DNA from: a virus
Taxonomy: Duplodnaviria > Heunggongvirae > Uroviricota > Caudoviricetes
Length of the DNA stretch: 45,442 nt
IMG/VR virus record: IMGVR_UViG_2534681703_000014
Location: 1 to 45,442 of that record
Reading direction: 5' to 3' (one strand)
Shown: one piece after another, positions 1-45,442 of the stretch
Numbering within the stretch: the first letter of the stretch is position 1
How the letters are laid out: each line of letters begins with the position of its first letter
Position numbers and translations under genes: made by a program
The notes under the pieces: generated by a model
Seen by the model: only the letters and a program-made list of their open reading frames with translations
What the model was told of the DNA's origin: nothing
Database searches by the model: none

Positions 1-123
1 CTTTCTCCAAAACCAGAACGGAATTGATTGATTTTGATAGGATCTATAACGCCGTTACATTAAACGGCAAAACCACTCAAAAACAAACTTAATGCATTGA
101 ATATAAAGGATTAATCATCTAAT
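1..123. repeat. Left copy of perfect 123-bp direct repeat (att-containing; may extend beyond window edge)
   Basis: Bases 1-123 are identical to 45320-45442 by direct comparison; lies immediately outside the integrase gene. Confidence 0.85.
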
Positions 124-184
124 TCGCTCACCTTCTTATTCATAAGGCGGGACACTTTCAGGATTTTGAATTTATTCAATTTTT

Positions 185-222
185 CCTTTCTCCAAAATCT
201 CTCCAAAACGTTTCCCCAAAAC
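185..222. repeat. Reiterated TCTCCAAAA(C/T) motifs next to int; candidate integrase arm-type binding sites
   Basis: Motif TCTCCAAAAC occurs at 4-13 (inside the repeat), 188-197, 199-208 and as TCCCCAAAAC at 213-222; arm-site role is inference. Confidence 0.35.
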
Positions 223-285
223 TAGGCCACGCATTTTACAACACTTTTTTCCTGAGATGGTGACGGATATTCCATATGGTGTTTG

Positions 286-1404
286 TCAAATAACCAACTT
301 AACCCATTCCTGACCTCGAGTATCGTTATAGCGATCGGTGGTTGCCTGGACTTTATGCCCTAGTAATGTTTTTGTATCGATACCCTGTGCACGGTACAGC
401 CGTTCTGATAGAGAGCGTTGTTCATGAAATGTTGGCGGAGTTTTTCCTGCTGGTGGAATTATCCCAGCCAGATCCCGTGCTTTGGCAAAGTAGTCGCTCA
501 GGTTGTCTTTACTCATCGGCTTCGGTTGTTTCTGGTGCCGACTATGGATTAGATATGGACTTAATATTCTGTCTCGGCACCCATCAATAACTTCTTTTAA
601 CGTTATCCCAATGGCATCACAGCGTAGTGTAAGCGGTAACGCCAGACGCATTCCGGTTTTTCCCTGGGTGATATGCAAGTGTTCGTTCCACACATCTGAA
701 AAACGCATGTGGCAAATGTCATCACGGCGCTGACCAGTAACAATCGCAAGAAGCATTGCGTTACGGATAAAGTGTTTTTCAGGCGTTGCATTGTAAATTT
801 TTTGCCAGTCTTCCATGGTGAGCCTGGCTCTGGTTACTTTAGGGATCGGTTTACGGGTAGCCTCCGGAGGATTCCATCCAGGAGGAACTTCCCCTGCATG
901 CTGTGCTTCTTTATAAATATCAACCCATAATCCACGATTTACTCTCGCTGTGCTGACCATGTCTTTATCCAGCCACTCATCCAGTATTAATGCAAAGTCT
1001 CTTACTTCCAGTTCTTTCAATGGGTGGTTTCCCAGACGGGAAACCAGGTATGCAGCCATTCGAGTTTTTTCTTTGTGAGTTGTAGCTGCAATATCTCCAT
1101 TTTTCAGTCGCGCGTCCTGTATTTTCAGATATCGATCAACCCATGCCTTTAATCTGATGCCCCGACGTTTTGTTGCTGACGGACTTTCATCAATTTTGCG
1201 CATGAAATATTCAGCTTCTGCTGCAGCTATTCGCTGATTGGCTGTGGAAGCGATTTTTTCTGCTTTGCCTTTGTCTGTTCCGAGACCGTGAAATTTTCCA
1301 GTCACAGGGTTTTTATACTGGTAGTAAACCCTGCCAGTTCTGCGATCAAACTTTTCGTAAAGACCGGTTACGTCAGTGCTGTTTTTTCGTGGCCTCGGTG
1401 ACAT
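286..1404 (-). CDS. int: Tyrosine-type site-specific integrase (lambda Int family)
   Basis: 372-aa ORF at prophage end, beside the repeat; C-terminal region with R...HxxR...Y-type catalytic layout typical of phage integrases; AAGGAG SD 10 nt upstream of ATG. Confidence 0.9.
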   Translation of the reverse strand: MSPRPRKNSTDVTGLYEKFDRRTGRVYYQYKNPVTGKFHGLGTDKGKAEKIASTANQRIAAAEAEYFMRKIDESPSATKRRGIRLKAWVDRYLKIQDARLKNGDIAATTHKEKTRMAAYLVSRLGNHPLKELEVRDFALILDEWLDKDMVSTARVNRGLWVDIYKEAQHAGEVPPGWNPPEATRKPIPKVTRARLTMEDWQKIYNATPEKHFIRNAMLLAIVTGQRRDDICHMRFSDVWNEHLHITQGKTGMRLALPLTLRCDAIGITLKEVIDGCRDRILSPYLIHSRHQKQPKPMSKDNLSDYFAKARDLAGIIPPAGKTPPTFHEQRSLSERLYRAQGIDTKTLLGHKVQATTDRYNDTRGQEWVKLVI

Positions 1405-1642
1405 GAGTTAAAATCTCCTTCAGTGCATCATCATCGCCAGTATGAATTTCCGGCGCAATTCCCGTTTCACCAGGTCCAACAAATACTGCCCGGCGATCTA
1501 TCAGCCAACGCCCACGAATTTTTTGTGGTCTTGGAACGATGTATCCTAGTTTTCCGTATTTCACCAGGGTAGTGTTTGTTATTGGGAGACTGAACCGTTT
1601 TGGTTTCCACTCGTCGAGCGTTATCAGGTACTGTTCGCTCAT
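1373..1642 (-). CDS. xis: Excisionase (Xis-like)
   Basis: 89-aa ORF immediately upstream of and overlapping int; N-terminus YLITLDEW resembles lambda Xis YLTLQEW; GGAG SD before ATG at 1642. Confidence 0.7.
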   Translation of the reverse strand: MSEQYLITLDEWKPKRFSLPITNTTLVKYGKLGYIVPRPQKIRGRWLIDRRAVFVGPGETGIAPEIHTGDDDALKEILTHVTEATKKQH

Positions 1643-1703
1643 GGCTATCACTCCGGAACGCGCCAGTTGCAGAATACCAACGACAACTGGCGACGGTTGA
1701 ACA

Positions 1704-4175
1704 TTAAAAATCAGCCTGACTCGGGATCAGTTTTTGCCAGATAGCTGAAACGTATTTTGCCTGGTAACGAGCGTCATCAAGTGCATTATGGCGCTCACCT
1801 TCGAATGGGATAGCAGTTCTGGCATCGAAGTCTATGGCTTTCCCCAGCTCAACGATTGTGCGTACATCGCGATCGTTGTAGTAACGCCACGGGCAGGGGA
1901 TCCCCTGCCGCTCGTATGAACGGCGCAAAATAGTGTTGTCGAAGTTGGCTCCATTTCCCCAGACCTGAACAAAAAATTCACCGGAGTTTTCGTCGATAAA
2001 TTCCCGCAATTGTAACAGTGCATCATCTAACGGGATTTCATCGGTCATAATGGCAGATTGCGCTTCGCGTGATTGTTTAAGCCACCATTTAATGGTGTCC
2101 CGATCAATGACTCCGCCAGCAGTTTCCAGATCGATAGTCTTACTAAATTCCGGTCCCATATCTCCGGTTTGCGGATCGAAAAATATTGCACCTATTGAGA
2201 TAATCGGGGCATCGGGATTTTTTCCCATGGTTTCAAGGTCGATCATCAGATGAATCCCCGCTCTGCTGGTGGATGTGAGATTATGATGACCGTTCGCCTT
2301 AATTAAGGGATCTGACGCCTCGCCAGTTTCACTATCGCTGGCATGATGCTGATTGCCGCCAGTGTTCTCCTTGTGCTGATGCGCAGTGCCTTCCATTTCC
2401 TCCGGATCATTTTCCTGAACTTCAGGCTGATTCTCTCCATCGAATATTTCCTGGTATGTTGCGTCACCCATCACCGCACCACAATCAGGGCAGTTGCCGC
2501 CACCGCTCTGACCGCAGGCGGTGCAGATCTTTTCCGGTTCCTGTTGCACTACTGGTTCAGGTTGTTTCGTTTCTGGCTCGTTTTGTTGCGTATTTTGGCT
2601 GTTTTGTTCCGCTTTCTGGTCGTTCTGTTCCGTTTCTTGCTGGTTCTGGTTCGCAGAATCGCGGGTCTGGATCCCCTTAACCCATTTCGGATCATTCGGG
2701 TCGCTAATCCCTTCAACAAATTCACCACGTGATACTGCAAGCAGTTCATCGGCGTCAGGCTGGCTGATATTGGCTGCCTGCATAATTTTGTTTACTTCGT
2801 CAGCGGTAACTTTTACCGGTTCTGGCTGTGCGGTCGTGTCAGATGCACCAGTATTTTGTTGTGAACCTGAGTATGTACCGTTTTTGCGGGCGAAATATTC
2901 TTCTTTCGTGATTTCAGTAGCCCCTGCAGCCAGTGCCTTATCCAGACCAGAAAGTTTGTTTGCGCGACCGTATTTTTCGCCATCCTTGTCGGTGAAGAGG
3001 AAGTAGAACGGCCCCTCACGCTCTACAGATGGTTCGACTTCCACTTTGCATTCGGTTTTTTCGTTGTCCGGAATTGCCGTTTCCACTGCATCAGTTTCTG
3101 GTACTGGCGACGAGAGAGTATCAGTTGCGCTCTGATTTGTTCCTTCATCTTCAAACACGCCCTTTGTAGTCAGGTATTCAGTAATGTATTTGTTCAGTGC
3201 CACAGGATCTTTGTGAATGTCGATCGGACGTCCACGGACAAGGCCAAAAATAGTCTGGCGGTCGTAGCGAAGGGCATCAGGCTGTTTGCGCATCGATGCC
3301 GAGATACGCTTCCAGTCTTCGCGGTCGTTGTCGATAACTTCATTTTTTGCCCAGCGATGGATGCTGCCGTCAATGTTTCCGGCATCCACATCACCAGGCC
3401 AGAGAGCGTAGGCCAGTTCGTCATCCAGTGTTTTCCATGTCTGCTTGTATTCGCGATGAATGACTGCAGTGACAGGGGAGATATTTTCTGCTGAGTTTTC
3501 AGTGTGCTGTCGGTTGACTCTGGCGCGGGCGAGATCAACAGCAGACGTGTATTTTCCGGTTTCCTTGCGTTCACCTTCGCGACGTTTTTTCCAGATGCGC
3601 ATCTCTGCCTGAATTTCGGGCCATTTAGCTCCAGGCTTACATTTATGCTTAACCCACCCGATGGCATGCAACTTAAGTTCTGGATACATGGCGTTAACTT
3701 CTGGCATTTTCATCAACGCTTCAACGATATGTCCGTCGAATGTTGCCATGTCTTCCTGCAACAATTCCTGCGCGCTAATCACCATATCAACGGTGATGTT
3801 TTCACATGTGTCGAACTTAACCATGACAGCGTTCTGTACTTCAGGGGCCAGCTTGTCAAAAGTGACGTTCATCGGATCTGATTCAGTCTCAACCGGGACA
3901 AAGGAAGCAGACTCCTCATCCCAGCGGTTTTCCTGCATATATTCAGCATCCCAGGAATCGAGGGCAGGGCGGGGTATACCGGGTTTATCCTCGCAAACAA
4001 GAAATTTATAAGCGCAGTCCTGAGCAGCCGGATATTGCTCCAGGAATTGCCAGGTAAATTTGGCACGGGCGCGGCGTTCGTCACCGGCTTCAATGGCAGT
4101 GGCTACAGCAACTGCACCTTCTTCCTTTATTGCCTGTTCGTCCGGAATGGCAGCGCAAATAAAGACTTTACTCAT
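1704..4175 (-). CDS. Prophage exonuclease, 823 aa, with C-terminal DnaQ-like (DEDDh) 3'-5' exonuclease domain
   Basis: C-terminal motifs MIDLETMG ... HNALDDA fit the DnaQ/RNase T fold; central Q/N/E-rich low-complexity linker; position matches the exo slot of lambdoid early-left operons. Confidence 0.8.
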   Translation of the reverse strand: MSKVFICAAIPDEQAIKEEGAVAVATAIEAGDERRARAKFTWQFLEQYPAAQDCAYKFLVCEDKPGIPRPALDSWDAEYMQENRWDEESASFVPVETESDPMNVTFDKLAPEVQNAVMVKFDTCENITVDMVISAQELLQEDMATFDGHIVEALMKMPEVNAMYPELKLHAIGWVKHKCKPGAKWPEIQAEMRIWKKRREGERKETGKYTSAVDLARARVNRQHTENSAENISPVTAVIHREYKQTWKTLDDELAYALWPGDVDAGNIDGSIHRWAKNEVIDNDREDWKRISASMRKQPDALRYDRQTIFGLVRGRPIDIHKDPVALNKYITEYLTTKGVFEDEGTNQSATDTLSSPVPETDAVETAIPDNEKTECKVEVEPSVEREGPFYFLFTDKDGEKYGRANKLSGLDKALAAGATEITKEEYFARKNGTYSGSQQNTGASDTTAQPEPVKVTADEVNKIMQAANISQPDADELLAVSRGEFVEGISDPNDPKWVKGIQTRDSANQNQQETEQNDQKAEQNSQNTQQNEPETKQPEPVVQQEPEKICTACGQSGGGNCPDCGAVMGDATYQEIFDGENQPEVQENDPEEMEGTAHQHKENTGGNQHHASDSETGEASDPLIKANGHHNLTSTSRAGIHLMIDLETMGKNPDAPIISIGAIFFDPQTGDMGPEFSKTIDLETAGGVIDRDTIKWWLKQSREAQSAIMTDEIPLDDALLQLREFIDENSGEFFVQVWGNGANFDNTILRRSYERQGIPCPWRYYNDRDVRTIVELGKAIDFDARTAIPFEGERHNALDDARYQAKYVSAIWQKLIPSQADF

Positions 4176-4254
4176 TTTGTTTTACCTCATTACAGATTTA
4201 AGGGTGAACAAATCCCTGCCATTGCTGGCATATAAAAATGAAACTGGATATTAA

Positions 4255-4458
4255 TTACGGCGCTGTTTTTAATCCTGCCGGGATTTCGTTATTATCCATG
4301 CGAATAACTTTCTCGACCAGATAACAGTTACCAGGAATTTTCTGTTCTGCTGCGGCAGCCATACATTCTTTCATTGAACCATATATACCAGTAACCACAT
4401 CAACAGGTTCGCCAGTATTAAGAAAAACAGTCAGAGTGAGGGCAACAGCAGTCTTCAT
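4255..4458 (-). CDS. Hypothetical small early protein (67 aa)
   Basis: ORF in the early-left operon; ATGA start/stop overlap with upstream ORF suggests translational coupling; no recognised domain. Confidence 0.4.
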   Translation of the reverse strand: MKTAVALTLTVFLNTGEPVDVVTGIYGSMKECMAAAAEQKIPGNCYLVEKVIRMDNNEIPAGLKTAP

Positions 4459-4748
4459 TGCCAGCGTCCTTTTTGCATCAGGCGTAAACGGGCCAGCATT
4501 GAAACAATGCATATTTTATTTAATAACTCCCGTTCGTGTTTTCTCTTGTTAATGGCATCTTCAGTAAATACAGGGTTACTGATAGTGACACCAATTTCAA
4601 AACAACCTTCAGACGTATTAACGTTTGGTAATAACGTTTCCATTATCGCGTCCTCAACAATGAATTTTGTGATGCGGTGCCTGGTGCCTCCAGGTGACGT
4701 TAACCAGTTAACAATTAACGCCGGATACAGAGAATCCACCCATAACAC
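4455..4748 (-). CDS. Hypothetical early protein
   Basis: ORF co-oriented with the early-left operon; start codon uncertain. Confidence 0.4.
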   Translation of the reverse strand: MLWVDSLYPALIVNWLTSPGGTRHRITKFIVEDAIMETLLPNVNTSEGCFEIGVTISNPVFTEDAINKRKHERELLNKICIVSMLARLRLMQKGRWQ

Positions 4749-5204
4749 TGTTTTTGGTTTTAACTGTTCCGCGTGCGCTTAGCCGCATTCACCGCATCAC
4801 AAAATTCACTTTAAAAAGGGCGGCAGAGCAGTCACGGAGTAAAACTGATACCGCTAAACGCCACCAGAAAATTGATAACAGAGGGCGTTGCAGCGGGGTT
4901 GTCACTTAAGCGTATGGTCAACCTGACAACCCGGTGTCCTCAACGGGGAAGGAATAACCCCGCCATACTTACCGCCGCGCCATTTCGCGGATTGCCACAA
5001 CCGGAAGCGCACGGTCGACGAAAATTTAACGACAGGCTATCTATGAACCAGCAACCTCGCCGTGCGCTTTCGCGTTATGCTCTGACTTTTCAGAGAAATA
5101 TCCTTTCAGTAAACTGTCAGTACCGGATGCTCACCCGTGTCCGGCGCACGCACTCCACCTCACCCGTGGAGAACTCCTTAAGTACCAACCCTCAGGATGG
5201 TGAA

Positions 5205-5426
5205 ATGACTAGTAAAAATGTAAATATCCAGTTTAACCACGATGTTTCTCCTGCCGGACTTGCGGATGAACTCACTGCTATAAAAACAGCAATTATGCTA
5301 CTTGTTGCTAAGTTGCCAGCAGCATCACAACCATCAGATATTTGTGACTCATTACGTAAGATGAATTCAACAAAATGCAACGAGATGGCATCACTTATTG
5401 AAATAGCTATTGATTTTAATGATTAA
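5205..5426 (+). CDS. Hypothetical small protein (73 aa) encoded opposite to the early-left operon
   Basis: ATG at 5205 with upstream GGATGGTGA; 3' end overlaps by 11 nt the convergent minus-strand gene; the upstream part of the listed 184-aa ORF looks non-coding. Confidence 0.3.
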   Translation: MTSKNVNIQFNHDVSPAGLADELTAIKTAIMLLVAKLPAASQPSDICDSLRKMNSTKCNEMASLIEIAIDFND

Positions 5427-5790
5427 TCGAAATCTCATGGCTAACTGTAACACTCCCGTCTGTGGCGGGATGCTTTAAATCACAGGAGTTAACGCTTTTT
5501 GTTGCAAAGTAATTTTCAAGGGGGTCTATTCGAATCCCTTTCTTTTTCATTAACAAGCCAAACCCCTTATCAATGATGTCCATTAGATCCAGGAAGTATT
5601 TTTTATGTAAATCCTGGTTATCAGAGAGCTGCTTCTCTTCGTACAGACCGATAAAGGCACGACGCACGTTACCGGATATAGTATAGATGGTTTCTTTTTC
5701 TACGGTACTCAGGTCAAGAGTCGCCAGTTGGGAACGAACTATATTCGCTGCCATTTCCTGGAATTGCATTGGTAAATCTTTAAATTCCAT
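5416..5790 (-). CDS. Hypothetical early protein (124 aa)
   Basis: ORF in the early-left operon; no recognised motif. Confidence 0.5.
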   Translation of the reverse strand: MEFKDLPMQFQEMAANIVRSQLATLDLSTVEKETIYTISGNVRRAFIGLYEEKQLSDNQDLHKKYFLDLMDIIDKGFGLLMKKKGIRIDPLENYFATKSVNSCDLKHPATDGSVTVSHEISINH

Positions 5791-5812
5791 TATTAGCCTC
5801 GTTGGTTAGCTA

Positions 5813-6031
5813 TTAACGTGGGTATGTAATCATTCTGGCAATGCTTAATGCCGCTGCTTTTTCCAGCCTGGTGATATCCTGCTCCAGAGCGGACAGATTT
5901 TCAGCCTGCTTAGCCCTGGCTTCATTGGCCCATTTCAGATCCTGCGCTGCATTAATTTTCTGGCGCATCCACTCATAAAGTTCATCATCGGTATAGTCTT
6001 GTGCGATGATGACGGGTTCTCGTTTCTGCAT
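5813..6031 (-). CDS. Hypothetical early protein (72 aa), coiled-coil-like
   Basis: ORF in the early-left operon. Confidence 0.45.
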   Translation of the reverse strand: MQKREPVIIAQDYTDDELYEWMRQKINAAQDLKWANEARAKQAENLSALEQDITRLEKAAALSIARMITYPR

Positions 6032-6060
6032 ACTGATTCCTCGCGGTGCTGTTTCGCTTA

Positions 6061-6189
6061 TCAGCCGTTAGATTTTGCGGAACTGGAAAGCGCCTGTTTA
6101 AATTCGTTGAAGCTGAGAGCTTCTTCGCCTTCGGCAAGACCTTCGAAGTATTCTTCGTAAGCCTTTTCCATGATTGTGTCGAAATCCAT
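6061..6189 (-). CDS. Hypothetical small acidic protein (42 aa)
   Basis: Not in the ORF track (under 60 aa); ATG at 6189 lies 1 nt from the stop of the upstream gene (TGAGTGATATGG), suggesting coupling; translation MDFDTIMEKAYEEYFEGLAEGEEALSFNEFKQALSSSAKSNG. Confidence 0.3.
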   Translation of the reverse strand: MDFDTIMEKAYEEYFEGLAEGEEALSFNEFKQALSSSAKSNG

Positions 6190-6190
6190 A

Positions 6191-6427
6191 TCACTCACCT
6201 GAGTTTCTTTCCAGCCAGCGACGGGCACCATTTTCGGTTTTAAACGTTTTGCTTTTGGTATACGTCATCGCGGTGAACGTACCGTCCTGGTTGGGGAACA
6301 CGCCACATACCAGAGATTCGCTGTTGCCAAGATCGATAGTATCCATGCTGACCTCATTTCCCCTTAACGCCGGGGTAGCGGAACAAAAACCTGCTGCATA
6401 GTTATTAAAGTTGAACCCTGCCGTCAT
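6191..6427 (-). CDS. Hypothetical early protein (78 aa)
   Basis: First ORF downstream of the putative pL region at 6428-6637. Confidence 0.45.
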   Translation of the reverse strand: MTAGFNFNNYAAGFCSATPALRGNEVSMDTIDLGNSESLVCGVFPNQDGTFTAMTYTKSKTFKTENGARRWLERNSGE

Positions 6428-6637
6428 GTTCTTACGCCTCGGGCTGGCTACTTAACCCCTGACCACTGCCTGGTAACTCGAAGTATTGCCCTGCATTATG
6501 TGGGGCGGGGTGGGTTGATATTTTTAGTTTAATAAACATTAAACTTAAGTCAAGTAAAAACTAAACCGCAGGGCGTAACAAACACAACGCTTTTGATAAA
6601 GTCGTTGCGGTTGTTATGTTTCTATTGGTAGTGAAAG

Positions 6638-6916
6638 TTAGGGAAACTGGCGTCTTGCGTGGATCACGTTTACTACTTCAACGCTTGATGTTGTTACGCG
6701 GTATAGAATTATATAGTTAGGGTGGGCTACAATCTCACGCAAGCCAGGTACTCTGTCGCTTGGTGGGTATAAATACGGATGTTCGGATAACGGCAGCACA
6801 CAACCCCTTAATCGCTGCCATAAGCGTTCAGCCGCATCTATGTCGAAACGAGCAATATAACTAGTTATATCATCTAGGTCGGTATCTGCGCTTTCAAGCC
6901 ATAACACGGGTAACAT
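6638..6916 (-). CDS. Type II toxin, RelE/ParE superfamily (92 aa from internal ATG)
   Basis: Size, basic C-terminus (...NVIHARRQFP) and pairing with an upstream small RHH-like antitoxin ORF whose stop is 1 nt from this start; family call from remembered ParE-like sequences. Confidence 0.65.
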   Translation of the reverse strand: MLPVLWLESADTDLDDITSYIARFDIDAAERLWQRLRGCVLPLSEHPYLYPPSDRVPGLREIVAHPNYIILYRVTTSSVEVVNVIHARRQFP

Positions 6917-6917
6917 T

Positions 6918-7109
6918 TTACTGCTTGCTCCGTTCCTTGCGCATTTTAGCAAAGCGTTCTGCCATTCTGCGCTCAACTTCGTCATGGGGAATTGCTGGGC
7001 GTGGATCTGCAAGGCTCGTTGCTACTTTTGCACGCAGCCATTCGTTGTAACTGTTTTCTTGTTCAATGGTTTCAAATTCAGAAACCATTGGTGAAAGGGC
7101 TCTATTCAT
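6918..7109 (-). CDS. Type II antitoxin, ParD-like (63 aa)
   Basis: Small ORF MNRALSPMVSEFETIEQENSYNEWLRAKVATSLADPRPAIPHDEVERRMAERFAKMRKERSKQ with strong GGAGG SD; immediately precedes the ParE-like ORF. Confidence 0.6.
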   Translation of the reverse strand: MNRALSPMVSEFETIEQENSYNEWLRAKVATSLADPRPAIPHDEVERRMAERFAKMRKERSKQ

Positions 7110-7129
7110 GTTTCCTCCGGTTTTATAAC

Positions 7130-7501
7130 TCAGGCGCGGCGGCATTTTTGCGCCGCAATCCATCTCGCTATGAGATCTTCCATTGATTCTTTTTTCTGCT
7201 TTAACTCGCTGATTATCTGGCGTTGCTCATCCTCAGGGAAGGCTGAAAAAATCTGCAATAATTCCAGTTGATTAGACGTTAACCCTGCATGTGGTGGAGA
7301 AACCTCCGGTTGTTCTGCGTATTCCGCATCCAGATACCCTTCCGGCATCCCGTATGTTTGCTCTATTCTTCTGGCAGCCTTTTCTCCAAACGAGGCTCTC
7401 CCACTCATTAGTTGAGATAGGTAGCTCTTCTCTTTGGGTGGCAGAGTTTTATCTTTAAACCACTCCTTGAGACGTAAACGGCGAATTTCTTTTTTTTGCA
7501 T
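7130..7501 (-). CDS. Prophage repressor, short HTH (XRE-like) protein without a peptidase domain (123 aa)
   Basis: HTH-like segment SYLSQLMSGRASFGEKAARRIEQTYG; divergent from a Cro-like gene across a 98-bp operator region. Confidence 0.65.
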   Translation of the reverse strand: MQKKEIRRLRLKEWFKDKTLPPKEKSYLSQLMSGRASFGEKAARRIEQTYGMPEGYLDAEYAEQPEVSPPHAGLTSNQLELLQIFSAFPEDEQRQIISELKQKKESMEDLIARWIAAQKCRRA

Positions 7502-7599
7502 GTGGTAATTATCTTTAGTAATCACTAAACAAGCAAATACTTGACTTAATGGTTTATTAAACACTAAACTCTCAAAAAAAACACTAAACCGAGGAAGGT
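7502..7599. promoter_or_regulatory. Divergent promoter/operator region (OR-like) with three CACTAAAC repeats and a TTGACT -35-like hexamer
   Basis: CACTAAAC at 7523-7530, 7562-7569 and 7582-7589; TTGACT followed about 18 nt later by TAAACT upstream of the cro-like start. Confidence 0.55.
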
Positions 7600-7902
7600 A
7601 TGACATTAAAAGAGTTTATTAAATCATTGAGGGTTGGTGATGCTAAGAAATTCGCAGCCAGACTTGGTGTATCGCCATCTTACTTATCGCAAATGGCGTC
7701 TGGACGAGCAGCTATATCTCCAACACGCGCCCTTATGATCGAATCTGCGACGGAAGGCCAAGTAAGTAGGGCGGAGCTACGACCCCATGATTGGGAGCTT
7801 ATTTGGCCTGAGTATGCGAGCGGCATTCGTTTGGGGCAAACACATGTAGTTCATGCTGAAGGTGATTGTAGTGCATGCTTATCTGATGGAGTTGATTCAT
7901 GA
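7600..7902 (+). CDS. Cro/YdaS-like HTH regulator (100 aa)
   Basis: HTH-like segment KKFAARLGVSPSYLSQMASGRAAISP; first rightward gene after the operator, as in Rac-type immunity regions. Confidence 0.7.
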   Translation: MTLKEFIKSLRVGDAKKFAARLGVSPSYLSQMASGRAAISPTRALMIESATEGQVSRAELRPHDWELIWPEYASGIRLGQTHVVHAEGDCSACLSDGVDS

Positions 7903-8324
7903 AAATCAAGCATGAACACATCCGCATGGCGATGAATGCCTGGGCGCATCCGGACGGTGAAAAAGTTCCGGCTGCGAAAATTACCAAAGCGTATTTCGAG
8001 CTGGGAATGACGTTCCCGGAACTGTATAACGACAGCCATCCGGAAGCCCTGGCTCGCAATACTCAGAAAATTTTCCGCTGGGTAGAGAAAGACACCCCTG
8101 ATGCGGTTAAAAAAATTCAGGCGTTGTTACCAGCTATCGAAAAAGCAATGCCACCTCTGCTGGTGGCCCGAATGCGCAGCCACAGTTCAGCCTGGTTTCG
8201 GGAGCTGGTGGAGACGCGGGAACGGCTGGTGAGAGACGCTGATGATTTTGTCGCAGTGGCGATCGCTGGTTTCAACCAGATGAATCGTGGTGGCCCTGCG
8301 GGAAATATTGTGGCTGTGCATTGA
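7899..8324 (+). CDS. YdaT-like protein (CII-position gene of Rac-type immunity regions)
   Basis: N-terminus MKIKHEHI matches my recollection of Rac YdaT; follows the YdaS-like gene with a 4-nt overlap. Confidence 0.55.
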   Translation: MKIKHEHIRMAMNAWAHPDGEKVPAAKITKAYFELGMTFPELYNDSHPEALARNTQKIFRWVEKDTPDAVKKIQALLPAIEKAMPPLLVARMRSHSSAWFRELVETRERLVRDADDFVAVAIAGFNQMNRGGPAGNIVAVH

Positions 8325-8395
8325 CTCGCAATATTCATACCGGATCACTTCCGGCAATTTGTGAGTAAAAAGATTCGGTATCAAAAGAGGTGAGT

Positions 8396-9436
8396 ATGGC
8401 TAACGCCTGGCTCAGATTATGGCATGACATGCCAAACGATCCTAAGTGGCGAACAATTTCCAGGTTGTCAGGACAGCCAATCGCAACAGTGATGGCTGTG
8501 TATATCCACCTTCTGGTGAGTGCGTCACGAAATGTCACGACATGTCACGGTGTGTCACTACGTGGTCACATTGATGTCACGGCGGAAGATTTAGCAAGTG
8601 CGCTTGATGTGACGGAAGAAGTAATTGATTCAATTTTACAGGCAATGCAGGGACGGGTACTTGATGGAGATTTGATCAGTGGATGGGAAAAACGCCAGGT
8701 ACTGAAAGAGGACAATGGCAACGTTTCACAAACCGCGAAATCCCCGGCAGAGCGCAAGAGAGCGCAGCGCGAGAGGGAAAAATTACGAAAACAGAATGAG
8801 GGGGCGCGCGACGAGTCACGCATCTGTCACGACATGTCACGACGAGTCACGACAGATAAAGATACAGATAAAGAATTAAACCCCACACATAACGCGCGCG
8901 TGCGAGAGAGTGCTCCTGCCAGTGAGGCAAATGGCGTGCCGTTGCAAACAGCGGAACCTGATTACCTGGAAGGCCTGAGCGAACCCATCGGGAAATTTCC
9001 GATGACCGATGGCTGGCATCCGTCGCCGGATTTTCGACGACGGGCTGCGCTGTGGGGCGTGGCTCTTCCTGAGCCGGAATTTACACCAGCTGAACTTTCC
9101 GCCTTCCGGGACTACTGGGCAGCGGAGGGCAAAGTGTTCACGCAGGTTCAGTGGGAGCAGAAATTCGCCCGTCACGTAAATCACGTCAGGGCGCAGGCTA
9201 AACCAGTCAGCAAGGGGGTAAACCATGCAGCAGCACCAGGTGGCACCGCATCACGGGCAGTTCAGGAAATTCGGGCAGCACGTGAGCAGTGGGAACGTGA
9301 AAACGGATTTATCAGCGACGGAAACGGCCTGGAAGCTGTGGGAACTCATGGGGGAGGTTTATTCGAACCGCTGGACCCAGAAGAACGGGGCCGCACCTTC
9401 GAAGCTCTGGATTGCACAGATTGGCGCGATGACTGA
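8396..9436 (+). CDS. Replication initiation protein (YdaU/DUF1376-like N-terminus, DnaT-like C-terminal region); O analogue
   Basis: N-terminus MANAWLRLWHDMPNDPKWRTI; AGAGGTGA SD; internal iteron clusters as in lambda O/ori. Confidence 0.65.
   Translation: MANAWLRLWHDMPNDPKWRTISRLSGQPIATVMAVYIHLLVSASRNVTTCHGVSLRGHIDVTAEDLASALDVTEEVIDSILQAMQGRVLDGDLISGWEKRQVLKEDNGNVSQTAKSPAERKRAQREREKLRKQNEGARDESRICHDMSRRVTTDKDTDKELNPTHNARVRESAPASEANGVPLQTAEPDYLEGLSEPIGKFPMTDGWHPSPDFRRRAALWGVALPEPEFTPAELSAFRDYWAAEGKVFTQVQWEQKFARHVNHVRAQAKPVSKGVNHAAAPGGTASRAVQEIRAAREQWERENGFISDGNGLEAVGTHGGGLFEPLDPEERGRTFEALDCTDWRDD
8522..8853. repeat. Two clusters of (T)GTCACG iterons inside the O-like gene; candidate replication origin
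   Basis: GTCACG at 8524, 8535, 8544 and 8576 with GTCAC variants at 8554 and 8565; second cluster at 8815, 8826, 8836 and 8847; followed by an A/T-rich AGATAAAG-repeat stretch at 8852-8880. Confidence 0.55.
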
Positions 9437-9890
9437 GCAGCAAATCCGACAGGTCTGCCGCCAGTGCATGGACCGCTGCCGGGCGGGTGAAACATGGCCT
9501 CCGGACCTGGCTGAGTTTGTGGCACTGATTTCGGAGAGTGGGGCAAATCCATTTGGTCTGACGGTGGATGCTGTGATGGAGGAGTACCGTCGCTGGCGCA
9601 ATGAGTCCTGGCGATACGACGGAAGCGATAAATACCCATGGACTCAGCCTGTGCTGTATCACATTTGCCTCGAGATGCGTTCAAAGGGGATTGAGCGCCA
9701 GATGACCGAAGGGGAATTAAAACGGCTTGCAGAACGGCAGCTGACGAAATGGGCAAAGCATGTTAGTAACGGCCTGAGCGTTCCGCCAGTCCGGCGACAA
9801 CTGGCGGCACCCAAACGCCCGTCGGGACCAACGCCAATTGAGTTACTGAAACAGGAATATGAACGCCGGAAAGCGGCTGGGTTTGTTTGA
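9225..9890 (+). CDS. Replication protein P-like (helicase loader analogue)
   Basis: C-terminal half has lambda P-like pattern (...YPW...[10 protein letters not shown]...); GGGGG SD before ATG 9225; alternative ATG at 9429 overlaps the O stop. Confidence 0.55.
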
Positions 9891-9924
9891 GTTGAGAAGT
9901 AATTTTTACCGGGAGGAAATTTTA

Positions 9925-10686
9925 ATGGAGACCGTTTTTGACGCACTGAAAGCGATGGGAAAAGCTACGTCGGTAGAACTGGCTGAGCGACTTGATATCA
10001 GTCGTGAAGAAGTGCTGAACGAACTATGGGAACTGAAAAAGGCTGGTTTCGTTGATAAAAGCGCGTACACCTGGCGTGTGGCTGATAACAACGTTCAGCA
10101 GGAACAGCCAGCGCCAGAAGAACAGCCGGAAGAAACCTCCACGGCGACAGTAGCGAAAATCTCAGAGTGCGATTTAACCGCGACGATTGAACAACGCGGA
10201 CCACAAACGGCTGATGAGCTGGCTACATTGTTTGGTACCACATCACGCAAAGTGGCTTCAACGCTGGCAATGGCAATCAGCAAAGGCCGTCTGATTCGTG
10301 CTAATCAGGACGGTAAATTTCGTTACTGTATGCCGGGCGATAATTTACCAGCAGAGCCGAAAGCAGCATCGGTAGCGGAAACTGATGGTAAAGCCTTTCC
10401 TCAGCCTGCATGCGTTGCGTTACCAGTACAGGAAGCTGCAACACAGGAAGATATTAAAACAGAGACTGTGGCGGACATTGTGCAGTCGCTGCCATCGTTT
10501 ACTGAAACGCGAGCGGATGACCTGGTTTTACCATCGCTGCATATGGCAAACCGCGAACTGCGTCGGGCGAAAAATCATGTCCAGAAGTGGGAGCGAGTCT
10601 GCGCCGCGCTGCGGGAGCTGAACAAGCACCGGGATATTGTACGACAGATTACTGATTCTTCCCGCCATGTTGCATCGGAAAAGTGA
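9925..10686 (+). CDS. Hypothetical protein with winged-helix-like N-terminus (253 aa)
   Basis: ATG 9925 with GGGAGG SD; N-terminus [29 protein letters not shown] resembles a DNA-binding wHTH. Confidence 0.5.
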
Positions 10687-10701
10687 TTGCCGGAGGCACC
10701 T

Positions 10702-11118
10702 GTGGCAAAAGTATTTACACCAGAAGAGCGGGAAAAAATTAAAGGGCAGGTTATTGAACTCGTGCGCCAGAGTGGGCGCGAGACGTTACGGCAACTGGAA
10801 GCTAAAACAGGGGCGACAAGATACCTGATGAGCGTTCTCGCCAGAGAGCTGGTTGCCAGTGGTGATGTATACAACTCTGGCTACGGGTTATTCCCGTCTG
10901 AACAGGCTCGTAAGGACTGGATAAAGGCCCGCAAAAAGATGTCGAAAGCAGCAGTGAAAAAAAAGAGCGACCCGGACTTGGTTTATTCATTACCAGACGG
11001 AGAAATACGTCGTTACAACAGACGACAGAACATAATCTGTCGCGAGTGCCGGAAGAGTGAGGTTATGCAGCGAGTGCTGGCGTTTTATCAGGGGAATTTT
11101 GAGGAGGAGGTACTGTGA
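10702..11118 (+). CDS. Hypothetical nin-region protein
   Basis: GTG 10702 preceded by GGAGG; the track's upstream start corresponds to TTG. Confidence 0.45.
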   Translation: MAKVFTPEEREKIKGQVIELVRQSGRETLRQLEAKTGATRYLMSVLARELVASGDVYNSGYGLFPSEQARKDWIKARKKMSKAAVKKKSDPDLVYSLPDGEIRRYNRRQNIICRECRKSEVMQRVLAFYQGNFEEEVL

Positions 11119-11175
11119 GTGAAATTAGCTATCAGGCTTCAATTACCGCTGGCATTCGCATCAAAGGAGAGGAGC

Positions 11176-11535
11176 ATGGAAATAAAACCAGAAGATGAGT
11201 TAAGTAATATTGTTTTATTTCCGGTAAAAGAGGATGACCCACGTAATCAGGTTAATTTTCTTTATGAGCCATCGGAAAGACCATGCTGCCATCACGCTTC
11301 TGTCCGGGTTGACGAAAAAGAGCGTCAGGTCCGCTGTAAAATCTGCGGTGCAGTTGTGGAGCCATTTGACTGGATGCTCTCTGTGGCGAAAAGAGAAACC
11401 AGACTGGCAGATGGTGTAAAACAATTGCGTCAGGAGGAACGGGAAAGACGGAAAAATATAGAAAAGTTAATTCAGATTGAGCGTAACGCGAAAGCGCGGA
11501 TACGCAGGGCGAAAAAAACAGAACTGAATAATTAA
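11176..11535 (+). CDS. Hypothetical Cys-rich (zinc-ribbon-like) protein, 119 aa
   Basis: ATG 11176 with AAAGGAGAGGAG SD; CCHH...CKICG motif. Confidence 0.5.
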   Translation: MEIKPEDELSNIVLFPVKEDDPRNQVNFLYEPSERPCCHHASVRVDEKERQVRCKICGAVVEPFDWMLSVAKRETRLADGVKQLRQEERERRKNIEKLIQIERNAKARIRRAKKTELNN

Positions 11536-11679
11536 ATTTAGCACTGTAAATAATTTTAATCCTTAACCTGAGGGATTTCTGCACCCTCAGAACATCAGTA
11601 GGCCGCCCGAAAGGGCGGGAAGCAGTCACACATTTGTTTCCGATAGTCCCGTTCTAATGCTAGACTATTTGATATTTTC

Positions 11680-12366
11680 ATGACCACAATAAATACGTTT
11701 ATGACAGTTGCTGATTTCAAACGGCCTAAATTGGAGCTCCCAAACGGGGCAAACAAACTACTACTGCACTCTTGCTGTGCTCCATGTTCCGGTGAAGTGA
11801 TGGAGGCGCTTCAGGCCTCGGGAATCGACTACACCATCTTTTTCTACAACCCGAACATTCATCCTCAGAAAGAGTATTTAATTCGTAAGGATGAGAATAT
11901 TCGCTTTGCTGAACAACACGGCGTGCAGTTTATCGATGCTGATTACGACACAGACAACTGGTTTGAACGTGCCAAAGGAATGGAATGGGAGCCCGAGAGG
12001 GGGATCCGTTGTACCATGTGTTTTGACATGCGTTTTGAGCGGACAGCGTTGTACGCTGCTGAAAATGGTTTCAGTGTGATCAGCAGTTCGCTGGGCATTT
12101 CACGCTGGAAAAATATGCAGCAGGTTAACGACTGTGGGCGGCGAGCCGTCGCGCATTATCCGGGAATGGTGTACTGGGATTATAACTGGCGCAAGCAGGG
12201 CGGCTCGTCCCGTATGATTGAAATCAGCAAGCGCGAAAAATTCTATCAGCAGGAATATTGTGGCTGTGTGTATTCTCTGCGCGATACCAATCTACACCGC
12301 AAATCTCAGGGACGCCCTCTTATCAAAATTGGTCAACTCCACTACGGTAAAGAAGAGAAGGAGTGA
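11680..12366 (+). CDS. queH: Epoxyqueuosine reductase QueH family (DUF208)
   Basis: N-terminal [11 protein letters not shown] and later CGCVYS motifs match the QueH/DUF208 Cys signature as I recall it; 228 aa. Confidence 0.7.
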
Positions 12367-12602
12367 TTTTATGGATCACCTTTCTGATTGATTTCATATT
12401 GGCGAGGTAGCAGGAGTTAAGTAGAATTGCTGCGGGTGCTTGAGGCTATCTGTCTCAGGCATGAACACCAAAAGGCAGATAGAGAAAAGCCCCAGTTAAC
12501 ATTACGCGTCCTGCAAGACGCTTAACATTAATCTGAGGCCATATCTATGCGACACATAGAGATTAGCCTCTTACGGACCGAAAGGTCAAGGAGAAGCAGG
12601 CT

Positions 12603-12758
12603 ATGAAGCAGCGAAAGGCGATGTTAATCGCCCTGATCGTCATCTGTTTAACCGTCATAGTGACGGCACTGGTAACGAGGAAAGACCTCTGCGAGGTACG
12701 AATCCGAACCGGCCAGACGGAGGTCGCTGTCTTCACAGCTTACGAACCTGAGGAGTAA
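12603..12758 (+). CDS. hok: Hok/Gef-family type I toxin (51 aa)
   Basis: Translation MKQRKAMLIALIVICLTVIVTALVTRKDLCEVRIRTGQTEVAVFTAYEPEE aligns by eye with Hok ([52 protein letters not shown]); not in the ORF track (under 60 aa). Confidence 0.7.
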   Translation: MKQRKAMLIALIVICLTVIVTALVTRKDLCEVRIRTGQTEVAVFTAYEPEE

Positions 12759-12827
12759 GAGACCTGGCGGGGGAGAAATCCCTCGCCACCTCTGATGTGT
12801 CAGGCATCCTCAATGCACCCGCACTTA

Positions 12828-12853
12828 ACCCGCTTCGGCGGGTTTTGTTTTTT
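12828..12853 (+). terminator. Rho-independent terminator downstream of hok
   Basis: Hairpin ACCCGC-TTCG-GCGGGT followed by TTTGTTTTTT. Confidence 0.55.
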
Positions 12854-12925
12854 CTGAGCATCCTGGTTTACAATCTACAGGCCAGCCTGAACAACTGGCA
12901 CCTGCTGCGCCAGCAGAGAAAACCG

Positions 12926-13198
12926 ATGGCGCACAATACCAAACATCACAATTCTGATACCGACCTTGCCAGCTGGCACGGGCGGCGTTCTCATACATTC
13001 AAATATGACTGGTACCAGCATGCCCCATGCACTGAAGAACAGGCCGAATGGCTGATTCAGAACTACCGCAGGCGTGGGTACGACTTTCAGAAAGACCTCG
13101 GCCCTGACTTCCGACACTGGATAATTTCTGTCAGGCTCCCTTATTCCGAACGCCCACCGCGTCCGTCCCGCACATTCCAGCAACGCATCTGGAGGTAA
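12926..13198 (+). CDS. Hypothetical protein (90 aa)
   Basis: ATG 12926 downstream of the terminator; the longer track ORF would read through the terminator hairpin. Confidence 0.4.
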   Translation: MAHNTKHHNSDTDLASWHGRRSHTFKYDWYQHAPCTEEQAEWLIQNYRRRGYDFQKDLGPDFRHWIISVRLPYSERPPRPSRTFQQRIWR

Positions 13199-13199
13199 C

Positions 13200-14255
13200 G
13201 TGCGGGTATTACTTCGACCTGTTCTGGTGCCGGAACTTGGGGTGGTTATCGTTAAGCCAGGTCGTGAATCCATGCAGGTATTCCATAACGGCAGAGTGCT
13301 GGTTGAACCGGAGCCAAAAAGCATGCGCGGTCTGCCGTCCGGGGTCGTTCCTGCCGTTCGCCAGCCGCTGGCGGAGGATAAATCATTACTGCCATTTTTC
13401 AGCGATGAGCGGGTGATTCGTGCTGCTGGTGGTGCTGGTGCATTGTCTGACTGGCTGTTGCGCCATATTAAATCCTGCCAGTGGCCACACGGCGATTATC
13501 ATCACAGCGAAACCGTCATTCACCGTTATGGTACCGGCGCAATGGTGTTGTGCTGGCACTGCGACAACCAGCTGCGTGACCAGACATCCGAATCACTCGA
13601 GCAACTTGCTCATCAAAACCTGTCAGCATGGATGATTGATGTCATACGCCATGCAATGAATGGCACGCAGGAGCGGGAATTATCGCTGGCTGAATTATCC
13701 TGGTGGGCAACCATAAATAACGTAGCGGACGCACTACCGGAGACGGTATTACGTCGTTCGCTGGGATTACGCGCGGAAAAAATCCGCTCGGTGTACCGCG
13801 AAAGCGACATCATACCGGGAGAGCAGACAGCCACCAGCATCCTGAAACAGCGCACAAAAAGTATTGCGCTACTGCCTCACGCCCACCAGCAAAACCCGCC
13901 ACAGGAAAAGACGGTGGTCAGCATTGCCGTTGATCCGGAGTCACCGGCTCAGTATCTCCAGCGCCAGAAACCACAACGGGAAGAGATGCCCGTATACACG
14001 CGCTGGGTAAAAACGCAGAAATGCATGACGTGTGGCAATCAGGCAGATGATCCGCATCACATCATTGGTCATGGACTGGGAGGGATGGGAACAAAGGCTG
14101 ATGATTTGTTTGTTATTCCGCTGTGCCGTAAATGCCATAGCGAACTACACGCCGGGGTAAAAGATTTTGAAGAAAAACACGGCAGCCAGCTGTTGTTGCT
14201 GATTCGTTTTTTAATGCACGCGAGAAATTCGGGTGTCCTGAAGTGGAAAGCATGA
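13200..14255 (+). CDS. DUF968-family protein (YdfU-like), with C-terminal Cys/His cluster
   Basis: GTG start with GGAGG SD; 351 aa; C-terminal CGNQADDPHHIIGHG...CRKCHSELH motif; immediately upstream of rusA as in Qin/DLP12-type prophages. Confidence 0.6.
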   Translation: MRVLLRPVLVPELGVVIVKPGRESMQVFHNGRVLVEPEPKSMRGLPSGVVPAVRQPLAEDKSLLPFFSDERVIRAAGGAGALSDWLLRHIKSCQWPHGDYHHSETVIHRYGTGAMVLCWHCDNQLRDQTSESLEQLAHQNLSAWMIDVIRHAMNGTQERELSLAELSWWATINNVADALPETVLRRSLGLRAEKIRSVYRESDIIPGEQTATSILKQRTKSIALLPHAHQQNPPQEKTVVSIAVDPESPAQYLQRQKPQREEMPVYTRWVKTQKCMTCGNQADDPHHIIGHGLGGMGTKADDLFVIPLCRKCHSELHAGVKDFEEKHGSQLLLLIRFLMHARNSGVLKWKA

Positions 14256-14633
14256 ATGACTGAACGCATAGAATTTGTTTTGCCTTACCCGCCAACGGTG
14301 AACACTTACTGGCGACGTCGTGGCAGCACATATTTTGTATCAAAAGCCGGTGAGCGTTATCGCCGTGATGTGGCGCTTATTGTTCGCCAGCAGCGGCTGA
14401 AATTAAACCTGTCCGGAAGGCTGGCGATAAAGGTGATTGCAGAGCCACCGGATAAGCGCCGCCGCGACCTGGACAATATCCTGAAGGCACCACTGGATGC
14501 GCTGACGCATGCCGGACTACTTATAGACGACGAGCAGTTTGATGAAATCAATATTGTGCGCGGTCAGCTCGTTCCTGGTGGGCGGCTGGGCGTGAAGATT
14601 TGCGAAATCAGAGGCGATGGTAATGGGGCGTGA
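14256..14633 (+). CDS. rusA: Holliday junction resolvase RusA
   Basis: RRRDLDN motif and overall similarity to E. coli RusA by recollection; 125 aa. Confidence 0.8.
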   Translation: MTERIEFVLPYPPTVNTYWRRRGSTYFVSKAGERYRRDVALIVRQQRLKLNLSGRLAIKVIAEPPDKRRRDLDNILKAPLDALTHAGLLIDDEQFDEINIVRGQLVPGGRLGVKICEIRGDGNGA

Positions 14634-14973
14634 TATGTATGAGGTTTTAGATCGCTGGGGGGCATGGGCTGCAGCAGAAAATAGCGGTGTCGATTGGCAA
14701 CCGATAGCAGCGGGCTTCAAGGGGCTTTTGCCACATGGCAAAAAGTCACGTCTCCAGTGTGATGATGATGAAGGCATCATGATAGACGGTTGTGTGGCTC
14801 GGTTGCGAAAGTATAAACCAGAGGAATATGAGCTGCTCATAGCTCACTTTGTTATTGGTGTTTCTCTACGCTCAATCGCGAAGAAACGCAGGTGCTCAGA
14901 TGGAACTATAAGAAAGGAGCTGCAAACTGCATTAGGCTTTATTGATGGATGTATATGCTTGATTCTATCATAA
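14617..14973 (+). CDS. Late-gene antiterminator Q (phage 82/QuuD-like)
   Basis: VLDRWGAW...IAAGFKGL...SRLQCDDD...CSDGTIRKELQ closely resembles the QuuD-type Q sequence I recall; overlaps the rusA 3' end. Confidence 0.75.
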   Translation: MVMGRDMYEVLDRWGAWAAAENSGVDWQPIAAGFKGLLPHGKKSRLQCDDDEGIMIDGCVARLRKYKPEEYELLIAHFVIGVSLRSIAKKRRCSDGTIRKELQTALGFIDGCICLILS

Positions 14974-14986
14974 GTTATGACTGTTA

Positions 14987-15373
14987 CTACTCGTTTGCTT
15001 GAGCTTTCGATTCGGCGTCAGATAAAGCATCAATACGAATATTTATGTTTTTTAATAGCTTATTGTCTAGATCGATAAGACATTGGTTGTAGTGCGCAAT
15101 TTGGTCTGGTGTTAGGTTAGGGTTGGCCAGGCAGTTCGTGATGAATTTTCTGGCCGTTTTTATTTCCCTTTTCATTCTTACATCATTAAGCGTAGGCAAA
15201 CCTATGTAAGCGATAAGAAGAATTACCACATGAGATAAGCCGACAGCAGCTCCAGGCGCCAATGATTTGAAGAAGGCTAATTGAGGAAGCCAGTCAAAAA
15301 GGAAATTCAATCCCGCAGTGATAAGGGTGGTAAACCATGCCTGCATTGCCAGGTAGGATTTAGTGTTCGCCAT
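14987..15373 (-). CDS. Unknown membrane protein (128 aa, about 2 predicted TM helices); third gene of antisense 3-gene cassette
   Basis: Hydrophobic segments WFTTLITAGLNFLF and AVGLSHVVILLIAYIGL; start codon directly abuts the stop of the upstream gene; AT-rich. Confidence 0.5.
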   Translation of the reverse strand: MANTKSYLAMQAWFTTLITAGLNFLFDWLPQLAFFKSLAPGAAVGLSHVVILLIAYIGLPTLNDVRMKREIKTARKFITNCLANPNLTPDQIAHYNQCLIDLDNKLLKNINIRIDALSDAESKAQANE

Positions 15374-15619
15374 TCACCTTCCTGCACTTGCTTCGTTGCG
15401 AGTTTTGAGTTCGCGTAGCAGTAGCGCCAACTCTTCTGCGTCATTTTCGTTTCTAACGCTGACTTTCCTTTTAGCGGTTCTGCCTTCAGGATCGGTGTAG
15501 GTTAGTTCAATATACGCATTCGGCTTTACCCAAACCAAGAACCTAAGCACAGCATATCTGACCGTCGCTGCGACAGCCATGAATACAGTGATGTAAAGCA
15601 TAATGCTTAGGATTGACAT
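15374..15619 (-). CDS. Unknown small membrane protein (81 aa, N-terminal TM); second gene of cassette
   Basis: N-terminal hydrophobic ILSIMLYITVFMAVAATV; 3-nt gap to upstream gene stop. Confidence 0.5.
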   Translation of the reverse strand: MSILSIMLYITVFMAVAATVRYAVLRFLVWVKPNAYIELTYTDPEGRTAKRKVSVRNENDAEELALLLRELKTRNEASAGR

Positions 15620-15622
15620 GAT

Positions 15623-16534
15623 TTAAAGTAGTTTCCTATCTGCCGCCGCTCTGTGGCGTATAACCTTAGTAATACTATAGCGTGGTTTAGACAGCGCGCC
15701 ATTTGTTTCTTTTGTTGTTTCTGTCAGTTCTACAACAAAAAGATCACCCTTACAGAATGCTGCTTGGTTGTGTTCAACCCGTTCAAGAAAAGCCTCATCT
15801 TTCATAGATGCACTAACTTCTTCGCCATTTGGCAGGATGATATCCCAGCTTTTGCCTTGCTTGAATCGAACATTAGCAAAATGTACATTAGCTTGGCGTG
15901 TCGTTACGTGCGTTTTCTCGACAAAGGTGGATTTTGCAGTTTTAAAACTTACTGCTTCAGCTTGCGTCACCCTGACTACCTTATGCTTCTGCTGTGAAAC
16001 TGAGAACGTGGATGGTTTTTCAGTCTGCAGGGGTTTATAGATTAATTTATCCAGTTCTTTTCGGATGATTGGACTGGTTATTAATTTTTGAATGTCGTTA
16101 CTGCATTTAACCTTCTCACCATCCACTTCGATTTCTGCTGTATCTTTTTGTTCATCGACGACAATGGAGCTGATTTTACGCCCTTTGAGCCATTCGATTA
16201 TCCCGAGTACGCCACCTGCGGCAACTCCACCACCTGCAACGAGGCCAAGGGCGTTAATAGTTTTTATGCTCCCCATCACAGCAACAAGCAAAGTAAATGA
16301 ACCTTCTTTTGTTGCCTTGATGTTGACTTTCGGCTCTGCTGTTTCGCCATTAATTATTTTTTCGGCGTGTTCAATCAGGGCACTAAGAGAGGTTAAGGCT
16401 TCGCCTAATGTTTTCGCGTCGATCTGATTATCTGCGTATGCCTCTCCACCGTAGGCAATTTCGATTTCTGTTATTGGCATGTTTTCGAGTTGCTGCGTCA
16501 TCAAAAGCATCCTTTGCGCAAGAGAAATAGCCAC
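15623..16534 (-). CDS. Unknown 303-aa protein with central Gly-rich hydrophobic segment and Lys-rich C-terminal domain; first gene of cassette
   Basis: Long ORF; hydrophobic FTLLVAVMGSIKTINALGLVAGGGVAAGGVLGIIEWL near residues 80-115; start uncertain (GTG 16534, ATG 16510 or 16480); no family recognised. Confidence 0.55.
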   Translation of the reverse strand: MAISLAQRMLLMTQQLENMPITEIEIAYGGEAYADNQIDAKTLGEALTSLSALIEHAEKIINGETAEPKVNIKATKEGSFTLLVAVMGSIKTINALGLVAGGGVAAGGVLGIIEWLKGRKISSIVVDEQKDTAEIEVDGEKVKCSNDIQKLITSPIIRKELDKLIYKPLQTEKPSTFSVSQQKHKVVRVTQAEAVSFKTAKSTFVEKTHVTTRQANVHFANVRFKQGKSWDIILPNGEEVSASMKDEAFLERVEHNQAAFCKGDLFVVELTETTKETNGALSKPRYSITKVIRHRAAADRKLL

Positions 16535-16539
16535 AGGAT

Positions 16540-16622
16540 ACAGATAATTATGAAAAAATCACTAACGCGTACGCAAAAACTATCTTAATCTGTTAAGAGT
16601 GGTCGCTTCGCCACACAACTTA
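16540..16622 (+). promoter_or_regulatory. Candidate late promoter (pR'-like) feeding a short terminated leader
   Basis: GATAAT -10-like hexamer near 16570 about 50 nt upstream of an intrinsic terminator, an arrangement reminiscent of lambda pR'/6S RNA/tR'; no convincing -35. Confidence 0.3.
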
Positions 16623-16647
16623 AACCCGCATCAAGCGGGTTTTTTTG
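16623..16647 (+). terminator. Rho-independent terminator (tR'-like) upstream of the tRNA cluster
   Basis: Hairpin CCCGCA-TCAA-GCGGG followed by TTTTTTTT. Confidence 0.6.
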
Positions 16648-16766
16648 TGTCACTTATCTCGGATAGACATGGTGAATGCGCTGGTGGAGGAGATAAGGGT
16701 GATTTTTAACCAGGTGATTTTTGAATGCTTGCAACATTGATTTCGTAACGTTATTATCCTGCGCCC

Positions 16767-16842
16767 GGCCCTTTAGCTCAGTGGTGAGAGCGAGCGACTC
16801 ATAATCGCCAGGTCGCTGGTTCAAATCCAGCAAGGGCCACCA
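16767..16842 (+). tRNA. tRNA with CAU anticodon, resembling E. coli tRNA-Ile2 (ileX-like); Met cannot be excluded
   Basis: Manual cloverleaf: acceptor GGCCCTT/AAGGGCC, D-arm GCTC..GAGC, anticodon loop CTCATAA, T-arm GCTGG-TTCAAAT-CCAGC, 3' ACCA. Confidence 0.85.
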
Positions 16843-16843
16843 A

Positions 16844-16920
16844 CCGCCACTAGCTCATCAGGAAAGAGCGTCAACCCTTTAAGTTGAGTGTGCGAGGTTC
16901 GAGTCCCCGGTGGCGGTCCA
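16844..16920 (+). tRNA. Atypical tRNA-like gene, apparent anticodon UUU (Lys) with C33 and U73
   Basis: Acceptor CCGCCAC/GTGGCGG, D-arm GCTC..GAGC, anticodon stem TCAAC/GTTGA with loop CCTTTAA, T-loop TTCGAGT with one stem mismatch, 3' TCCA. Confidence 0.5.
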
Positions 16921-16922
16921 GT

Positions 16923-16998
<76 letters not shown>

Positions 16999-17001
16999 TA
17001 T

Positions 17002-17076
<75 letters not shown>

Positions 17077-17441
17077 GCATTTGCAACAAGCCTTATTGTA
17101 TTGCGGCACTGGTGTATTTTTTATTACGTGGGAGCAGGTTGTTTTGAAAAAGCATTCTGTTCTCTGGCTATAATTTGAGGCCAGGTGTAGCCTCAGTGCT
17201 GATTTTTTTACGACAGCAGAATGGTGCATTATCGGTGGAGATTTTGTATTTCCTGGCAGGGTCGGTGATGCATCATTCTGGTGTTGTAAATCGCACCAAA
17301 GAGGCGCACCTAAGTGCGAGTGTGGTTTAAAGAGTCGGTTTAGCTGGAAATCACAGTATCCATACAGCACGGAATACTTCGGGAGGCGCCAGACGCCTCG
17401 GTTTAATAACAATTAAAAAATTCATCCCTTGCATTGACCAA

Positions 17442-17465
17442 CCGCCATATCTGGCGGTTTTTTTA
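17442..17465 (+). terminator. Rho-independent terminator in the tRNA-lysis spacer
   Basis: Hairpin CCGCCA-TATC-TGGCGG followed by TTTTTTT. Confidence 0.5.
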
Positions 17466-17832
17466 TTCCTTTCTCATGACGAAAAAAGACACGAGCATCC
17501 AGGAATACTCGTGGGACAACGTCCTTTGGATAGCAATTTGCGAGAGGGTGAAAAGTAGCGCGGTCGTCGGATTAAGACCGCGGGACAAAGTCCATGAAGA
17601 ATAATAAGTATTGGTCCCCTTCCGGGGACATGTTCATACTACTAAGATTCAGAAGTGGTTTAAATCCTCAAATTAACATTAATTTCCGATAAGTCTTATT
17701 TCATTTCTTTGCGCCACATCTGGCGCGCATCAAATAACGCCACGCAAAGGGCATCTGCGGATGCCGGTGCTTTTGACGGGGTGTTTTTTACGGGCCGCTG
17801 GTGGCCCTTTTTTATTTACAGGAGAAAAAAGT

Positions 17833-18225
17833 ATGTCTGAACCCTTATCCGGTTCCGGCACGGCTGCGGCGCTCGGCGGGGCGACGGTGTACGGGCTGTT
17901 TACCGGGACGGATTTCGGGATTGTGTTTGGTGCGTTCGCCGGTGCGTTATTTGTGGCAACGATGCCGCAGGCGCTTTCAGCCTGGCGTGTGGCGGCGCAT
18001 TTTCTGGTGTCGTTCATTATCGGCGTGCTGGGGGCAGAGGTTCTGGCGTCCTGGCTGGTAAAGCATACAGGGTTTGACGGTGCACCTGTCGACGCACTGT
18101 GTGCAGTGCTGGTGTCAGTGGTGTCGGTGAAGATTCTGTCGTTCATCCACCAGCAGGATATTGCATCACTGGTGTCCGGTGTGTTCTCCCGCCTGCGGGG
18201 CGGAGGAGGCGGCAATGTTAAGTAA
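17833..18225 (+). CDS. Putative holin (131 aa, multiple TM segments)
   Basis: ATG 17833 with AGGAGA SD; hydrophobic Gly/Ala-rich TM segments; first gene of the lysis cassette ahead of the endolysin. Confidence 0.55.
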   Translation: MSEPLSGSGTAAALGGATVYGLFTGTDFGIVFGAFAGALFVATMPQALSAWRVAAHFLVSFIIGVLGAEVLASWLVKHTGFDGAPVDALCAVLVSVVSVKILSFIHQQDIASLVSGVFSRLRGGGGGNVK

Positions 18226-18493
18226 CCTTCCCGGATTGCTGAATGTGGCGTTATGCACGGTTATCGTGCTGACGCTCTTTTTTTATCGTCGTCGTGACTC
18301 CAGACACAAACCGCTGATGTCATGGCTGGCCTGGCTGCTGATGCTGCTGTATGCCTTTGCGCCCCTCAGCTATCTGTGCGGTCGCCCGTTAGCGGCGAAC
18401 TGGCTGGCGGTGGGGCTTAATCTGCTGTTCTGCGTGTTGGTGATTCGCGCACGCGGGAACGTTTCAAAAATCTTTGTATTACGAAGGCGCTGA
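18215..18493 (+). CDS. Second lysis-cassette membrane protein (holin/antiholin-like, 92 aa)
   Basis: ATG 18215 with GGAGGAGG SD; about 3 TM segments; overlaps the previous gene 3' end and abuts the endolysin start. Confidence 0.45.
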   Translation: MLSNLPGLLNVALCTVIVLTLFFYRRRDSRHKPLMSWLAWLLMLLYAFAPLSYLCGRPLAANWLAVGLNLLFCVLVIRARGNVSKIFVLRRR

Positions 18494-18494
18494 T

Positions 18495-19040
18495 ATGAAG
18501 TCGAAAGATGAAATTTTTGACGAAGTTCTGGGAAAAGAGGGCGGTTATGTCAATCACCAGGATGATAAAGGCGGACCGACAAAATGGGGTATTACTGAAA
18601 AAGTTGCCCGTGCGCACGGATACCAGGGCGATATGCGTGATCTGACGCGCGGACAGGCGCTGGAAATACTCGAGGCGGACTACTGGTATGGACCACGTTT
18701 TGACCAGGTGGCAGCGTTATCCCCTGATATTGCCGCAGAGTTGTGTGATACGGGCGTCAACATGGGGCCAGCCGTGGCGTCAAAAATGCTTCAACGCTGG
18801 CTGAACGTTTTCAACCTGCGCGGGAAACTGTATCCGGATATGGATGCAGACGGACGTATCGGGCCGCGTACTCTTAATGCATTACGGGTATATCTGAAAA
18901 ATCGTGGCAGGGATGGAGAGCTGGTAATGCTGACCGCACTGAACTGTACGCAGGGTGACCGCTATCTGGAGCTGGCAGAGAAACGGGAGGCTAACGAGTC
19001 GTTTGTTTACGGCTGGATGAAAGAGCGCGTAGCAGTTTAA
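18495..19040 (+). CDS. Endolysin, glycoside hydrolase family 108-like with C-terminal peptidoglycan-binding region
   Basis: N-terminal EVLGKEGGYVNHQDDKGGPTKWGIT matches the GH108 signature as I recall it; 181 aa. Confidence 0.7.
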   Translation: MKSKDEIFDEVLGKEGGYVNHQDDKGGPTKWGITEKVARAHGYQGDMRDLTRGQALEILEADYWYGPRFDQVAALSPDIAAELCDTGVNMGPAVASKMLQRWLNVFNLRGKLYPDMDADGRIGPRTLNALRVYLKNRGRDGELVMLTALNCTQGDRYLELAEKREANESFVYGWMKERVAV

Positions 19041-19140
19041 AAACTGACACTGAAGTGCTGAACACCCTCAACTCATGCAGGCTCTTTTTTGGGGTTACGA
19101 TGAGCGAAGATAAGGGGGGGGCAGCATCAGATAGCAAAAA

Positions 19141-19169
19141 CCCCGGCTGCTGGAACAGTCCGGGGTTTT
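19141..19169 (+). terminator. Candidate terminator after endolysin
   Basis: Hairpin CCCCGG...CCGGGG followed by TTTT. Confidence 0.4.
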
Positions 19170-19541
19170 CTGTTTCTGACCCTGGGTAAGGCAAAGGAGA
19201 ACATGAGGAAGTATAAACTAATTCTGTTGAGGTTGACTATGAAAAACGGCCTTGAATTGAAAGCGCCCGTAACTGATGACATCAGCAGAGCGGTGGCTTT
19301 TGCCATTAAGTGGGTGGCTGTCGGTATCACTGTGTCTCCGATGCTGTATGGGATGGCAAAATTGATCATTGCTGTGAAATCGTAAGTGGGGCAGGGGTAA
19401 ATATGTCAGATAGCATTATAAAACTGGCGCGAATTCTCTGTGTGGTTGTTGGCCTTTCATTTTCAGCAATGTTGGTTGCCATTTTCATTTCCACCACCTG
19501 GCGAGTATTGAGCTTATCCGGATTGATTGGTGGATAGTGAG

Positions 19542-19724
19542 ATGAAGCGAAAACACTGGACACACAGAATGCCGCGAACGGCGGCGAAATGGGCACTGGT
19601 AGCGATACTGGTGCCTTTTTTATTGGTGGGATGCGTCAGCCTGGATAAGGCGCGCCAGCTTTTCGATACAGCTTCTCAGGTCTGCAAAATTGTCGACGGT
19701 GTCCGGCATTGTATGCAGAACTGA
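19542..19724 (+). CDS. Small putative lipoprotein (60 aa)
   Basis: Signal-peptide-like N-terminus ending in lipobox LLVGC; downstream of the lysis genes (possible spanin-like or exclusion lipoprotein, unassigned). Confidence 0.35.
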   Translation: MKRKHWTHRMPRTAAKWALVAILVPFLLVGCVSLDKARQLFDTASQVCKIVDGVRHCMQN

Positions 19725-19895
19725 TCGCCTGTAAGAGCAGAATATTTTGCTGAAAAATGAAGGATGCGTCAGCGTCCGGAAAGCATGAAATTCTGTGTTT
19801 GTGGCTACTCAATAAAATAAATTCTTTCTTTCGCCGCGAATACTCAAATGTTGATCAGTGCCCGGTGCGGCGACGGGCTTCGATATCAGGAGACG

Positions 19896-20246
19896 ATGAT
19901 GGAAACAACAGAAAACAAACCGATTGTAATTGGTGCCGCTACTGTCCCGTTTAAGTTTGAGTTGTCTCAACTGGTGGAGATGCGCATCAGTGATGAATGG
20001 GGTGAGGTTAAAGCTCGCGCGCAGTATGCGGATGGCGAAAACCAGTACTTGATCCACTACAAGGCTGCTGATGGTCGCGCCACAACGGCGTGGTTTGGTG
20101 AGTCAATGCTGGGAGCAACAGAAGATGATCGCCATCCGGGCTGTCCGGTATTTGCCGGTATGAAATTACCGGAAGGTGCAGTTGAACTGCAGCCGGGTGC
20201 GGTGTTCGTAATGACAGACATCATTGATGGTAAACCGCAGTATTAG
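19896..20246 (+). CDS. Hypothetical protein (116 aa)
   Basis: ATG 19896 with AGGAGA SD; no family recognised. Confidence 0.5.
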   Translation: MMETTENKPIVIGAATVPFKFELSQLVEMRISDEWGEVKARAQYADGENQYLIHYKAADGRATTAWFGESMLGATEDDRHPGCPVFAGMKLPEGAVELQPGAVFVMTDIIDGKPQY

Positions 20247-20873
20247 CGTATTGAAATGAATAGTAAGAGTGCTCGCCTGATTCGTGAGTAACAGGCATTA
20301 CAGCAGCCCTTCACTCTAAGGGGTTGCTGTAATGTGAGAAATAAAAAACCGGTCACAGGGAGCAGCTACACAGAAGCGGCCGGCGAAGACCGCCAATACC
20401 ACCCATGCATTGATGTAACATACTAATGACAATAGCCGCTATTGATGTAAATGCAATGTTATGCATCGACGAAAATAAAAAACCGGCAGGGGAAATCCAT
20501 TGAAGATTTGCCGGTGGCAAAAGAGGGCCATGTTTTTAACCTTAGTCGCAGAGTTACGGAGTGCAACTACGAATGCTGCCGGTATATGGCTGAATGGCGT
20601 TTCAATGATGTACGTCATCTTATCTGTAAATGTTAATGACAAACGCTCTCATTTGTGCGGGTCCTTCCGGTGGGGTGGCCTGCCACGGGGCGGGAGCGGC
20701 GCGGAAAAAGGCTAGTTTTTGCATTTTTATCGGCCACCATCATCTTTTCATCTTATTGATTATTAATGGTTATTTGTTTTTTGTATGTCTAATTGAGCGG
20801 TTTTTGTTCGACATCGAACGCGTTTTCTTAAAGTTGTTCGCACGATGCATGTTTAAAGCTCTCCGGAGGAAAT

Positions 20874-21365
20874 ATGGATCATGAGTTGAAAAACCTGGTG
20901 CTGAATATTAATCAACTGGCGGCTTTATCTGGTCTGCACCGCCAGACTGTCGTGGCAAGACTGAAAAACATTCGTCCCGCTGGTGGACATGACAAACTCA
21001 AGCTATACCGGTTGACCGATATTCTGACTGAATTTATGGGGTTACCACCGCCGGTTGCTGAGGGCGAAATGGATCCATATGAACGCAAAGCCTGGTATCA
21101 GTCTGAACGTGAGCGTCTTAAGTTCGAACAGGAAACGGCACAACTCATTCCGGCCAGTGATGTCAGACGGGAGTTTGCCATCTGGGCAAAAGCGGTCGTG
21201 CAGGTGCTGGAGACATTACCGGATATTCTTGAACGTGACTGCGGTCTGCAGCCTGCCGCTGTGAGCCGTGTTCAGTCCATTATTGATGATCTGCGCGATC
21301 AGATAGCCCTGCGGGTGACTGAAGCAGGTGCGGATGATGAGGAGGAATTACAGCAGGAGGAGTAA
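20874..21365 (+). CDS. Terminase small subunit (Nu1-like)
   Basis: N-terminal HTH-like NINQLAALSGLHRQTVVARLKN; GGAGG SD; directly upstream of and overlapping (TAATG) the large terminase. Confidence 0.65.
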   Translation: MDHELKNLVLNINQLAALSGLHRQTVVARLKNIRPAGGHDKLKLYRLTDILTEFMGLPPPVAEGEMDPYERKAWYQSERERLKFEQETAQLIPASDVRREFAIWAKAVVQVLETLPDILERDCGLQPAAVSRVQSIIDDLRDQIALRVTEAGADDEEELQQEE

Positions 21366-23467
21366 TGCTGAATCAGGAAACCGCAAAGGCAGCACGAACC
21401 GATTCAGGTTATATCCTTCGCGCACCGAGACGAATGCGGGTTGCTGATGCCGTTGCTCAGTATATGCGGGTGCCCATGGGGGCCGGGAACTCAGTCCCGT
21501 GGGATCCGCTGGTGGCACCGTATGTTATTGAGCCGATGAACTGCCTGGCCTCGCGTGAATACGACGCAGTGATATTTGTTGGCCCGGCACGAACCGGCAA
21601 GACTATCGGCCTGATTGACGGCTGGGTGATTTACAACGTGATTTGCGATCCTGCTGATATGCTGATCATTCAGATGACGGAGGAAAAAGCCCGCGAACAC
21701 TCCAAAAAACGACTCGCCAGAACGTTTCGCGTCAGCCCGGAAGTGGTCAGTCGCCTGAGTCCGAACAAAAATGACAACAACGTTTATGACAGAACATTCC
21801 TTGCTGGCAACTACCTGAAAATCGGCTGGCCGTCAGTCAATATCATGTCCTCATCAGATTATAAATGTGTGGCGCTGACGGATTATGACCGTTTTCCGGA
21901 AGATATTGATGGTGAGGGGGATGCCTTCTCTCTTGCTTCAAAACGTACCACCACATTTATGTCCAGTGGTATGACGTTGGTGGAGAGTTCCCCCGGCAGG
22001 GATGTGAAGGATGTGAAATGGCGACGGACTTCACCGCATGAGGCTCCACCAACCACGGGGATCCTGTCGCTCTATAACCGTGGTGATCGCCGTCGCTGGT
22101 ACTGGCCCTGCCCACACTGTGGTGAGTATTTTCAGCCCTGTGGCGATGTGGTTGCTGGTTTTCGTGATATTGCCGATCCCGTGCTGGCAAGTGAGGCAGC
22201 TTATATTCAGTGCCCTTCCTGTTCCGGGCGAATTATGCCTGACCAGAAACGCGAGCTGAACGGACGTGGGGTCTGGTTGCGGGATGGTGAATCCATCAAT
22301 GCAGACGACAGTCGTTATGGTGAGCCCCGGCGCTCACGTATTGCGTCATTCTGGATGGAAGGCCCCGCTGCGGCATATCAGACGCTGTCCCAGCTGGTCT
22401 ATAAGTTGCTGACCGCCGAACAGGAATACGAGTCGACCGGAAGCGAAGAAACGCTCAAGACAGTCATCAACACCGACTGGGGATTACCTTATCTTCCCCG
22501 GGCCAGCATGGAGCAACGAAAAAGCGAACTGCTTGAGCAGCGGGCAGAGCCTGTTCCTCCCCGAAGTGTGCCGGATGGCGTTAATTTCCTTGTGGCGACA
22601 GTGGATGTGCAGGCGGGACGTCATCGCCGTTTTGTGGTTCAGGTAACGGGCTATGGCAGTCGTGGCGAACGCTGGATAGTTGATCGTTACAACATCACGC
22701 AGTCGCTGCGTTGTGACAATAACGGGGAAAGCCTGCGTATTGACCCTGCCGGTTATCCGGAGGACTGGGATGTTCTGCTGACGGATGTTTTTCATAAAGG
22801 CTGGCCGCTGGCTTCTGACTCCTCTCAGCGCATGCGGGTAATGGCAATGGCGGTGGACTCCGGCGGTGAAGATGGGGTTACCGATAATGCCTATAAATTC
22901 TGGCGTCGTTGTCGTCTTGATGGTCTTGGCAAGCGTATTTACCTGTTTAAGGGCGACAGTATCCGTCGCGCAAAACTGATAACCCGTACATTTCCGGATA
23001 ACACCGGACGAACGGGGCGACGGGCGCAGGCTTCGGGTGATGTTCCACTCTGGCTCCTTCAGACGGATGCCCTGAAAGACCGGGTGAATAACGCGTTATG
23101 GCGTGACTCGCCAGGTCCCGGCTATGTGCATTTTCCTGACTGGCTGGGGAGCTGGTTTTACGACGAACTGACGTATGAAGAGCGGAGCAGTGACGGAAAG
23201 TGGAGCAAGCCGGGTCGCGGTGCCAACGAAGCCTTTGACCTGATGGTGTATGCCGAGGCGCTGGTTATTCTGCATGGGTACGAGAAAATTCAGTGGCCGG
23301 ATGCGCCGGAATGGGCATGCAGGGAAACCTGGCTGGAATACGTCAGTGACAACGCTGAGCAGGCTGTTCTGCCGGAACCAGTCTCTCTGCCTGCCAGAAA
23401 AAAGAAACGAAAAAAAGTGACGCCCGATGAGGATAACCCCTGGGTGACTTCCGGAGGATGGTTATGA
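21365..23467 (+). CDS. Terminase large subunit (GpA-like, 700 aa)
   Basis: Walker A-like FVGPARTGKT near the N-terminus; size and position typical of lambda gpA. Confidence 0.85.
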   Translation: MLNQETAKAARTDSGYILRAPRRMRVADAVAQYMRVPMGAGNSVPWDPLVAPYVIEPMNCLASREYDAVIFVGPARTGKTIGLIDGWVIYNVICDPADMLIIQMTEEKAREHSKKRLARTFRVSPEVVSRLSPNKNDNNVYDRTFLAGNYLKIGWPSVNIMSSSDYKCVALTDYDRFPEDIDGEGDAFSLASKRTTTFMSSGMTLVESSPGRDVKDVKWRRTSPHEAPPTTGILSLYNRGDRRRWYWPCPHCGEYFQPCGDVVAGFRDIADPVLASEAAYIQCPSCSGRIMPDQKRELNGRGVWLRDGESINADDSRYGEPRRSRIASFWMEGPAAAYQTLSQLVYKLLTAEQEYESTGSEETLKTVINTDWGLPYLPRASMEQRKSELLEQRAEPVPPRSVPDGVNFLVATVDVQAGRHRRFVVQVTGYGSRGERWIVDRYNITQSLRCDNNGESLRIDPAGYPEDWDVLLTDVFHKGWPLASDSSQRMRVMAMAVDSGGEDGVTDNAYKFWRRCRLDGLGKRIYLFKGDSIRRAKLITRTFPDNTGRTGRRAQASGDVPLWLLQTDALKDRVNNALWRDSPGPGYVHFPDWLGSWFYDELTYEERSSDGKWSKPGRGANEAFDLMVYAEALVILHGYEKIQWPDAPEWACRETWLEYVSDNAEQAVLPEPVSLPARKKKRKKVTPDEDNPWVTSGGWL

Positions 23468-23676
23468 ATCAGAATGATATTGAAGCCATGATCCAGCGTT
23501 ATATCGATGCGGAAATGGCAGTGCTGGACGGAAAATCCGTCACCTTTAATGGTCAGCAGATGACCATGGAAAATCTGTCCGAGATCCGACGGGGGCGTCA
23601 GGAGTGGGAGCGGCGTCTTGCTGCCCTGACTGCGCGGCGACGGGGGAATCCGGGATATAAACTGGTGAGGTTCTGA
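23464..23676 (+). CDS. Head-tail joining protein (gpW-like)
   Basis: About 70 aa; C-terminus ...RRRGNPGYKLVRF resembles lambda W ...RRRGPAGFYV; ATGA overlap with terminase stop. Confidence 0.6.
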   Translation: MNQNDIEAMIQRYIDAEMAVLDGKSVTFNGQQMTMENLSEIRRGRQEWERRLAALTARRRGNPGYKLVRF

Positions 23677-25181
23677 TGGCAATTCTGGATGATGTGATTG
23701 GTGTTTTTTCTCCAGGCTGGAAAGCTGCGAGGTTGCGATCAAGAGCGTTAATCCGCGCTTATGAGGCCGTGAAACCCACACGCACACACAAAGCCCGACG
23801 GGAAAACCGTTCTGCCGACCAGCTCAGTAAGTACGGGGCGGTTTCCCTGCGGGAGCAGGCCCGTTTTCTGGATATCAATCATGACCTCGTAATCGGCGTT
23901 TTCGACAAGCTTGAGGAGCGGGTGATTGGTGCAAAAGGGATTATTGTTGAACCCCAGCCATTACTGAAAAACGGTGGTGTGGCTACAGAGCTGGCAATGA
24001 TTATCCGTCGTTTGTGGGCGGAATGGTCTGTCAGTCCGGATGTGACCAGACAGCATACGCGCCCCATGCTCGAACGTCTGCTGTTGCGTACCTGGTTACG
24101 TGATGGCGAAGTTTTTGCCCAGATGGTCAGAGGCGCAGGTGCCGGGCTGGCGCGGACTGCCGGTGTGCCTTTCTGGCTCGAGGCTATGGAGCCGGATTTT
24201 GTGCCCATGCTCAGTGATGAGTCTGCGGGAATGAATCAGGGGGTTTTTCTGGATGAGTGGGGCAGACCGAAAAAATACCTTGTTTATAAAAATTATCCGG
24301 TTACCGGACGGCAGAGTGATACCAAAGAGATTGCAGCTGAAAATATGGTGCATCTGAAGTTTACCCGCCGGCTGCACCAGACGCGTGGTACATCCATGTT
24401 GTCGGGTGTGCTGATGCGGATCAGTGCACTTAAGGAGTACGAGGATTCTGAGTTGGTTGCAGCGCGTGTTGCTGCGGCTCTGGGGTTATATATTCGTAAA
24501 GGAGATGGACAGGATTATGAAGATGTTGTGACAAATAAAGATAATGACCGGGAGTTGCATATCACTCCCGGCATTATTTATGACGATCTTCGTAAGGGGG
24601 AAGATATTGGCATGGTCAAATCTGACAGGCCTAACCCTAACCTGGAAACTTTTCGTAATGGTCAGTTGCGGGCTATGGCGGCGGGCACACGTCTGAGTTT
24701 TTCCAGTACAGCACGTAACTATAACGGTACCTACAGCGCCCAGCGACAGGAACTGGTTGAGTCCACCGATGGCTATCTGATCCTGCAGGACTGTTTTATT
24801 GGTGGCGTAACCCGTCCGGTGTACCGGGCATGGCTGAATATGGTGGTCGCCGCGGGGTTACTGAAAATTCCGTCGGATGTGGATATGAAAACGTTATATA
24901 ACGCAACATATTCTGGCCCGGTGATGCCGTGGATCGACCCGGTCAAGGAGGCTGAAGCCTGGAAAATTCAGATCCGGGGTGGTGCGGCGACAGAATCAGA
25001 CTGGGTGCGCGCCAGTGGTCGTAATCCGGATGACGTCAAACGTCGGCGTAAGGCTGAGATTGATGAAAACCGCAGGCTGGAACTGGTATTTGATACCGAT
25101 CCGGCAAGTGATAAAGGAGGTGGTAATGCTGAAACAGAACGCGTGGTTCCGCGGCGAACCGAAGGCCAGCCTGAAGAATAA
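23676..25181 (+). CDS. Portal protein (lambda gpB-like, 501 aa)
   Basis: Size and position between W and the head protease; ATGA-type overlap with W. Confidence 0.8.
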   Translation: MAILDDVIGVFSPGWKAARLRSRALIRAYEAVKPTRTHKARRENRSADQLSKYGAVSLREQARFLDINHDLVIGVFDKLEERVIGAKGIIVEPQPLLKNGGVATELAMIIRRLWAEWSVSPDVTRQHTRPMLERLLLRTWLRDGEVFAQMVRGAGAGLARTAGVPFWLEAMEPDFVPMLSDESAGMNQGVFLDEWGRPKKYLVYKNYPVTGRQSDTKEIAAENMVHLKFTRRLHQTRGTSMLSGVLMRISALKEYEDSELVAARVAAALGLYIRKGDGQDYEDVVTNKDNDRELHITPGIIYDDLRKGEDIGMVKSDRPNPNLETFRNGQLRAMAAGTRLSFSSTARNYNGTYSAQRQELVESTDGYLILQDCFIGGVTRPVYRAWLNMVVAAGLLKIPSDVDMKTLYNATYSGPVMPWIDPVKEAEAWKIQIRGGAATESDWVRASGRNPDDVKRRRKAEIDENRRLELVFDTDPASDKGGGNAETERVVPRRTEGQPEE

Positions 25182-27198
25182 TTCCTGGTTCAGGATGAAG
25201 GCGGGTCATAAAAGTGATGCGGATATTTATATCTACGATGAGATTGGTTTCTGGGGAGTTACGGCGAAGCAGTTTGTCAGTGATCTGAATGCGCTGGGTA
25301 ATATCACCCACATTAATCTCCATATCAATTCACCGGGTGGCGATGTCTTTGAAGGCATCGCCATTTTTAATGCGCTGAAAAATCACGGAGCATCCATCAC
25401 TGTTTATGTGGATGGCGTTGCCGCATCCATGGCATCGGTCATTGCAATGGTGGGGGATCCTGTCATCATGCCAGAAAATGCATTCATGATGATCCATAAA
25501 CCATGGGGAGTGAGTGGTGGCGATGCGGATGATATGCGCGATTATGCCGACCTGCTTGATAAAGTTGAATCGGTCCTGTTGCCTGCTTATGCGCAAAAAA
25601 CCGGAAAAACTACCGATGAAATTGCCGCCTTGCTGAAGGATGAAACCTGGATGTCTGGTGCCGAATGCCTGGCACACGGATTTGCTGACCAGGTGACACC
25701 GGAAGTTAAGGCAATGGCATGTATTCAGTCAAAACGTACAGAGGAATTTAAAAAAATGCCGGAATCCATCCGAAATATGATTATTCCGCCACGCAACAGT
25801 GCAACGCGTGAGCCTGAAAACAAAAATACTGTATCTCAGACACAGGAGCAGACTACGGCTCAGGTTGTCGCAACCGCGACCAGTACCGTGACCACTGCAA
25901 ATGCGTCTTCCGCAGATGAAAGCAGTATCCGTGCACAGGTGCTGGCTGAGCAAAAAGCACGCGTGAGTGGTATTAATGATCTGTTTGGTATGTTTGGCGG
26001 GCGTTATCAGACATTGCAGGCCAGTTGTCTTTCCGATCCGGAGTGCTCGCTTGAGCAGGCTCGCGAGAAGTTACTGAATGAAATGGGTAAGGAATTTTCA
26101 CCATCAAATAAAAATACCCCGTCCCATATTTATGCCGGCAACGGTAATTTTGTGGGGGACGGGATTCGTCAGGCGCTGATGGCGCGTGCCGGATTTGCTG
26201 AGCGTGAACAGGATAACGTCTATAACGGGATGACCCTGCGTGAATATGCCCGAATGTCACTGACAGAACGTGGTATTGGGGTTTCCGGTTATAACCCGAT
26301 GCAGATGGTCGGGGCTGCGTTCACGCACAGCACGTCTGACTTCGGTAATATTCTCCTGGATGTCGCGAACAAAGCCATTCTGCAGGGATGGGAAGAAGCC
26401 CCTGAGACTTACGAACAGTGGACCCGGAAAGGTCAGCTGTCTGATTTTAAAATTGCCCATCGTGTGGGAATGGGGGGCTTCAGTTCTCTGCGTCAGGTGC
26501 GTGAAGGGGCTGAATATAAGTACGTCACCACCGGAGATAAACAGGCCACGATTGCACTGGCGACTTATGGTGAACTGTTCAGCATCACCCGTCAGGCCAT
26601 TATCAACGATGATCTGAATATGCTGACCGATGTTCCGATGAAACTGGGGCGTGCGGCGAAATCCACGATTGCCGATCTGGTTTATGCCATTCTGACATCT
26701 AACCCGAAAATCTCCACGGATAATGTGAGCCTGTTCGATAAAGCGAAACATGCAAACGTGCTGGAGAATGCAGTAATGGACGTGGCGTCACTGGATAAAG
26801 CCCGCCAGTTGATGCGCGTTCAGAAAGAGGGCGAGCGTCATCTGAATATTCGTCCTGCGTTCGTACTTGTCCCGACGGCGATGGAATCCGTGGCTAACCA
26901 GGTGATCCGTTCTGCCAGTGTGAAAGGCGCAGATATTAATGCCGGTATTATTAACCCGGTGAAAGATTTTGCGACCGTTATTGCAGAGCCGCGCCTTGAT
27001 GATAACAGCCAGACCACCTTTTATCTGGCTGCGGCGAAAGGTACGGATACCATCGAAGTGGCTTATCTCAATGGGGTGGATACGCCATATATTGATCAGA
27101 TGGAGGGCTTCAGCGTGGACGGCGTGACAACGAAAGTGCGTATTGACGCCGGTGTTGCACCAGTTGATCACCGCGGTCTGGTGAAATGTACGGCGTAA
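25126..27198 (+). CDS. Fused prohead protease (ClpP/S49-like) - major capsid protein
   Basis: ATG 25126 with AAAGGAGGTGG SD; N-terminal ClpP-like region (GDVFEGIAIFNALK...AASMASVIA); C-terminal 400 aa capsid-sized; upstream part of the track ORF overlaps portal and is probably not translated. Confidence 0.75.
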   Translation: MLKQNAWFRGEPKASLKNNSWFRMKAGHKSDADIYIYDEIGFWGVTAKQFVSDLNALGNITHINLHINSPGGDVFEGIAIFNALKNHGASITVYVDGVAASMASVIAMVGDPVIMPENAFMMIHKPWGVSGGDADDMRDYADLLDKVESVLLPAYAQKTGKTTDEIAALLKDETWMSGAECLAHGFADQVTPEVKAMACIQSKRTEEFKKMPESIRNMIIPPRNSATREPENKNTVSQTQEQTTAQVVATATSTVTTANASSADESSIRAQVLAEQKARVSGINDLFGMFGGRYQTLQASCLSDPECSLEQAREKLLNEMGKEFSPSNKNTPSHIYAGNGNFVGDGIRQALMARAGFAEREQDNVYNGMTLREYARMSLTERGIGVSGYNPMQMVGAAFTHSTSDFGNILLDVANKAILQGWEEAPETYEQWTRKGQLSDFKIAHRVGMGGFSSLRQVREGAEYKYVTTGDKQATIALATYGELFSITRQAIINDDLNMLTDVPMKLGRAAKSTIADLVYAILTSNPKISTDNVSLFDKAKHANVLENAVMDVASLDKARQLMRVQKEGERHLNIRPAFVLVPTAMESVANQVIRSASVKGADINAGIINPVKDFATVIAEPRLDDNSQTTFYLAAAKGTDTIEVAYLNGVDTPYIDQMEGFSVDGVTTKVRIDAGVAPVDHRGLVKCTA

Positions 27199-27222
27199 AC
27201 GTCGCAGACAACAACTCTGATG

Positions 27223-27242
27223 GCCCGTAAGGGCTTTTTTTG
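27223..27242 (+). terminator. Rho-independent terminator after capsid gene
   Basis: Hairpin GCCCGTAAGGGC followed by TTTTTTT. Confidence 0.6.
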
Positions 27243-27285
27243 TACCTGAAATCAGCCCCGTTCAGGGGGCTTTGCGGAGGCTGTT

Positions 27286-27609
27286 ATGGCAAAGAATTTT
27301 GTGGAAGACGGGAAAACGGTGGAGATTGTCGCTGGCGCAAATATCAGTAGCGGAGAGCTGGTACAGGTGGGCGATATTTTTGCTGTGGCACTGACCGATA
27401 TTGCAAAAGGCGAAATTGGGGACGGCATGACTGAAGGTGTATTTATGCTGCCGAAACTGAAAACGGATGATATGAAAACCGGTAAGAAGGTTTATCTGAA
27501 ATCCGGAAAAGTTCAGCTGACGAACAGCGGCTCTGATCCGTTGGTCGGGGTTGTCTGGGCAGATGCCGGAACCAGTGCAGAAGACGTGCCGGTAAAACTC
27601 AATGTCTGA
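27286..27609 (+). CDS. Small head-associated protein (DUF2190-like)
   Basis: 107-aa ORF directly after the capsid gene; family assignment from memory. Confidence 0.5.
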   Translation: MAKNFVEDGKTVEIVAGANISSGELVQVGDIFAVALTDIAKGEIGDGMTEGVFMLPKLKTDDMKTGKKVYLKSGKVQLTNSGSDPLVGVVWADAGTSAEDVPVKLNV

Positions 27610-27877
27610 TCCCTTTTCCCGGTTGGCAGCCCGTATGGATGCTGTCACGATCAGAAAAATGGGGAAAACGGCCTCGATTAATGATGCGGATATGATTGTG
27701 ATCCCGGGAGAAACACTGGCAGAGCTGAATGCGCTGTCCGGATCGGCGGTTTCTCTGGTGGTGTTTTCTTCGGGGTATCGTCCGCGGCGCGGGGACCGCG
27801 TTGTTTATGACGGACAACAATGGACGGTCACACGGCATGAACGCTTTAACTGTAAACCCGTGATCTTTATTGAGTAA
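27602..27877 (+). CDS. Head-tail connector/adaptor protein (putative)
   Basis: 91-aa ORF in the head-completion slot. Confidence 0.5.
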   Translation: MSDPFSRLAARMDAVTIRKMGKTASINDADMIVIPGETLAELNALSGSAVSLVVFSSGYRPRRGDRVVYDGQQWTVTRHERFNCKPVIFIE

Positions 27878-27887
27878 AGGGGGATGG

Positions 27888-28466
27888 ATGAAGGGGCTTG
27901 AGAATGCTATTCGCAATCTGAACAGCCTTGATACCCGTATGGTGCCACAGGCCAGCGCATGGGCGATAAACCGTGTAGCGCAGAAAGCGGTCTCGGTAGC
28001 TACCCGGCAGGTTGCGCAGAATACCGTTGCGGGTGACAACCACGTCAAAGGGATCCCCCTGAAAACGGTGCGTCAGCGCGTCCGGGTATTGAAGGCCAGC
28101 CCGTCAGGAAAAATGTATGCCCGTATCCGGATTAACCGGGGCAACCTGCCAGCCATTAAGCTGGGGGCGGCTCAGGTCAGGCTGGCGCGGCGTGGCGGAA
28201 AGCTACGGTACCGGGGAAGTGTGCTGAAGGTGGGCAAATATCTTTTCCGGGATGCGTTTATTCAGCAACTGGCGAACGGTCGCTGGCATGTGATGCGGCG
28301 TATTGACGGCAAAAATCGTTACCCCATTGATGTGGTGAAAATCCCGTTGTCCGGACCGCTGACGCAGGCATTTACGGAAGCCAGTCGGCATATTGCTGAA
28401 ACGGAGATGCCGAAACAACTGGGTTATGCACTGAAGCAGCAACTGAGGTTATTTCTGACACGATGA
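27888..28466 (+). CDS. Head-tail joining/tail completion protein (putative)
   Basis: ATG 27888 with AAGGGGGA SD; position between connector and tail genes. Confidence 0.5.
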   Translation: MKGLENAIRNLNSLDTRMVPQASAWAINRVAQKAVSVATRQVAQNTVAGDNHVKGIPLKTVRQRVRVLKASPSGKMYARIRINRGNLPAIKLGAAQVRLARRGGKLRYRGSVLKVGKYLFRDAFIQQLANGRWHVMRRIDGKNRYPIDVVKIPLSGPLTQAFTEASRHIAETEMPKQLGYALKQQLRLFLTR

Positions 28467-28864
28467 ACAGACATACAAAAATCCGTCAGGCGGTACTGGC
28501 ACGTCTGTGTGAGGAGTGTGGCGAGTGCGCCACATTTTTTGACGGGCTTCCGGCCTTTATTGATGCACAGGAGTTGCCCGCTGTGGCGGTCTGGCTGAGC
28601 GATGCCCGGTATACCGGAAAAATGACAGATGAGGACGACTGGCAGGCCGTTCTGCATATCGCTGTGTTTATCCGTGCGCAGGCACCGGATTCAGAGCTGG
28701 ATGAGTGGATGGAAAATAGCATTTATCCGGCGCTGAGGCATATACCGGCGCTTTCCGGGCTGATCGACACCATGACACCGCAGGGGTTTAACTACCAGCG
28801 CGATGATGAGATGGCGACGTGGGCGATGGCGGAAATCACGTATCAGATCGCCTACACGAACTGA
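28463..28864 (+). CDS. Tail completion protein (putative, 133 aa)
   Basis: ATGA overlap with previous gene; precedes the major tail protein. Confidence 0.5.
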   Translation: MNRHTKIRQAVLARLCEECGECATFFDGLPAFIDAQELPAVAVWLSDARYTGKMTDEDDWQAVLHIAVFIRAQAPDSELDEWMENSIYPALRHIPALSGLIDTMTPQGFNYQRDDEMATWAMAEITYQIAYTN

Positions 28865-28886
28865 ATAAATAATGTAAGGAGGAGTG

Positions 28887-29657
28887 ATGTCCACACCGAA
28901 TCCACTGGAGAAAACGAAAGGCGCAGGGACAACATTCTGGATGTATACCGGGATGGGAGATCCGTTTGCGTCTGCATTGTCAGACACGGACTGGCTGCGA
29001 CTGGCAATGGTGAAGGATTTGCAGCCGGGCGAAATGACGGCTGATGCGGAAGACGACACGTATCTTGATGATGAGAATGCGGACTGGAAGAGCACATCTC
29101 AGGGCCAGAAAACCGCTGGCGATACGTCTGCCACACTGGCATGGCGTCCGGGCGACAGCGGACAGAAAAAACTGGTTGAGTTGTTTTATTCCGGCGAGGT
29201 TTGTGCGTTTCGCATTCTGTACCCCAACGGCACAGTTGATGTTTTTCGTGGCTGGTTGAGTTCGCTGGGCAAAGCGGTGACGTCAACGGAAGTGATGACC
29301 CGGACCATCAAAATCACCGGGATTGGGCGTCCGTACCTGGCGGAAGAGTGTCAGGAGGTGGTCAGCGTCACCGGTGTGACGGTGACACCGATGGCGGTGA
29401 CACTGCATCCTGGTGAAACGTCCAAACTGACGTTTGTGCTTGTACCGGAAAACGCCTCGGATAAAACGCTCACGGTGTTTTCCACGGATCCGCAGACAGC
29501 AACGGTAAGCCTGAGCGGCCTTGTGGCTACGGTATCTGCCCGCCAGGAAGGGACGGTCAGTATTGTGGGTATGAGCGGTGATGGCCGTACGGGGCAGGTG
29601 GTCAAGGTGACCGTGGCCCCTGCTGAGGAGAAGAGTACCGGACGTACCCGGGGATAA
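28887..29657 (+). CDS. Major tail protein (gpV-like) with C-terminal Ig-like (Big_2-type) domain
   Basis: AAGGAGGAG SD; C-terminal VTGVTVTP...LTFVLVPENASDKTLTVFSTDPQTATVS pattern typical of Ig-like domains on lambda-type V proteins. Confidence 0.8.
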   Translation: MSTPNPLEKTKGAGTTFWMYTGMGDPFASALSDTDWLRLAMVKDLQPGEMTADAEDDTYLDDENADWKSTSQGQKTAGDTSATLAWRPGDSGQKKLVELFYSGEVCAFRILYPNGTVDVFRGWLSSLGKAVTSTEVMTRTIKITGIGRPYLAEECQEVVSVTGVTVTPMAVTLHPGETSKLTFVLVPENASDKTLTVFSTDPQTATVSLSGLVATVSARQEGTVSIVGMSGDGRTGQVVKVTVAPAEEKSTGRTRG

Positions 29658-29678
29658 CAGGGCCATGTTTATCATCAG

Positions 29679-29702
29679 CCCCGGTTCGCCGGGGTTTTTT
29701 AT
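29679..29702 (+). terminator. Hairpin with T-run after major tail gene
   Basis: CCCCGG-TTCG-CCGGGG followed by TTTTTT. Confidence 0.5.
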
Positions 29703-29717
29703 TCGGGGAGAAGAGAA

Positions 29718-30107
29718 ATGTTTCTGAAACAGGATACGTTTAATTACGGCAATCAGTCGGTGGTACTGAATGAACTGTCTGGTCTGCAGCGTGTGGAATA
29801 CCTGGCTTATGCCCGTGAACGCGCGGCGCAGTTTGATGAGGCTTCTGCAGGAATGGAAGAAGGGGCCCGCCAGATTGCTTTTATGGAAATGGGGATGGAC
29901 ATCAACGCCTGGCTGGTTTCCCGTTCGCTGTGGAATGCCGACCAGTCTCAGAATGTGGCGGCGCTTTTTTCCTCCGTGCGCGTGACATGGTCCTGGGATG
30001 CGCTGGGGATGGCGGCGGAAAGCATTCTGGCGCTGAGCGGTATGGCACTGACAGTAGCGACAGAGGGGGATGACGTGAAGGAGGTGCTGACGCCGGAAAA
30101 GTCCTGA
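29718..30107 (+). CDS. Tail assembly chaperone G
   Basis: 129-aa ORF between V and the tape measure gene; followed by overlapping -1 frame ORF (GT arrangement). Confidence 0.75.
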   Translation: MFLKQDTFNYGNQSVVLNELSGLQRVEYLAYARERAAQFDEASAGMEEGARQIAFMEMGMDINAWLVSRSLWNADQSQNVAALFSSVRVTWSWDALGMAAESILALSGMALTVATEGDDVKEVLTPEKS

Positions 30108-30430
30108 CGCAGGAAATGCAGTTTGTCATGCGGCTGGCCCGGGAGTTCCGGCGGGGCGACTGGCGGCGAATGCTGTCAGAAATGTCAGCCACAGAACTGG
30201 GAGAGTGGGGGGATTATTTCCGGCGGCAGAGTTTCAGTGATGTGTGGCTGGATGCGCAATTTGCCACACTGAAAACGCTGATTGTGCAGATGGTTTCCGG
30301 AAAAACCGTGGCGGCGGATATGTTCAGCCTGTTGCCTTCAGAGACAGAAGCGCCCGTCCGGACAGATGAAGAGCTGATGTTTCTGGGGGAAGGTATCGCG
30401 GGAGGAATAAGAATTGAGCCAGATAGCTGA
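30074..30430 (+). CDS. T portion of tail assembly chaperone GT, expressed by programmed -1 frameshift from G
   Basis: ORF in the -1 frame relative to G, open from 30074; conserved G/GT architecture of lambda-like tails; slip site not canonical. Confidence 0.6.
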   Translation, partial: REGGADAGKVLTQEMQFVMRLAREFRRGDWRRMLSEMSATELGEWGDYFRRQSFSDVWLDAQFATLKTLIVQMVSGKTVAADMFSLLPSETEAPVRTDEELMFLGEGIAGGIRIEPDS

Positions 30431-33400
30431 CCTTGTTATTGATTTAAGTGTTGATACGGCTGATTTTAAGGAACAGCTTCCGCGTATTAAAGCGCAACTC
30501 AATGGTACCGCCAGCGAAGCGGCGCGCGCAGAAGCGCGGGTCAGACAGTTTGAAGCGAGTCAGAAGCAGGCGGCGACTACCGCGGTGAAACAGACTCAGG
30601 CACTGGCGGGGAATGCGCAGGCGCATGTTTCGTTGTCAGAGGATGTGGAACAGACCCGTCAGCGACTTGATGCCCTGAACCGGAAAATGCGTGAGGAGCA
30701 GGCGCAGGCGGCGGCACTGGCTGCTGCTCAGGATAAAGCCGCTGCTGCATTTTATCGTCAGATTGACAGTGTGAAACAGGCGGGGGCCGGACTGCAGGAG
30801 CTGCAGCGTATTCAGCAGCAGGTCCGTCAGGCCAGAAACAATGGTGGCATCGCGCAGCAGGATTATCTGGCGTTAATCTCCGAAGTGACGGCAAAAACCC
30901 GCGTGCTGGCTCAGGCTGAAGAATCCGCCACCCGCCAGAAGACGGCCTTTATCCGGCGGCTGAAGGAGCAGGTATCCGCTCAGAATCTTTCATCCACGGA
31001 GCTGCTCAGGGCAAAAGCCGCGCAGCTGGGTGTCAGTAGTGCGGCTGAGGTGTATATCAGCAAAATGGAAAAAGCCGGGAAGGTCACGCATTCGCTGGGG
31101 CTGAAAAGTGCGGCGGCCCGCCAGGAGATAGGTGTTCTGATAGGTGAAATTGCCCGGGGTAATTTCGGTGCGCTTCGTGGCTCCGGGATCACCCTGGCTA
31201 ACCGTGCCGGATGGATTGACGCGCTGATGTCCCCGAAAGGCATGGCTGTCGGCGGGGTTATCGGTGGACTCACTGCTGCTGTTGTCGGGCTGGGAAAGGC
31301 CTGGTATGACGGTCAGAAGGAGGGGGAGGTGTTTAATCGTCAGCTGGCGTTGACAGGGCATTATGCGGGCATCACTACCGGACAGCTGTGGACTCTCAGT
31401 CGCGCCATTTCCGGGAATGGTATCACGCAACATGCTGCAGCCAGTGCGCTGGCTCAGGCGGTTGGCAGCGGTGCATTTCGTGGAGGTGATATCGCCATGG
31501 TGGCGAAAGCTGCCGCGCAAATGGAAAGTTCAGTGGGGCAGTCTGTCAGCGACACCATCAGTCAGTTTAAGCGACTGAAGGATGACCCGGTAAATGCAGC
31601 CAGGACGCTGGATAATGAACTGCATTTCCTGACTGCCACCCAGCTTGAACAAATCCGTGTTCTCGGGGAACAGGGGCGTGCCAGTGATGCTGCCCGGATC
31701 GCCATGTCAGCGCTGGCAGAGGAAACCGGTAAACGCACATCTGATATTGATAATAATCTCAATGCGCTGGGCAGTACGCTGCAAACCTTATCTGACTGGT
31801 GGAAGCAGTTCTGGGATGCCGCCATGAATATCGGGCGTAATGATTCCCTTGATGCGCAGATTGCGGCGCTGCAGGAAAAAATTCAGCGTGCGAAAAAATC
31901 GCCCTGGACAAATGCATCCACCACAGTGGAATACGACCAGCAGCGCCTTGATGAACTTCAGGAGAAAAAGCGCCAGAAAGATTTACAGGATGCAAAAGAG
32001 CAGGCAGAGCGGAATTATCAGGAGCAACAGAAACGCCGGAATGCTGAAAATGCCGCGCTGAACCGGATGAACGAAACGGAAGCGGCACGACATCAGCGTG
32101 AAATTGCGCGTATTAATGCCATGCAGTACGCAGATCAGTCGGTCAGGGACGCAGCGATACAGCGTGAAAATAAACGTCACAAAAAAGCCATTAAGAAAGA
32201 AACGCCTGCCACCCGTAATGATGAGGCCACCCGGTTATTACTGCAGTACAGCCAGCAACAGGCGCAGGTGGAGGGGCAGATCGCCGCCGCCAGACAGTCC
32301 GCGGGACTGACCACGAAAAAAATGACGGAAGCGCATAAGCAGCTTCTGGCCCTGCAGCAGCGTATCAGTGATTTAGCCGGTAAAAAGCTGACGGCAGATG
32401 AAAAAAGCGTGCTGGCGCATAAGGATGAACTGATTCAGGCGCTGACGCTGCTGGATGCAAAACAGCAGGAGCTGCAGAAGCAGACGGCGCTGAATGACCT
32501 TAAGAAAAAATCCATTCAGCTTGCCAGCCAGCTGGCGGAAGAGGAGCGGGTTCTGCGTCAGCAACATGACCTGGATATCGCCACGACAGGGATGGGGGAT
32601 AAACAGCGTCAGCGATACCAGGCACAGTTCAGTCTGCAACAAAAATATCAGCAGCAGCGGGAACAGTTGGAGCGTGACAGTAAGCGGAAAGGAACATATG
32701 GCACAGATGAATACCGGAATGCTGAGCAGACGCTGACAGACAGTCTTAACCGGCAACTGAACGAAAACAGACGCTACTGGCAGGAGCAGGAACTGATGCA
32801 GGCAGACTGGAAAAACGGTGCCATGCGGGCGTTTCAGAATTTTACGGCAGATGCGGATAATGCGGCAGGAACTGCTGAGCAGATGTTTACAGCGGCATTT
32901 AACAGTGCAGGTAATGCACTGGCGACGTTCTGCACGACAGGTAAACTGAATTTCAAATCCTTTACCGCCTCGCTTCTTTCCGACCTGGCAAAAATCATGG
33001 CGCAGATGGCCATTATGCAGGCGGTGAAGGGGATTGGTTCGGCGTTTGGCTGGGGGAGCGCATCCGCTGCCAGTGTGACGCCCAATGCGGATGGCGGTGT
33101 TTATCAGTCTGCGGATTTGAGCCGTTACAGTGGCTCAGTGGTTAACCGCCCGACGTTTTTTGCCTTTGCAAAAGGCGCGGGGGTGATGGGAGAAGCGGGG
33201 CCTGAAGCCATTCTGCCACTGCGTCGTGGTGCCGACGGTAAGCTGGGTGTTGTGGCGGATATTGGTGGTTCAGGCATGGTGATGTTTGCCCCGCAGTACA
33301 ACATCGCGATCAATAACGACGGTACGAACGGGCAGATAGGTCCGGCTGCCCTGAAGGTGGTTTATGACCTCGGGAAAAAAGCTGCAGCGGACTTTATGCA

Positions 33401-33446
33401 ACAGCAGTCCCGTGATGGCGGTCAGTTAAGCGGAGTGTATCGGTAA
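30414..33446 (+). CDS. Tail tape measure protein (gpH-like, 1010 aa)
   Basis: Very long, Ala/Gln-rich coiled-coil-like protein after G/GT; apparent TTG start preceded by GGGAGG. Confidence 0.85.
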   Translation: MSQIADLVIDLSVDTADFKEQLPRIKAQLNGTASEAARAEARVRQFEASQKQAATTAVKQTQALAGNAQAHVSLSEDVEQTRQRLDALNRKMREEQAQAAALAAAQDKAAAAFYRQIDSVKQAGAGLQELQRIQQQVRQARNNGGIAQQDYLALISEVTAKTRVLAQAEESATRQKTAFIRRLKEQVSAQNLSSTELLRAKAAQLGVSSAAEVYISKMEKAGKVTHSLGLKSAAARQEIGVLIGEIARGNFGALRGSGITLANRAGWIDALMSPKGMAVGGVIGGLTAAVVGLGKAWYDGQKEGEVFNRQLALTGHYAGITTGQLWTLSRAISGNGITQHAAASALAQAVGSGAFRGGDIAMVAKAAAQMESSVGQSVSDTISQFKRLKDDPVNAARTLDNELHFLTATQLEQIRVLGEQGRASDAARIAMSALAEETGKRTSDIDNNLNALGSTLQTLSDWWKQFWDAAMNIGRNDSLDAQIAALQEKIQRAKKSPWTNASTTVEYDQQRLDELQEKKRQKDLQDAKEQAERNYQEQQKRRNAENAALNRMNETEAARHQREIARINAMQYADQSVRDAAIQRENKRHKKAIKKETPATRNDEATRLLLQYSQQQAQVEGQIAAARQSAGLTTKKMTEAHKQLLALQQRISDLAGKKLTADEKSVLAHKDELIQALTLLDAKQQELQKQTALNDLKKKSIQLASQLAEEERVLRQQHDLDIATTGMGDKQRQRYQAQFSLQQKYQQQREQLERDSKRKGTYGTDEYRNAEQTLTDSLNRQLNENRRYWQEQELMQADWKNGAMRAFQNFTADADNAAGTAEQMFTAAFNSAGNALATFCTTGKLNFKSFTASLLSDLAKIMAQMAIMQAVKGIGSAFGWGSASAASVTPNADGGVYQSADLSRYSGSVVNRPTFFAFAKGAGVMGEAGPEAILPLRRGADGKLGVVADIGGSGMVMFAPQYNIAINNDGTNGQIGPAALKVVYDLGKKAAADFMQQQSRDGGQLSGVYR

Positions 33447-33775
33447 TGGAGACGTTTCACTGGAAAATTCGTCCTGATATGACAGTGGCATCGGAACCGA
33501 AGGTGTTGACGGTAAAGCTGGGGGATGGCTATGAACAGCGGCGACCGGCAGGACTGAATAATTTATTGTCTGTTTACAGTGTGACTATCCGGATACGTAA
33601 AGGAGAACATCAGTCACTGGAGGATTTTCTGGCGCGGCATGGCGGTGTCAGGGCGTTTCAGTGGGTGCCGCCTTATGGCTGGAAACCAGTCATGGTGGTT
33701 TGTCGTAAATGGTCGACACGCGTTGGGGCGTTATGGGTGACTGTAACGGCAGATTTTGAGCAGGTGGTGAACTGA
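33446..33775 (+). CDS. Minor tail protein M
   Basis: 109 aa; TAATG overlap with H; canonical position. Confidence 0.75.
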   Translation: METFHWKIRPDMTVASEPKVLTVKLGDGYEQRRPAGLNNLLSVYSVTIRIRKGEHQSLEDFLARHGGVRAFQWVPPYGWKPVMVVCRKWSTRVGALWVTVTADFEQVVN

Positions 33776-34473
33776 TGCAGGATATACAGCAGGAAACACT
33801 GAATGAATGCACCCGTGCGGAGCAGTCGGCCAGCGTGGTGCTCTGGGAAATCGATCTGACAGAGGTCGGTGGAGAACGTTATTTTTTCTGTAATGAGCAG
33901 AACGAAAAAGGTGAGCCGGTCACCTGGCAGGGGCGACAGTATCAGGCGTATCCCATTCAGGGGAGTGGTTTTGAACTGAATGGCAAGGGCAGTGCTGCCC
34001 GTCCGACACTGACGGTTTCTAACCTGCACGGCATGGTCACCGGGATGGCGGAAGACCTGCAGAGTCTGGTCGGCGGAACGGTGGTCAGGCGTAAGGTTTA
34101 CGCCCGTTTTCTGGATGCGGTGAACTTCGTCAACGGAAACAGTGACGCCGATCCGGAGCAGGAGGTGATCAGCCGCTGGCGCATTGAGCAGTGCAGCGAA
34201 CTGAGCGCGGTGAGTGCCTCTTTTGTACTGTCCACGCCGACGGAAACGGACGGCGCTGTTTTTCCGGGACGTATCATGCTGGCCAACACCTGCACCTGGA
34301 CCTATCGCGGTGATGAGTGCGGTTATCACGGTCCGGCTGTCGCGGATGAATATGACCAGCCGACGTCCGATATCACGAAGGATAAATGCAGCAAATGCCT
34401 GAGTGGCTGTAAGTTTCGCAATAACGTCTGCAACTTTGGCGGCTTCCTTTCCATTAACAAACTTTCGCAGTAA
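33775..34473 (+). CDS. Minor tail protein L
   Basis: 232 aa with Cys-rich C-terminus; canonical position. Confidence 0.75.
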   Translation: MQDIQQETLNECTRAEQSASVVLWEIDLTEVGGERYFFCNEQNEKGEPVTWQGRQYQAYPIQGSGFELNGKGSAARPTLTVSNLHGMVTGMAEDLQSLVGGTVVRRKVYARFLDAVNFVNGNSDADPEQEVISRWRIEQCSELSAVSASFVLSTPTETDGAVFPGRIMLANTCTWTYRGDECGYHGPAVADEYDQPTSDITKDKCSKCLSGCKFRNNVCNFGGFLSINKLSQ

Positions 34474-34477
34474 TCCC

Positions 34478-35221
34478 ATGACAGAGACAGAATCAGCGAT
34501 TCTGGCGCACGCCCGGCGATGTGCGCCAGCGGAGTCGTGCGGCTTCGTGGTGAGAACGCCGGAGGGGGAAAGATATTTTCCCTGCGTGAATATCTCCGGT
34601 GAGCCGGAGGATTATTTCCGGATGGCTCCGGAGGACTGGCTGCAGGCAGAAATGCAGGGTGAGATTGTGGCGCTGGTCCACAGTCATCCCGGTGGTCTGC
34701 CCTGGCTGAGTGATGCTGACCGGCGGCTGCAGGTGCAGAGTGATTCGCCGTGGTGGCTGGTCTGCCGGGGGGCGATTCATAAGTTCCGCTGTGTGCCGCA
34801 TCTCACCGGGCGGCGCTTTGAGCACGGGTCGACGGACTGTTACACGCTGTTCCGGGATGCTTATCATCTGGCGGGGATTGAGATGCCGGATTTTCATCGC
34901 GGGTATGACTGGTGGCGTAACGGTCAGAATCTCTATCTTGACAATATGGAGGCAACGGGTTTTTACCGTGTCGCACTGACAGAGGCGCAGCCGGGCGATG
35001 TGCTGCTGTGCTGTTTTGGTTCATCGGTGCCGAATCATGCCGCCATTTACTGTGGTGATGGCGAGCTGCTGCACCATATTCCTGAACAACTGAGCAAACG
35101 AGAGAGGTATACCGACAAATGGCAGCGACGCACACACTCCCTCTGGCGTCACCGGGCATGGCGCGCATCTGCCTTTACGGGGATTTGCAACGATTTGGCC
35201 GCCGCATCGACCTTCGTGTGA
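34478..35221 (+). CDS. Tail assembly protein K (JAB/MPN plus NlpC/P60-like)
   Basis: ATG 34478; motifs HSHPGG and NlpC-like Cys region; canonical position. Confidence 0.7.
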   Translation: MTETESAILAHARRCAPAESCGFVVRTPEGERYFPCVNISGEPEDYFRMAPEDWLQAEMQGEIVALVHSHPGGLPWLSDADRRLQVQSDSPWWLVCRGAIHKFRCVPHLTGRRFEHGSTDCYTLFRDAYHLAGIEMPDFHRGYDWWRNGQNLYLDNMEATGFYRVALTEAQPGDVLLCCFGSSVPNHAAIYCGDGELLHHIPEQLSKRERYTDKWQRRTHSLWRHRAWRASAFTGICNDLAAASTFV

Positions 35222-35790
35222 AAACGGGGGCTGAAGCCATCCGCGCACTGGCCACACAGCTCCCGGTGTTTCGTCAGAAACTGAGCGACGGCTGGTATCA
35301 GGTACGGATTGCCGGGCGGGACGTCAGCACGTCCGGGTTAACGGCGCAGTTACATGAGACTCTGCCTGATGGCGCTGTGATTCATATTGTTCCCAGAGTC
35401 GCCGGGGCCAAGTCAGGTGGCGTATTCCAGATTGTTCTGGGGGCTGCCGCCATTGCCGGATCATTCTTTACCGCCGGGGCCACCCTTGCAGCATGGGGGG
35501 CAGCCATTGGGGCCGGTGGTATGACCGGCATCCTGTTTTCTCTCGGTGCCAGTATGGTGCTCGGTGGTGTGGCGCAGATGCTGGCACCGAAAGCCAGAAC
35601 TCCCCGTACACAGACAACGGATAACGGCAAACAGAACACCTATTTCTCCTCACTGGATAACATGGTTGCCCAGGGCAATGTTCTGCCGGTTCTGTACGGT
35701 GAAATGCGCGTGGGGTCGCGGGTGGTCTCTCAGGAGATCAGCACGGCAGACGAAGGGGATGGTGGTCAGGTTGTGGTGATTGGTCGCTGA
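35119..35790 (+). CDS. Tail assembly protein I
   Basis: 223-aa ORF with hydrophobic Gly/Ala-rich C-terminus; overlaps K 3' end; start uncertain. Confidence 0.65.
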   Translation: MAATHTLPLASPGMARICLYGDLQRFGRRIDLRVKTGAEAIRALATQLPVFRQKLSDGWYQVRIAGRDVSTSGLTAQLHETLPDGAVIHIVPRVAGAKSGGVFQIVLGAAAIAGSFFTAGATLAAWGAAIGAGGMTGILFSLGASMVLGGVAQMLAPKARTPRTQTTDNGKQNTYFSSLDNMVAQGNVLPVLYGEMRVGSRVVSQEISTADEGDGGQVVVIGR

Positions 35791-35850
35791 TGCAAAATGT
35801 TTTATGTGAAACCGCCTCCGGGCGGTTTTGTCGTTTATGGAGCGTGAGGA

Positions 35851-38800
35851 ATGGGTAAAAGCAGCAGTAAGGGGCACACTCCGCGCGAAGCGAAGGACAA
35901 CCTGAAGTCCACGCAGTTGCTGAGTGTGATCGATGCCATCAGCGAAGGGCCGGTTGAAGGTCCGGTGGATGGATTAAAAAGCGTGCTGCTGAACAGTACG
36001 CCAGTGCTGGACAGTGAGGGGAATACCAACATCGCCGGCGTCACGGTGGTGTTCCGGGCCGGTGAGCAGGAGCAGACACCGCCGGAGGGATTTGAATCCT
36101 CCGGCTCCGAGACGGTGCTGGGTACGGAAGTGAAATACGACACGCCGATCACCCGCACCATCACGTCGGCAAACATTGACCGACTGCGCTTTACCTTCGG
36201 TGTGCAGGCACTGGTGGAAACCACCTCAAAGGGAGACCGGAATCCGTCGGAAGTCCGCCTGCTGGTTCAGATACAGCGTAATGGTGGCTGGGTGACGGAA
36301 AAAGACATCACCATTAAAGGCAAAACCACCTCGCAGTATCTGGCATCGGTGGTGGTGGGTAACCTGCCGCCGCGCCCGTTCAATATCCGGATGCGCAGGA
36401 TGACGCCGGACAGCACCACAGACCAGCTGCAGAACAAAACGCTCTGGTCGTCATACACCGAAATCATCGATGTGAAACAGTGCTACCCGAACACGGCACT
36501 GGTCGGCGTGCAGGTGGACTCGGAGCAGTTCGGCAGCCAGCAGGTGAGCCGTAATTATCATCTTCGCGGGCGTATTCTGCAGGTGCCGTCGAACTATAAC
36601 CCGCAGACGCGGCAATACAGCGGTATCTGGGACGGAACGTTTAAGCCAGCATACAGCAATAACATGGCCTGGTGTCTGTGGGATATGCTGACCCATCCAC
36701 GCTACGGCATGGGGAAACGTCTTGGTGCGGCGGATGTGGACAAATGGGCGCTGTATGTCATCGGCCAGTACTGCGACCAGTCAGTGCCGGACGGCTTTGG
36801 CGGCACGGAGCCGCGCATCACCTGTAATGCGTACCTGACCACACAGCGCAAGGCGTGGGATGTGCTCAGTGATTTCTGCTCGGCGATGCGCTGTATGCCG
36901 GTATGGAACGGGCAGACGCTGACGTTCGTGCAGGACCGACCATCAGATAAGGTGTGGACCTATAACCGCAGTAATGTGGTGATGCCGGATGATGGCGCGC
37001 CGTTCCGCTACAGCTTCAGCGCCCTCAAGGACCGCCATAATGCCGTTGAGGTGAACTGGATTGACCCGGATAACGGCTGGGAGACGGCGACAGAGCTTGT
37101 GGAGGACACGCAGGCCATTCTCCGTTACGGTCGTAACGTCACGAAGATGGATGCTTTTGGCTGTACCAGCCGGGGGCAGGCACACCGCGCCGGGCTGTGG
37201 CTGATTAAAACAGAACTGCTGGAAACGCAGACCGTGGATTTCAGCGTCGGCGCAGAAGGGCTTCGCCATGTACCGGGCGATGTCATTGAAATCTGCGATG
37301 ATGACTATGCCGGTATCCGCACCGGCGGGCGCGTGCTGGCGGTAAACAGCCAGACCCAGACGCTGACGCTCGACCGTGAAATCACGCTGCCATCCTCCGG
37401 TACCACGCTGATAAGCCTGGTTGACGGAAGTGGCAATCCGGTCAGCGTGGAGGTTCAGTCCGTCACCGACGGCGTGAAGGTAAAAGTGAGCCGTGTTCCT
37501 GACGGTGTTGCTGAATACAGCGTATGGGGGCTGAAGCTGCCGACGTTGCGCCAGCGCCTGTTCCGCTGTGTGAGTATTCGTGAGAACGATGACGGCACGC
37601 ATGCCATCACTGCCGTGCAGCATGTACCGGAAAAAGAAGCCATCGTGGATAACGGGGCGCACTTTGACGGCGACCAGAGCGGCACGGTGAATGGTGTCAC
37701 GCCGCCAGCGGTGCAGCACCTGACTGCCGAAGTCACTGCAGACAGCGGGGAGTATCAGGTACTGGCCCGCTGGGACACGCCGAAGGTGGTGAAGGGCGTG
37801 AGCTTCCTGCTTCGCCTGACTGTAACAGCGGATGACGGCAGTGAGCGGCTGGTCAGCACGGCCCGGACGACGGAAACCACTTACCGCTTCACACAACTGG
37901 CGCTGGGGAACTACAGGCTGACAGTCCGGGCGGTAAATGCGTGGGGACAGCAGGGCGATCCTGCCACCACCACCTTCCGGATTAACGCACCTGCAAAACC
38001 CGCCACCATTGAGCTGACGCCGGGGTATTTTCAGATAACGGCGGTCCCGCGTCTTGCGGTGTATGACCCGACGGTACAGTTTGAATTCTGGTTCTCAGAA
38101 AAACGCATCACGAACACAGCACAGGTGGAAAAATCTGCCCGTTATCTGGGGGCCGGCAGTCAGTGGACTGTCCAGGGGAGCCGGATTAAGCCGGGGACGG
38201 ATTTCTGGTTTTACGTGCGAAGCGTCAACCTGGTGGGAAAATCTGCTTTTGTGGAAGCCAGCGGGCAGCCCAGCAATGATGGTGAAGGGTATCTGGAAAT
38301 TTTCCGGGGGCTGATAGATGAGACGCTTCTTGGTCAGGCACTGAAAGAGCGCATTGATGCTTCAGCGCTGCGTACGGAGGTCACGCAACTGGAAGAAGAC
38401 ATCCGTCAGCGGATGGACACGGATATCGCAGAAGTGACCCGGAAAATCGGGAAGGCGGAAAACACTCTCACGCAGCTGGTTGCGAAAAAGAATGAGGACC
38501 AGGCACTGGCCATCGCGCAGGTGAACCAGAAAGTGGACCGGGTGAGCAGTGAAATCTCACAGACTGTCAGCCAGGGGCAGTCAGAAAACGCCCGACAGAT
38601 AGCACAGGTCCGCCAGTACGTGGATAAAAAAGGGAGTGAAATTACCTCGACCACGGATAAAAAGCTGGGTGACCAGGCCGTGACCATACAGCAAATCCAG
38701 CGGGTTCAGTCAGACACGCGCAATGAGCTGAATGCCATGTATATGCTGAAGGTGCAGAAAACAAAAAACGGTATTCCCTATGTGGCCGGTATTGGTGCAG

Positions 38801-39552
38801 GGATTGAGGATGTTGATGGTCAGACCCTGAGTAACATTCTGCTGCAGGCCGATCGCATTGCGATGATTACCCCGGAGAACGGTAACACCACGCCGCTGTT
38901 TGTGGCGCAGGGGAATCAGCTGTTCATGAACGACGTGTTCCTGAAGCGACTATTTGCGGTGAGCATCACGTCATCCGGTAATCCTCCGGCATTCTCCATG
39001 ACACCGGACGGGCGGCTGACGGCGAGAAATGCTGATATCAGCGGTAACGTGAATGCGAATTCCGGGACGCTCAACAACGTCACGATTAATCAGAACTGCC
39101 GGATCCTTGGAAAACTGTCAGCCAGCCAGATTGAAGGCGATATTGTCAAAACGGTGGGTAAGGCTTTCCCGCGAAATGGAAGTTATGCCAGTGGCACTAT
39201 AACCGTCACGGTTTATGATGATCAGGGATTCGACCGGCAGATTATCATTCCGCCGGTATTATTTCGTGGTACGAAACACCAGAATTTCAACAGTCATAAC
39301 CAACAGTCATACTGGTATTCCACCTGCAAGCTGCAGGTGTTTAAAAACGGGGCTGAGATTTTCCATGAACCGGCAACGGATGTCAGCCGGGTGTTCTCAT
39401 CGGTGATAGATATGCCGGCAGGACGGGGTCATGTCACCCTGACGTTTAATGTGTCGTCGACCGGCGCGAACAAATGGACGCCGACAACGTACATCAGCGA
39501 TTTACTGGTGGTGGTCATGAAAAAATCCACGGCAGGAATCAGTATCAGCTGA
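35851..39552 (+). CDS. Host specificity (central tail fiber) protein J, 1233 aa
   Basis: Size, position after I, overall similarity to lambda J by recollection. Confidence 0.85.
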
Positions 39553-39571
39553 CGATTTATTAACCCGGAGG

Positions 39572-39595
39572 GGCACCCGAAGCGGTGCCTTTTTT
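39572..39595 (+). terminator. Rho-independent terminator after J
   Basis: Hairpin GGCACC-CGAAGC-GGTGCC followed by TTTTTT. Confidence 0.6.
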
Positions 39596-39619
39596 ATTGA
39601 CTGAAAACGAGAGGTAATC

Positions 39620-40231
39620 ATGCGCCATATTTTATTTTTTGTCGCTTTTCTGGCAGGAATGGCCCTTCCTGCGCAGGCTGAAGTCGGACACGGTGCGTTT
39701 TCCGTGGGATATGCTCAGGTTCACCCGGGCGGCGTGCCGGCATTGTCCGGTACCGGTGCCCGTACAGGTGATTTAAAAGGGATTAACGTGAAATACCGTT
39801 ATGAATTCACGGACCATGCGGGTGGTATTGTTTCGCTGAGTTATGCGTCGGCGAAAAAAAGCGACACGATGAAGACGGGTGAAAATACGCTCCATTATGA
39901 AAGCCTGCGCGGTCGTTATGTGAGTCTGATGGCCGGCCCTGTCTGGCAGGTCAGTGAGCAGGTCAGTCTCTATGGCACGGCTGGGATGGCTTACACCCGC
40001 TGGTCTGACAGTGTTCAGGATTACCGACGTGATGAATTGAAACCGGGGTATGTGAAGGAGACGACCACCGCCAGTGATGGCTATACCGCACGACACCTGT
40101 CGCTGGCATGGGGTGCGGGTCTTCAGTTCAGCCCGGCAGAAACGGTGACTATTGACCTTGCTTATGAAGGCTCCGGCAGTGGTGACTGGCGCACTGACGG
40201 TTTCATCGTGGGTGTCGGTTATAAGTTCTGA
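39620..40231 (+). CDS. lom: Outer membrane beta-barrel protein of the Ail/Lom/OmpX family
   Basis: Signal peptide MRHILFFVAFLAGMALPAQA, beta-strand-rich, C-terminal ...GVGYKF; lom position downstream of J. Confidence 0.85.
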   Translation: MRHILFFVAFLAGMALPAQAEVGHGAFSVGYAQVHPGGVPALSGTGARTGDLKGINVKYRYEFTDHAGGIVSLSYASAKKSDTMKTGENTLHYESLRGRYVSLMAGPVWQVSEQVSLYGTAGMAYTRWSDSVQDYRRDELKPGYVKETTTASDGYTARHLSLAWGAGLQFSPAETVTIDLAYEGSGSGDWRTDGFIVGVGYKF

Positions 40232-40258
40232 TTAGCCAGGTAACACAGTGTTATGACA

Positions 40259-40284
40259 GCCCGCCGGTTCAGGCGGGCTTTTTT
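40259..40284 (+). terminator. Rho-independent terminator after lom
   Basis: Hairpin GCCCGCC-GGTTCA-GGCGGGC followed by TTTTTT. Confidence 0.6.
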
Positions 40285-40295
40285 GTGGGGTGAAT

Positions 40296-42419
40296 ATGGC
40301 AGTAAAGATTTCAGGTGTGCTGAAAGACGGGGCGGGTAAGCCTGTCGTAAATTGTGCGATTGAACTGCGGGCCAGAAGAACCAGTCCGACCGTTGTGGCA
40401 CACGTTGTCGCCACTTGTGTGACGGACAATAACGGTGCTTATGTGATTGAGGCTGAGCCGGGGTATTACGAGGTTGCGCTTAACCGTAACGGCTGGCAGC
40501 CAACCCGTGTCGGGGATATTTATGTGGCACCGACTGACACACCTGGGACACTGAACGCGTTTCTGGATGCACCAAAGGATGGTGATTTACGTCCGGAGGT
40601 GATGAAGCGTTTTGAGGAAATGGTGGATGCAGTTACCCGGCAGTCAGAGCAGGTCACTGATGACCGTAAAAGAGCAGAGTCGGCAGCGGATACAGCAACA
40701 AACGCAGCGACCTCTGCTCTTGACAGTAAAAATAAGGCAGAAGAGCTGAAAAATCAGGCACAGCAGAGCGCCGAAGCGGCTGCAAAAAGCGAGCAGAACG
40801 CAAAAAGTCACGCTGATAATGCAGCCGGAAGCGCACAACAGACTGCACAGGATGTGACAGCAACCGAAACGGCCCGTGATGACGCAGAGCGTTTTGCGAA
40901 TGAGGCAGAAAACAGTGCTCAGGCATCAGGGGCAGCGCGGAATGAATCGGTTGATGCAGCCGGACGCGCCAGTCAGTATAAGGAAGCAGCATCTTTGGCT
41001 GCGACCAGTGCAGAAAATGCGGCAAATGTTGCGCTGGGCCATGAAAATAACGCTGCCGAATACGCCCGGCAGGCGAAGGCCAGCCAGGATGCGAGCGCAG
41101 GCAATGCGCAGGAAGCGAAACAGCAGAGGGACGAGGCGCAACGGATTGTTGATGACCTGAAGGGAAGCAATGCTTCCACAACAGAAAAAGGCCTGGTGCA
41201 ACTCTGTAGTGATACAGACAACGACAGCGAGGAACTGGCAGCCACACCAAAAGCCGTCAAAACCGTCATGGACGAGACGAAAACAAAAGCGCCGCTGGAC
41301 AGCCCGGCATTCACCGGCACACCCACCACACCAACCCCACCGGACGATGCTGCCGGTCTGGAAACAGCGAACGCGGCATTTGTTCGCAAACTGCTTGCTG
41401 CGCTGGTTGACTCGTCACCGGAAGCCCTGGACACGCTGAACGAGCTGGCAGCAGCGCTGGGCAATGACCCGAACTTTGCGACAACGGTTACTAAAGCACT
41501 GGCAGGTAAACAGCCGCTTAACAATACGTTAACCAATATCAGCAAGGTAGGGGTGGGACAAAACTCTCTCCTTTATTTTGGTGATAACTTTGAGGCAAAA
41601 GCAATTCCATGCAGCAACAAGGCTCGCTTATTACTGTCACGAAACACGCCTGGAGACATGCGCACGGAGCTTGGACTGAAAGCTGCTGCTACGATGGAAC
41701 CCCAGAGCTATATCCGCGACCGCGCACCGGGCAGGCTGGCACTGTCCGGTATGCATGGGTTCGGTCAGGCATTTGCCAGCACCGAAGCCCTGACATTTAA
41801 CGGGCAGGCCGATTTTGTTGAATGGCTGAAAGTGGCCACGCCGGGGCGTTATGCGGTCAGTCTTGCGGATTCTTCCATGCTGCTGGTAGGCACCAAGAAA
41901 TTTAACGGCATCATTGATGTGATGTGGTCGCCCTTTGATAACGATGAGTCGGACACAATACGCAAATTCAAAACACTGCTGTGTTTTAACCAGTATTACG
42001 AAGGTGAGCATAGTATTCATTTCCTGACTTACCGCTTTAGTGGAAACAACTGGAATGCAACAGTAAGCCCCATTATTTACGACGGCGATTCGCTGGCCTT
42101 CCTGCTGTCCAGGACGGCGGGCTCAGGCTCATATTTCAAATACCCGGCAGTGGGTGTTCCAGTGCTGGCTGTTTATCGCGGAACAACTTTCGGGGATAAA
42201 GAAATCAATATTGGCCTGGGTGATGTGGTGCAGGGGTCACAACTGGGCGGAGTTAATCTTTCGTGCTTAATATCTTCTCCTGGGGTTGGCTCCTACAATT
42301 CCGCACCGAGTGCAGGAGCTACAGGGTACACTTTCCCGGGGCGTTATATGGCGCTATCCGGGGTCAGGGACTCTAAAGGAATAACCGGTCGTATCTGCCT
42401 GTTTGTGCGCATCGAGTAA
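40296..42419 (+). CDS. stf: Side tail fiber protein (Stf-like)
   Basis: N-terminus MAVKISGVLKDGAGKPV... and internal ...LAATPKAVKTVMDETKTKAPLDSPAFTGTPT... match lambda Stf as I recall it; Ala/Ser-rich repeats. Confidence 0.85.
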   Translation: MAVKISGVLKDGAGKPVVNCAIELRARRTSPTVVAHVVATCVTDNNGAYVIEAEPGYYEVALNRNGWQPTRVGDIYVAPTDTPGTLNAFLDAPKDGDLRPEVMKRFEEMVDAVTRQSEQVTDDRKRAESAADTATNAATSALDSKNKAEELKNQAQQSAEAAAKSEQNAKSHADNAAGSAQQTAQDVTATETARDDAERFANEAENSAQASGAARNESVDAAGRASQYKEAASLAATSAENAANVALGHENNAAEYARQAKASQDASAGNAQEAKQQRDEAQRIVDDLKGSNASTTEKGLVQLCSDTDNDSEELAATPKAVKTVMDETKTKAPLDSPAFTGTPTTPTPPDDAAGLETANAAFVRKLLAALVDSSPEALDTLNELAAALGNDPNFATTVTKALAGKQPLNNTLTNISKVGVGQNSLLYFGDNFEAKAIPCSNKARLLLSRNTPGDMRTELGLKAAATMEPQSYIRDRAPGRLALSGMHGFGQAFASTEALTFNGQADFVEWLKVATPGRYAVSLADSSMLLVGTKKFNGIIDVMWSPFDNDESDTIRKFKTLLCFNQYYEGEHSIHFLTYRFSGNNWNATVSPIIYDGDSLAFLLSRTAGSGSYFKYPAVGVPVLAVYRGTTFGDKEINIGLGDVVQGSQLGGVNLSCLISSPGVGSYNSAPSAGATGYTFPGRYMALSGVRDSKGITGRICLFVRIE

Positions 42420-42432
42420 CGGGGAATAAAAC

Positions 42433-43008
42433 ATGAAAATCAGAGCGGTAAAGGGCATCAGAAACGCCCATTATCTTGAAAATGGTGCGGTTGACTGCGA
42501 GGTGTTATTTGAAGGTGAAACGGAATTCGTCCCGTATACCGCCATGCAGGATGATACCGCACCGACAGGCCAGCGCATCTGGGAAGAGTTGCAGAACGGC
42601 AAATGGGGCGAAATCGCCCCTTTCACTGTCACGCCGGAACTTATCGCCGCGGCGAAGGATGCCAAAAAGCAGGAAATCGAGGCATGGCGCACAGAACAGG
42701 AAGCACTGCCGTTCACCTTTGAATGGAACGGTCGCACCTGGAACGCTGGCCCCGACTCAATGGCCCGTCTTTATCCGGTAGTAATGGCGGCGAAATCTGA
42801 TACGGCACTAACCGCCCTTGCATGGGGTGATGCCGATAATCAACAGGTGAAACTGTCAATGCCGGAACTGGAAGAACTGGCGACAGCAATGGCGCAGGCA
42901 CAGGTCGATCGCAATAACGAGATTTATCAGCGTCAGCGGGAGATGAAGGAAGAACTGAATAATCTTGATGATTTACGCTCAATCCGAGCGTTTGACGTTA
43001 CGCAATAA
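42433..43008 (+). CDS. Putative tail fiber assembly/chaperone protein (atypical, not canonical Tfa)
   Basis: 191-aa ORF immediately after stf; lacks the conserved Tfa C-terminal motif that appears in two fragments farther right. Confidence 0.45.
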   Translation: MKIRAVKGIRNAHYLENGAVDCEVLFEGETEFVPYTAMQDDTAPTGQRIWEELQNGKWGEIAPFTVTPELIAAAKDAKKQEIEAWRTEQEALPFTFEWNGRTWNAGPDSMARLYPVVMAAKSDTALTALAWGDADNQQVKLSMPELEELATAMAQAQVDRNNEIYQRQREMKEELNNLDDLRSIRAFDVTQ

Positions 43009-43228
43009 AAAAACATTGATATGCCAGCCCCTTGTAAAAATATTGAACATGGACGCTTTGAGTTGAATTGGATTTACATGGGGCACCTTGGGGCATATAT
43101 GGGACATAAAAAGGCCTCAGACAAACAGCAAAATCGAGTTCAGGAGTTTTTAGAAAAAATACAACCATCTTAAAAAAACTTAGAAAACGCCCAGAAATCC
43201 ACAGGATGGTAAAAAATATCTATGAATC

Positions 43229-43417
43229 ATGGGTTTCCAGTTATATTCGCTCGGCGCAGCGTTAGTGTTTCATGAAATATTTTTTCCTGAATCATCAACG
43301 GCAATGGCGTTAATTCTGGCAATGGGAACCTACGGTGCAGGTTATGTGGCACGTATTGTCGGAGCATTTATTTTCGGAAAAATGGGCGACAGACGCCGCA
43401 GGACGTACTCGGAGTAG
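43229..43417 (+). pseudogene. Fragment resembling the N-terminal region of an MFS (metabolite:H+ symporter family) transporter
   Basis: LGAALVFHEIFFPESSTAMALILAMGTYGAGYVARIVGAFIFGKMGDRRRR parallels ShiA/ProP-type N-terminal TM1-TM2 region by recollection; ORF truncated at both ends. Confidence 0.35.
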
Positions 43418-43763
43418 TAACGCGTATGGTCATTGCGCCGCGAGTGCCAATAACTTCCACCACAGCACCTGCAAGACAAATATTTCCGCAACCTGTATCT
43501 GTAATAACCTTATTATTTGCATAAGCCCATGAGCCTTTGCACATCCAGTAAGGATGGTTAAATGCCCCCTGACTCTCCAGCCACGAAATAAATTGCGCGG
43601 TTGTCCAGATCTGACTATCGCCACCAATATTCAGCCATGCTCTATATGCGCGGCAGGCACCAATATTTTTGGTGAAGGTATCTTTTACCGGAATATCTGC
43701 ACCGTTCTGGTTTTTCTGTAATGCGCCAGAAGCCTGATTTACCGTTTCCTGTAAACCGAGGTT
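43368..43763 (-). pseudogene. Inverted-orientation C-terminal fragment of a tail fiber gene (stf'-like remnant)
   Basis: Minus-strand frame lacking a start codon (...CRAYRAWLNIGGDSQIWTTAQFISWLESQGAFNHPYWMCKGSWAYANNKVITDTGCGNICLAG...); call rests on its position and orientation beside the pin remnant, not on a recognised motif. Confidence 0.35.
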
Positions 43764-43825
43764 TTAGATAATGGCCGTATCCGGCCTGCATGGCATGATT
43801 TGCGCTTTTGGACGGGAGATTCAGT

Positions 43826-44059
43826 GTGCTGATTGGTTATGTAAGGGTATCAACAAATGACCAGAATACAGACCTGCAACGAAACGCTCTTGTTTGTGCA
43901 GGATGTGAACAAATATTTGAAGATAAATAAAGCGGAACAAGGACAGGCCGACCTGGATTAAAACGTGCTTTAAAGCGCCTTCAAAAAGGTGACGCACTGG
44001 TTGTCTGGAAACTGGACTGACTGGGTCACTGTATGCGGCATCTTGTCGTGCTGGTGGTG
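43826..44059 (+). pseudogene. Serine recombinase DNA invertase (Pin/Gin/Hin family) remnant with two in-frame stops, truncated
   Basis: VLIGYVRVSTNDQNTDLQRNALVCAGCEQIFEDK-stop-SGTRTGRPGLKRALKRLQKGDALVVWKLD-stop-LG..MRHL; in-frame TAA 43928-43930 and TGA 44018-44020; catalytic-Ser N-terminus recognisable. Confidence 0.7.
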
Positions 44060-44152
44060 GAAGCCTGGAAAAAGTATCGGGTGTTGCTGAATCGTGTTGA
44101 TACATCAACTGCACCTGATATTGAGTGGCCTACGAACCCTGTCATGGAGTAA
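44060..44152 (+). pseudogene. Tail fiber assembly protein (Tfa) C-terminal fragment fused in frame to the pin remnant
   Basis: [30 protein letters not shown] matches the conserved Tfa C-terminus as I recall it. Confidence 0.65.
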
Positions 44153-44206
44153 TCATTGGGATTATGCCGCAGCACGTCTTAAGCAAGAACGTGCTGCGGT
44201 TGGATG

Positions 44207-44875
44207 CTATTTTTTCCCTGAAGCGGAAAACATTACTACAGTACCTTGAACCTTGGTTTTAACATTCTCGAAATGCTCTGAGAGTATATGCGTTAAGCCT
44301 TCTTCGGAATCTTTTGTGTTTGAAAAGATGCCTTTCTGATTGTAAATGCGCATCAGTTTTTGACCGAAGCTATTGTGCACAACTCCATCGCCAAGAATTG
44401 TGGCTCCGTATAGAGTTCCATCGTCAGTTAAGGCCTGCGCCGCATTGCGTATTACACAGCTTTTTGTAGATATATTTCCAGGCAGGCAGTGAAGAAGGTA
44501 AAACATGGAAATGGAATCAAATTGACCATGTAACGCCGCGGGATAAGGTTCAAAAACATCATGGCTAATTTTATGTTTAATTTTTGATTCCCCAGCCCTT
44601 GTAGATGCCGCGTTCAGGCTAGCTTCGTTCAAATCCATTAAAGATATCAGACTACTCTCAGGTACGTGAGTAAGGTAAAACCCAGTTCCAACACCAATAT
44701 CCAGATGGTTGTTACCTAAATGTTCCAGAAAGTGTGGAAGAAGGTATTCCTTTGTAGGACATCCCCATGCAAGCCGATTTGATACTCCCAAAACCCACCA
44801 GTCATAAAGCTTTAGGGTAAGTGGTGTGTAAATTTTAGCCCCATCATCTGTGTTTTTTTTCATTAATTTCACCAT
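44207..44875 (-). CDS. Class I SAM-dependent methyltransferase (222 aa), AT-rich cargo gene
   Basis: Motif I DIGVGTGFY (Gly-rich SAM-binding loop); low GC relative to flanking phage DNA. Confidence 0.7.
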   Translation of the reverse strand: MVKLMKKNTDDGAKIYTPLTLKLYDWWVLGVSNRLAWGCPTKEYLLPHFLEHLGNNHLDIGVGTGFYLTHVPESSLISLMDLNEASLNAASTRAGESKIKHKISHDVFEPYPAALHGQFDSISMFYLLHCLPGNISTKSCVIRNAAQALTDDGTLYGATILGDGVVHNSFGQKLMRIYNQKGIFSNTKDSEEGLTHILSEHFENVKTKVQGTVVMFSASGKK

Positions 44876-45045
44876 GTTATAGTTTTGTTTGTGAATTAAA
44901 TCAATTATGGCGATGAATTACAAGGGGTTAAATGCTGCCGCAGCATAGCGATATTGAAATAGCCTAGTATGCTTCGATACAGCAGGAGCCGAATGGCTGG
45001 AAGACCGTCACCACACAGTTCTACACCCAGGAATTCAGTGAGTAT

Positions 45046-45198
45046 ATTGCGCCACTGCAGGATGCTGTAGATCTGGAAATCGCAAAGGAGGAAGAAAGAT
45101 CGTTGCTGGAGGCATGGAATAAATATCGGGTATTGTTGAATCGTGTTGATACATCAACTGCACCTGATATTGAGTGGCCGACTTCACCTGCAGAGTAA
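45046..45198 (+). pseudogene. Second Tfa C-terminal fragment
   Basis: [50 protein letters not shown]; no N-terminal part (in-frame stop at 44965-44967). Confidence 0.6.
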
Positions 45199-45319
45199 TC
45201 AACGGCGCAGGGATGATATTTTGTGCTTGAAGTGCCTCCCCGACCATTCAGATAGTCGGGGAGGGGTATTGGGATTATACGCAATCAGTTTTAGTTAAAG
45301 ACCGAAGCTCTCGAAAAAT

Positions 45320-45442
45320 CTTTCTCCAAAACCAGAACGGAATTGATTGATTTTGATAGGATCTATAACGCCGTTACATTAAACGGCAAAACCACTCAAA
45401 AACAAACTTAATGCATTGAATATAAAGGATTAATCATCTAAT
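45320..45442. repeat. Right copy of perfect 123-bp direct repeat (att-containing)
   Basis: Identical to 1-123. Confidence 0.85.

Follow-up and report, generated by a model that had tools for sequence, protein, structure and literature searches.

The window, that is, the whole 45,442-nt stretch of DNA analysed here (IMG/VR record IMGVR_UViG_2534681703_000014, Caudoviricetes), carries what we judge, at a probability of about 0.88, to be an intact hok/mok/sok type I toxin–antitoxin cassette of the HokD/HokW clade with predicted R1-type regulation. The sequence-only reading that preceded this analysis had proposed a hok-type type I toxin locus inside a nin-like region, and the proposal was borne out by Pfam, Rfam and PHROG searches, by 98% protein identity to HokD and by 91% DNA identity to hokW–sokW. 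That reading was right and the locus is ordinary, as the cassette is carried by most E. coli lambdoid prophages and is already known and routinely annotated. hok/sok is a textbook type I toxin–antitoxin system, and the significance of this copy beyond its correct annotation is small, because approximately 90% of complete E. coli genomes carry hokD-type copies, enrichment in prophages has been reported and a 91%-identical copy has been tested. The useful output of the analysis is a base-level map of all regulatory elements, together with a predicted Sok RNA, for the window copy.

An intact Hok toxin gene

The toxin gene hok lies at 12603–12758 on the plus strand and is an intact open reading frame (ORF) encoding a 51-aa protein, MKQRKAMLIALIVICLTVIVTALVTRKDLCEVRIRTGQTEVAVFTAYEPEE, that had been aligned with Hok by eye in the sequence-only reading. 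Because the protein matched the Pfam family HOK_GEF (PF01848, E = 1.2e-23; the score was 82.9 bits, where the cutoff is 22) and PHROG 251 'MokW-like host killing' (E = 2.7e-32), was identical to HokD at 50 of 51 residues (98%, the sole change being Q4R) and is public in exactly this Q4R form as 'type I toxin-antitoxin system toxin HokD [Escherichia coli]' (247 contigs at NCBI), we assigned it as a Hok/Gef toxin. Matches of the window Hok to the NCBIfam Hok subfamily models stayed under the cutoffs of those models (48.4 versus 73). Membership of the HokD/HokW clade is indicated by 97.2% DNA identity to the hokD locus of E. coli JNEC-KY178, 91.2% to hokW and the nin-like prophage site. The hok Shine–Dalgarno sequence (SD), GGAG at 12590–12593 on the plus strand, stands 9 nt 5′ of the AUG within a conserved AAGGAG, and in the MFE structure of the full-length RNA it is sequestered by positions 12569–12572.

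Near the 3′ end of hok, a small covarying hairpin (12736–12750, plus strand; CAG...CUG with the loop UUACGAA) was recovered as RNAalifold helix 12, with the pair combinations CG 25/UA 14 and GC 23/AU 14. The TACGAA sequence is invariant among the relatives, its TAC being the Tyr47 codon (12741–12743), and this codon in its hairpin is a candidate site for TadA-mediated A-to-I editing (Tyr to Cys). A-to-I editing of hokB, and also of hokC, hokD and hokE, is stated in a preprint (10.1101/2025.08.07.668861).

Prophage setting and distribution

The cassette occupies the nin-equivalent region of a Qin/Rac-like lambdoid prophage, with QueH upstream and DUF968, RusA and Q downstream, in agreement with the nin-like location first proposed. 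In complete E. coli genomes, the 491-bp region matched 4,956 of 5,426 records (approximately 90%), at a median of two places per genome and with the annotation hokD, and it further matched 102 phage records in which the gene is annotated as MokW, HokD, gef or host-killer. The best full-length DNA match among complete E. coli genomes was the JNEC-KY178 locus (97.2%), and its prophage context is the same as that of the window: exonuclease, ydfD, dicB, ydaS/ydaT-like genes, hokD, DUF968, RusA, Q, tRNAs, lysis genes and terminase. Over 8 kb, the best match in complete E. coli genomes reached approximately 95% identity at 82–85% coverage.

It had also been proposed that the locus gives the prophage a second toxin system, and this is supported by a ParE/PaaA2 pair that, with an adjoining repressor-like gene, spans 6638–7606 on the minus strand. 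The pair consists of a 63-aa PaaA2-type antitoxin (PF21217, E = 1e-19; NCBIfam RelB-family antitoxin, E = 5.2e-24) and a 92-aa ParE toxin (PF05016, E = 1.9e-16), and the repressor-like gene (158 aa) occupies 7130–7606 on the minus strand. DicB (PF05358, E = 4.4e-39) and the DicF RNA (68.6 bits) are present as well. YdaS and YdaT of this prophage bear Pfam 'toxin' names, and their status as toxins is doubtful in the literature; we rejected them as the other toxin system, as they occupy Cro/CII-type regulator positions; ParE/PaaA2 is the clear second system. A PDC-S42 candidate defence gene was also observed. The prophage thus stacks several toxic or defence modules, namely ParE/PaaA2, DicB/DicF, hok/sok and the PDC-S42 candidate.

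Promoter, leader and terminator of the hok transcript

A consensus scan placed the hok promoter at 12399–12427 on the plus strand (TTGGCG, a 17-nt spacer and TAGAAT; 9 of 12 consensus positions), and its −10 hexamer and the spacing from there to GGGTGC are kept in relatives. The Rfam family RF01794, the hok leader, matched 12434–12605 over the whole model (1–157) at 106.7 bits (gathering threshold 59, E = 2.2e-23). An Rfam search had been suggested as a route to the Sok RNA; it yielded this strong match, and the model lies on the hok-mRNA strand and describes the leader, not the antisense RNA. The conserved 5′ sequence GGGUGCUUGAGG begins at 12434 in the alignment of 39 relatives, as the RF01794 model does, and the hok transcript is predicted to start at about this position. 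The sequence-only reading had described a long GC-rich leader at 12400–12602. The leader itself was confirmed by RF01794, whereas its first part (12400–12433) is promoter and the label GC-rich had to be rejected, the GC content being 48.3% in the leader versus 51.0% in the window.

Downstream of hok, the intrinsic terminator that had been noticed earlier was recovered on the plus strand at 12827–12853, with a 7-bp stem (12827–12844) followed by a T-run, and it is conserved in hokD-type relatives. The predicted full-length hok (mok–hok) mRNA, whose ends were set by homology, would thus span 12434–12853 on the plus strand (approximately 420 nt); it folds at an MFE of −175.1 kcal/mol with z = −7.8 relative to shuffled sequences. 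Minus-strand ORFs that cover the hok 3′ untranslated region (UTR; 12733–12861), labelled 'hypothetical' or 'mobile element protein' in relatives, are unsupported and best read as over-annotation.

Regulatory RNA elements and their alternative pairings

Using the element definitions of PMC9841398 and alignments with 39–44 relatives from Escherichia, Shigella, Kluyvera, Citrobacter, Pseudocitrobacter, Pantoea and Photorhabdus, we mapped the tac/fbi clamp and all of the R1 regulatory elements onto the plus strand of the window, as an alignment with hok loci that included the fold-back elements had been suggested to do. The translational activator element tac, GGGUGCUUGAGG, lies at 12434–12445, and its expected partner is fbi as long as the RNA is full-length and ucb once the 3′ end has been processed. 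The ucb element, which is also the mok anti-SD (AAAAGCCCCAG, 12485–12495), pairs through 12489–12495 with the mok SD region (12533–12539) in the full-length MFE structure. The dcb element (AGCCUCUUAC, 12565–12574) was located by conservation and alternative pairings, and the fold-back inhibitory element fbi (CCUCAAUGCACCC, 12808–12820) by its pairing with tac. Between hok and fbi, a 3′ UTR stem-loop (GGCGGGGG...CCCUCGCC, 12766–12787) coincides with helices 13 and 14 and shows compensatory changes; by analogy with R1, for which mutational data define the role of this element (PMC9841398), it is expected to form the 3′ terminus of the processed mRNA and to protect it.

In the MFE structure of the full-length RNA the molecule adopted a closed form, in which the tac–fbi duplex (12 bp, −19.8 kcal/mol) is shut and both SDs are paired, that of mok to ucb and that of hok to dcb. 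Among 26 distinct relatives, counted as tac/fbi combinations, 25 retain the duplex, and the sole exception, the K-12-type hokC (−6.6 kcal/mol), has IS186 alongside and serves as a natural negative control. Shorter RNAs folded differently: the nascent 27 nt formed a metastable tac hairpin (−13.1 kcal/mol), and the 5′ 62 nt alone formed the tac–ucb stem (−25.8 kcal/mol). In the 3′-truncated RNA, the unconstrained MFE structure retained the local tac hairpin instead of tac–ucb; enforcing tac–ucb cost 1.0 kcal/mol relative to that MFE, and the target stem-loop between the mok SD and dcb then formed.

This Sok-target stem-loop of the processed mRNA (12535–12570, plus strand) was found both in the folds and in the Rfam consensus structure. 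Its stem joins the mok SD GAGGC (12535–12539) to the dcb GCCUC (12566–12570), and its inner hairpin, UCUAUG/CAUAGA (12544–12549/12555–12560), closes the loop CGACA (12550–12554); the hairpin is kept in relatives despite their differing sequences. All 39 relatives have the dcb sequence GCCTCTT and the final C of the box unchanged, and 38 of them also the A preceding that C. In the closed form dcb pairs with the hok SD region and with GUAAGAG at the hok stop; in the open form its partner is the mok SD.

RNAalifold, run on 39 sequences, gave 67 pairs with 98.5% of cells paired, compared with 37.7–44.8% when the partners were slid. Both-side changes occurred at 17 pairs, versus 9.8 ± 1.3 in shuffled alignments (0 of 500 reached 17) and 1–7 in the slid controls, with the caveat that the alignment used for this test was also the source of the predicted structure. 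The tac–fbi duplex contributed a compensation of U-A 25/C-G 11 (alignment columns 4–408, 39 sequences), and helix 3, which joins ucb to the mok SD (columns 56–61/101–107), contributed one compensatory pair (61–101; AU 27/GC 12). For the open and closed pairings of ucb and dcb, most pairs are invariant, so that the argument rests on conservation, not covariation.

The loop of the Sok target deserves separate mention, as a YUNR U-turn motif, which in R1 is decisive for fast Sok binding, was not found in the CGACA loop of the window. Since 16 of the 35 distinct relatives that we folded lack the motif as well, YUNR is a kinetic feature of R1 and not a universal criterion of the family, and a loop lacking it is not evidence of decay.

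A predicted sok antisense gene

On the minus strand, a sok promoter with conserved hexamers was placed at 12560–12589, comprising a −35 TTGACC (reverse complement of 12584–12589), an 18-nt spacer and a −10 TAATCT (reverse complement of 12560–12565). The two hexamers stand at positions conserved in 27 distinct relatives. The −10 aligns with TAACCT, the sokW −10 that was destroyed with the primers YO-421/422 to give the 'pro-less' construct, in which the toxicity of HokW was unmasked (PMC8621323). A generic sigma-70 scan did not list this promoter, the −10 of which matches the consensus at only 3 of 6 positions; we rejected this miss as a sign that the promoter is absent, given that the hexamers are conserved across genera and aligned with the mutated sokW −10.

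Alignment with sokC further predicted a Sok RNA of approximately 77 nt (12479–12555, minus strand) that would consist of a single-stranded 5′ tail, a long hairpin and the 3′ end CUUUUCUCUAU. The curated K-12 sokC aligns with it end to end (12555→12479), an 18-nt insertion lengthening the hairpin in the window, and the predicted RNA folds at −32.2 kcal/mol (z = −6.1) with a U-rich end. We therefore predict, at the level of sequence, a cis-antisense Sok gene that has its own promoter and is complementary to the mok start region. The expectation that the leader would carry sok and mok elements was thus confirmed, in that the mok SD and ATG are conserved, an antisense promoter is found at the aligned sokW −10 and a Sok-like hairpin with a U-run matches sokC. 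None of the observations that would have spoken against the sequence-only reading was made: the structural elements of hok mRNA are present, as is an antisense promoter, and the ORF is intact.

A minimal mok frame

The mok SD, GAGG at 12535–12538 on the plus strand, is invariant in the 39 relatives, stands 8 nt 5′ of the mok ATG and is the same motif as that described for the mok SD of R1 (PMC9841398). The mok leader ORF, MRHIEISLLRTERSRRSRL (12547–12606, plus strand), starts at an ATG that aligns with annotated mok and mokC starts and has 19 codons. Its UGA stop (12604–12606) overlaps the hok AUG as AUGA, and there is no further overlap with hok. Of the overlapping mok frame expected from the sequence-only reading, the conserved SD and ATG stood, whereas the overlap proved to be confined to ATGA.

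The annotated mok of phage Rac 442/2 encodes 68 aa and overlaps hok; relative to this phage, the window has a 2-nt deletion just 3′ of the mok ATG that cuts mok to 19 codons and also leaves the 5-nt target loop without YUNR. The spacing from the mok ATG to the hok ATG in the window is accordingly 56 nt. Most loci have a 57-nt spacing that places mok in frame and gives an extended Hok of 68–70 aa, among them K-12 mokC, hokW and 76 of the 80 best IMG/VR loci, and relatives with a 58-nt spacing have an out-of-frame overlap and a mok of 55–69 aa. The 56-nt form is shared by the window and JNEC-KY178, and hokC-type loci of E. ruysiae and E. whittamii provide a separate instance of it; because hok begins with AUGA, every 56-nt allele yields a 19-codon mini-mok that ends on the hok AUG. 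This form was not found in the 80 best phage-borne HokD loci of IMG/VR. A 121-nt segment that includes the window mok allele matched 702 E. coli records at ≥99% identity, and these records share the 19-codon allele, since a 2-nt gap would push the identity over 121 nt below 99%. The phase of mok relative to hok is thus variable in the family, the 56-nt minimal form appearing to have arisen at least two times (in hokD-type and hokC-type loci) and to be frequent in E. coli chromosomes.

In R1, ribosomes need to translate mok no further than the hok start, that is, over its first 19 codons, and later stops are harmless (PMC9841398). As R1 requires no more than this, the short mok of the window is expected, by analogy, to suffice for coupling to hok, and the natural 19-codon allele agrees with the mutational conclusion that translation up to the hok start is enough. 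Instead of being neutral, the mini-mok might constitute a distinct mode of coupling (termination–reinitiation) that changes the output of Hok or the sensitivity to Sok, although this seems to us doubtful. A recent large survey states that Mok was outside its analysis (10.1101/2025.08.07.668861).

The shortened frame bears on whether the cassette might be an evolutionary relic, as has been proposed for chromosomal hok loci: its elements would look intact while its killing or regulation had been lost, possibly through the mok frameshift, the loss of the U-turn or Q4R. Such a reading could draw on the 2-nt deletion and the YUNR-free 5-nt loop that it leaves, and on K-12 hokD, which is devoid of any leader; moreover, the chromosomal hokA, hokB and hokC loci showed no post-segregational killing when tested earlier (10.1101/2025.08.07.668861), which counts against a functional hok/mok/sok cassette, as do the 3/6 match of the sok −10, the loop without YUNR, the local tac hairpin of the unconstrained fold and the absence of the 19-codon form from the 80 best phage-borne HokD loci. 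However, intact copies of every part were found, namely the hok ORF, the two SDs and two promoters, tac/fbi, ucb/dcb, the 3′ stem-loop and the terminator; the 56-nt phase arose separately in the E. ruysiae and E. whittamii loci, and the HokD peptide is toxic upon expression (10.1101/2025.08.07.668861). The deletion and the loss of YUNR were rejected as marks of decay because the motif is likewise absent from 16 of the 35 relatives, the allele is held at ≥99% identity by the 702 records and stops beyond the hok start are harmless in R1. We consider a relic very improbable, and continue with the reading of an intact, regulated cassette.

Proposed mechanism and role

On this reading, the promoter at 12399–12427 would produce the mRNA of approximately 420 nt, in which tac would pair with fbi to give the closed form, with the mok SD held by ucb and the hok SD by dcb. 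Following the R1 model, the closed RNA would be neither translated nor bound by Sok until slow 3′ trimming strips fbi, whereupon tac would switch to ucb, and the Sok-target hairpin would arise from the mok SD and dcb. Translation of the 19-codon mok would carry ribosomes into the start region of hok, where they would terminate at the UGA over the hok AUG and so open the hok start. The short-lived Sok of approximately 77 nt would pair across the mok start, block mok and trigger RNase III cleavage, and Hok would be made only once the supply of Sok ends; as a small inner-membrane peptide, it would then depolarize and lyse the cell. The closed-form and open-form pairings are seen in the window sequence itself, and processing, Sok instability and RNase III cleavage would follow R1 by analogy; in this copy, both ends of the transcript, its processing and the Sok RNA are predictions. 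For 3′ processing, Sok instability, RNase III cleavage and toxicity on Sok loss, the hokW–sokW data cover part (PMC8621323).

That study established that hokW–sokW is a toxin–antitoxin system of type I with an antitoxin activity that depends in part on RNase III and Hfq, and reported that after mitomycin C treatment sokW RNA vanishes and HokW is made in a RecA-dependent manner, the release of Sp5 being approximately twofold higher with hokW–sokW than without (PMC8621323). In the window, hok is co-oriented with the early-right genes, and in a terminator scan from the immunity region to Q its terminator was the only plus-strand site with at least 7 stem pairs besides weaker sites at 14180 and 14829. 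After induction, transcription running through from the early promoter might thus disturb the convergent sok promoter, and this would account for the loss of sokW RNA, which was left unexplained in the hokW–sokW study.

By analogy with its 91%-identical relative, which raises Sp5 release after induction, the cassette is most likely repressed in the lysogen, Hok being made after induction and aiding lysis and phage release, with stabilization of the prophage as a possible secondary role. The mechanism could also operate as described with a different main selected role, namely prophage addiction or the exclusion of superinfecting lytic phages (abortive infection), which we regard as a less probable alternative. 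R1 hok/sok gives post-segregational killing and cuts the plating efficiency and plaque size of T4, hok genes are approximately fourfold enriched in prophages (10.1101/2025.08.07.668861), and the ParE/PaaA2 pair and PDC-S42 candidate would fit a cargo for stabilization or defence. Yet the only direct test of a prophage relative, that of hokW–sokW, showed a gain in the release of its own phage after induction, and hok is reported as not enriched near defence systems. Sequence alone does not separate lysis assistance, addiction and phage exclusion; the assignment of lysis assistance leans on the hokW–sokW experiment.

Comparison with known hok systems

Among the named relatives, the hokW–sokW cassette of Sakai prophage 5 (Sp5, the Stx2 phage of O157:H7; PMC8621323) likewise resides in a lambdoid prophage. 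All seven of the hokW/sokW primers that we tested from that study matched the Stx2 converting phage I (AP004402) exactly. The hokW mRNA is 91.2% identical to the window over 399 nt and its 51-aa Hok agrees at 46 of 51 residues, the C termini reading VFVDYESEK in hokW and VFTAYEPEE in the window. The two share the promoter, the layout of tac, ucb, dcb and fbi and the aligned sok −10 position, whereas in hokW the mok–hok spacing is 57 nt, with mok in frame to give a 70-aa extended Hok (56 nt and a 19-codon mok in the window), the target loop is CUGAACA and contains YUNR (CGACA in the window), the sok −35/−10 hexamers are TTGCCT/TAACCT (TTGACC/TAATCT in the window) and the hokD-type terminator sequence right after fbi is lacking.

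From the hokD (relF) toxin of E. coli genomes, including Qin-type prophages, the window toxin differs by Q4R. The K-12-type hokD stands behind relBE without a mok/sok leader, in contrast to the full leader of the window copy. K-12 hokC/mokC/sokC has a leader homologous to that of the window, which differs in a Sok hairpin 18 nt longer than that of sokC; in addition, hokC has lost the fbi partner next to IS186 (tac–fbi, −6.6 kcal/mol), and mokC is an in-frame 69-aa extension of HokC. The R1 locus is carried on a plasmid and that of the window in a prophage, and R1 mok has 70 codons and overlaps hok out of frame, as opposed to the 19 codons of the window mok. HokW is 44% identical to R1 Hok (PMC8621323), and the window Hok is close to HokW. 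With the YUNR loop motif excepted, all of the named regulatory elements of R1 hok/mok/sok are also present in the window, where they fold as the R1 model predicts.

Leader of the hok mRNA and its Sok target

We compared the hok locus with its Rfam family and with related loci. RF01794, which carries the Rfam name 'sok antitoxin', matched the window in the sense orientation, that is, on the hok mRNA strand, at positions 12434-12605, and the match ended at the hok AUG; it therefore marks the hok leader, with Sok proper being the reverse complement of part of the matched stretch. Among the best 80 IMG/VR loci (L059-L138), 76 phage-borne loci encoded an identical HokD protein, and these same loci carried 23 distinct sequences between the mok Shine-Dalgarno sequence and the hok ATG. 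In the alignment to window 12540-12565, most of this variation fell in a short segment just past the mok ATG, which is the part that forms the Sok-target hairpin and whose flanks were nearly invariant. On the sequence comparison, a variable Sok target would fit a diversification of Sok specificity among co-resident hok copies.

The upstream reading frame itself differed between loci. In the window (mok at 12547-12606) and its relatives (L001-L049 and L059-L138), the start-to-start distance between mok and hok was 56, 57 or 58 nt. Mok accordingly takes one of three forms: a mini-ORF of 19 codons, a version of Hok extended in frame, or an ORF that overlaps hok out of frame. Because the spacing differs between loci, the Mok peptide is not conserved; the 56-nt spacing was found among hokD-type and also hokC-type loci.

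A candidate editing hairpin and a disrupted hok locus

Within the hok coding sequence, a hairpin at 12736-12750 has a stem of three base pairs showing covariation between genera (CG/UA and GC/AU) and carries in its loop an invariant UUACGAA, which includes the Tyr47 codon TAC. This hairpin, a candidate editing site, is similar to the anticodon loop of tRNA-Arg that TadA recognises. Editing of adenosine to inosine, resulting in a Tyr-to-Cys change, has been described for hokB and likewise for hokC, hokD and hokE (preprint 10.1101/2025.08.07.668861).

The K-12-type hokC (loci L016 and L057) is a natural case of a disrupted hok locus. IS186 lies directly downstream of it and the fbi partner, the 3′ element that pairs with the 5′ tac element, is missing, with a tac-fbi energy of -6.6 kcal/mol versus about -17 to -26 kcal/mol elsewhere.

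Genomic surroundings of hok

Directly upstream of hok, the plus strand encodes the epoxyqueuosine reductase QueH (11680-12366; PF02677, E=1.6e-65), which modifies tRNA and is a cargo gene of the prophage. In JNEC-KY178, the E. coli genome with the closest full-length hokD locus, this slot is instead occupied by genes for a transporter and a peptidase together with a DUF2254 gene, so it constitutes a variable cargo site. Downstream, the terminator scan placed the hok terminator at 12827-12844 (plus strand). From the immunity region to the antiterminator Q, it was the only terminator-like site found on the plus strand with at least seven stem pairs, save weaker matches at 14180 and 14829, and it may double as a nin-type terminator for the early-right operon. 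Public records also annotate short minus-strand ORFs over the 3′ UTR of hok and its terminator as 'hypothetical protein' or 'Mobile element protein' (12733-12861 in the window, and 12361-12558 and 1921-2043 in the related loci L001 and L003, respectively); nothing supports these as real genes, and they look over-annotated.

Between Q and the lysis genes, three minus-strand ORFs precede a tight array of four plus-strand tRNA genes (Met-CAT, Lys-TTT, Thr-TGT and Gly-TCC; 16767-17076). None of the three ORFs (14987-16534) had a Pfam match. The 302-aa ORF at 15623-16534 matched PDC-S42, a candidate defence family in PADLOC (E=3.3e-53), as well as PHROG 3243, of unknown function, and the ORFs at 15374-15619 and 14987-15373 each matched PHROGs of unknown function. 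At the position of the array, the nearest relative in E. coli carries Ile-Thr-Gly.

Immunity region and relation to known prophages

A three-gene minus-strand module in the immunity region (6638-7606) comprises a repressor-like gene (158 aa) with a weak match to the DicA C terminus, a gene for a 63-aa PaaA2-type antitoxin (ATG at 7109) and one for a 92-aa ParE toxin (ATG at 6916), the latter two identified by family matches. This arrangement is similar to paaR2-paaA2-parE2 of O157 cryptic prophages. The minus strand also encodes the 62-aa cell-division inhibitor DicB (4455-4643), starting at an internal ATG of the ORF at 4455-4748, and the small RNA DicF (4818-4869); in having both, the window is like Qin-type prophages.

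Follow-up and report, generated by a model that had tools for sequence, protein, structure and literature searches.

The probable late promoter of a prophage with a split Q region

In lambda, the late switch follows the order Q, pR', qut and tR' (the 6S RNA), the unit abuts Q, and the Q protein belongs to a family unrelated to the one found here (PMC9388147). The window, that is, the whole stretch of 45,442 nucleotides of viral DNA that was analysed, raises the question of where the late promoter is located and how Q would reach it, as Q is followed by genes on the opposite strand that extend almost to the tRNA genes. The initial annotation had offered two solutions: either an insertion has pushed pR' away from Q, or late transcription traverses these genes in antisense. 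The results presented below indicate that the window probably contains a late-gene switch of the Q21 family that has been split by cargo.

The Q gene and the antisense cargo

The Q protein scored 153 bits against PF06530 (cut-off 26; Table 1), which is the family of Q21 (PMC9388147) and is also matched by the phage 21 Q protein and by QuuD, and it falls into PHROG 79, "anti-termination protein Q-like". The probable start is located at 14623 or 14635, giving a protein of 112 to 118 aa, and the TAA stop codon at 14971-14973 confirms the previously assigned end of the gene. With about 115 aa the protein is shorter than Q21 (162 aa), to which it shows only distant similarity, as seen in the match to the Q21 structures 6P18/6JNX (E=0.002). 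A CII/paQ-type site (TTGYN6TTGY) was sought inside Q, and none was found. The source is a prophage of Escherichia coli, and the block of Q, cassette and tRNA genes was recovered at about 99% identity from 37 of the 5,426 complete genomes of this species.

Three minus-strand ORFs of 128, 81 and 303 aa across 14987-16534 account for the approximately 1.6 kb of antisense cargo described in the initial annotation. The longest ORF reaches a GTG at 16534 if extended mechanically, while the ATG at 16501, which yields 292 aa, is preceded by AAAGGA and coincides with the RefSeq start. Its product matched PADLOC PDC-S42 (E=3.3e-53) and NCBIfam NF053583 (E=1e-66), and it is solely via the candidate family PDC-S42 that the cargo of the window is recognisable as defence. 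Searches of Pfam, NCBIfam and PADLOC with the two small cargo proteins gave no match, and their PHROGs are function-unknown families only; the gene order with cargo gene 3 is nevertheless repeated in the diverged cassettes of the relatives L074 and L090, in which cargo gene 2 is also conserved. Judging from the sequences, the cargo is a candidate three-gene, membrane-associated defence operon of the PDC-S42 type. No terminator was found after the last gene in this cargo class, as compared to 12-13 of 18 cargo classes that do have one.

The cargo stretch covers 1,573 bp (14981-16553) and is flanked by 6-bp direct repeats, TTATGA, identified by comparison with the cargo-free relative L020, in which the junction reads ...CATAA GTTATGAAAAAATCAC TAACGCG.... 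The repeats were considered as a transposon footprint, but this reading was rejected: the stretch lacks a transposase and convincing terminal inverted repeats, and in all 37 genomes that carry the block the cassette is single-copy with a constant context. The event may have been an insertion or a deletion between the TTATGA repeats.

Table 1. Positions of genes, repeats and control elements in and around the Q-to-tRNA interval of the window.
Feature	Position	Strand	Evidence or remark
Late-gene antiterminator Q, Q21 family	14617-14973	+	PF06530 E=3.7e-45, PHROG 79
TTATGA direct repeat, left copy, 6 bp	14975-14980		Comparison with cargo-free relative L020
Cargo gene 3	14987-15373	-	128 aa, predicted membrane protein (hydrophobic stretches); PHROG 26468, function unknown
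Cargo gene 2	15374-15619	-	81 aa, hydrophobic N-terminus; PHROG 27630
Cargo gene 1	15623-16501	-	292 aa, PDC-S42 / "LAPAL motif" family
Predicted cargo promoter	16547-16576	-	-35 TTGCGT 16576-16571, 18-bp spacer, -10 CATAAT 16552-16547
TTATGA direct repeat, right copy, cargo end	16548-16553		Comparison with cargo-free relative L020
Q-subtype-specific box TAACGCGTACGCAAAA with palindrome GCGTACGC	16563-16578	+	Candidate Q-binding element
Predicted -10 of pR', TATCTT	16581-16586	+	36 nt upstream of terminator stem
Invariant 13-mer TGTTAAGAGTGGT	16591-16603	+	Same in all sampled Q clusters, DLP12 included
tR', intrinsic terminator of predicted short pR' leader (~54 nt)	16622-16647	+	Terminator scan, folding
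Promoter-like TTGCAA-17-TATTAT just 5' of tRNAs	16729-16757	+	Promoter scan; not Q-specific
Four tRNA genes (CAT, Lys, Thr, Gly)	16767-17076	+	tR' on one side, lysis genes on the other
Second strong intrinsic terminator	17440-17465	+	Upstream of holin genes (17761 onwards)

A probable late control unit on the far side of the cargo

A compact set of elements is located just 3' of the cargo, with the box beginning 1,589 bp after the Q stop codon. The window contains a single copy each of the box and the 13-mer, and the relatives that share this Q subtype all have the box unchanged. The predicted pR' has neither a -35 element nor a TGn extension, and a simple promoter scan missed it because no -35 is present: the position 17 bp upstream of the -10 reads ATCACT, which is not conserved across cargo classes, and a plus-strand -35 sought at several spacings in several Q clusters was found in phage 21 only. 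The pattern TAnnnT is retained at the offset of the -10 in most relatives, with the TA missing in a few (L074 type). We place the predicted start near 16592-16593 and a putative sigma-dependent pause element, TAAGAGT/AAGAGT, at 16594-16600, where TAAGAGT is invariant across the relatives. The motif AAGAGT-GG is similar to the pause motif of lambda, AACGAT-GGG.

The two best plus-strand terminator-like sites in the region 14500-17800 are located at 16622-16642 plus a T-run and at 17440-17459. The claim that a single convincing plus-strand terminator precedes the tRNA genes thus stands as far as the best site is concerned, with the qualification that other plus-strand sites were scored there, all of them short, weak stems in coding sequence. 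The RNA from 16593 to 16652 folds with -20.3 kcal/mol (z = -3.8 relative to shuffled sequences), and a hairpin followed by a T-run is present at the place of tR' in most of 93 distinct relatives, with stems and loops that vary. The leader itself may form a stem-loop (UUAAG/CUUAA around GUGGU/GCCAC) in which 91.6% of the alignment cells are paired, with double changes in 3 cells only, too few to claim structure. An Rfam scan of positions 14000-18500 at a permissive threshold recovered only the tRNAs above noise, and no known family covers the leader. Genes for holins and an endolysin are located downstream at 17761-19040.

A close counterpart of this layout is phage 21, with a Q protein of the same Pfam family and with the QBE just 5' of the -10, the start, the pause and a terminator within about 50 nt, followed by tRNA and lysis genes (PMC6606751; bioRxiv 10.1101/651190). 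The curated annotation of phage 21 lists the QBE, the -10, the transcription start site, the SDPE (TAAGCTG), the terminator and the tRNAs in the same order and spacing as in the window: relative to the -10, the box of the window is placed like the annotated QBE, and in A(+1)-TAAGCTG, which is annotated as start site and SDPE, TAAG begins at +2 with a -10-to-motif spacing equal to that of the window. In phage 21, the location of the QBE between the -35 and the -10 and the -10-like pause element have both been established experimentally (PMC6606751). There are also differences. The pR' of phage 21 is located 6 bp after Q and has a consensus -35, TTGACA, whereas in the window 1.6 kb of cargo lies in between and the -35 is missing. 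Furthermore, the QBE of phage 21 is a tandem direct repeat, ATTGAGCA AATGAGCA (PMC6606751), while the box of the window is a palindrome, and the mode of Q binding proposed below is extrapolated for that reason.

The defective prophage DLP12 of E. coli K-12 shares with the window a PF06530 Q protein, an antisense cargo directly after Q, a palindromic box, TGTTAAGAGTGGT, a terminator and lysis genes, in the order quuD, nmpC (an antisense porin gene), late element and essD/rrrD/rzpD. It differs in that the cargo is an nmpC porin gene broken by IS5, in that the box reads TTTACGTACGTAAA rather than GCGTACGC, and in that there is no tRNA block. The lysis cassette of DLP12 is reported to be Q-controlled in PMC7918800, on the strength of earlier work cited there (refs 27 and 28, citing Microbiology 2013;159:691).

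Empty sites and alternative cargos in the relatives

We compared the window to a close set of 80 loci, in which the Q proteins are 87-100% identical, and to a pool of 178 loci, which adds a second sample collected with the 13-mer as anchor. The arrangement TAACGCGTACGCAAAA-N12-TGTTAAGAGTGGT was identified downstream of Q in 74 of the 80 close loci; in five of the six remaining loci, the DNA continues for less than 1.6 kb downstream. A relative, L068, carries this Q gene and yet has no late element within 7 kb. Three cargo-free relatives (L020-L022), with Q proteins that are 99% identical, have the box 16 bp after the Q stop codon, as compared to 974-2,986 bp in the other close relatives. The idea that pR' was displaced from Q by inserted DNA is supported by this conserved unit immediately 3' of at least 18 different cargos. 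The expectation that pR' abuts Q applies to lambda, 21 and 82 but not to this clade, in which 81 of 96 sampled loci contain cargo between Q and pR'. The intervening cargo is the commonest layout in this branch of Q, and it is real rather than exotic.

The intervening DNA falls into 18 unrelated clusters among the 80 close relatives and into 43 clusters among the 178 loci, and the ORFs are almost all antisense. Other cargo classes match PD-Lambda-5 A+B, NsnA/PD-T4-2 together with a C5 methylase, a ThsB-like TIR protein with a caspase-like protein, PDC-M53A and PDC-S33, and many clusters have no PADLOC match. The site resembles the hotspots described in PMC9122126 in its conserved flanks, its many alternative cargos and the presence of several known defence systems, although those hotspots belong to another phage group and another site, whereas the site in the window is part of a regulatory unit, with an antiterminator gene on one side and the putative DNA target of its product on the other. 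Literature searches on PDC-S42, on quuD/nmpC/late promoter and on a defence hotspot between Q and the late promoter returned nothing specific, and we found no paper that describes the Q-to-pR' site as a hotspot.

The type of box goes with the type of Q. In the second sample, the box type agrees with the Q cluster with zero exceptions, and other Q clusters carry other palindromes in place of GCGTACGC. The type of box, which is placed at about -30 to -15, changes together with both the Q cluster and the putative recognition helix, which reads IRKELQ with GCGTACGC, IGKRLQ with ACGTACGT and IRIEMQ with GCGGTCCGC, a pattern to which linkage could contribute. The relatives L005 and L010 are near-identical 3' of the 13-mer, but their boxes and -10 elements differ, in step with the Q subtype. 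No cargo common to two Q/box classes was found at the DNA level. The association could be due in part to linkage, since an exchange of cargo via flanking homology would keep Q and box paired.

Alternative locations of the late promoter

If the late promoter abutted or overlapped the 3' end of Q, Q-modified transcription would run antisense through the cassette to the terminator. The sequence TTGATG-18-TATCAT at 14942-14971 is the sole promoter-like match near the Q stop codon, and in the window class no terminator separates Q from the cassette; however, neither a Q box nor a pause motif is found near it, and its TATCAT is part of a class-specific Q tail and is not kept in the remaining cargo classes. 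A check of positions 14974-15100 recovered neither a promoter-like site nor a Q box or a pause motif, a search for a canonical qut next to Q gave none, and in most cargo classes a strong hairpin terminator directly follows Q. A sigma-dependent pause has to be promoter-proximal, and the conserved unit of box and pause is located 1.6 kb from the 3' end of Q. A promoter at this end of the cargo is therefore most improbable, and the suggestion that late transcripts cross the cassette in antisense finds no support.

The hexamer GATAAT, which had been proposed as the -10 at about 50 nt upstream of the terminator, is located at 16543-16548, 74 nt from the stem. With GATAAT as the pR' -10, the transcript would include the box, and the pause element would be TATCTT, which keeps the relative order of a QBE followed by a -10-like element; GATAAT is also by itself a good -10 hexamer. 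Yet it belongs to the end of the cargo, it overlaps a conserved minus-strand -10, and neither the other 20 cargo classes nor the empty site contain it; at this position the other classes have plus-strand hexamers ending in A, corresponding to TAnnnT on the minus strand. No -35 precedes it, the promoter scan does not call it, and the pause element would fall near +35, unlike in lambda, 21 or 82. The assignment of GATAAT is thus probably wrong, and we see very little chance that transcription starts from it. A start near 16580, as suggested with it, is close to our estimate of about 16593.

It is somewhat less improbable, but still unlikely, that the conserved element is a promoter or operator of the cargo or a small-RNA gene rather than a target of Q, and that the true late promoter is the sequence TTGCAA-17-TATTAT next to the tRNA genes. 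This sequence gives the region's best sigma-70 match (9/12), the box does hold the -35 of a conserved minus-strand promoter, and the leader is able to form a conserved stem-loop. The tRNA-proximal promoter is, however, common to phages with three types of Q (PF06323, Q21-type and that of the window), and therefore cannot carry Q specificity; across the segment 16702-16920, phages with a Q82-type Q (L002, L003) and phage 2851 with a Q21-type Q show about 90% identity. Moreover, cargo-free phages (L010, L020, L106 type) have the unit of box, 13-mer and terminator directly after Q and ahead of the lysis genes, and they contain no cargo promoter that it could serve; the layout of the unit also corresponds to the annotated pR'21 element by element.

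A model for the split switch and its possible link to the cargo

In the preferred reading of a Q21-family switch split by cargo, early transcripts would yield Q, which would act in trans about 1.6 kb downstream. RNA polymerase would initiate at the -35-less promoter, at about 16593, and pause at the -10-like TAAGAGT in the first transcribed bases. Without Q, transcription would end at tR' after about 54 nt. Bound to the palindromic box just 5' of the -10, Q would load onto the paused polymerase, which would then read past tR' and on across the tRNA block and second terminator to reach the lysis and structural genes. As one occupant of a hotspot, the cargo has a predicted promoter of its own that points away from pR' and has its -35 inside the Q box.

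Transcription from this predicted cargo promoter would start near 16540. In all 21 cargo classes, the -35 TTGCGT is located within the putative Q-binding box, and all 21 classes have a -10-like hexamer 17-18 bp from it (background rate 0.18, P about 2e-16). The overlap, which is read from the sequence, hints at a coupled, divergent control of the cargo and pR'. It is tempting to go further, although we regard the following as rather less than probable: the palindromic box may provide shared control of back-to-back promoters, with Q loading on the plus strand and the cargo -35 on the minus strand, such that binding of Q at the lytic switch would activate the late genes and silence the defence cargo at once. 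The QuuD-like branch of the Q21 family would then read a dyad-symmetric site, unlike the tandem-repeat site of Q21, and in the absence of a -35, Q may also aid the recruitment of polymerase at pR'.

A coupling of the cassette to lytic induction is thus possible via the divergent promoter that overlaps the Q box, by another route than that of the initial annotation. A related case is the "non-contiguous operon" tai/ati of phi80, where a defence gene is likewise located in antisense in a Q-controlled lambdoid region (PMC11364771). Expression of the phi80 gene drops when Q is made (PMC11364771), and since the gene is located inside the late transcript, antisense late transcription is the coupling proposed there (PMC11364771). 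In contrast, the cargo of the window is located upstream of pR' and would not be crossed by late transcripts.

Implications

For the annotation of phage genomes, these results mean that the late promoter of this widespread branch of Q is to be sought beside TGTTAAGAGTGGT and not beside Q. The branch covers Stx1 and Stx2 phages, Shigella serotype-converting phages, Klebsiella prophages and DLP12, and in some Stx1 phages stx1 is located directly behind such a unit, which therefore bears on the regulation of the toxin. The interval between Q and the 13-mer is productive ground for the discovery of new anti-phage systems, and the predicted cargo promoter, in overlapping the putative Q site, suggests a simple, testable way in which a prophage could switch off its own defence genes on going lytic.

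A predicted late control unit downstream of antisense cargo genes

The plus strand of the window carries the end of a nin region of typical lambdoid layout, including the gene for Q, the late-gene antiterminator. The phage 21 Q protein belongs to the same family, PF06530 (PMC9388147), and also matched its model in our profile search; the window Q itself gave only a distant match to the Q21 structures (E=0.002). The initial annotation had reported antisense cargo between Q and the tRNA-proximal terminator, which is correct, since Q, the antisense ORFs, the terminator, the tRNAs and the lysis genes are so placed. The terminator at 16622 has a fold energy of -20.3 kcal/mol (z = -3.8). The GATAAT hexamer put about 50 nt from it lies instead at 16543-16548, 74 nt upstream of the stem.

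Features of the Q region and the predicted late control unit
Feature	Position	Strand	Remarks
DUF968/HNH protein	13200-14255	+
RusA	14256-14633	+
Q, 118-aa ORF	14617-14973	+	Pfam PF06530 'Phage_antitermQ', E=3.7e-45
Three cargo ORFs	14987-16534	-	nearest end 13 nt past Q stop
Predicted cargo promoter, TTGCGT-18 bp-CATAAT		-	AAAGGA and ATG of first cargo gene ~40 nt on
Shared late element	16562-16647	+
Box	16563-16578	+	window aligned on -10 with phage 21
-10, TATCTT	16581-16586	+	then six bases, then position 16593
TAAGAGT	16594-16600	+	pause-element counterpart in alignment on -10
Top terminator-like sites	16622-16642 + T-run; 17440-17459	+
Four tRNAs	16767-17076		3' of first terminator
Holin and endolysin genes	from 17761		3' of tRNAs

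The largest cargo ORF matches the PADLOC candidate system PDC-S42 (E=3.3e-53) and the NCBIfam 'LAPAL motif' NF053583, and its likely start codon is the ATG at 16501, with AAAGGA just 5' of it. The two small cargo proteins matched no family in Pfam or PADLOC, only PHROGs of unknown function. The first tRNA (16767-16842) was called Met (anticodon CAT) by ARAGORN and tRNA-Ile by RefSeq; in the Stx2 phage 2851 the corresponding gene is a tRNA-Ile, and the window gene may encode a lysidine-type tRNA-Ile2. In the early region, 5' of the nin-like genes, a 228-aa ORF with CxxC-rich motifs (11680-12366, plus strand) presumably resembles DUF208/QueH-type proteins.

In relatives that share the window Q subtype, among them Stx1 and Stx2 phages, mEp460, a Klebsiella phage and SfII, Q is directly followed by antisense genes that differ between the phages, and these by one common element, CTAACGCGTACGCAAAA-n-TAnnnT-nnnn-TGTTAAGAGTGGT-...-hairpin-T-run, in which a Q-subtype-specific palindromic sequence (the box) precedes the -10, an invariant 13-mer and the terminator. 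Loci with more distant PF06530 Qs (mEp390, PhiR5_1, DLP12) keep the 13-mer TGTTAAGAGTGGT and the terminator, with a different box upstream. In the curated record of phage 21, Q is directly followed by a -35, the Q-binding element (QBE; ATTGAGCA AATGAGCA), the -10, the transcription start, the sigma-dependent pause element (SDPE; TAAGCTG), a terminator and tRNAs, which the window resembles in feature order, spacing and the TAAG core. Experiments on phage 21 located the QBE between the -35 and the -10 and, at the very start of the transcript, a pause element resembling a -10 (PMC6606751; bioRxiv 10.1101/651190). Because of these experiments and the matching order and spacing, we read 16563-16647 as the predicted QBE, late promoter pR', SDPE and terminator tR'. 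Termination at tR' would leave a leader of about 54 nt.

In the predicted leader (16593-16623), UUAAG/CUUAA can enclose GUGGU/GCCAC just 5' of the terminator, and L080 and L084, two related loci, have the paired change TTAGG...CCTAA. In the alignment of relatives 91.6% of the cells are paired, with double changes in only three cells, so that covariation lends this stem weak support. RefSeq/PGAP also lists a 36-aa CDS named 'antiterminator' (WP_099524307.1, strain E66) at window 16599-16709 (plus strand), which has a GTG start inside the 13-mer, reads straight across the tR' hairpin and looks like an annotation artefact named from its neighbourhood.

Other candidates for the late promoter fit less well. 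GATAAT had been proposed as the -10 of pR', but it is cargo-specific, and in all other cargo classes the hexamer at this place reads as a minus-strand -10. The promoter-like match at 14942-14971, where Q ends, lies partly within the class-specific tail of Q, with neither box nor pause motif nearby, and a strong hairpin comes next in most cargo classes. The good sigma-70 match at 16729-16757, 5' of the tRNAs, belongs to a block common to phages with PF06323 (Q82-type) and Q21-type Qs; as it occurs with different Q types it cannot carry Q specificity, and it is more likely a tRNA promoter.

A cargo hotspot between Q and the box

Scanning IMG/VR with the window Q yielded 80 loci with 87-100% Q identity, 74 of which have the element downstream of Q. 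In five of the six loci that lack it, the sequence runs on for less than 1.6 kb downstream. L068 (IMGVR_UViG_2808606654_000010) shows no box and no 13-mer in the 7 kb after Q and could represent a larger cargo or a rearrangement; its Q is 88% identical, with an L078-like hairpin behind it. Q stop and box lie 16 bp apart in L020-L022, which have a Q 99% identical to that of the window, and 974-2,986 bp apart elsewhere. Across the 80 loci, the DNA between Q and the box forms 18 unrelated clusters with nearly all ORFs antisense. Known or candidate defence systems are matched by several of these clusters: PD-Lambda-5 A+B, NsnA/PD-T4-2 together with a cytosine methylase, a ThsB-like TIR protein paired with a caspase-like one, PDC-M53A and PDC-S33. 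Diverged forms of the three-gene operon recur in L074 and L090, which supports the three genes being one unit. The window cargo is one occupant of a hotspot.

Relative to the empty site (...CATAA GTTATGAAAAAATCAC TAACGCG...), the window is longer by 1,573 bases, with a 6-bp direct repeat, TTATGA, at either edge (14975-14980, 16548-16553), a difference due either to insertion or to deletion between the repeats. No transposon features were found in the cassette, which is present in 37 of 5,426 complete E. coli genomes, single-copy and always in the same context. An 11-bp palindrome, CATAA-G-TTATG (14969-14979), includes the Q stop codon, reaches into the left repeat and is also present in the L020 empty site. 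In the Stx1a phage Stx1_499 (L004), positions 3345-6058 comprise the window Q subtype, three antisense genes and then box, 13-mer and terminator; stx1A lies about 500 bp past this unit, and toxin expression therefore sits behind the split switch. The two of these antisense genes that were run gave no PADLOC match.

A predicted divergent promoter for the cargo genes

TTGCGT of the predicted cargo promoter is the reverse complement of ACGCAA inside the box. All 21 cargo classes have, 17-18 bp from TTGCGT, a hexamer whose second base is A and whose sixth is T, in the form TAnnnT in 19; with a background rate of 0.18, P is ~2e-16 if the classes are independent, which is not fully the case as some share adjacent bases. 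The empty site has CATAAC at the cargo -10 position. With about 53 bp between their predicted starts, the late and cargo promoters would overlap. These motifs support the view that a promoter of its own drives the cargo in the lysogen, and Q binding to the box might repress that promoter.

In the window class there is no terminator between the convergent Q and cargo genes, so that early transcripts past Q would enter the cassette antisense, and cargo transcripts would in turn continue into Q in antisense; the coupling would concern early, not late, transcription. Q and the last cargo gene converge on stop codons only 13 nt apart (14974-14986), with no minus-strand terminator inside Q or rusA (14500-14987) and no CII/paQ-type site in Q, and cargo transcripts may therefore act as antisense RNA to Q.

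Comparison to known systems

Of the cases described so far, DLP12 of E. coli K-12 comes closest, with quuD, antisense nmpC, a palindromic box (TTTACGTACGTAAA), the 13-mer, the terminator and then essD. Its lysis cassette reportedly depends on a Q-like factor (refs 27 and 28, as cited in PMC7918800). The window has the working logic and protein family of the Q21 system, but pR' adjoining Q, the consensus -35 and the tandem-repeat QBE of phage 21 are absent. No paper naming the Q-pR' interval as a defence hotspot, or naming the palindromic boxes, was found in open-access text. The box might have a dual use, in the late unit and the cargo promoter.

Box type follows Q cluster

A second sample, built around the 13-mer instead of Q, comprised 119 loci, of which 96 have a PF06530 Q upstream of the 13-mer. 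Q and box are more than 300 bp apart in 81 of the 96 and adjacent in 15; most of the clade thus has cargo between Q and pR'. Q cluster and box type agree without exception: window-type Qs with AACGCGTACGCAA, QuuD-type Qs with TTTACGTACGTAA, PhiR5/mEp390-type Qs with GCGGTCCGC, and smaller clusters with ATTCGTTACGAAT, TGTGTTATAACAA, TGTGGAATTCCAA or CCGCGGGCCGCAA. Each of the smaller PF06530 Q clusters has a palindrome of its own at this position, for instance TGTGTTATAACAA (L102, L121, L133, L190), ATTCGTTACGAAT (L106, L136, L160, L177) or TGTGGAATTCCAA (L101).

The core is palindromic or near-palindromic in all box types, and box type follows the Q stretch that aligns as the second helix of a helix-turn-helix. 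Six Qs only 65-77% identical to PhiR5_1 Q have IRIE(M/I)Q and the GCGGTCCGC box in common. L005 and L010 are near-identical 3' of the 13-mer, whereas box and -10 differ in step with Q. No cargo cluster is common to two box classes in the pooled samples (178 loci, 43 cargo clusters), so Q and box could also stay paired through flanking-homology exchange. The Q clusters with TGTGTTATAACAA, ATTCGTTACGAAT and TGTGGAATTCCAA boxes provide a ready-made set for Q-DNA specificity.

Follow-up and report, generated by a model that had tools for sequence, protein, structure and literature searches.

The window analysed here, the whole 45,442-nt stretch of virus record IMGVR_UViG_2534681703_000014, carries a cassette of three minus-strand ORFs, designated A, B and C, that is convergent with Q and lies before a terminator hairpin, four tRNAs and the lysis genes (Table 1). 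All of these elements were located where the earlier note had placed them, as were the spacings within the cassette: a gap of 3 nt separates the stop of A from the start of B, and the TGA stop of B abuts the ATG of C (0 nt). The stops of Q and C are 13 nt apart. Windowed GC falls to 0.40–0.44 over the cassette, compared with 0.52–0.55 in the Q-side flank, bearing out the impression that the DNA is AT-rich. Comparison with the Citrobacter, Salmonella and Plesiomonas copies gave dN/dS values of 0.03–0.06 for A, 0.06–0.10 for B and 0.08–0.10 for C, with dS near saturation. The three ORFs are not chance ORFs, being under strong purifying selection (dN/dS 0.03–0.10), and they form a conserved, translationally coupled operon.

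Table 1 Features of the cassette and its surroundings, in window coordinates
Feature	Position	Strand	Remarks
Q gene	14617-14973	+	Convergent with the cassette
TTATGA direct repeat, left copy	14975..14980		Right copy at 16548-16553
Gene C	14987..15373	-	128-aa ORF, two N-terminal hydrophobic segments
Gene B	15374..15619	-	81-aa ORF, N-terminal TM helix
Gene A, corrected start ATG M12 (almost certain)	15623..16501	-	292-aa gp29-like protein
Gene A ORF as first described	16534..15623	-	303 aa, GTG start
5' regulatory region moving with the cassette	16502..16621	-	Candidate autonomous promoter
SD AAAGGA	16515-16510	-	In the A upstream region, 8 nt before ATG M12, conserved
-10-like CATAAT	16552-16547	-	In the A upstream region
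-35-like TTGCGT	16576-16571	-	18-nt spacer to the -10-like CATAAT
Intrinsic terminator hairpin AAACCCGCATCAAGCGGGTTT + T-run	16622-16642	+	Directly past the 5' region of the cassette
Four tRNAs	16767-17076		Downstream of the cassette and the terminator hairpin
Holin and endolysin genes	from 17761		

The large ORF described at first is real, but its 303-aa version appears to begin too far upstream. Since all A homologues have M12 as their first residue, the SD sequence before this codon is conserved, and the Salmonella copy has a frameshift in the GTG extension, the true start is almost certainly the ATG of M12 at window position 16501, giving a protein of 292 aa. About 125 nt before this ATG are kept in the Q-slot copies of E. 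coli, Citrobacter and Salmonella and in the cI-slot copy of Plesiomonas. A sigma-70 scan did not call the promoter-like hexamers at 16547–16576. We rejected the reading of the ~110 bp before A as purely a cassette promoter, since the same sequence occurs directly after Q in a cassette-less prophage; the simplest reconciliation, the direction of events aside, is that this copy would be a deletion scar. The hairpin at the edge of this region belongs to the phage backbone, as a tR'-like or early-operon terminator, and is common to ~850 E. coli genomes and PPompW phages (90–95% identity), all of them without the cassette. The promoter PR' possibly lies inside the 3' end of Q (14942–14971), in which case constitutive antisense transcription could oppose cassette expression in the lysogen.

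The cassette was found to lie in an E. coli prophage, and synteny comparison showed a variable slot, with the cassette missing from nearly all related phages. It is carried by 37 of 5,426 E. coli genomes; among the 38 with an identical Q there are 37 intact cassettes and one scar. Elsewhere, the place behind this Q, or behind one 95% identical to it, is empty, shows deletion scars or carries an ADP-ribosyltransferase/AB5 toxin pair, in agreement with the earlier description of the Q-to-lysis interval as a cargo slot. Two deletion scars of the cassette were identified, with the lysis cassette kept where the deletion had occurred, and BLAST of the Q-downstream region of Combat2C1 against the window showed that the TTATGA copies bracket the segment absent from Combat2C1-type prophages. 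At least five slots are occupied: Q-lysis, after cI, Mu-like head modules, integrative islands, and a non-tailed Vibrio prophage. Two slots, in Plesiomonas and Pseudomonas, have the cassette next after cI and co-oriented with it (the rexAB position). In two Mu-like prophages it has the Mu F/G genes on one side and the protease/major head genes on the other; it also lies in Enterobacter integrative islands that have no lysis or virion genes, and beside the integrase in the Vinavirales (non-tailed) Vibrio prophage. Of 40 IMG/VR viral loci, 38 have both B and C behind A, down to ~26–28% A identity, and the order A, B, C recurs in Enterobacter, Morganella, Serratia, Citrobacter, Salmonella, Plesiomonas, Gilliamella, Pseudomonas and the Vinavirales Vibrio prophage. 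The cassette is thus mobile cargo, hopping between slots of unrelated temperate phages and islands.

The N-terminal part of protein A is an alpha/beta domain that resembles DUF7946. A helical hairpin, rich in Gly/Ala and of borderline hydrophobicity, spans residues ~77–105, and a predicted C-terminal OB-fold-like barrel at residues ~190–290 has a conserved RHR motif at its end; W219 is invariant. The first half of DUF7946 is resembled by the N-terminal ~90 residues in 38 of 75 diverse family members. The earlier note had seen a central Gly-rich hydrophobic segment and proposed a membrane-anchored protein. The segment is indeed Gly-rich, but its hydrophobicity is only borderline across the family (median maximum KD19 = 1.58), and the AlphaFold model folds it as a low-confidence helical hairpin within a globular domain; membrane anchoring of A is therefore not established.

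None of the three proteins had been placed in a recognisable family, a view that did not survive profile searches. The PADLOC PDC-S42 model PDLC05015 matches A end to end (E 3.3e-53, residues 22–299 on profile positions 4–294 of 302), and two sister models match it more weakly. Protein A also matches phrog_3243 (E 3e-94) and scores 225.3 bits against a cutoff of 60 with NCBIfam NF053583 ('LAPAL motif-containing putative phage structural protein'), although the E. coli A sequence contains no LAPAL string. Together, PDC-S42, NF053583 and gp29 of mycobacteriophage MichelleMyBell make up one family of >1,600 clusters at 50% identity. Searching for homologues by the profile of the A C-terminal domain gave two matches, and a profile search of genome contigs gave three loci. 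A sequence-profile search of the PDB gave no match, Foldseek against BFVD matched uncharacterised phage proteins only, and literature searches on PDC-S42, the LAPAL motif, DUF7946 and the protein accessions found nothing.

The relationship with gp29 was seen when the A2 profile was aligned to it with hhalign, giving 98.7% probability and E 3.3e-16 over 270 of ~300 columns, with the motifs GSF, (G/R)W, DExFLxRV, D(L/I)F and V..HR in common. Among the controls, none of 20 shuffles fell below E 0.11, and the reversed sequence likewise stayed at E >= 0.1. The HMM score was 79.7 bits and pairwise BLASTP gave E 5e-7; for a Vibrio homologue, the depositor's note reads 'MMB_gp29_gp30__gp29'. By these comparisons, A is a full-length homologue of gp29. 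Identity is only ~21%, so function may have drifted. The MichelleMyBell prophage lowers the EOP of Tweety by 4–5 logs (PMC8549241), the system is described as of the abortive-infection type, with adsorption and injection proceeding (PMC6426606), and its components are given as a toxic gp29 and a membrane protein gp30 (PMC11856565). With A homologous to a component of a validated system and present in the PADLOC catalogue, the proposal of a wholly undescribed system has to be given up, and the cassette is most likely a variant of a catalogued system.

Hydropathy agreed with the transmembrane segments expected of the small proteins, giving one N-terminal TM in B and one strong and one weaker segment in C. 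In B, the TM helix leads into a strand region with the conserved pattern (F/K)P-x3-(I/V)-x-L-T-x-x-D-x-x-G, after which comes a charged helix, and the region after the TM helix is probably cytoplasmic. Hydrophobic segments of C lie at ~9–33 (weak) and ~37–60 (strong), followed by a charged helical C-terminal tail of ~70 aa. B matches phrog_27630 (E 8e-57) and C matches phrog_26468 (E 7e-89); the gene for B has no PGAP (RefSeq) annotation. Searches of B, C and their distant homologues against Pfam, PADLOC, NCBIfam and PHROGs returned only function-unknown PHROGs and noise. A match of one Morganella B to the CBASS '4TM effector' (E 2.7e-4) was judged compositional. The gp30 protein has 67 aa and two hydrophobic segments, and its gene overlaps gp29; aligned to it with hhalign, the B and C profiles each gave a probability of 0.4%, indicating no homology, so the membrane half of the cassette is only analogous to that of MichelleMyBell.

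We propose that the cassette is probably a self-contained moron, most likely expressed in the lysogen, and a three-gene proteobacterial relative of the MichelleMyBell gp29/gp30 abortive-infection system; given this kinship, it most likely protects the lysogen from other phages. The suggestion of superinfection exclusion or abortive infection made in the earlier note is thereby backed by the full-length homology of A and gp29 and by recurrence in moron slots, including that after cI; the word undescribed does not hold. In the proposed mechanism, A would be a cytoplasmic toxic effector or sensor, whose C-terminal OB-fold-like domain, with W219 and the RHR tail, would recognise a phage-derived cue, either nucleic acid or protein, and whose conserved Gly/Ala-rich hydrophobic hairpin would act at the inner membrane. 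B and C would be small inner-membrane proteins with charged C-terminal domains facing the cytoplasm, tethering and restraining A in the uninfected lysogen, the part also proposed for gp30 with respect to gp29. When a heterotypic phage infects, this restraint would be lifted, and the cell would be arrested or killed before progeny are made; B and C may add to membrane permeabilisation once A is triggered. On induction of the resident prophage, rightward early or late transcription, antisense to the three genes, may shut down their expression. The cassette of Orbaceae and of one metagenomic locus has the same orientation as the holin and lies directly upstream of it, and in the Mu-like prophages it lies inside the head operon; both arrangements would also fit a late-expressed function.

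Other readings of the locus were weighed against this one. With two small inner-membrane proteins among its three products and a place in lysogen-type moron slots, including that downstream of cI, the cassette could instead act in superinfection exclusion at the envelope, with B and C, and A at the periphery, blocking DNA entry or an early membrane step without host killing, in the manner of P22 SieA, T4 Imm or HK97 gp15. Cluster N mycobacteriophage prophages also encode injection blockers, for example Charlie gp32 (PMC6426606). We consider this quite unlikely: the MichelleMyBell homologue is an abortive-infection system in which adsorption and injection proceed and gp29 is toxic (PMC6426606, PMC11856565), and each known injection blocker is one small membrane protein or lipoprotein, with no counterpart of a 292-aa cytoplasmic OB-fold protein and two partners. 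The reported toxicity of gp29 (PMC11856565) would suit an addiction or host-fitness module, toxin–antitoxin-like or acting by lysogenic conversion, that makes the prophage more stable or changes the physiology of the envelope and plays no direct anti-phage role; the tie of the cassette to a single E. coli Q allele (37 intact and 1 scar in 38 genomes) and the host-directed toxins carried in the same slot point the same way. Recurrent deletion of the cassette, however, speaks against effective addiction, PADLOC lists the A family as candidate defence family PDC-S42, and the one family member tested gives 4–5 logs of phage protection (PMC8549241), making such a module improbable here.

Proximity to lysis genes suggests a further role, in which holin- or antiholin-like B and C, with A as a cytoplasmic regulator, would tune triggering of the resident holin. 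Lysozyme is found in 10/34 and holins in ~9/34 cassette neighbourhoods, the cassette is directly upstream of and co-oriented with Holin_2-3 and SLT in loci L017, L047, L050 and L019, and B and C are holin-like in size, TM count and charged C-termini. Neither protein, however, matches the holin, antiholin or spanin families of Pfam, annotated PHROGs or NCBIfam; the cassette lies on the strand opposite the lysis genes in ~15 Q-slot loci and is far from them after cI, in the Mu head module, in the Enterobacter islands and in the Vinavirales prophage; and it is missing from most related phages and has been deleted where the lysis cassette stays. An accessory role in lysis timing is accordingly highly improbable. 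That A is a structural (virion) protein, as the name of NF053583 has it and as two Mu-like prophages with the cassette inside their head genes might suggest, is scarcely credible: most loci have the cassette outside the structural operons and antisense to them, it occurs in islands that lack virion genes and right behind cI, and A is missing from nearly all related phages, paired with two membrane proteins, homologous to the defence toxin gp29 and, in E. coli, devoid of the LAPAL motif.

A bolder mechanism was considered for the effector itself. Pfam hits to EACC1 (PF19953) place residues ~71–140 of A on the toxic C-terminal part of the profile at 15.5–15.6 bits, below the gathering threshold of 23.6, and such weak hits occur in 8/24 close and 3/75 diverse A family members; the likeness is a weak, clade-restricted, sub-threshold signal, to be taken as a lead. 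No peptidase gene was present in any cassette neighbourhood listed, the neighbours here being Q, B, C and the tRNAs. The gp29/PDC-S42 family might be a protease-independent, self-contained pore-forming abortive-infection effector, in which a beta-sheet would hold the glycine-patch hairpin as a latent, EACC1-like element for membrane insertion, the OB-fold would sense phage nucleic acid or protein, and B and C would serve as membrane receptor and safety catch. We regard this as unlikely; if true, MichelleMyBell gp29/gp30, PDC-S42 and EACC1 would fall into one mechanistic class, spread over at least two phyla and over temperate phages that are tailed, Mu-like or non-tailed (Vinavirales).

Under the favoured relationship with gp29/gp30, the cassette would extend a system validated only in Mycobacterium. 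In its proteobacterial form, the family comes as a strictly conserved operon in which A is joined by two mini-membrane partners that had gone unrecognised, one of them without RefSeq annotation, and the cassette would make infection sensing and killing accessible to genetic work in E. coli. The misleading NF053583 annotation would be corrected, and the Q-to-lysis cargo slot of lambdoid prophages would gain a further defence module. Without conservation of function, the cassette would be no more than a conserved accessory operon of unknown role.

Among known systems and catalogue entries, NF053583, phrog_3243 and Pfam DUF7946 resemble A in that it scores above the NF053583 cutoff, matches phrog_3243 and has N-terminal ~90 residues like the first half of DUF7946, but these are uncharacterised bins, and the label 'structural protein' runs against the genomic contexts and the gp29 homology. 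The PADLOC PDC-S42 model is matched by A from end to end; it is an in-silico candidate, whereas the cassette is a conserved three-gene operon. The 'S' series of PADLOC PDC presumably denotes single-gene systems. EACC1, a protease-activated pore-forming effector, likewise has a hydrophobic helix with a central glycine patch between beta elements, but the cassette has no adjacent caspase-like protease and A is three times longer. Systems of the RexAB type (lambda RexAB, P. putida RexABpp, Sbash gp30/31, CarolAnn gp44/43) similarly combine a prophage-encoded cytoplasmic protein of ~280–300 aa with one or more small membrane proteins, and the site downstream of cI is shared by the Plesiomonas and Pseudomonas cassettes only, the cassette here lying between Q and the lysis genes and not in the cI immunity operon. 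Homology to RexA and RexB was rejected, as the cassette holds no RexA-fold DNA-binding protein and no RexB-like four-TM protein (C against RexB, BLASTP E 1.6; one TM in B and two in C, against four in RexB). MichelleMyBell (DefenseFinder 'MMB_gp29_gp30', Cluster N mycobacteriophages) differs in having one 67-aa two-TM gp30 in place of two membrane partners (B with one TM, C with two and a tail), and the cassette is that of a proteobacterial host. The two systems nevertheless share a core protein with a small-residue-rich hydrophobic segment and a C-terminal barrel bearing DExFLxRV and HR, one or more genes for small TM proteins directly after or overlapping the core gene, and a place in a variable accessory region of a temperate phage, near lysis and immunity genes.

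By sequence, the three coupled minus-strand genes A, B and C of this E. coli prophage form a relative of the abortive-infection pair gp29/gp30 of the mycobacteriophage MichelleMyBell, equal to the PADLOC candidate system PDC-S42. When A was compared by tblastn with ~50,000 genomes of isolated phages, the single match was a 14-kb Vinavirales prophage of Vibrio, bearing the depositor's note 'MMB_gp29_gp30__gp29'. MichelleMyBell gp29 has 310 residues; the 3' end of its gene overlaps the gene for gp30, which is 67 aa long and has two hydrophobic segments. Homology was assessed with a profile of a 75-member A family, which hhalign aligned with gp29 at 98.7% and E 3.3e-16 over 270 columns (A 7-287, gp29 10-297), against E-values of 0.1-0.87 for 20 shuffles and the reversed gp29. 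The family HMM scored 79.7 bits on gp29, and pairwise BLASTP of E. coli A with gp29 gave E 5e-7. The motifs GSF, (G/R)W, DExFLxRV, D(L/I)F and V..HR are common to the family and gp29. [quoted passage not shown] DefenseFinder detects this system in 23 INPHARED phages.

The earlier note recognised no family for any of the three proteins, which does not hold for A: it matches PDC-S42 end to end (E 3.3e-53), phrog_3243 (E 3e-94) and NCBIfam NF053583 (225 bits, cutoff 60), and an exhaustive HMMER search at E <= 1e-3 gathered 1,665 50%-identity clusters, nearly all of 280-320 aa and aligned over their full length. The label attached to NF053583, 'LAPAL motif-containing putative phage structural protein', is apparently a misnomer, since E. 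coli A contains no LAPAL string, occurs in non-structural contexts and is homologous to a defence toxin. The AlphaFold2 model of A (pLDDT 80.8, pTM 0.73) divides into three: an alpha/beta domain at the N-terminus, which in 38 of the 75 family members resembles DUF7946 below threshold; a borderline-hydrophobic helical hairpin rich in Gly, Ala and Ser (family median maximum KD19 1.58); and a C-terminal b1-b2-b3-helix-b4-b5 barrel, an OB-like domain to which the invariant W219 and RHR tail are assigned. Among solved structures, neither a sequence relative nor a match to the whole of A was found.

The arrangement proposed in the earlier note, three minus-strand reading frames convergent to the antiterminator gene Q with gaps of 3 nt (A-B) and 0 nt (B-C), was confirmed, as was the AT-richness of the DNA (windowed GC 0.40-0.44 in the cassette versus 0.52-0.55 to its left). 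Its length of 303 aa for A should almost certainly be 292 aa, because homologues all begin at the M12 position, a conserved AAAGGA precedes the M12 ATG, and in Salmonella a frameshift interrupts the extension that starts at the GTG. Comparison with the Citrobacter, Salmonella and Plesiomonas copies gave dN/dS of 0.03-0.10 for the three genes, indicating strong purifying selection, with dS near saturation.

Features of the cassette and its surroundings in the window
Feature	Position	Strand	Remark
Q	14617-14973	+	convergent with cassette; 13 nt stop to stop with C
C	15373..14987	-	128 aa
B	15619..15374	-	81 aa
A, as first read	16534..15623	-	303 aa
A, corrected	16501 to 15623	-	292 aa, start at M12
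Terminator hairpin	16622-16642	+	downstream of cassette in phage orientation
Four tRNAs	16767-17076	+ (first tRNA)	between hairpin and lysis genes in phage orientation

B continues from an N-terminal TM segment through a conserved strand-turn-strand region into a charged helix, and C has two TM segments followed by a charged helical tail of ~70 aa. Basic residues follow the last TM segment of C, so its tail is probably cytoplasmic by the positive-inside rule; the same is presumed for B. Neither matched a family in Pfam, NCBIfam or PADLOC, both fall solely in PHROGs of unknown function, and no resemblance to gp30 (hhalign 0.4%) or RexB was found. These membrane partners had gone unnoticed and are not gp30 homologues. 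PGAP does not annotate B in the E. coli genomes of RefSeq (L001, the E66 prophage, 6475-6723; L065, another comparison locus, 15975-16223), yet the gene is conserved between genera and translationally coupled, and its dN/dS of 0.06-0.10 indicates purifying selection.

Their linkage to A is nonetheless strict: genes of ~80 and ~127 aa, identified either with HMMs of B and C or from their size and location, follow A in 38 of 40 IMG/VR loci, down to 28% A identity. The order A-B-C recurs in Enterobacter, Morganella, Serratia, Citrobacter, Salmonella, Plesiomonas, Gilliamella and Pseudomonas, and in the Vinavirales Vibrio prophage (A identity 26%). Where A identity falls to 24-25%, the partners differ or are lost: B and C are missing from two distant loci (L061, L064), and a third (L021) has a DUF4160 protein (1439-1786) in their place. 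A is thus the invariant core, with a clade-specific partner set, gp30 in actinobacterial phages and B with C in the proteobacterial clade. Another of the most distant A homologues is separated by ~770 nt from a downstream gene for a cI-like S24 repressor.

Placement was surveyed in 34 non-redundant neighbourhoods and individual loci, revealing that the cassette is mobile cargo. It lies antisense between antiterminator and lysis genes in ~15 loci with three different antiterminator families; directly downstream of a cI-type repressor, on its strand, in the rexAB position (Plesiomonas, Pseudomonas); directly upstream of and co-oriented with holin and transglycosylase genes (Orbaceae phages, one metagenomic contig); at the end of a P2-like prophage (Serratia); and in VapE/resolvase integrative islands (Enterobacter hormaechei). 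In two Mu-like prophages (L054 2883-4397; L057 6001-7531) it lies on the same strand within the head-morphogenesis operon, between Mu F/G and the protease I/major head gpT genes. The PM2-like, non-tailed temperate Vibrio phage 10N.286.45.F8_PE001 (L069 7004-8608) has beside its integrase an A homologue of 285 aa, then a B-like gene (83 aa) and a C-like one (161 aa); because this Vinavirales element carries all three, the module crosses viral realms.

The intact cassette is present in 37 of 5,426 complete E. coli genomes. TUM9757 (L068 4389-4415), with an identical Q, has cleanly lost window ~15032-16503, almost all of the cassette, across AAAGCATC, an 8-nt microhomology; the final 45 nt of C remain, as do the putative promoter and the beginning of A. 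In Combat2C1-type prophages (L067 4346-5863; Q 95% identical), 14981-16553 is absent with the junction at a TTATGA repeat, copies of which bracket the segment (14975-14980 and 16548-16553); here the cassette's 5' region is followed by a scabin-like ADP-ribosyltransferase and a subtilase-family AB5 toxin B subunit, so that this slot holds other cargo. In PPompW phages, Q runs straight to the hairpin and tRNAs. These prophages show that the slot is variable, as the earlier note had supposed, and the cassette dispensable. The E66 prophage, which has the same cassette, carries more accessory cargo in its nin-like region, upstream of DUF968: an antisense PP2C phosphatase and Ser/Thr kinase pair with hokD (L001 1422-3484), absent from this place in the window.

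The ~125 nt before the A start are conserved in the Plesiomonas cI-slot copy as well as in Q-slot copies and hence belong to the module. They contain a -35-like TTGCGT and a -10-like CATAAT with an 18-nt spacer; the hexamers differ between copies and were not called by a consensus promoter scan. In Combat2C1 this ~125-nt stretch stands immediately after Q, which we read as probably a deletion scar. Within Q, its 3' end contains a promoter-like TTGATG-18-TATCAT (14942-14971, +). Were this PR', late transcription would cross the entire cassette in antisense as far as the hairpin, and could shut the module off on induction. A second candidate promoter, TTGCAA-17-TATTAT (16729-16757), lies just before the tRNAs. 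The 36-aa PGAP 'antiterminator' ORF overlapping the hairpin (16599-16709, +) is likely to be a remnant or to have been called spuriously; the ~80 bp around it are 90-95% identical in ~850 E. coli genomes and PPompW/Stx2a phages. The first tRNA (16767-16842, +) has a CAT anticodon, read as Met by ARAGORN and, on an identical gene, as Ile (lysidine-type Ile2) by PGAP.

Homology to gp29 makes a defence function likely, as the earlier note had proposed; its description of the system as undescribed was wrong, given the gp29/gp30 kind and PDC-S42. Exclusion at the envelope without cell death is an unlikely alternative. The varied contexts and the gp29 homology count against the others: an addiction or fitness module is somewhat less probable still, a lysis-timing accessory appears very unlikely, and a virion structural role for A, as its NCBIfam name has it, is hardly credible.

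Homology to gp29, conservation of the operon and its behaviour as cargo are direct observations; we hold the specific mechanism with less confidence than the defence assignment. A would be the toxic effector and sensor, its OB-like domain reading a phage cue and its conserved small-residue-rich hydrophobic hairpin acting on the membrane, while B and C would tether and restrain A and may share in permeabilisation.

This logic parallels that described for RexAB (PMC12894663), to which no homology of the cassette proteins was found. The Gly-patch segment of A resembles EACC1, a pore-former released by proteolysis; we keep this solely as an extra lead, because its Pfam signal stays below threshold and is restricted to a clade, and no protease adjoins the cassette. 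Among the closest comparisons are PDC-S42, whose model A matches, and MichelleMyBell, in which gp30 is the membrane partner where the cassette has the non-homologous B and C.

Follow-up and report, generated by a model that had tools for sequence, protein, structure and literature searches.

This locus raises the question of whether a phage tRNA gene with a lysine anticodon in a non-canonical loop supplies a working tRNA-Lys, serves some other role, or is the remnant of a different tRNA. The DNA analyzed, hereafter the window, is a viral stretch of 45,442 nt (IMG/VR record IMGVR_UViG_2534681703_000014) and is a mosaic E. coli lambdoid prophage. It contains four head-to-tail tRNA genes, designated t1 to t4, whose anticodons according to ARAGORN are, in order, CAU (ileZ-like, tRNA-Ile2), UUU, UGU, and UCC. 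An earlier inspection of the sequence (below, the original prediction) had singled out t2 for C33 in the anticodon loop, a mismatch in the T stem, and U73 before CCA, and had offered three explanations, namely, a pseudo-tRNA, a tRNA with altered decoding, or a tRNA-like decoy or regulatory RNA. All three features are confirmed by the sequence, ARAGORN, and Rfam. Among the explanations, that of a pseudo- or crippled tRNA is supported by ancestry, gene-specific decay, and published rules, whereas we found nothing in support of altered decoding or a decoy. We conclude that t2 is probably a degenerate, at most weakly functional tRNA gene descended from a phage tRNA-Arg(UCU).

Table 1. Features of the window that are discussed in the text (Rfam scores of tRNAs refer to RF00005)
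Feature	Position	Strand	Basis or remark
DicF sRNA	4818–4869	−	Rfam, 68.6 bits
sok antitoxin RNA	12434–12605	+	Rfam, 106.7 bits
Q antiterminator gene, upstream of the tRNA cluster	14617–14973		Pfam Phage_antitermQ
Two small ORFs of the opposite-strand insertion	14987–15619	−	
303-aa gene of the opposite-strand insertion	15623–16534	−	
Terminator-like hairpin	16622–16642		
Putative sigma-70-like promoter, TTGCAA, 17-nt spacer, TATTAT	16729–16757	+	Consensus scan
tRNA cluster, t1 to t4	16767–17076	+	ARAGORN
t1, ileZ-like, anticodon CAU (PGAP: tRNA-Ile)	16767–16842	+	ARAGORN; Rfam, 72.5 bits
t2, argN/argO-family scaffold, anticodon UUU, with C33, A51xC63, U73, C31-G39	16844–16920	+	ARAGORN; Rfam, 44.4 bits
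t2 anticodon loop, C32 C33 U34 U35 U36 A37 A38	16876–16882	+	Sequence
t2 C33	16877	+	
t2 anticodon UUU	16878–16880	+	
t2 T arm with A51 (16895) and C63 (16907) unpaired	16895–16907	+	Marked 'v' in the Rfam alignment
t2 discriminator U73, followed by CCA	16917	+	Sequence
t3, tRNA-Thr(UGU), 100% identical to E. coli K-12 thrU	16923–16998	+	ARAGORN; Rfam, 73.8 bits
t4, tRNA-Gly(UCC), glyT copy with substitutions T11C and G67A	17002–17076	+	ARAGORN; Rfam, 52.3 bits
Holin and endolysin genes, downstream of the tRNA cluster	17761–19040		

The position of the cluster (Table 1) matches the ileZ-argN-argO site of Stx phages. The tRNA and late transcript probably starts at the putative promoter directly upstream of the cluster; this promoter is a pattern match, and such sites are not found in this region above the expectation from shuffled sequence. 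A terminator-like hairpin lies upstream of this promoter. Of the genes flanking t2, t1 was used as the intact control. In t4, T11C and G67A each break one stem pair, and the score falls to 52.3 bits, as compared with 64.9 bits for the allele identical to glyT. A compensated U-A pair at 6-67 is found in 18 loci (65.6 bits). The allele in the window may have arisen by recombination, or it may represent an intermediate that lacks this compensation.

Between Q and the tRNA cluster, three genes are inserted on the opposite strand. The product of the largest, a 303-aa protein, matches the PADLOC candidate PDC-S42 over its full length (E 3e-53) and is named 'LAPAL motif-containing putative phage structural protein' by PGAP; Pfam detects no domain in it, and sequence comparison with the PDB was uninformative. 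Rfam also identified two RNAs in the prophage early region, DicF and sok, the latter of which implies a hok/sok-type toxin-antitoxin locus.

ARAGORN calls t2 as tRNA-Lys (anticodon ttt), and the gene matches RF00005 over positions 16844–16917 (gathering score 29, E 2.5e-6) with the lowest score in the cluster. Read directly from the sequence, the cloverleaf comprises the acceptor stem CCGCCAC/GTGGCGG, the D arm GCTC-ATCAGGAAA-GAGC, the anticodon stem TCAAC/GTTGA, and the T stem CGAGG/CCCCG. The nucleotides of the tertiary core, i.e., U8, A14, G18-G19, and the GTTCRA T loop, are all kept in the window gene; in its sister alleles they are often lost (U8C, G18A, a destroyed T loop). In the 7-nt anticodon loop, the U33 expected before the anticodon is replaced by C33 in every Lys-type copy seen. 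In published systems, decoding does not strictly require U33.

One of the four stems is incompletely paired, as A51 faces C63 where the relatives of t2 have A51-U63 or G51-C63. The mismatch that the original prediction listed as an oddity is thus present, but it carries little weight alone, since the T stem of E. coli thrU is also mismatched in the Rfam alignment. The minimum-free-energy fold of window t2 (−25.0 kcal/mol) is not the cloverleaf, which is 2.7 kcal/mol less stable (−22.3 kcal/mol); the two folds coincide for an in-silico C63U revertant of t2 and for its closest intact relative, the gene of locus L147 described below. The discriminator base also varies, with G73 in some alleles of the t2 slot (L134 type, L142).

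Trivial explanations of these features could be eliminated. A canonical isotype obtained through a different fold, which would have undermined the original prediction, was not found: ARAGORN, Rfam, and PGAP, the tRNA calls of which rest on tRNAscan-SE, agree on the same cloverleaf and coordinates. A sequencing error at C33, the other artifact that had been considered, is excluded, since 279 complete E. coli genomes and over 60 prophage contigs of IMG/VR contain exactly the same 77-nt allele as the window.

The published rules of charging and modification are unfavorable to such a molecule. Lysine identity in E. coli depends on mnm5s2U34, U35, U36, and A73, and any other base at position 73 lowers charging (PMC9976931), while lysylation of E. 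coli tRNA-Lys drops about 100-fold when the 31-39 pair is C-G (PMC1483225). Window t2 has U34, U35, and U36 but carries U73 instead of A73 and C31-G39 instead of A31-U39. ArgRS, in turn, requires A20 and C35, and also U or G at position 36 (PMC9976931); A20 is present in t2, and position 35 is U. Finally, E. coli TsaBCDE cannot add t6A37 to a U33C tRNA, for which C33 is an anti-determinant (PMC8887486). Based on these rules, t2 is predicted to lack t6A37, to be poorly aminoacylated, and to be a poor decoder.

The scaffold itself is that of an arginine tRNA. t2 aligns end to end with the argN gene of Stx phages (anticodon UCG), with which it has in common the acceptor stem, the D arm with A20, the T arm, and U73. 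The identity to F349 argN is about 84% over 77 nt (12 differences), and the anticodon stem differs from that of argN by one fully compensated G-C to A-U change. As U73 is found throughout the argN-type scaffold, it is a family trait rather than a peculiarity of t2; the emphasis of the original prediction on this base as odd was therefore misplaced, intact Arg tRNAs carrying it too. A literature search on ileZ, argN, and argO found no usable papers.

An unbiased sample of loci (denoted by L numbers) was obtained by scanning IMG/VR for the last part of t1 followed by the first part of t3, a pattern that does not depend on the t2 sequence. In the resulting 124 loci, the loop in slot 2 reads CCUUUAA in about 115 cases and UCUUUAA in 3, and an intact tRNA-Arg(UCU) occupies the slot in another 3 (L142, L143, L147); a fourth gene of the latter kind (L157) came from a further scan. 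C33 is still kept in t2 variants with U or A at position 32. The loops of the slot-2 Arg(UCU) genes read CUUCUAA or UUUCUAA, i.e., with U33. The genes of L142, L143, and L147 are built on the same scaffold as t2, with a paired T stem (A51-U63 or G51-C63) and compensated acceptor pairs, and slot-2 Arg(UCU) genes score 53.5–56.7 bits in Rfam versus 44.4 bits for window t2. The comparison with the clusters of Stx and other lambdoid phages that the original prediction had proposed thus places t2 on the argN/argO scaffold, with intact Arg(UCU) genes in the same slot.

Window t2 differs from the closest of these genes, that of L147, in the compensated 4-69 pair, at positions 26 and 32, and by U33C, C35U, and U63C, and the last three substitutions all look harmful. 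Lys-type alleles in which U63 is still paired exist (L134 and L136 types), and hence the break in the T stem postdates the change of the loop. Neither of the single-step intermediates on the t2 scaffold, U33 with UUU or C33 with UCU, was found in IMG/VR or in the metagenome collection, so U33C and C35U could have been selected jointly. The single metagenome hit for an intermediate (L156) proved to be an unrelated tRNA-Lys in a large tRNA array.

Among genomes representing 185,579 species, one per species, t2 carriers are E. coli and Shigella flexneri only; three further hits were unrelated chromosomal tRNAs sharing the anticodon stem. The undamaged Lys-type allele is the commonest (63 of 117 sampled loci), occurs in two cluster arrangements and many prophage backgrounds, and all four isolated temperate phages examined have a t2 allele of the undamaged type. 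For the exact window allele, PGAP gives a tRNA-Lys with identical coordinates and does not flag it as a pseudogene. In 30 carriers, evenly spaced among the 798 complete E. coli genomes that carry t2, PGAP labels the gene tRNA-Lys in 14 and leaves it unannotated in 16. An identical t2, tRNA-Lys according to PGAP, was left unannotated by the depositors of phages vB_EcoM-606R7 (L158, ON470580) and vB_EcoS-689R5 (L159, ON470583). The gene sits near the thresholds of tRNA callers. ARAGORN is too lenient as a damage detector, as alleles with U8C or a D-stem deletion are still called.

Rfam tRNA scores were determined for every haplotype of t1 to t4 in 117 of the unbiased loci. No copy of t1 and a single copy of t3 fall below the threshold; the three such copies of t4 reflect other sequence in that place and not decay. 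The corresponding number for t2 is 35 of 117, a per-copy count that overstates independent events, the copies being related by descent. By haplotype, 9 of the 20 found for t2, all Lys-type, are below the threshold, as compared with 1/40 for the neighbors (Fisher p = 9e-5). In the sampled loci, this loss occurred through at least five independent lesions, namely, U8C (derivatives of which add G18A or G52A), a 1-nt deletion in the D stem, G24T, C25A together with C62T, and an internal deletion. On one contig outside the 117 loci, the T loop is destroyed and CCA is absent. Where the cluster has its second arrangement, in the PPompW prophage of O157 and other STEC, the D-stem deletion is present in all t2 copies seen, next to an intact argO (68.1 bits).

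A higher mutation rate does not account for this pattern. Variant haplotypes of t3 and t4 are about as many as those of t2, and yet their scores remain high; this implies similar mutation rates in the three genes, with damage left in place only in t2. The stem substitutions that persist in t2 are mostly C-to-U changes opposite G, with pairing kept. Together with the compensated change in the anticodon stem, they suggest that the structure was under selection at least until recently.

Codon usage was compared with E. coli K-12 values. In the long ORFs of the window, AGA and AGG are used at approximately 2–3 times the K-12 rates, and so is CGA in the phage genes, whereas the ratio for AAA is about 1.1. 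The AUA, ACA, and GGA codons read by the co-located tRNAs are approximately 1.6–2.2 times enriched. An ancestral Arg(UCU) gene would thus have had a rationale in codon supplementation and a Lys tRNA none, and codon usage fits a lost Arg supplement rather than a needed Lys one. The cluster version of the window has no functional-looking tRNA-Arg, unlike the ileZ-argN-argO version.

We propose that the ancestor of t2 was a lambdoid-phage tRNA-Arg(UCU) of the argN/argO family, the anticodon loop of which would have changed from CUUCUAA to CCUUUAA by U33C and C35U, and that the major allele would afterwards have lost the 51-63 pair by U63C. The RNA would still be co-transcribed with its neighbors from the putative promoter and is predicted to be still processed, probably, as a tRNA-shaped molecule. 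Bearing a Lys anticodon on an Arg body and lacking the features for efficient modification, charging, and use in E. coli, it would be non-functional or at best weakly functional in translation. Freed from the purifying selection that protects the three other genes, it may persist by linkage to them. The homology, the specific changes, and the gene-specific decay across loci are direct observations.

Several other readings have to be weighed against this one. That t2 is an ordinary extra tRNA-Lys raising Lys decoding for phage late genes, with C33, U73, and A51xC63 tolerated, appears very improbable. The calls by ARAGORN and PGAP, a score above the Rfam threshold, and neighbors that decode enriched codons would all be expected of such a gene, but AAA is hardly enriched, E. 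coli itself possesses several tRNA-Lys(UUU) genes, t2 breaks the rules of identity and modification, and from a third to one-half of t2 copies are damaged versus none for t1. A non-canonical role is hardly credible, be it altered decoding, via a U-turn shifted to U34 (with U35-U36-A37 facing UAA) or via modulation of −1 frameshifting at A-rich sites, or a function as a tRNA-like decoy or regulator. While the loop itself is unusual and its positions 33–38 are invariant in the approximately 115 Lys-type copies (a weak argument, as these are closely related), the lesions strike precisely the core, i.e., U8, G18, the D stem, and the T loop, that any tRNA-like function needs, and shifted reading in a 7-nt loop is, to our knowledge, without precedent. 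Tuning of the G/GT −1 frameshift by Gly(UCC) and Lys(UUU) was considered and rejected: the count of GGGAAAG in the window is at chance, and the G/GT junction that precedes the tape-measure ORF contains neither a slip site of this lambda type nor a canonical X XXY YYZ site with AAG. Likewise rejected was t2 as an immunity tRNA for a neighboring nuclease, since the adjoining PDC-S42-like candidate defense gene is unlinked to t2: of 96 Lys-type loci, just 8 have it beside the cluster.

It is also conceivable, though unlikely, that t2 is a functional tRNA-Lys(UUU) on a non-host body that evades the anticodon nucleases PARIS AriB, PrrC, and RloC, so that the phage would go on translating AAA and AAG after destruction of the host tRNA-Lys. 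Phage tRNA-Lys genes neutralize PARIS and PrrC170 experimentally (PMC12409363, PMC11555353). AriB needs U36-A-A-U39-C40|A41 and U16; U39A abolishes cleavage, and A41C and U16C impair it (PMC12409363). With U36-A-A-G39-U40-U41 and C16, t2 differs at every mapped determinant (39, 40, 41, and 16), and C33 abuts the PrrC cut between positions 33 and 34 (PMC2275089). Since Lys is not a target of codon supplementation, a Lys anticodon needs another rationale; the undamaged allele is common and is carried by viable phages; and the appearance of a UUU anticodon on thrU-derived t3 in six loci hints at a demand for a Lys decoder. On the other hand, the validated tRNA-Lys of phage T5 keeps both U33 (loop CUUUUAA) and A73, neither of which is found in t2; C31-G39 and C33 would compromise lysylation and t6A37 in E. 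coli, as described above; of the four tRNAs, t2 alone shows the decay; and its companion t3 is identical to host thrU, a prime target of AriB and P2 Old in published work, so the cluster does not form a coherent resistant set. The phage copy of thrU adds dosage and presumably no resistance. The searchable literature yielded nothing on how C33 affects PrrC; the only available result of this type is that cleavage by yeast gamma-toxin is unaffected by U33C. The more specific proposal that the undamaged C33 allele is a working t6A-less Lys decoder, unseen by PrrC and RloC (near position 33) and by AriB (39–41 and 16), seems unlikely. Decay in a third to one-half of copies does not prove that intact t2 is useless, as accessory counter-defense genes are also often lost in prophages; if t2 did act in counter-defense, its frequent loss would reflect episodic selection. 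It would then be the first counter-defense tRNA of a temperate phage and the first bacterial elongator tRNA using C33 adaptively, which would extend tRNA-based counter-defense to temperate lambdoid phages and make C33 functional in bacteria.

If t2 is instead a degenerate Arg gene, as we consider probable, hundreds of E. coli genomes probably contain the crippled remnant of a tRNA-Arg under the RefSeq label tRNA-Lys, and sequence alone does not justify crediting such a gene with Lys-decoding capacity or with counter-defense. It would provide a natural example of anticodon switching followed by decay, in which intact ancestors, mutated alleles, and further-decayed alleles coexist. Anticodon-shifted and pseudo-tRNA genes in phage clusters are already known, and t2 adds an instance.

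Other anticodon switches were observed in related clusters. In six IMG/VR loci (L134, L135, L138, L139, L142, L145; e.g., L134:3483–3558, minus strand), the thrU-derived t3 carries G35U and A26G, resulting in the anticodon UUU within the canonical loop CUUUUAA, together with A31-U39, A73, and a score of 74.2 bits. Judged by the identity rules, this gene would qualify far better than t2 as a genuine phage-borne tRNA-Lys. In L142, it adjoins the intact Arg(UCU) gene in slot 2. A thrU-derived gene of Escherichia phage SerU-LTIIb (KU052038; L125:606–678), with the anticodon UCU and changes in the D arm, is annotated as tRNA-Arg; here too, within the same family of clusters, a scaffold taken from the host has switched its anticodon.

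The closest known counterparts of t2 are argN and argO of Stx and other lambdoid phages, which occupy the same place after an ileZ-like tRNA downstream of Q and have the same scaffold; the rare Arg(UCU) occupants of slot 2 are nearly identical to t2. It is set apart from this family by UUU in place of UCG or UCU, C33 in place of U33, the unpaired A51xC63, an Rfam score lower by about 10 bits, and frequent further damage. The T5 tRNA-Lys(UUU) that neutralizes PARIS and other phage tRNA-Lys genes that rescue from PrrC170 are likewise phage-encoded with a UUU anticodon, and the T5-type tRNA, like t2, departs from host tRNA-Lys at the AriB determinants of the 3' anticodon stem (39–41) and at position 16. 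However, T5 tRNA-Lys combines the loop CUUUUAA with A73 and a host-like acceptor end and is of proven function, whereas t2 has C33, U73, C31-G39, and what appears from allele comparison to be relaxed constraint. As in tRNA remolding and in tRNA pseudogenes, an isoacceptor body has here received the anticodon of another amino acid by point mutation; successful remolding normally keeps a canonical loop and gains new identity elements, whereas t2 has lost U33 and is without Lys elements. Finally, a natural C33 in a 7-nt loop is known from the initiator tRNA-Met of multicellular eukaryotes (PMC8887486). There, the t6A machinery has co-evolved to accept C33, which E. coli TsaBCDE rejects (PMC8887486), and the initiator works in the P site and not as an elongator.

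Follow-up and report, generated by a model that had tools for sequence, protein, structure and literature searches.

A conserved, mosaic and apparently non-coding module with a predicted minus-strand small-RNA gene between the tRNA operon and the holin gene of a caudoviricete

Short, constitutive, terminator-ended RNAs that oppose a phage operon include OOP (against cII), the anti-Q RNA PaQ and P22 Sar (against ant). The 3'ETS of glyW-cysT-leuZ is a tRNA-operon trailer that is freed by tRNA processing and acts as an sRNA sponge. Sar and the Q antisense RNA are cited in PMC2629481, and lambda 6S RNA, LPR2 and StxS are Hfq-associated RNAs tied to antitermination control (PMC7547250; bioRxiv 10.1101/2024.10.31.621285). 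Here we analyse the 756-nt spacer between the tRNA genes and the holin gene (17077-17832) of the caudoviricete record IMGVR_UViG_2534681703_000014, whose 45,442 nucleotides we call the window.

The spacer occupies the same part of lambdoid phage genomes as lambda 6S, LPR2 and StxS, between Q/pR' and the genes for lysis or toxin. Those RNAs, however, are sense-strand pR' products ended at tR', whereas the RNA predicted here lies on the opposite strand, downstream of the tRNAs, with its own predicted promoter; the spacer gave no sequence match to lambda and most Stx phages. Like OOP, PaQ and Sar, it would be a short terminator-ended RNA directed against a phage operon, but it has no homology to them, it sits in the lysis-gene leader, where the overlap is untranslated and not coding, and its antisense effect is putative. 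As in hok/sok, an antisense RNA would be complementary to the mRNA leader for a membrane-damaging protein; yet the Rfam sok model misses the spacer (a real sok copy lies elsewhere in the window, at 12434-12605 by Rfam), the holin is not a Hok-type peptide and there are no fold-back or mok-like features. On the plus strand, two terminators, T1 and T2, resemble tR' and Q-sensitive terminators in pairing a GC stem with a U-tract and in lying between a constitutive promoter and late genes, downstream of Q. They differ in that read-through under Q is presumed for them and in that they follow a tRNA operon driven by a promoter of its own and must therefore halt transcription from outside pR' as well. 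The RNA ahead of T1 would be noncoding and co-transcribed with tRNAs, as is the glyW-cysT-leuZ 3'ETS, but it has no homology to that RNA, is far longer (~390 nt) and is highly structured.

We propose, with a probability of roughly 0.6, that the spacer is a composite noncoding control region in the late-operon leader, in which a tRNA-operon trailer ending at T1, a minus-strand small-RNA gene and T2 combine insulation with a riboregulator. Judged by its anatomy, conservation, strand-specific covariation and paralogy, all of which we observe directly, it appears to be a conserved, mosaic, non-coding module in three parts and not the scar of lost cargo. The flanking features are as follows.

14617-14973, plus strand: late antiterminator Q gene, 118 aa (PF06530 Phage_antitermQ, E = 3.7e-45)
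16535-16649, plus strand: probable late-promoter leader ending in an intrinsic terminator (terminator scan: hairpin 16622-16642 followed by U7)
16729-16757, plus strand: predicted tRNA-operon promoter TTGCAA-17 nt-TATTAT (promoter scans), ending 9 nt before the first tRNA
16767-17076, plus strand: four tRNA genes, CAU (Met/Ile2), Lys-UUU, Thr-UGU and Gly-UCC (ARAGORN; Rfam tRNA)
17820-18225, plus strand: holin SD AGGAG (17820-17824) and holin gene with ATG at 17833 (PF16931 Phage_holin_8, E = 7.7e-22)

Three minus-strand genes (14987-16534) part the Q gene from the late leader, and the layout of Q gene, reverse genes and leader is alike in Stx2a phage 1447. The leader is ~81% identical to the segment that follows Q and reverse-oriented genes in Stx2a and Stx1a phages, and its position suggests a putative pR'/tR' equivalent; scanning 16535-16649 gave no convincing -35/-10 pair, and neither the late promoter nor the Q-binding site could be placed. 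Rfam matches to isrK, Hrs10 and leader models at 16569-16651 were weak and terminator-driven and were discarded. At the tRNA-operon promoter, phiP27, Stx2a_1447, OkiPb01704 and E66 all retain the -35 and show no change in the -10, although their upstream DNA is unrelated; in phage Sp5, a TSS driving tRNAs has been mapped (PMC7547250). Downstream of the spacer, the holin is the first gene of the lysis cassette.

A first-pass annotation, made by a model from the sequence alone, had placed the limits of the spacer where the tRNAs indeed end (17076) and the holin indeed starts (17833), and had called the stretch ORF-poor and hairpin-rich. Both descriptions hold: the longest plus-strand ORF wholly within 17077-17832 is 56 aa with a TTG start, and the stretch contains 7 terminator-like sites compared with 0.8 +/- 1.1 expected from dinucleotide shuffles of the same 756 nt. 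The two hairpins singled out there are where they were said to be (T1 at 17440-17459 plus U7, T2 at 17792-17807 plus U6). The RNA fold of the whole region has z = -5.5 on the plus strand and -4.8 on the minus strand, and structure prefers a strand segment by segment: plus for the trailer segment A1 and the long hairpin beyond it in 48 of 48 homologs each, minus for 17480-17630 in 42 of 48, and plus again for the segment E ahead of T2 in 44 of 48, with an unstructured promoter gap. The proposed Infernal check matched no RNA family within the spacer: at gathering threshold, Rfam 15 found tRNAs, sok and DicF only in the whole window, all outside it, and at E <= 10 it gave chance-level, terminator-driven matches only in 16550-17900 and zero in 17470-17700. 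The covariation analysis suggested alongside it did turn up strand-specific compensatory changes in the spacer hairpins across related prophages. The module is at least 80% complete in 215 of 5,426 E. coli genomes, with identities of 77-99%, and is left without annotation by PGAP in nearly all cases.

17077-17206, plus strand: trailer part A1, a branched structure followed by a U-run (closing helix 17104-17111 / 17194-17201)
17207-17290, plus strand: long imperfect hairpin of 27 + 8 bp with many G·U pairs (35-bp hairpin; z = -8.0)
17291-17439, plus strand: linker B, no significant structure (z ~0 on both strands)
17440-17466, plus strand: T1 intrinsic terminator, AACCGCCA-TATC-TGGCGGTT then U7 (8-bp stem, -12.4 kcal/mol, z = -4.9)

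On the plus strand, 17077-17466 appears to be a structured 3' trailer of the tRNA operon that ends at a strong terminator, T1. The MFE of A1 is -42 kcal/mol on the plus strand versus -22 on the minus strand, the plus value being the lower in every homolog; its helices are 98-100% paired, compensatory changes exceed those in shuffles, and other A1 sequence families retain the closing stem GCACTG...CAGTGC and the T-run. In the long hairpin, 99.5% of cells are paired, with G·U in 224 cells against A·C in 3. This hairpin occurs after tRNA-Gly in OkiPb01704 without the remainder of the module, and we read it as a separately mobile sub-module after tRNA-Gly, possibly an RNase III processing or stability element. 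Linker B is swapped for unrelated sequence in other variants. The stem and U-run of T1 are retained in every architecture while the loop varies freely, and a plus-strand terminator always lies between the tRNA and the 3' end of the small-RNA gene. A plus-strand promoter candidate, TTGAAA-19-TATAAT at 17144-17174, scored high but was rejected for its 19-nt spacer and unconserved -35.

The most gene-like element of the spacer is a minus-strand cassette, 17700-17480, which appears to be a self-contained, predicted small-RNA gene running from promoter to terminator or terminators. The first-pass annotation had suggested a structured noncoding RNA, and this stands on the plus strand only for the trailer 17077-17300 and the segment 17706-17815; the cassette itself had been missed.

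17665-17700, minus strand: conserved, unstructured region upstream of the small-RNA promoter; homology with an E. coli K-12 paralog starts at ~17700
17670-17685, minus strand: perfect palindrome AAATTAA-CA-TTAATTT upstream of the small-RNA promoter
17636-17664, minus strand: predicted sigma-70 promoter, -35 TTTAAA (17664-17659), 17-nt spacer, -10 TAGTAT (17641-17636)
17550-17629, minus strand: predicted small-RNA body, short form of ~80 nt (MFE -27 kcal/mol, z = -3.8)
17629-17614, minus strand: SL1, 5' stem-loop of the small RNA at the predicted TSS
17613-17594, minus strand: single-stranded stretch of the body, CCAAUACUUAUUAUUCUUCAU, 20 nt
17593-17583, minus strand: SL2 of the body
17582-17559, minus strand: SL3 of the body, a minus-strand terminator hairpin
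17558-17550, minus strand: U-rich tail directly after SL3
17480-17513, minus strand: distal terminator, hairpin 17513->17490 with a 10-pair stem, then UCUUUUUUCG (17489->17480)

Folded de novo with RNAalifold, the alignment yields these same three stem-loops, beginning at the predicted TSS (~17629). In this fold 96.4% of cells are paired, compared with 41-54% in slid controls, and 4 pairs show double changes; the covariation score was reached by 0 of 500 shuffles, although it rests on few independent events because the homologs are closely related (E. coli only). Of 33 sequences, 17 have U·G and 15 have U·A at one SL1 pair, 45-59, and U·G would be C·A on the plus strand. SL2 and most of SL3 never vary, so SL2 is uninformative on covariation. 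The single-stranded stretch is fairly conserved, with a non-consensus fraction of 0.117 compared with 0.162 in SL1. The distal hairpin, 10 bp plus UCUUUUUU, has double changes at two pairs (16 cells), matched by 0 of 300 shuffles, and one of its pairs is U·G on the minus strand and C·A on the plus strand in 39 of 48 homologs; it would end a long form of ~150 nt. T-runs follow both 3' hairpins (17490-17513 and 17559-17582) on the minus strand only. In most homologs SL3 is followed by U6-U9; in this window only CUACUUUUC follows, so the short form may terminate poorly here. T1, T2 and the distal minus-strand hairpin each have a GC-rich stem-loop directly before a U-tract, as intrinsic terminators do, and the layout of an Hfq-type sRNA (3' hairpin, U-tail and single-stranded seed) fits the architecture, with a short U-tail in this window. 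Pairing of the small RNA with the holin start region was rejected as a mechanism because its energy, -9.7 kcal/mol, is within 1 sd of the background (-7.3 +/- 2.8) and the RNA stays the same where the holin downstream is an unrelated one.

We read the promoter from a PWM scan together with an alignment of 68 variants. Among the hexamer columns 3 of 12 vary, compared with 17 of 23 in the spacer and discriminator (Fisher p = 0.011), and both L036 and the K-12 paralog preserve the hexamers and their spacing, though the promoter spacer and the 5' half of the RNA differ. The match to consensus is 8/12 in this window and 9/12 in relatives with TAATAT or TATGAT (TAATAT occurring in divergent homologs). 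In the window it falls under the threshold of the scan tool, which lists zero promoters in the spacer, and shuffled sequence reaches a higher mean best PWM score (10.4 bits) than the promoter itself (9.6 bits). The upstream region 17665-17700 is possibly an UP element or a regulator site; an operator link for the palindrome was rejected, as the window has no second copy. In strain E66, from which the cassette is missing, the edge of the deletion also falls at ~17700.

17706-17791, plus strand: segment E hairpins, including 17711-17726 and 17750-17765 (strand preference as given above)
17792-17813, plus strand: T2 intrinsic terminator, 5-6 bp plus U6 (terminator scans), 20 nt upstream of the holin ribosome-binding site

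Between the cassette and the holin, the plus strand carries structure again. The hairpin at 17711-17726 resembles T1 without a U-run and is 93% identical to the T1 core; covariation is seen at 3 of its pairs (0 of 300 shuffles), and its variants with G·U are compatible with the plus strand only. T2 is conserved in 10 of the first 10 homologs, and in phiP27 and an Stx2k phage it is present and placed after the toxin genes. A T-box-like interaction was considered and dropped: the complementarity of T2 to a tRNA 3' end is at chance level for the number of comparisons made.

A paralog of the cassette, unannotated in K-12, lies between yodB and serU in 5,418 of 5,426 E. coli genomes (99.9%). It has in common with the phage copy the stretch from about -72 through the -10, that is the upstream element, the -35 TTTAAA, the 17-nt spacing and the -10, as well as SL2-SL3-U-run (AUGGACUUUGUCC-CGCGGCUUUAAUCUGACGGCCGCG); its 5' half (45 nt) is unrelated to that of the phage copy. 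The plan is nonetheless the same, with a 5' hairpin, a single-stranded stretch and two 3' hairpins; unlike the phage copy, it belongs to the core genome and is antisense to no operon. Comparison with Rfam gave no credible match for it. Published data bear on this locus: a Term-seq 'orphan' 3' end maps to 2,043,181 (+), exactly after the U-run of the paralog (PMC7815308 suppl. 1), and 'yodB.serU.IGR' appears among Hfq RIL-seq chimeras with 39 and 33 chimeric fragments (PMC8175672 suppl. 1). A RIL-seq-based classifier gives yodB.serU.IGR low sRNA scores (0.01 and 0.046), with 1-2 partners only, and the 3' end could stem from a long yodB 3' UTR instead of an independent RNA. Searches of the literature by sequence string and gene name returned no paper describing the phage RNA or the K-12 RNA; the K-12 RNA has never been named or characterised.

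Across 125 loci, the small-RNA gene opposes the late operon in all 125 and lies between a tRNA and a holin that share a strand, the holin belonging to either of two unrelated families. The cassette behaves as an insertion/deletion unit and is absent from E66; variants without it have additional plus-strand terminators instead, which indicates that the RNA gene is not needed for insulation. In relatives, cargo occupies the same slot: phiP27 has stx2e there, and others have TerB plus DUF3927. The first-pass annotation had called this the stx-equivalent position, which is borne out for phiP27, where the order is methylase, tRNAs, stx2e and the same T2/holin segment. The module marks the exact slot into which stx2e and other cargo such as TerB insert in relatives.

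These features suggest how the module might operate. In a lysogen, T1 and T2 would stop polymerases from the always-on tRNA promoter before they reach holin and endolysin, and would likewise stop unmodified transcription from the late promoter. After induction, Q-modified polymerase would read through both. Q-dependent attenuation of the lysis genes at T1 and T2, as the first-pass annotation had proposed for the region, is plausible; the hairpins at 17490-17513 and 17559-17582 are instead terminators of the minus strand. The small-RNA gene would be transcribed from its own promoter, independently of Q and towards T1, which puts it on a convergent course with the tRNA operon and in antisense to the late leader. 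Most likely, the phage small RNA is a base-pairing riboregulator that acts through its single-stranded stretch, a prophage 'moron' of Hfq type, a reading favoured because the core-genome paralog, with the same promoter and 3' scaffold and a different 5' half, opposes nothing. Being perfectly complementary to the late leader, the RNA would also pair with transcripts that escape T1. Here we infer transcription of the phage small RNA, the efficiency of termination, Q dependence and any target.

Another possibility, which we consider doubtful, is that the small RNA acts mainly in cis, locking the lysis genes as a safeguard, as Sok does with hok, OOP with cII and Sar with ant. It would then pair with late-leader transcripts that pass T1, and convergent transcription would collide with read-through polymerases; escaped messages would be cleaved (RNase III) or aborted before holin translation, until massive Q-dependent transcription overrode the lock. 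The antisense orientation in 125 of 125 loci, whichever of the two holin families follows, speaks for such a lock. So do its complementarity to the leader, perfect by construction, and the placement of the gene, which has T1 and T2 on either side and separates a constitutive-looking tRNA promoter from lethal genes. The constant position may, however, reflect inheritance of the whole block. As long as termination at T1 and at the minus-strand sites is effective, the two transcripts would not overlap, and only read-through of T1, Q-modified or leaky, would bring them together; the overlap itself precedes T2 and lies ~200 nt ahead of the holin start. The core paralog, sharing promoter and 3' scaffold, has no operon to oppose, and variants without the small-RNA gene rely on extra plus-strand terminators, both of which weigh against a lock as the main function. 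A reading closer to the first-pass annotation takes the hairpins as serial plus-strand, Q-dependent terminators or attenuators with no separate RNA gene, and treats the minus-strand features as chance or as stops for stray antisense transcription. T1 and T2 are indeed canonical, conserved plus-strand terminators downstream of the Q gene, and the minus-strand promoter match is weak in the window. We nevertheless regard this account as improbable, as the T-runs and wobble pairs of 17490-17513 and 17559-17582 fit the minus strand alone, conservation singles out the promoter hexamers, even amid the differing surroundings of L036 and K-12, and the K-12 paralog has a mapped 3' end on the predicted strand.

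The functional product might also come from the plus-strand trailer, 17077-17466, left once RNase P and RNase E have freed the tRNAs, in the manner of the glyW-cysT-leuZ 3'ETS; it could be a stable sponge or regulator, or RNase III could cut at its 35-bp hairpin and so uncouple the tRNAs from the lysis mRNA. This is a tentative suggestion, and it is compatible with the small-RNA gene. The very strong, plus-strand-specific structure, the 93-99% sequence conservation, the long hairpin that accompanies tRNA-Gly even without the rest of the module, and the closing stem and U-run shared by differing A1 families all favour it; against it stand the lack of an Rfam match, double changes at few pairs only and an unstructured, replaceable linker B. 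Far less credible than any of these is the idea, also raised in the first-pass annotation, that the spacer is the scar or pseudogene of lost cargo (stx or other), or its coding counterpart, that it encodes small proteins. Its attraction is the cargo that fills this slot in phiP27 and other relatives, together with ORFs that PGAP or depositors have annotated in a handful of genomes, one of 132 aa in ETEC4085 and two in vB_EcoS-683R6. Yet a sensitive blastn search of 50,697 phage records, the check proposed for stx or cargo remnants, returned homologous spacers only, no remnant of stx or another protein was seen in any frame, and hundreds of genomes keep the segment as one unit. Six-frame translations of the spacer matched nothing in Pfam or PHROG, its substitutions show no 3-periodicity, and synonymous and nonsynonymous counts are alike in all frames. 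The annotated ORFs cross terminators, the ETEC4085 ORF running through T1, and are broken in most homologs. None of 8 ORFs tested is kept across 48 homologs; a 115-aa minus-strand ORF (17065-17412) is intact in just 2 of 48 distinct homologs, and a 154-aa ORF (17761-18225) is a mere upstream extension of the holin frame, whose true ATG is at 17833. Even the best coding candidate, a 32-aa plus-strand ORF at 17594-17692, has a frameshift or stop in 15 of 68 variants and a synonymous/nonsynonymous count of 16/61, equal to that of the out-of-frame reading.

Returning to the composite leader-control reading, its riboregulator part invites a broader and rather speculative extension, to which we give little weight. 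The phage and K-12 copies may form an undescribed, two-branch family of E. coli small RNAs, with a core copy beside the serU phage-integration site and a copy in the lysis-operon leader of lambdoid prophages, sharing promoter, upstream site and 3' scaffold and differing in the 5' 'seed'. The prophage copy would then answer the same host signal and RNA-binding protein, redirect or compete with the core circuit and also lock holin and endolysin. If both copies are real sRNAs, this core/prophage pair with swapped seeds would offer a simple system for studying RNA regulation between prophage and host. The arrangement matters for phage biology as well: lethal lysis genes lie immediately behind a constitutive tRNA promoter, and the module would be a concrete, testable answer to how these are silenced in a lysogen. 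In hundreds of E. coli genomes, this stretch is left blank or filled with spurious "hypothetical proteins", where our evidence points to a trailer, two terminators and a small-RNA gene.

A looser second pattern scan of IMG/VR returned the same loci again, and a scan of one genome per species identified E. ruysiae as the sole further carrier; on these two results, the phage-borne family looks restricted to Escherichia.

The window is an E. coli lambdoid prophage, in which the spacer separates the tRNA genes from the lysis cassette.

Gene order and signals around the spacer
14617-14973, Q-family antiterminator gene (PF06530)
14987-16534, minus strand, three reverse-oriented genes (128, 81 and 303 aa) between the Q gene and the late leader
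16622-16646, intrinsic terminator ending a conserved 115-nt segment
16729-16757, plus strand, tRNA-array promoter TTGCAA-17-TATTAT, 9 nt before the first tRNA
16767-17076, plus strand, four tRNA genes
17077-17832, spacer (756 bp)
17440-17459, plus strand, T1, a canonical terminator followed by U7
17792-17807, plus strand, T2, a canonical terminator followed by U6, 20 nt before the holin SD
from 17833, phiP27-type lysis cassette: holin (PF16931), second holin (PF05449), GH108 endolysin

Toxin cargo takes the position of the spacer in relatives, as the first-pass annotation had proposed in calling it the stx-equivalent slot. Stx2a phage 1447 shares the layout of Q gene, reverse genes and leader and continues with a methylase, tRNAs and stx2, and in phiP27 a methylase, tRNAs and stx2e precede the same pre-holin segment as in the window; these layouts place the spacer in the toxin-cargo slot. 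No Pfam family was found for the three reverse genes; the 303-aa protein has a homologue annotated as 'LAPAL motif-containing putative phage structural protein', and another pair of reverse genes occupies this spot in Stx2a phage 1447. A 36-aa 'antiterminator' (WP_099524307.1), called by PGAP in a related genome and equivalent to the plus-strand ORF at 16599-16709, is probably a spurious call on late-leader RNA, as the ORF passes straight through the terminator at 16622-16646.

The spacer proved as poor in ORFs and rich in hairpins as described: its longest plus-strand ORF starts with TTG and spans 56 aa, and it has 7 terminator-like hairpins, compared with 0.8 ± 1.1 in shuffled sequences. The whole region also folds more stably than shuffled sequence (z = -5.5 on the plus strand, -4.8 on the minus strand). 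No ORF is conserved among the homologues, substitutions lack codon periodicity, synonymous and nonsynonymous counts are equal in all frames, and six-frame translations gave no Pfam or PHROG match. The interpretation offered for these observations held in part. A structured noncoding RNA is supported by strand-specific structure; the predicted RNA gene, however, is on the minus strand. The proposed scar of a lost cargo gene was not borne out, as the spacer is a mosaic module that has been conserved, and sensitive blastn against all phage records returned homologous spacers only.

Both hairpins singled out in the first-pass annotation are T1 and T2, ordinary terminators whose arrangement is informative. 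The T1 stem is conserved and its loop freely variable, the pattern expected of a terminator, and T2 recurs in phiP27 and a Stx2k phage, there downstream of the toxin genes. The tRNA promoter is kept in phiP27, Stx2a phage 1447 and the variant-module strains OkiPb01704 and E66, with an invariant -10 (TATTAT), a retained -35 (TTGCAx) and differing upstream DNA. In phage Sp5, Sy et al. mapped a primary start driving the tRNAs, and showed pR' to be constitutively active, with termination in lysogens (PMC7547250). The late promoter was not pinpointed by promoter scan or leader comparison. Strong plus-strand terminators are constant in this slot because an apparently constitutive promoter faces the lysis genes; from established lambdoid biology, Q-modified polymerase would read through T1 and T2.

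T1 itself looks like a tRNA-Lys gene minus its interior, that is, a minihelix and then a U-run. Its 5' arm with flank, ACCAACCGCCA (17437-17447), is identical to 16839-16849, the junction between the CCA end of the first tRNA and the 5' acceptor arm of tRNA-Lys, and its 3' arm, TGGCGGT, equals the 3' acceptor arm of tRNA-Lys (16903-16920).

Strand preference of spacer segments, judged by MFE on each strand across 48 homologues
17077-17206, favours plus in 48/48 (MFE -42 vs -22 kcal/mol)
17207-17290, long hairpin, favours plus in 48/48 (MFE -43 vs -20 kcal/mol, z = -8.0)
17291-17439, linker, neither strand, structure not beyond chance
17480-17630, favours minus in 42/48
17631-17705, neither strand, unstructured
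17706-17815, favours plus in 44/48

In the long hairpin of the trailer (the plus-strand sequence 3' of the tRNAs), 99.5% of cells are paired; G·U cells number 224 and A·C cells 3, and compensatory changes in the trailer exceed shuffles at a few pairs. We read the spacer as a three-part architecture that includes a real minus-strand RNA gene, a sequence-based reading to which we give a probability of roughly 0.6. The minus strand from 17700 to 17480 looks like a complete gene.

Predicted small-RNA gene, minus strand
17670-17685, perfect palindrome in an AT-rich upstream region
17664-17659, predicted -35, TTTAAA
17641-17636, predicted -10, TAGTAT, after a 17-nt spacer (TAATAT in divergent homologues)
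17629-17614, SL1, 5' stem-loop from the predicted start
between SL1 and SL2, single-stranded stretch of 20 nt, CCAAUACUUAUUAUUCUUCAU
17593-17583, SL2
17582-17559, SL3, then a U-run (U6-U9 in most homologues; in the window only CUACUUUUC)
17513-17490, second (distal) hairpin, then UCUUUUUUCG

RNAalifold recovered the three stem-loops de novo and left the promoter unpaired. Over 33 distinct sequences, 96.4% of cells in the structure are paired (41-54% in slid controls). Double changes occur at four pairs and the covariation score was reached in 0/500 shuffles, a signal that comes from few independent events, as the homologues are all Escherichia and closely related. Within SL1, one pair reads U·G in 17 sequences and U·A in 15, and the U·G form would be a C·A mismatch on the plus strand; likewise, a distal-hairpin pair reads U·G on the minus and C·A on the plus strand in 39/48 homologues. 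The T-runs of SL3 and the distal hairpin lie solely on the minus-strand side, so neither can serve the late operon. In the window the predicted promoter is a weak match to consensus (8/12), and the scan tool calls none in the spacer. Its hexamers vary in 3/12 columns versus 17/23 for promoter spacer plus discriminator (Fisher p = 0.011), and one locus, L036, retains the hexamers, the 17-nt spacing and the 3' domain, with promoter spacer, SL1 and single-stranded stretch diverged almost completely.

We collected 126 loci and obtained 48 distinct full-length homologues. Part of the spacer is present in 439 of 5426 complete E. coli genomes, 215 of which have at least 80% of it, at 77-99% identity and almost always unannotated; two deposited phages, SerU-LTIIb and vB_EcoS-683R6, also carry it. 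In 125/125 loci the small-RNA gene is flanked by a tRNA on the late-operon strand (mostly Gly-UCC) and by a holin, the holin coming from two unrelated families (PF16931-type in 73 loci, EssD/S-type in 43). Even at the shortest spacing, 87 nt, the tRNA and the 3' end of the RNA gene are always separated by a plus-strand intrinsic terminator, which indicates two convergent units ending back to back. BLAST architecture shows that the following blocks are lost, replaced or separated independently of each other.

Blocks of the spacer
17077-17298, trailer with long hairpin
replaceable linker
T1
17480-17700
17706-17832, pre-holin block

TerB and DUF3927 genes separate the last two blocks in some relatives. 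Precisely 17295-17698 is missing from strain E66, replaced by two tandem plus-strand terminators and then T2, which marks the cassette as an insertion/deletion unit that is dispensable for insulation. The T1 hairpin core (17443-17456) has a 93% identical counterpart, without the U-run, across the cassette at 17711-17726, so that direct repeats of the hairpin flank it; cargo insertions in relatives begin at ~17734, just past this copy. In relatives (L111, 700-1377; L129, 2859-3445), genes for a 141-aa TerB-family protein and a 50-aa DUF3927 protein lie between the small-RNA promoter region and T2, and in OkiPb01704 both directly follow the long hairpin, together with an IraM-like gene. An LT-IIb toxin prophage (L001; KU052038.1) has a duplicated tRNA-spacer-holin unit: the first copy (1273-2031) is complete and precedes a truncated holin, and the second (3179-3743) is partial, matching spacer positions 118-388 and 652-754 without the small-RNA core. 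The pre-holin segment (T2 and holin start) also occurs at 86.5% in PP818812.1 (18165-18262), labelled 'Actinobacillus phage vB_Apl-pPE4'; a Pasteurellaceae host is unexpected here, and shared lysis cassettes or a wrong host label may be the reason. A 4.83-Mb genome labelled 'DH5alpha' (NZ_CP026085.1, 2580050-2580249) has the small-RNA region, which other K-12 strains lack; the strain may be mislabelled or contain an additional prophage.

We reached the yodB-serU intergenic region through a 45-nt match in an O103:H2 genome; a paralogue of the cassette is present there in 5418/5426 E. coli genomes (K-12 MG1655, NC_000913.3, ~2,043,020-2,043,181, plus strand; extracted loci L131 2020-2182 and L130 1385-1547). 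In MG1655 its promoter part consists of AGGTTAATTT, TTTAAA, a 17-nt spacer and TATGAT, followed by a differing 5' half and then AUGGACUUUGUCC-CGCGGCUUUAAUCUGACGGCCGCG-UUCCUUUUUU. Homology to the phage copies covers ~-72 through the -10 hexamer and then SL2, SL3 and the U-run, right after which it ceases. The paralogue is unannotated in RefSeq K-12 and has no credible match in Rfam. Its 3' end, predicted beforehand at ~2,043,181, coincides with a published Term-seq "orphan" 3' end at 2,043,181 (plus strand), exactly the paralogue sequence, listed in two supplementary-table sections (PMC7815308, supplementary file 1). In Hfq RIL-seq tables, "yodB.serU.IGR" is represented by 39 and 33 chimeric fragments; its partners number 1-2 and its sRNA score is low (PMC8175672). 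The K-12 end could be that of a long yodB 3' UTR. The paralogue is independent support for the cassette as a transcription unit.

The small-RNA gene is opposed to the late operon in 125/125 loci, and the predicted RNA might work mainly as an antisense lock in cis, which we consider less likely than not. The paralogue has nothing to oppose, which favours a trans-acting role for the cassette family; action mainly in trans is our tentative preference for the predicted small RNA, at somewhat below even odds. The holin start region, the one candidate target examined, was rejected, its pairing being at background level. By class, the predicted small RNA would belong among phage- or prophage-encoded small or antisense RNAs. 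Known lambdoid antisense RNAs are OOP, anti-Q RNA and Sar. Lambda 6S, LPR2 and StxS are sense-strand leader RNAs of lambdoid late operons (PMC7547250; bioRxiv 10.1101/2024.10.31.621285). None of these six is homologous to the prophage small RNA, and none, unlike it as predicted, is independently promoted between tRNAs and holin; literature searches with its sequence strings gave no match.

Just past the paralogue's terminator, 278 bp of the yodB-serU region reaching to serU (L131 2191-2468; K-12 2,043,190-2,043,467) are common to serU-integrating phages, with 96% identity in ev099, PhiR70_1 and mEp332. This segment is presumably their attachment-site homology, which would make the core RNA gene abut a prophage integration site. 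Elsewhere in the prophage, Rfam places a sok antitoxin RNA at 12434-12605 (plus strand, 106.7 bits), in a hokD-type locus, and a DicF sRNA at 4818-4869 (minus strand, 68.6 bits).

Follow-up and report, generated by a model that had tools for sequence, protein, structure and literature searches.

The stretch of DNA analyzed here (45,442 nucleotides, referred to as the window) is an E. coli lambdoid prophage with a full prophage gene set. Its lysis cassette opens with two holin-like genes and a glycoside hydrolase family 108 (GH108) endolysin gene, 3′ of which lie, in order, a run of eight G residues, a strong terminator hairpin, and three small open reading frames (ORFs), designated A, B, and C:

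17833-18225, plus strand: holin-like protein 1, the cassette's first gene; 130 amino acids (aa); Pfam Phage_holin_8 (PF16931, 7.7e-22) and phrog_198 "holin" (1.8e-42)
18215-18493, plus strand: holin-like protein 2; 92 aa, three transmembrane (TM) segments; Pfam Phage_holin_3_7 (PF05449, 2.9e-21) and phrog_217 "holin" (2.2e-37)
18495-19040, plus strand: endolysin; 181 aa; GH108 muramidase (PF05838, 6e-26) with PG_binding_3 (PF09374, 4e-26)
19114-19121, no strand assigned: G8 homopolymer, read directly, in the untranslated stretch that separates the endolysin stop from the terminator hairpin
19141-19179, plus strand: intrinsic-terminator-like hairpin and U-tract; stem-loop at 19141-19169, then TTTTCTGTTT
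19203-19385, plus strand: ORF A; 60 aa; phrog_1115 (1.2e-40); tail-anchored small membrane protein, optional accessory gene
19403-19537, plus strand: ORF B; 44-aa single-pass membrane peptide; phrog_4906 (6.6e-19); optional accessory gene
19542-19724, plus strand: ORF C; 60-aa prolipoprotein; phrog_7528 (3.7e-37); candidate outer-membrane lysis factor
19591-19626, plus strand: terminator-like hairpin in the signal-peptide codons of C; 11-bp stem and GNRA loop GCGA (19591-19616), then UUUUUAUU

Direct reading of the sequence places the G8 run, the first hairpin, the 44-aa TM ORF, and the 60-aa lipobox ORF exactly where the initial annotation had put them; ORF A, with its C-terminal TM segment, is a third small ORF in the same block as B and C. 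In RefSeq relatives, the endolysin is annotated as a "glycoside hydrolase family 108 protein," while A, B, and C are each annotated coding sequences, as hypothetical only. No promoter-like site was found on the plus strand between 17400 and 21000, and a Q antiterminator gene lies at 14617-14973. The region is best explained as the 3′ end of a phiP27-type lysis cassette within a Q-antiterminated late operon. The phiP27-like cluster C (Stx2e) phages have been described as carrying a canonical metallopeptidase endolysin and a classical holin (PMC8136144).

The initial annotation had also proposed that the G-tract could be a site of slipped-strand mutation. Its length does vary, from G8 in the window to G6 and G7 in L008 and L012, respectively, the only two other members of the window's own sequence lineage, as read from draft assemblies in which homopolymer errors are possible. 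Most relatives carry G4 (32 loci), the tract is noncoding, and we found no evidence that it functions in phase variation. The run lies outside any coding region or promoter spacer and precedes a terminator, which is not the placement of a phase-variable contingency locus, and the ORF that covers it (19055-19189) matched no Pfam or PHROG family. It is prone to slippage but apparently without function. The hairpin that follows folds at −28.5 kcal/mol (z = −4.8; none of 200 shuffled sequences was as stable) and is directly succeeded by the U-tract UUUUCUGUUU, the sequence pattern of a putative Rho-independent terminator. An Rfam scan of 17300-21000 returned only a subthreshold rimP-leader match on the minus strand over this hairpin (E = 0.09), which we treated as chance. 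The same hairpin, or versions of it with an altered stem sequence, occurs 5′ of gene A after GH108, M15, and lambda-type R endolysins; by sequence comparison, it is the 5′ boundary of a mobile A(-B) module.

As the initial annotation had stated, no canonical Rz/Rz1 pair follows the endolysin, and this absence extends across the 45-kb window. Queries of lambda/21-type Rz and Rz1 from PhiR5_2 had no match to the window by tblastn, and a six-frame lipobox scan, validated by its recovery of Rz1 in two positive-control loci, left ORF C as the only credible lipoprotein. A scan of the window for type II membrane ORFs with a hydrophilic periplasmic tail found none in or near the lysis cassette; its sole matches were a tail-protein fragment, minus-strand ORFs at 15374-16279 that form a candidate defense locus, and spurious ORFs. 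A standard embedded Rz/Rz1 pair elsewhere in the cassette was looked for as well and is absent. We also rejected an out-of-frame i-spanin within the endolysin or holin genes, as no TM-containing ORF is present there.

If atypical small proteins provide the spanin function, as had been suggested for this region, A and B are not among them. By hydropathy, A is basic in its N-terminal part and has its TM segment at residues ~30 to 58, and B has ~10 and ~15 residues flanking its TM segment, fewer than an i-spanin needs; neither protein combines an N-terminal TM segment in N-in/C-out orientation with a periplasmic domain of tens of residues. In ~1,093 of 5,426 complete E. coli genomes, the A-B module separates the endolysin from a normal embedded Rz/Rz1 pair. 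PhiR5_2 and O157:H7 have this arrangement, with A-B between R and Rz/Rz1 and B immediately 5′ of Rz. Because the same module accompanies canonical Rz/Rz1, A and B are not spanin substitutes, and we rejected both in this role and as i-spanins. Conversely, about half of the C-bearing loci lack A and B. All three genes are under purifying selection (dN/dS of 0.29 for A, 0.21 for B, and 0.20 for C), and all three have full-length matches to PHROG families without assigned function; none matched Pfam, NCBIfam, PADLOC, or PDB sequences. A-B is best explained as an optional, horizontally mobile two-gene module for small inner-membrane proteins, inserted between the endolysin gene and the next outer-membrane lysis gene, and we infer that its products are accessory, as candidate modulators of lysis timing or of the membrane. 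LambdaSo Lcc6 (65 aa), which is required besides holin, endolysin, and spanin (bioRxiv 10.1101/2024.01.23.576932), is similarly a small phage protein with a single TM segment, encoded in or close to a lysis cassette; the likeness is one of description, with no sequence relationship claimed, and unlike Lcc6, A and B are dispensable in many cassettes.

ORF C has the features of a prolipoprotein: a long basic n-region and a lipobox, LLVG|C31, with Val at position +2. The LLVG|C31 motif is invariant in alignments of 22 and of 14 homologues, in which position +2 is V, A, T, S, G, or E and never D. Since the lipobox Cys is not followed by a Lol-avoidance residue, C is predicted to be sorted to the outer membrane. 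The mature protein is 30 aa long, contains an amphipathic helix and no proline at all, and carries a net charge of +1, so that it is not cationic. Its amphipathic moment of 0.57 was reached by 124 of 5,000 shuffles and is thus only moderately unusual. AlphaFold2, run on the 22-sequence alignment, returned a single helix at low confidence (pLDDT 68, pTM 0.31); as a helix, mature C would be ~4.5 nm long and could not span the periplasm alone. Cys48 is invariant, and a second Cys follows 9 to 10 residues on in all subfamilies (Cys57 here), giving C the periplasmic cysteines for disulfide linkage that are typical of spanin subunits. The protein ends in a hydrophilic Cys-loop (...CKIVDGVRHCMQN), and no family member has the hydrophobic C-terminal segment of a unimolecular spanin. 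Searches with C found no match in Pfam or NCBIfam at E ≤ 1 to 5, Rz1 and Bor-type families included, and none to PhiR5_2 Rz1 by tblastn, which places C outside the known Rz1/o-spanin families by sequence. A profile search of 1.84 billion representatives recovered only 21 clusters; all belong to the same small family, and C therefore shows no distant tie to a known one. We found no experimental work in the literature on the C lipoprotein, partner-less o-spanins, or phiP27 lysis.

The C gene closes the lysis cassette in 99 loci and in 117 further, partly overlapping loci anchored on the hairpin within C, and none of these cassettes contains Rz/Rz1, another lipobox ORF, or a conserved i-spanin-like ORF. 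In 45 of 96 loci, C begins −4 to +15 nucleotides relative to the endolysin stop. The endolysins 5′ of C are of two types (GH108 or M15_4), and the accompanying holins are of three (the holin_8 and holin_3_7 pair, a single Pfam Phage_holin_3_1 match, or a single phrog_126 match). As after lambda Rz, iss/bor lies 3′ of C on the opposite strand. These cassettes were seen in lambdoid phages and one Mu-like phage, and C stays with the cassette whether the packaging and virion modules are lambda-like, P27-like, or Mu-like; physical linkage alone could account for this association. Among the 5,426 complete E. coli genomes, C is present in 354 and the hol8-hol37 pair in 375. Other hosts are Salmonella, Citrobacter, Cronobacter, Yersinia, and Lelliottia, and from E. 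coli to Yersinia and Lelliottia both the lipobox and the Cys pair are invariant. The cassette directly adjoins Stx2e, Stx2k, and LT-II toxin genes. Some cassettes of the same type lack C, as in Rac-SA53, where LT-II genes come after the endolysin, so that C may be dispensable or such prophages may be defective. Rz has been reported in 277 of 279 Stx phages (PMC8136144). Because the A-B module is followed by either Rz/Rz1 or C, the two are positionally equivalent: judged by gene order, C holds the place taken by Rz/Rz1 in other lambdoid cassettes.

A nucleotide-conserved terminator-like hairpin within the signal-peptide codons of C is a new observation. This hairpin is the best-scoring terminator-like site between 17400 and 21000, folds at −22 kcal/mol (z = −3.2), and has the GC-rich stem-loop and U-tract of a putative Rho-independent terminator. 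It is nucleotide invariant from E. coli to Lelliottia, and within it 76 of 82 synonymous-codon comparisons show identity, versus 136 of 215 elsewhere in C. A dispersed repeat was rejected as its origin, as all 118 exact copies in IMG/VR (118/118) lie in the C reading frame. Loops remain GNRA (GCGA, GCAA, or GUGA) except in the more distant L099 copy (UUGA); no double compensatory changes exist, and the hairpin has no covariation support. Most likely, this element is a terminator that only Q-modified RNA polymerase would read through, and it would thereby prevent expression of C and of the late genes 3′ of it in the lysogen.

The gene position of C, its lipoprotein features, its conservation, the purifying selection on it, and the lack of any spanin or partner are established by these observations. 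No protein other than C is a plausible source of the outer-membrane lysis step, and its phiP27 homologue has been labeled an o-spanin (PMC6139136); judging from genomic context only, C probably breaks the outer membrane without a membrane partner. The best explanation of the region as a whole, to which we assign roughly even odds, is a functionless-looking spacer, an optional A-B module, and C as a partner-less outer-membrane lysis lipoprotein. Under this explanation, C would be a late product; Sec would export it, Cys31 would receive the lipid, and Lol would deliver the lipoprotein to the outer membrane's inner leaflet. An intact cell wall would restrain it until holin and endolysin remove the wall, whereupon the freed 30-residue amphipathic, disulfide-bonded peptide would disrupt the outer membrane without a phage inner-membrane subunit.

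Comparison with known systems delimits what such a protein would be. Like lambda Rz/Rz1, C stands at the end of the lysis cassette between the endolysin gene and bor/iss, is an outer-membrane lipoprotein (by prediction) with periplasmic cysteines, and can be preceded by the A-B module. Unlike the lambda pair, it has no inner-membrane subunit or embedded gene pair, its mature part lacks proline (Rz1 has 10 in 40 residues), and its periplasmic length falls far under the spanning requirement. T1 gp11 is likewise the product of one gene, with an N-terminal lipoprotein signal and a role in the outer-membrane lysis step for which C is a candidate, but gp11 has a C-terminal TM anchor and a long β-rich periplasmic domain, whereas C has 30 mature residues and a hydrophilic Cys-loop end. 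The phiKT gp28 "disruptin" replaces spanins and sets a precedent for disrupting the outer membrane by other means (bioRxiv 10.1101/515445). Both gp28 and C are small, single-component amphipathic peptides of spanin-less phages; gp28 is of the cationic antimicrobial type, whereas C is a lipoprotein precursor with a predicted Sec/Lol route and a net charge of ~+1, which sets it apart from disruptins. The colicin lysis proteins (BRP) and entericidin B are, like C, mini-lipoproteins with a 45- to 60-aa precursor and a mature peptide of ~27 to 30 aa. Their lipidated mature peptide permeabilizes the envelope, and the stable signal peptide of BRP adds to lethality, a role that parallels the unusually conserved signal peptide of C. 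Unlike C, they have no Cys pair and are not phage lysis-cassette genes. C itself had no profile match to Pfam Lysis_col or entericidin above the gathering threshold; one distant family member reached E = 0.07 (13 bits against a cutoff of 27), over the signal/lipobox region only.

It is possible, and we put this forward tentatively, that a partner-less lytic mini-lipoprotein of this sort constitutes a third kind of phage outer-membrane lysis protein, with a one-gene-spanin version and with expression made Q dependent by the intragenic terminator. As a one-gene spanin, C would owe to its long, basic, conserved signal peptide a fraction that stays unprocessed and anchored in the inner membrane, while the processed, lipidated form resides in the outer membrane. 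Pairing of these forms, by way of the amphipathic helix and Cys48/Cys57 disulfides, would link the membranes and then disrupt them after loss of the wall, and the terminator in the signal-peptide codons would tie C expression strictly to Q antitermination.

C could otherwise be the ordinary o-spanin of a separated two-component spanin whose inner-membrane partner has gone unrecognized, be it B or A, a 64-aa ORF of phiP27, a holin-like protein, or a host protein. A survey by Kongari et al. (BMC Bioinformatics 19:326, 2018; PMC6139136) assigned phiP27, on computational grounds, a separated two-component spanin in a singleton family (i-spanin at 20348-20542, o-spanin at 20706-20861). C is a homologue of that o-spanin (51- and 60-aa forms, ~90% identical), and the two share the family, the lipobox LVGC, a mostly helical 30-aa mature peptide, and a place 3′ of the endolysin. 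The phiP27 protein was paired with the 64-aa i-spanin; C in the window has no such partner. A two-component system would also fit the periplasmic cysteines of C, typical of spanin subunits, and the end of B 4 nucleotides upstream of C. Yet the "i-spanin" of phiP27 is an ORF that starts with TTG, lies antisense to a 90-aa gene with a phrog_36812 match (5e-20), has no family match itself, and is present in only 2 to 3 of more than 200 C-bearing loci, in phiP27-like records; from its position, it looks like an antisense annotation artifact. The spread of A and B and their lack of a periplasmic domain speak against them as partners, and the holin types vary between C loci. In the 99 loci, the interval from −2.5 to +1.5 kb around C holds no conserved type II TM ORF that could be a cognate i-spanin gene (embedded, overlapping, or adjacent), nor is there one in or near the lysis cassette of the window. 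We therefore consider it improbable that C has a hidden partner, and improbable that any of the candidates named above is one.

The initial annotation had also raised an exclusion-type lipoprotein, which the evidence disfavors. C would then be a lysogenic-conversion or exclusion protein (a Cor/Llp-like receptor blocker or a Bor/Iss-like surface factor) and not a lysis protein, and phages with C would dispense with an outer-membrane lysis protein; each of these propositions seems to us unlikely, if somewhat less so than a hidden partner. C is indeed a small prophage outer-membrane lipoprotein amid morons (Stx2e, LT-II, iss, and KilA-N, with A-B inserted nearby), the Rac-SA53 cassette does without it, and lambda Rz/Rz1 mutants still lyse when no divalent cations are added. 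Set against this, many lineages have C overlapping the endolysin gene or translationally coupled to it, C tracks the lysis cassette over different virion modules rather than one tail module, and C and Rz/Rz1 never occur in the same cassette. With no promoter-like site on its strand and a terminator-like hairpin within the gene, C is unlikely to be expressed in the lysogen. The lack of a Pfam, NCBIfam, or PADLOC match indicates that it belongs to neither the Bor-type family nor a defense model. Points against a lysis role are that C is too short for the periplasm, is not cationic, and has moderate amphipathicity and a low-confidence model, and that Rac-SA53 lacks it. It is very improbable that the region is evolutionary debris, in which Rz/Rz1 was lost, the small ORFs are remnants or chance, and the G-run marks decay. 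That A, B, and C are annotated as hypothetical only and have no Pfam/NCBIfam family would accord with decay, but their dN/dS of 0.2 to 0.3, their PHROG families, and the invariant lipobox and Cys pair of C do not. Isolated phages, such as phiP27 and phiSTEC1575-Stx2k, carry the cassette, and the window's prophage gene set is complete.

About 13 to 15% of phages of Gram-negative hosts have no recognizable spanin, and the disruptin is the sole alternative that we found described in the literature. If C acts as a partner-less lysis lipoprotein, so that a 30-residue lipopeptide alone carries out the outer-membrane step, it would represent a lysis mechanism that is both new and very small. The reference survey's record for its shortest spanin would be corrected as well; the phiP27 i-spanin listed there appears to be an annotation artifact. 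The cassette is common (~350 of 5,426 complete E. coli genomes), and release of Stx2e, Stx2k, and LT-II depends on phage lysis. The uncharacterized A-B module, found within the lysis cassettes of about one-fifth of E. coli genomes, offers a second lead.

The window corresponds to an entire lambdoid prophage from Escherichia coli, with an integrase-sized ORF at its left end and tail genes in its right part, beyond the terminase. The features that bear on lysis are as follows.

14617-14973, Q antiterminator (PF06530, 4e-45)
17833-18225, Phage_holin_8 protein, first of three lysis cassette genes
18215-18493, Phage_holin_3_7 protein with three TM segments, second cassette gene
18495-19040, endolysin (GH108 and PG_binding_3), third cassette gene
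19114-19121, G8 run in the untranslated spacer, 5' of the terminator
19141-19169 (19141-19179 including the U-tract), terminator-like hairpin, fold -28.5 kcal/mol, z = -4.8
19203-19385, ORF A, 60 aa, phrog_1115
19403-19537, ORF B, 44 aa, phrog_4906
19542-19724, ORF C, 60 aa, lipobox LLVG|C, phrog_7528
21365-23467, lambda-type terminase gpA

Among isolated phages, the Stx2e phage phiP27 has the nearest match to this cassette (94% identity across holins and flanks). Two strong terminator-like hairpins (17440-17467 and 17792-17816) lie immediately 5' of the first holin gene and could plausibly serve as tR'-type targets for Q antitermination.

The initial annotation reported no canonical Rz/Rz1 spanin pair after the endolysin, and the G8 run, hairpin, 44-aa ORF, and 60-aa LLVG|C ORF are all present there as it described. 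Rz and the embedded Rz1 of PhiR5_2 gave zero tblastn matches in the window. A six-frame lipobox scan, which recovered Rz1 in two control loci, returned ORF C as the only credible lipoprotein. A scan of the window for an N-terminal TM anchor followed by a hydrophilic tail found no such ORF in or near the cassette; its matches elsewhere were only a tail-protein fragment, minus-strand ORFs at 15374-16279, and spurious ORFs. Because none of these searches yielded Rz/Rz1, the pair is missing not only after the endolysin but from the window as a whole.

Judged from their sequences, A, B, and C are real genes. Each falls into its own PHROG family without assigned function, is called by PGAP in relatives as a hypothetical protein, and evolves under purifying selection (dN/dS of 0.29, 0.21, and 0.20, respectively); none matched Pfam, NCBIfam, PADLOC, or PDB chains.

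Hydropathy indicates that A is tail anchored with a basic N-terminal part, while the TM segment of B is flanked by merely 10 to 15 residues per side; neither protein can span the periplasm. PhiR5_2 and O157:H7 share the gene order S, R, A, B, and Rz with embedded Rz1, an A-B-Rz query matched 1,093 of 5,426 complete E. coli genomes at a query coverage of at least 80%, and A and B are both missing from about half of C-bearing loci. We therefore rejected A and B as spanin substitutes: they coexist with Rz/Rz1, are dispensed with in about half of the C loci, and cannot span the periplasm. The earlier suggestion that atypical small proteins supply spanin function thus fails for A and B, which form an optional module, and leaves C as the candidate. 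A small TM protein that modulates the holin step, Lcc6 of LambdaSo, offers a precedent with which A and B may be compared.

The hairpin 5' of A occurs behind endolysins of the GH108, M15, and lambda-type R kinds (in the window, locus L004, L006-type loci, and others), with a stem that differs in sequence in some copies and keeps its shape. Since it accompanies A behind differing endolysins, hairpin plus A(-B) acts like a mobile unit inserted where the endolysin gene meets the gene for the outer-membrane step, and 19141-19179 looks like its 5' edge. KilA-N/antirepressor genes and other morons are inserted at the same junction. The endolysin/C junction is also a hot spot for toxin morons. LT-II-type enterotoxin genes lie directly 3' of the GH108 endolysin in Rac-SA53 (L091 3180-4955), where C is missing, and a few genes 3' of C in a Yersinia kristensenii prophage (L093 5001-8140); in relatives, LT-II genes immediately follow the lysis cassette.

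We surveyed 99 loci with a C homologue, drawn from IMG/VR, GTDB genomes, RefSeq E. coli, and assemblies, and a second, partly overlapping set of 117 loci anchored on a hairpin within C. In every surveyed locus C is encoded 3' of the endolysin and shares its strand. Of 96 loci, 45 place the start of C within -4 to +15 nt of the endolysin stop codon, several of these being ATGA overlaps; elsewhere the gap is occupied by A, B, or further inserts. The accompanying endolysins are of two types (GH108 and Peptidase_M15_4), the holins are holin_8 plus holin_3_7 or a single holin (Pfam Phage_holin_3_1 or phrog_126), and the adjoining packaging modules are lambda, P27, or Mu type. By these comparisons, C is the constant element of the cassette. 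No Rz/Rz1 was present in the C-bearing loci of either set, no second lipoprotein ORF was found in them, and no type-II membrane ORF is conserved near C across the surveyed loci. In one architecture iss/bor follows C on the opposite strand, the placement that it has after Rz/Rz1 in lambda. A 116-aa conserved ORF (19896-20246; phrog_1935, 1e-67) with neither TM segment, signal peptide, nor assigned function lies 3' of C in many, not all, loci. Complete E. coli genomes carry C in 354 cases and the hol8-hol37 pair in 375. A published survey of Stx phages reported Rz in 277 of 279 phages and described its cluster C (Stx2e) phages as having a canonical metallopeptidase endolysin and a classical holin (PMC8136144); these cluster C phages are phiP27-like.

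The C family is small, and all its members come from Enterobacterales. Clustering at 90% identity gives 155 clusters, and a profile search of 1.84 billion proteins found 21 representatives. Alignments show a conserved, long, basic n-region (MxRKHWTHRxPR, charge of about +6), h-region (ALVAILVPFLL), and lipobox (VG|C). The mature part (27 to 33 residues, net charge of about +1) is a predicted amphipathic helix with the motif ...L-E/D-K-A-R-x-L/W-F... and an invariant cysteine pair, 9 to 10 residues apart, close to the C terminus; unlike Rz1, it contains no proline.

Kongari et al. 2018 (PMC6139136) listed phiP27 as having a two-component spanin whose combined periplasmic length, 62 residues, is the shortest in their set, and annotated the o-spanin at 20706-20861 and the i-spanin at 20348-20542. 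The annotated o-spanin is C in a 51-aa form. The i-spanin (L001 3765-3959 in our phiP27 locus) is a TTG-start ORF wholly antisense to a 90-aa gene (L001 3749-4021, minus strand; phrog_36812, 5e-20), matches no protein family, and is restricted to phiP27-like records among C-bearing loci. We rejected it as a partner of C; having no family and being missing from other C-bearing loci, it is probably an annotation artefact, which leaves the C family without a known partner. A literature search found no published experimental work on C.

The genomic context singles out C as the candidate protein for the outer-membrane step. It holds a fixed position at the cassette end, is coupled to the endolysin gene, is independent of holin, endolysin, and virion type, substitutes for Rz/Rz1 between identical flanking elements, and lies on a strand where no promoter-like site was found. 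The main rival reading, that C is an exclusion or conversion lipoprotein expressed late, we consider unlikely. As an outer-membrane lysis protein, C has neither the inner-membrane subunit that defines a two-component spanin nor the C-terminal TM segment that defines a unimolecular one, which places it outside both classes; it would work like a spanin replacement in effect, as a member of neither. In design, without sequence membership, C is akin to lytic mini-lipoproteins such as colicin lysis proteins and entericidin B. It may be released upon wall degradation and would then disrupt the outer membrane, possibly forming disulfide-linked oligomers.

Within C itself is the strongest terminator-like site of the region (19591-19616; 19591-19626 including the U-tract), which has an 11-bp stem and a GCGA loop followed by UUUUUAUU. 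It codes for signal-peptide residues WALVAILVPF and is nucleotide invariant from E. coli to Lelliottia; in the neighbouring, equally conserved peptide LLVGCVSLEKAR, 9 of 12 codons differ synonymously. Where the amino acid is the same, 11 comparisons show identical codons in 76/82 cases inside the hairpin versus 136/215 elsewhere in C, a strong suppression of synonymous change with a Fisher p of ~1e-7, although the comparisons are non-independent. The three loop variants in closer homologues are all GNRA (GCGA, GCAA, and GUGA), the more distant copy in L099 has UUGA, and all 118 exact hairpin copies in IMG/VR are in the C frame. A terminator passed only by Q-modified polymerase would fit this pattern. 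The hairpin was not found in the one C copy from a Mu-like phage (L100), whose late genes adjoin a Mor-type activator gene; Mu-type late transcription depends on activators, not antitermination.

At the position of the G8 run, 32 related loci carry G4, and matched complete RefSeq genomes all have a 160-nt G4 form. The window's spacer lineage includes only two other sequences, with G6 and G7. Given this variation within its own lineage and G4 elsewhere, the run is either length unstable or prone to draft-assembly error. Its surroundings contain no supported ORF and no promoter, and we saw no functional consequence. Of the proposed slipped-strand site, variable length (or draft error) in a noncoding spacer is what the data support.

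Other cargo lies 5' of the cassette. A 217-aa minus-strand protein with an N-terminal TM segment (15623-16276; PADLOC candidate defence model PDC-S42, 1e-37) adjoins an 81-aa TM protein (15374-15619, minus strand), both between the Q gene and a four-tRNA cluster (16767-17076; Met-CAT, Lys-TTT, Thr-TGT, and Gly-TCC). This cluster is immediately 5' of the cassette, at a site taken by Stx2e genes in relatives. The prophage also encodes a homologue of the epoxyqueuosine reductase QueH (11680-12366; PF02677, 2e-65).
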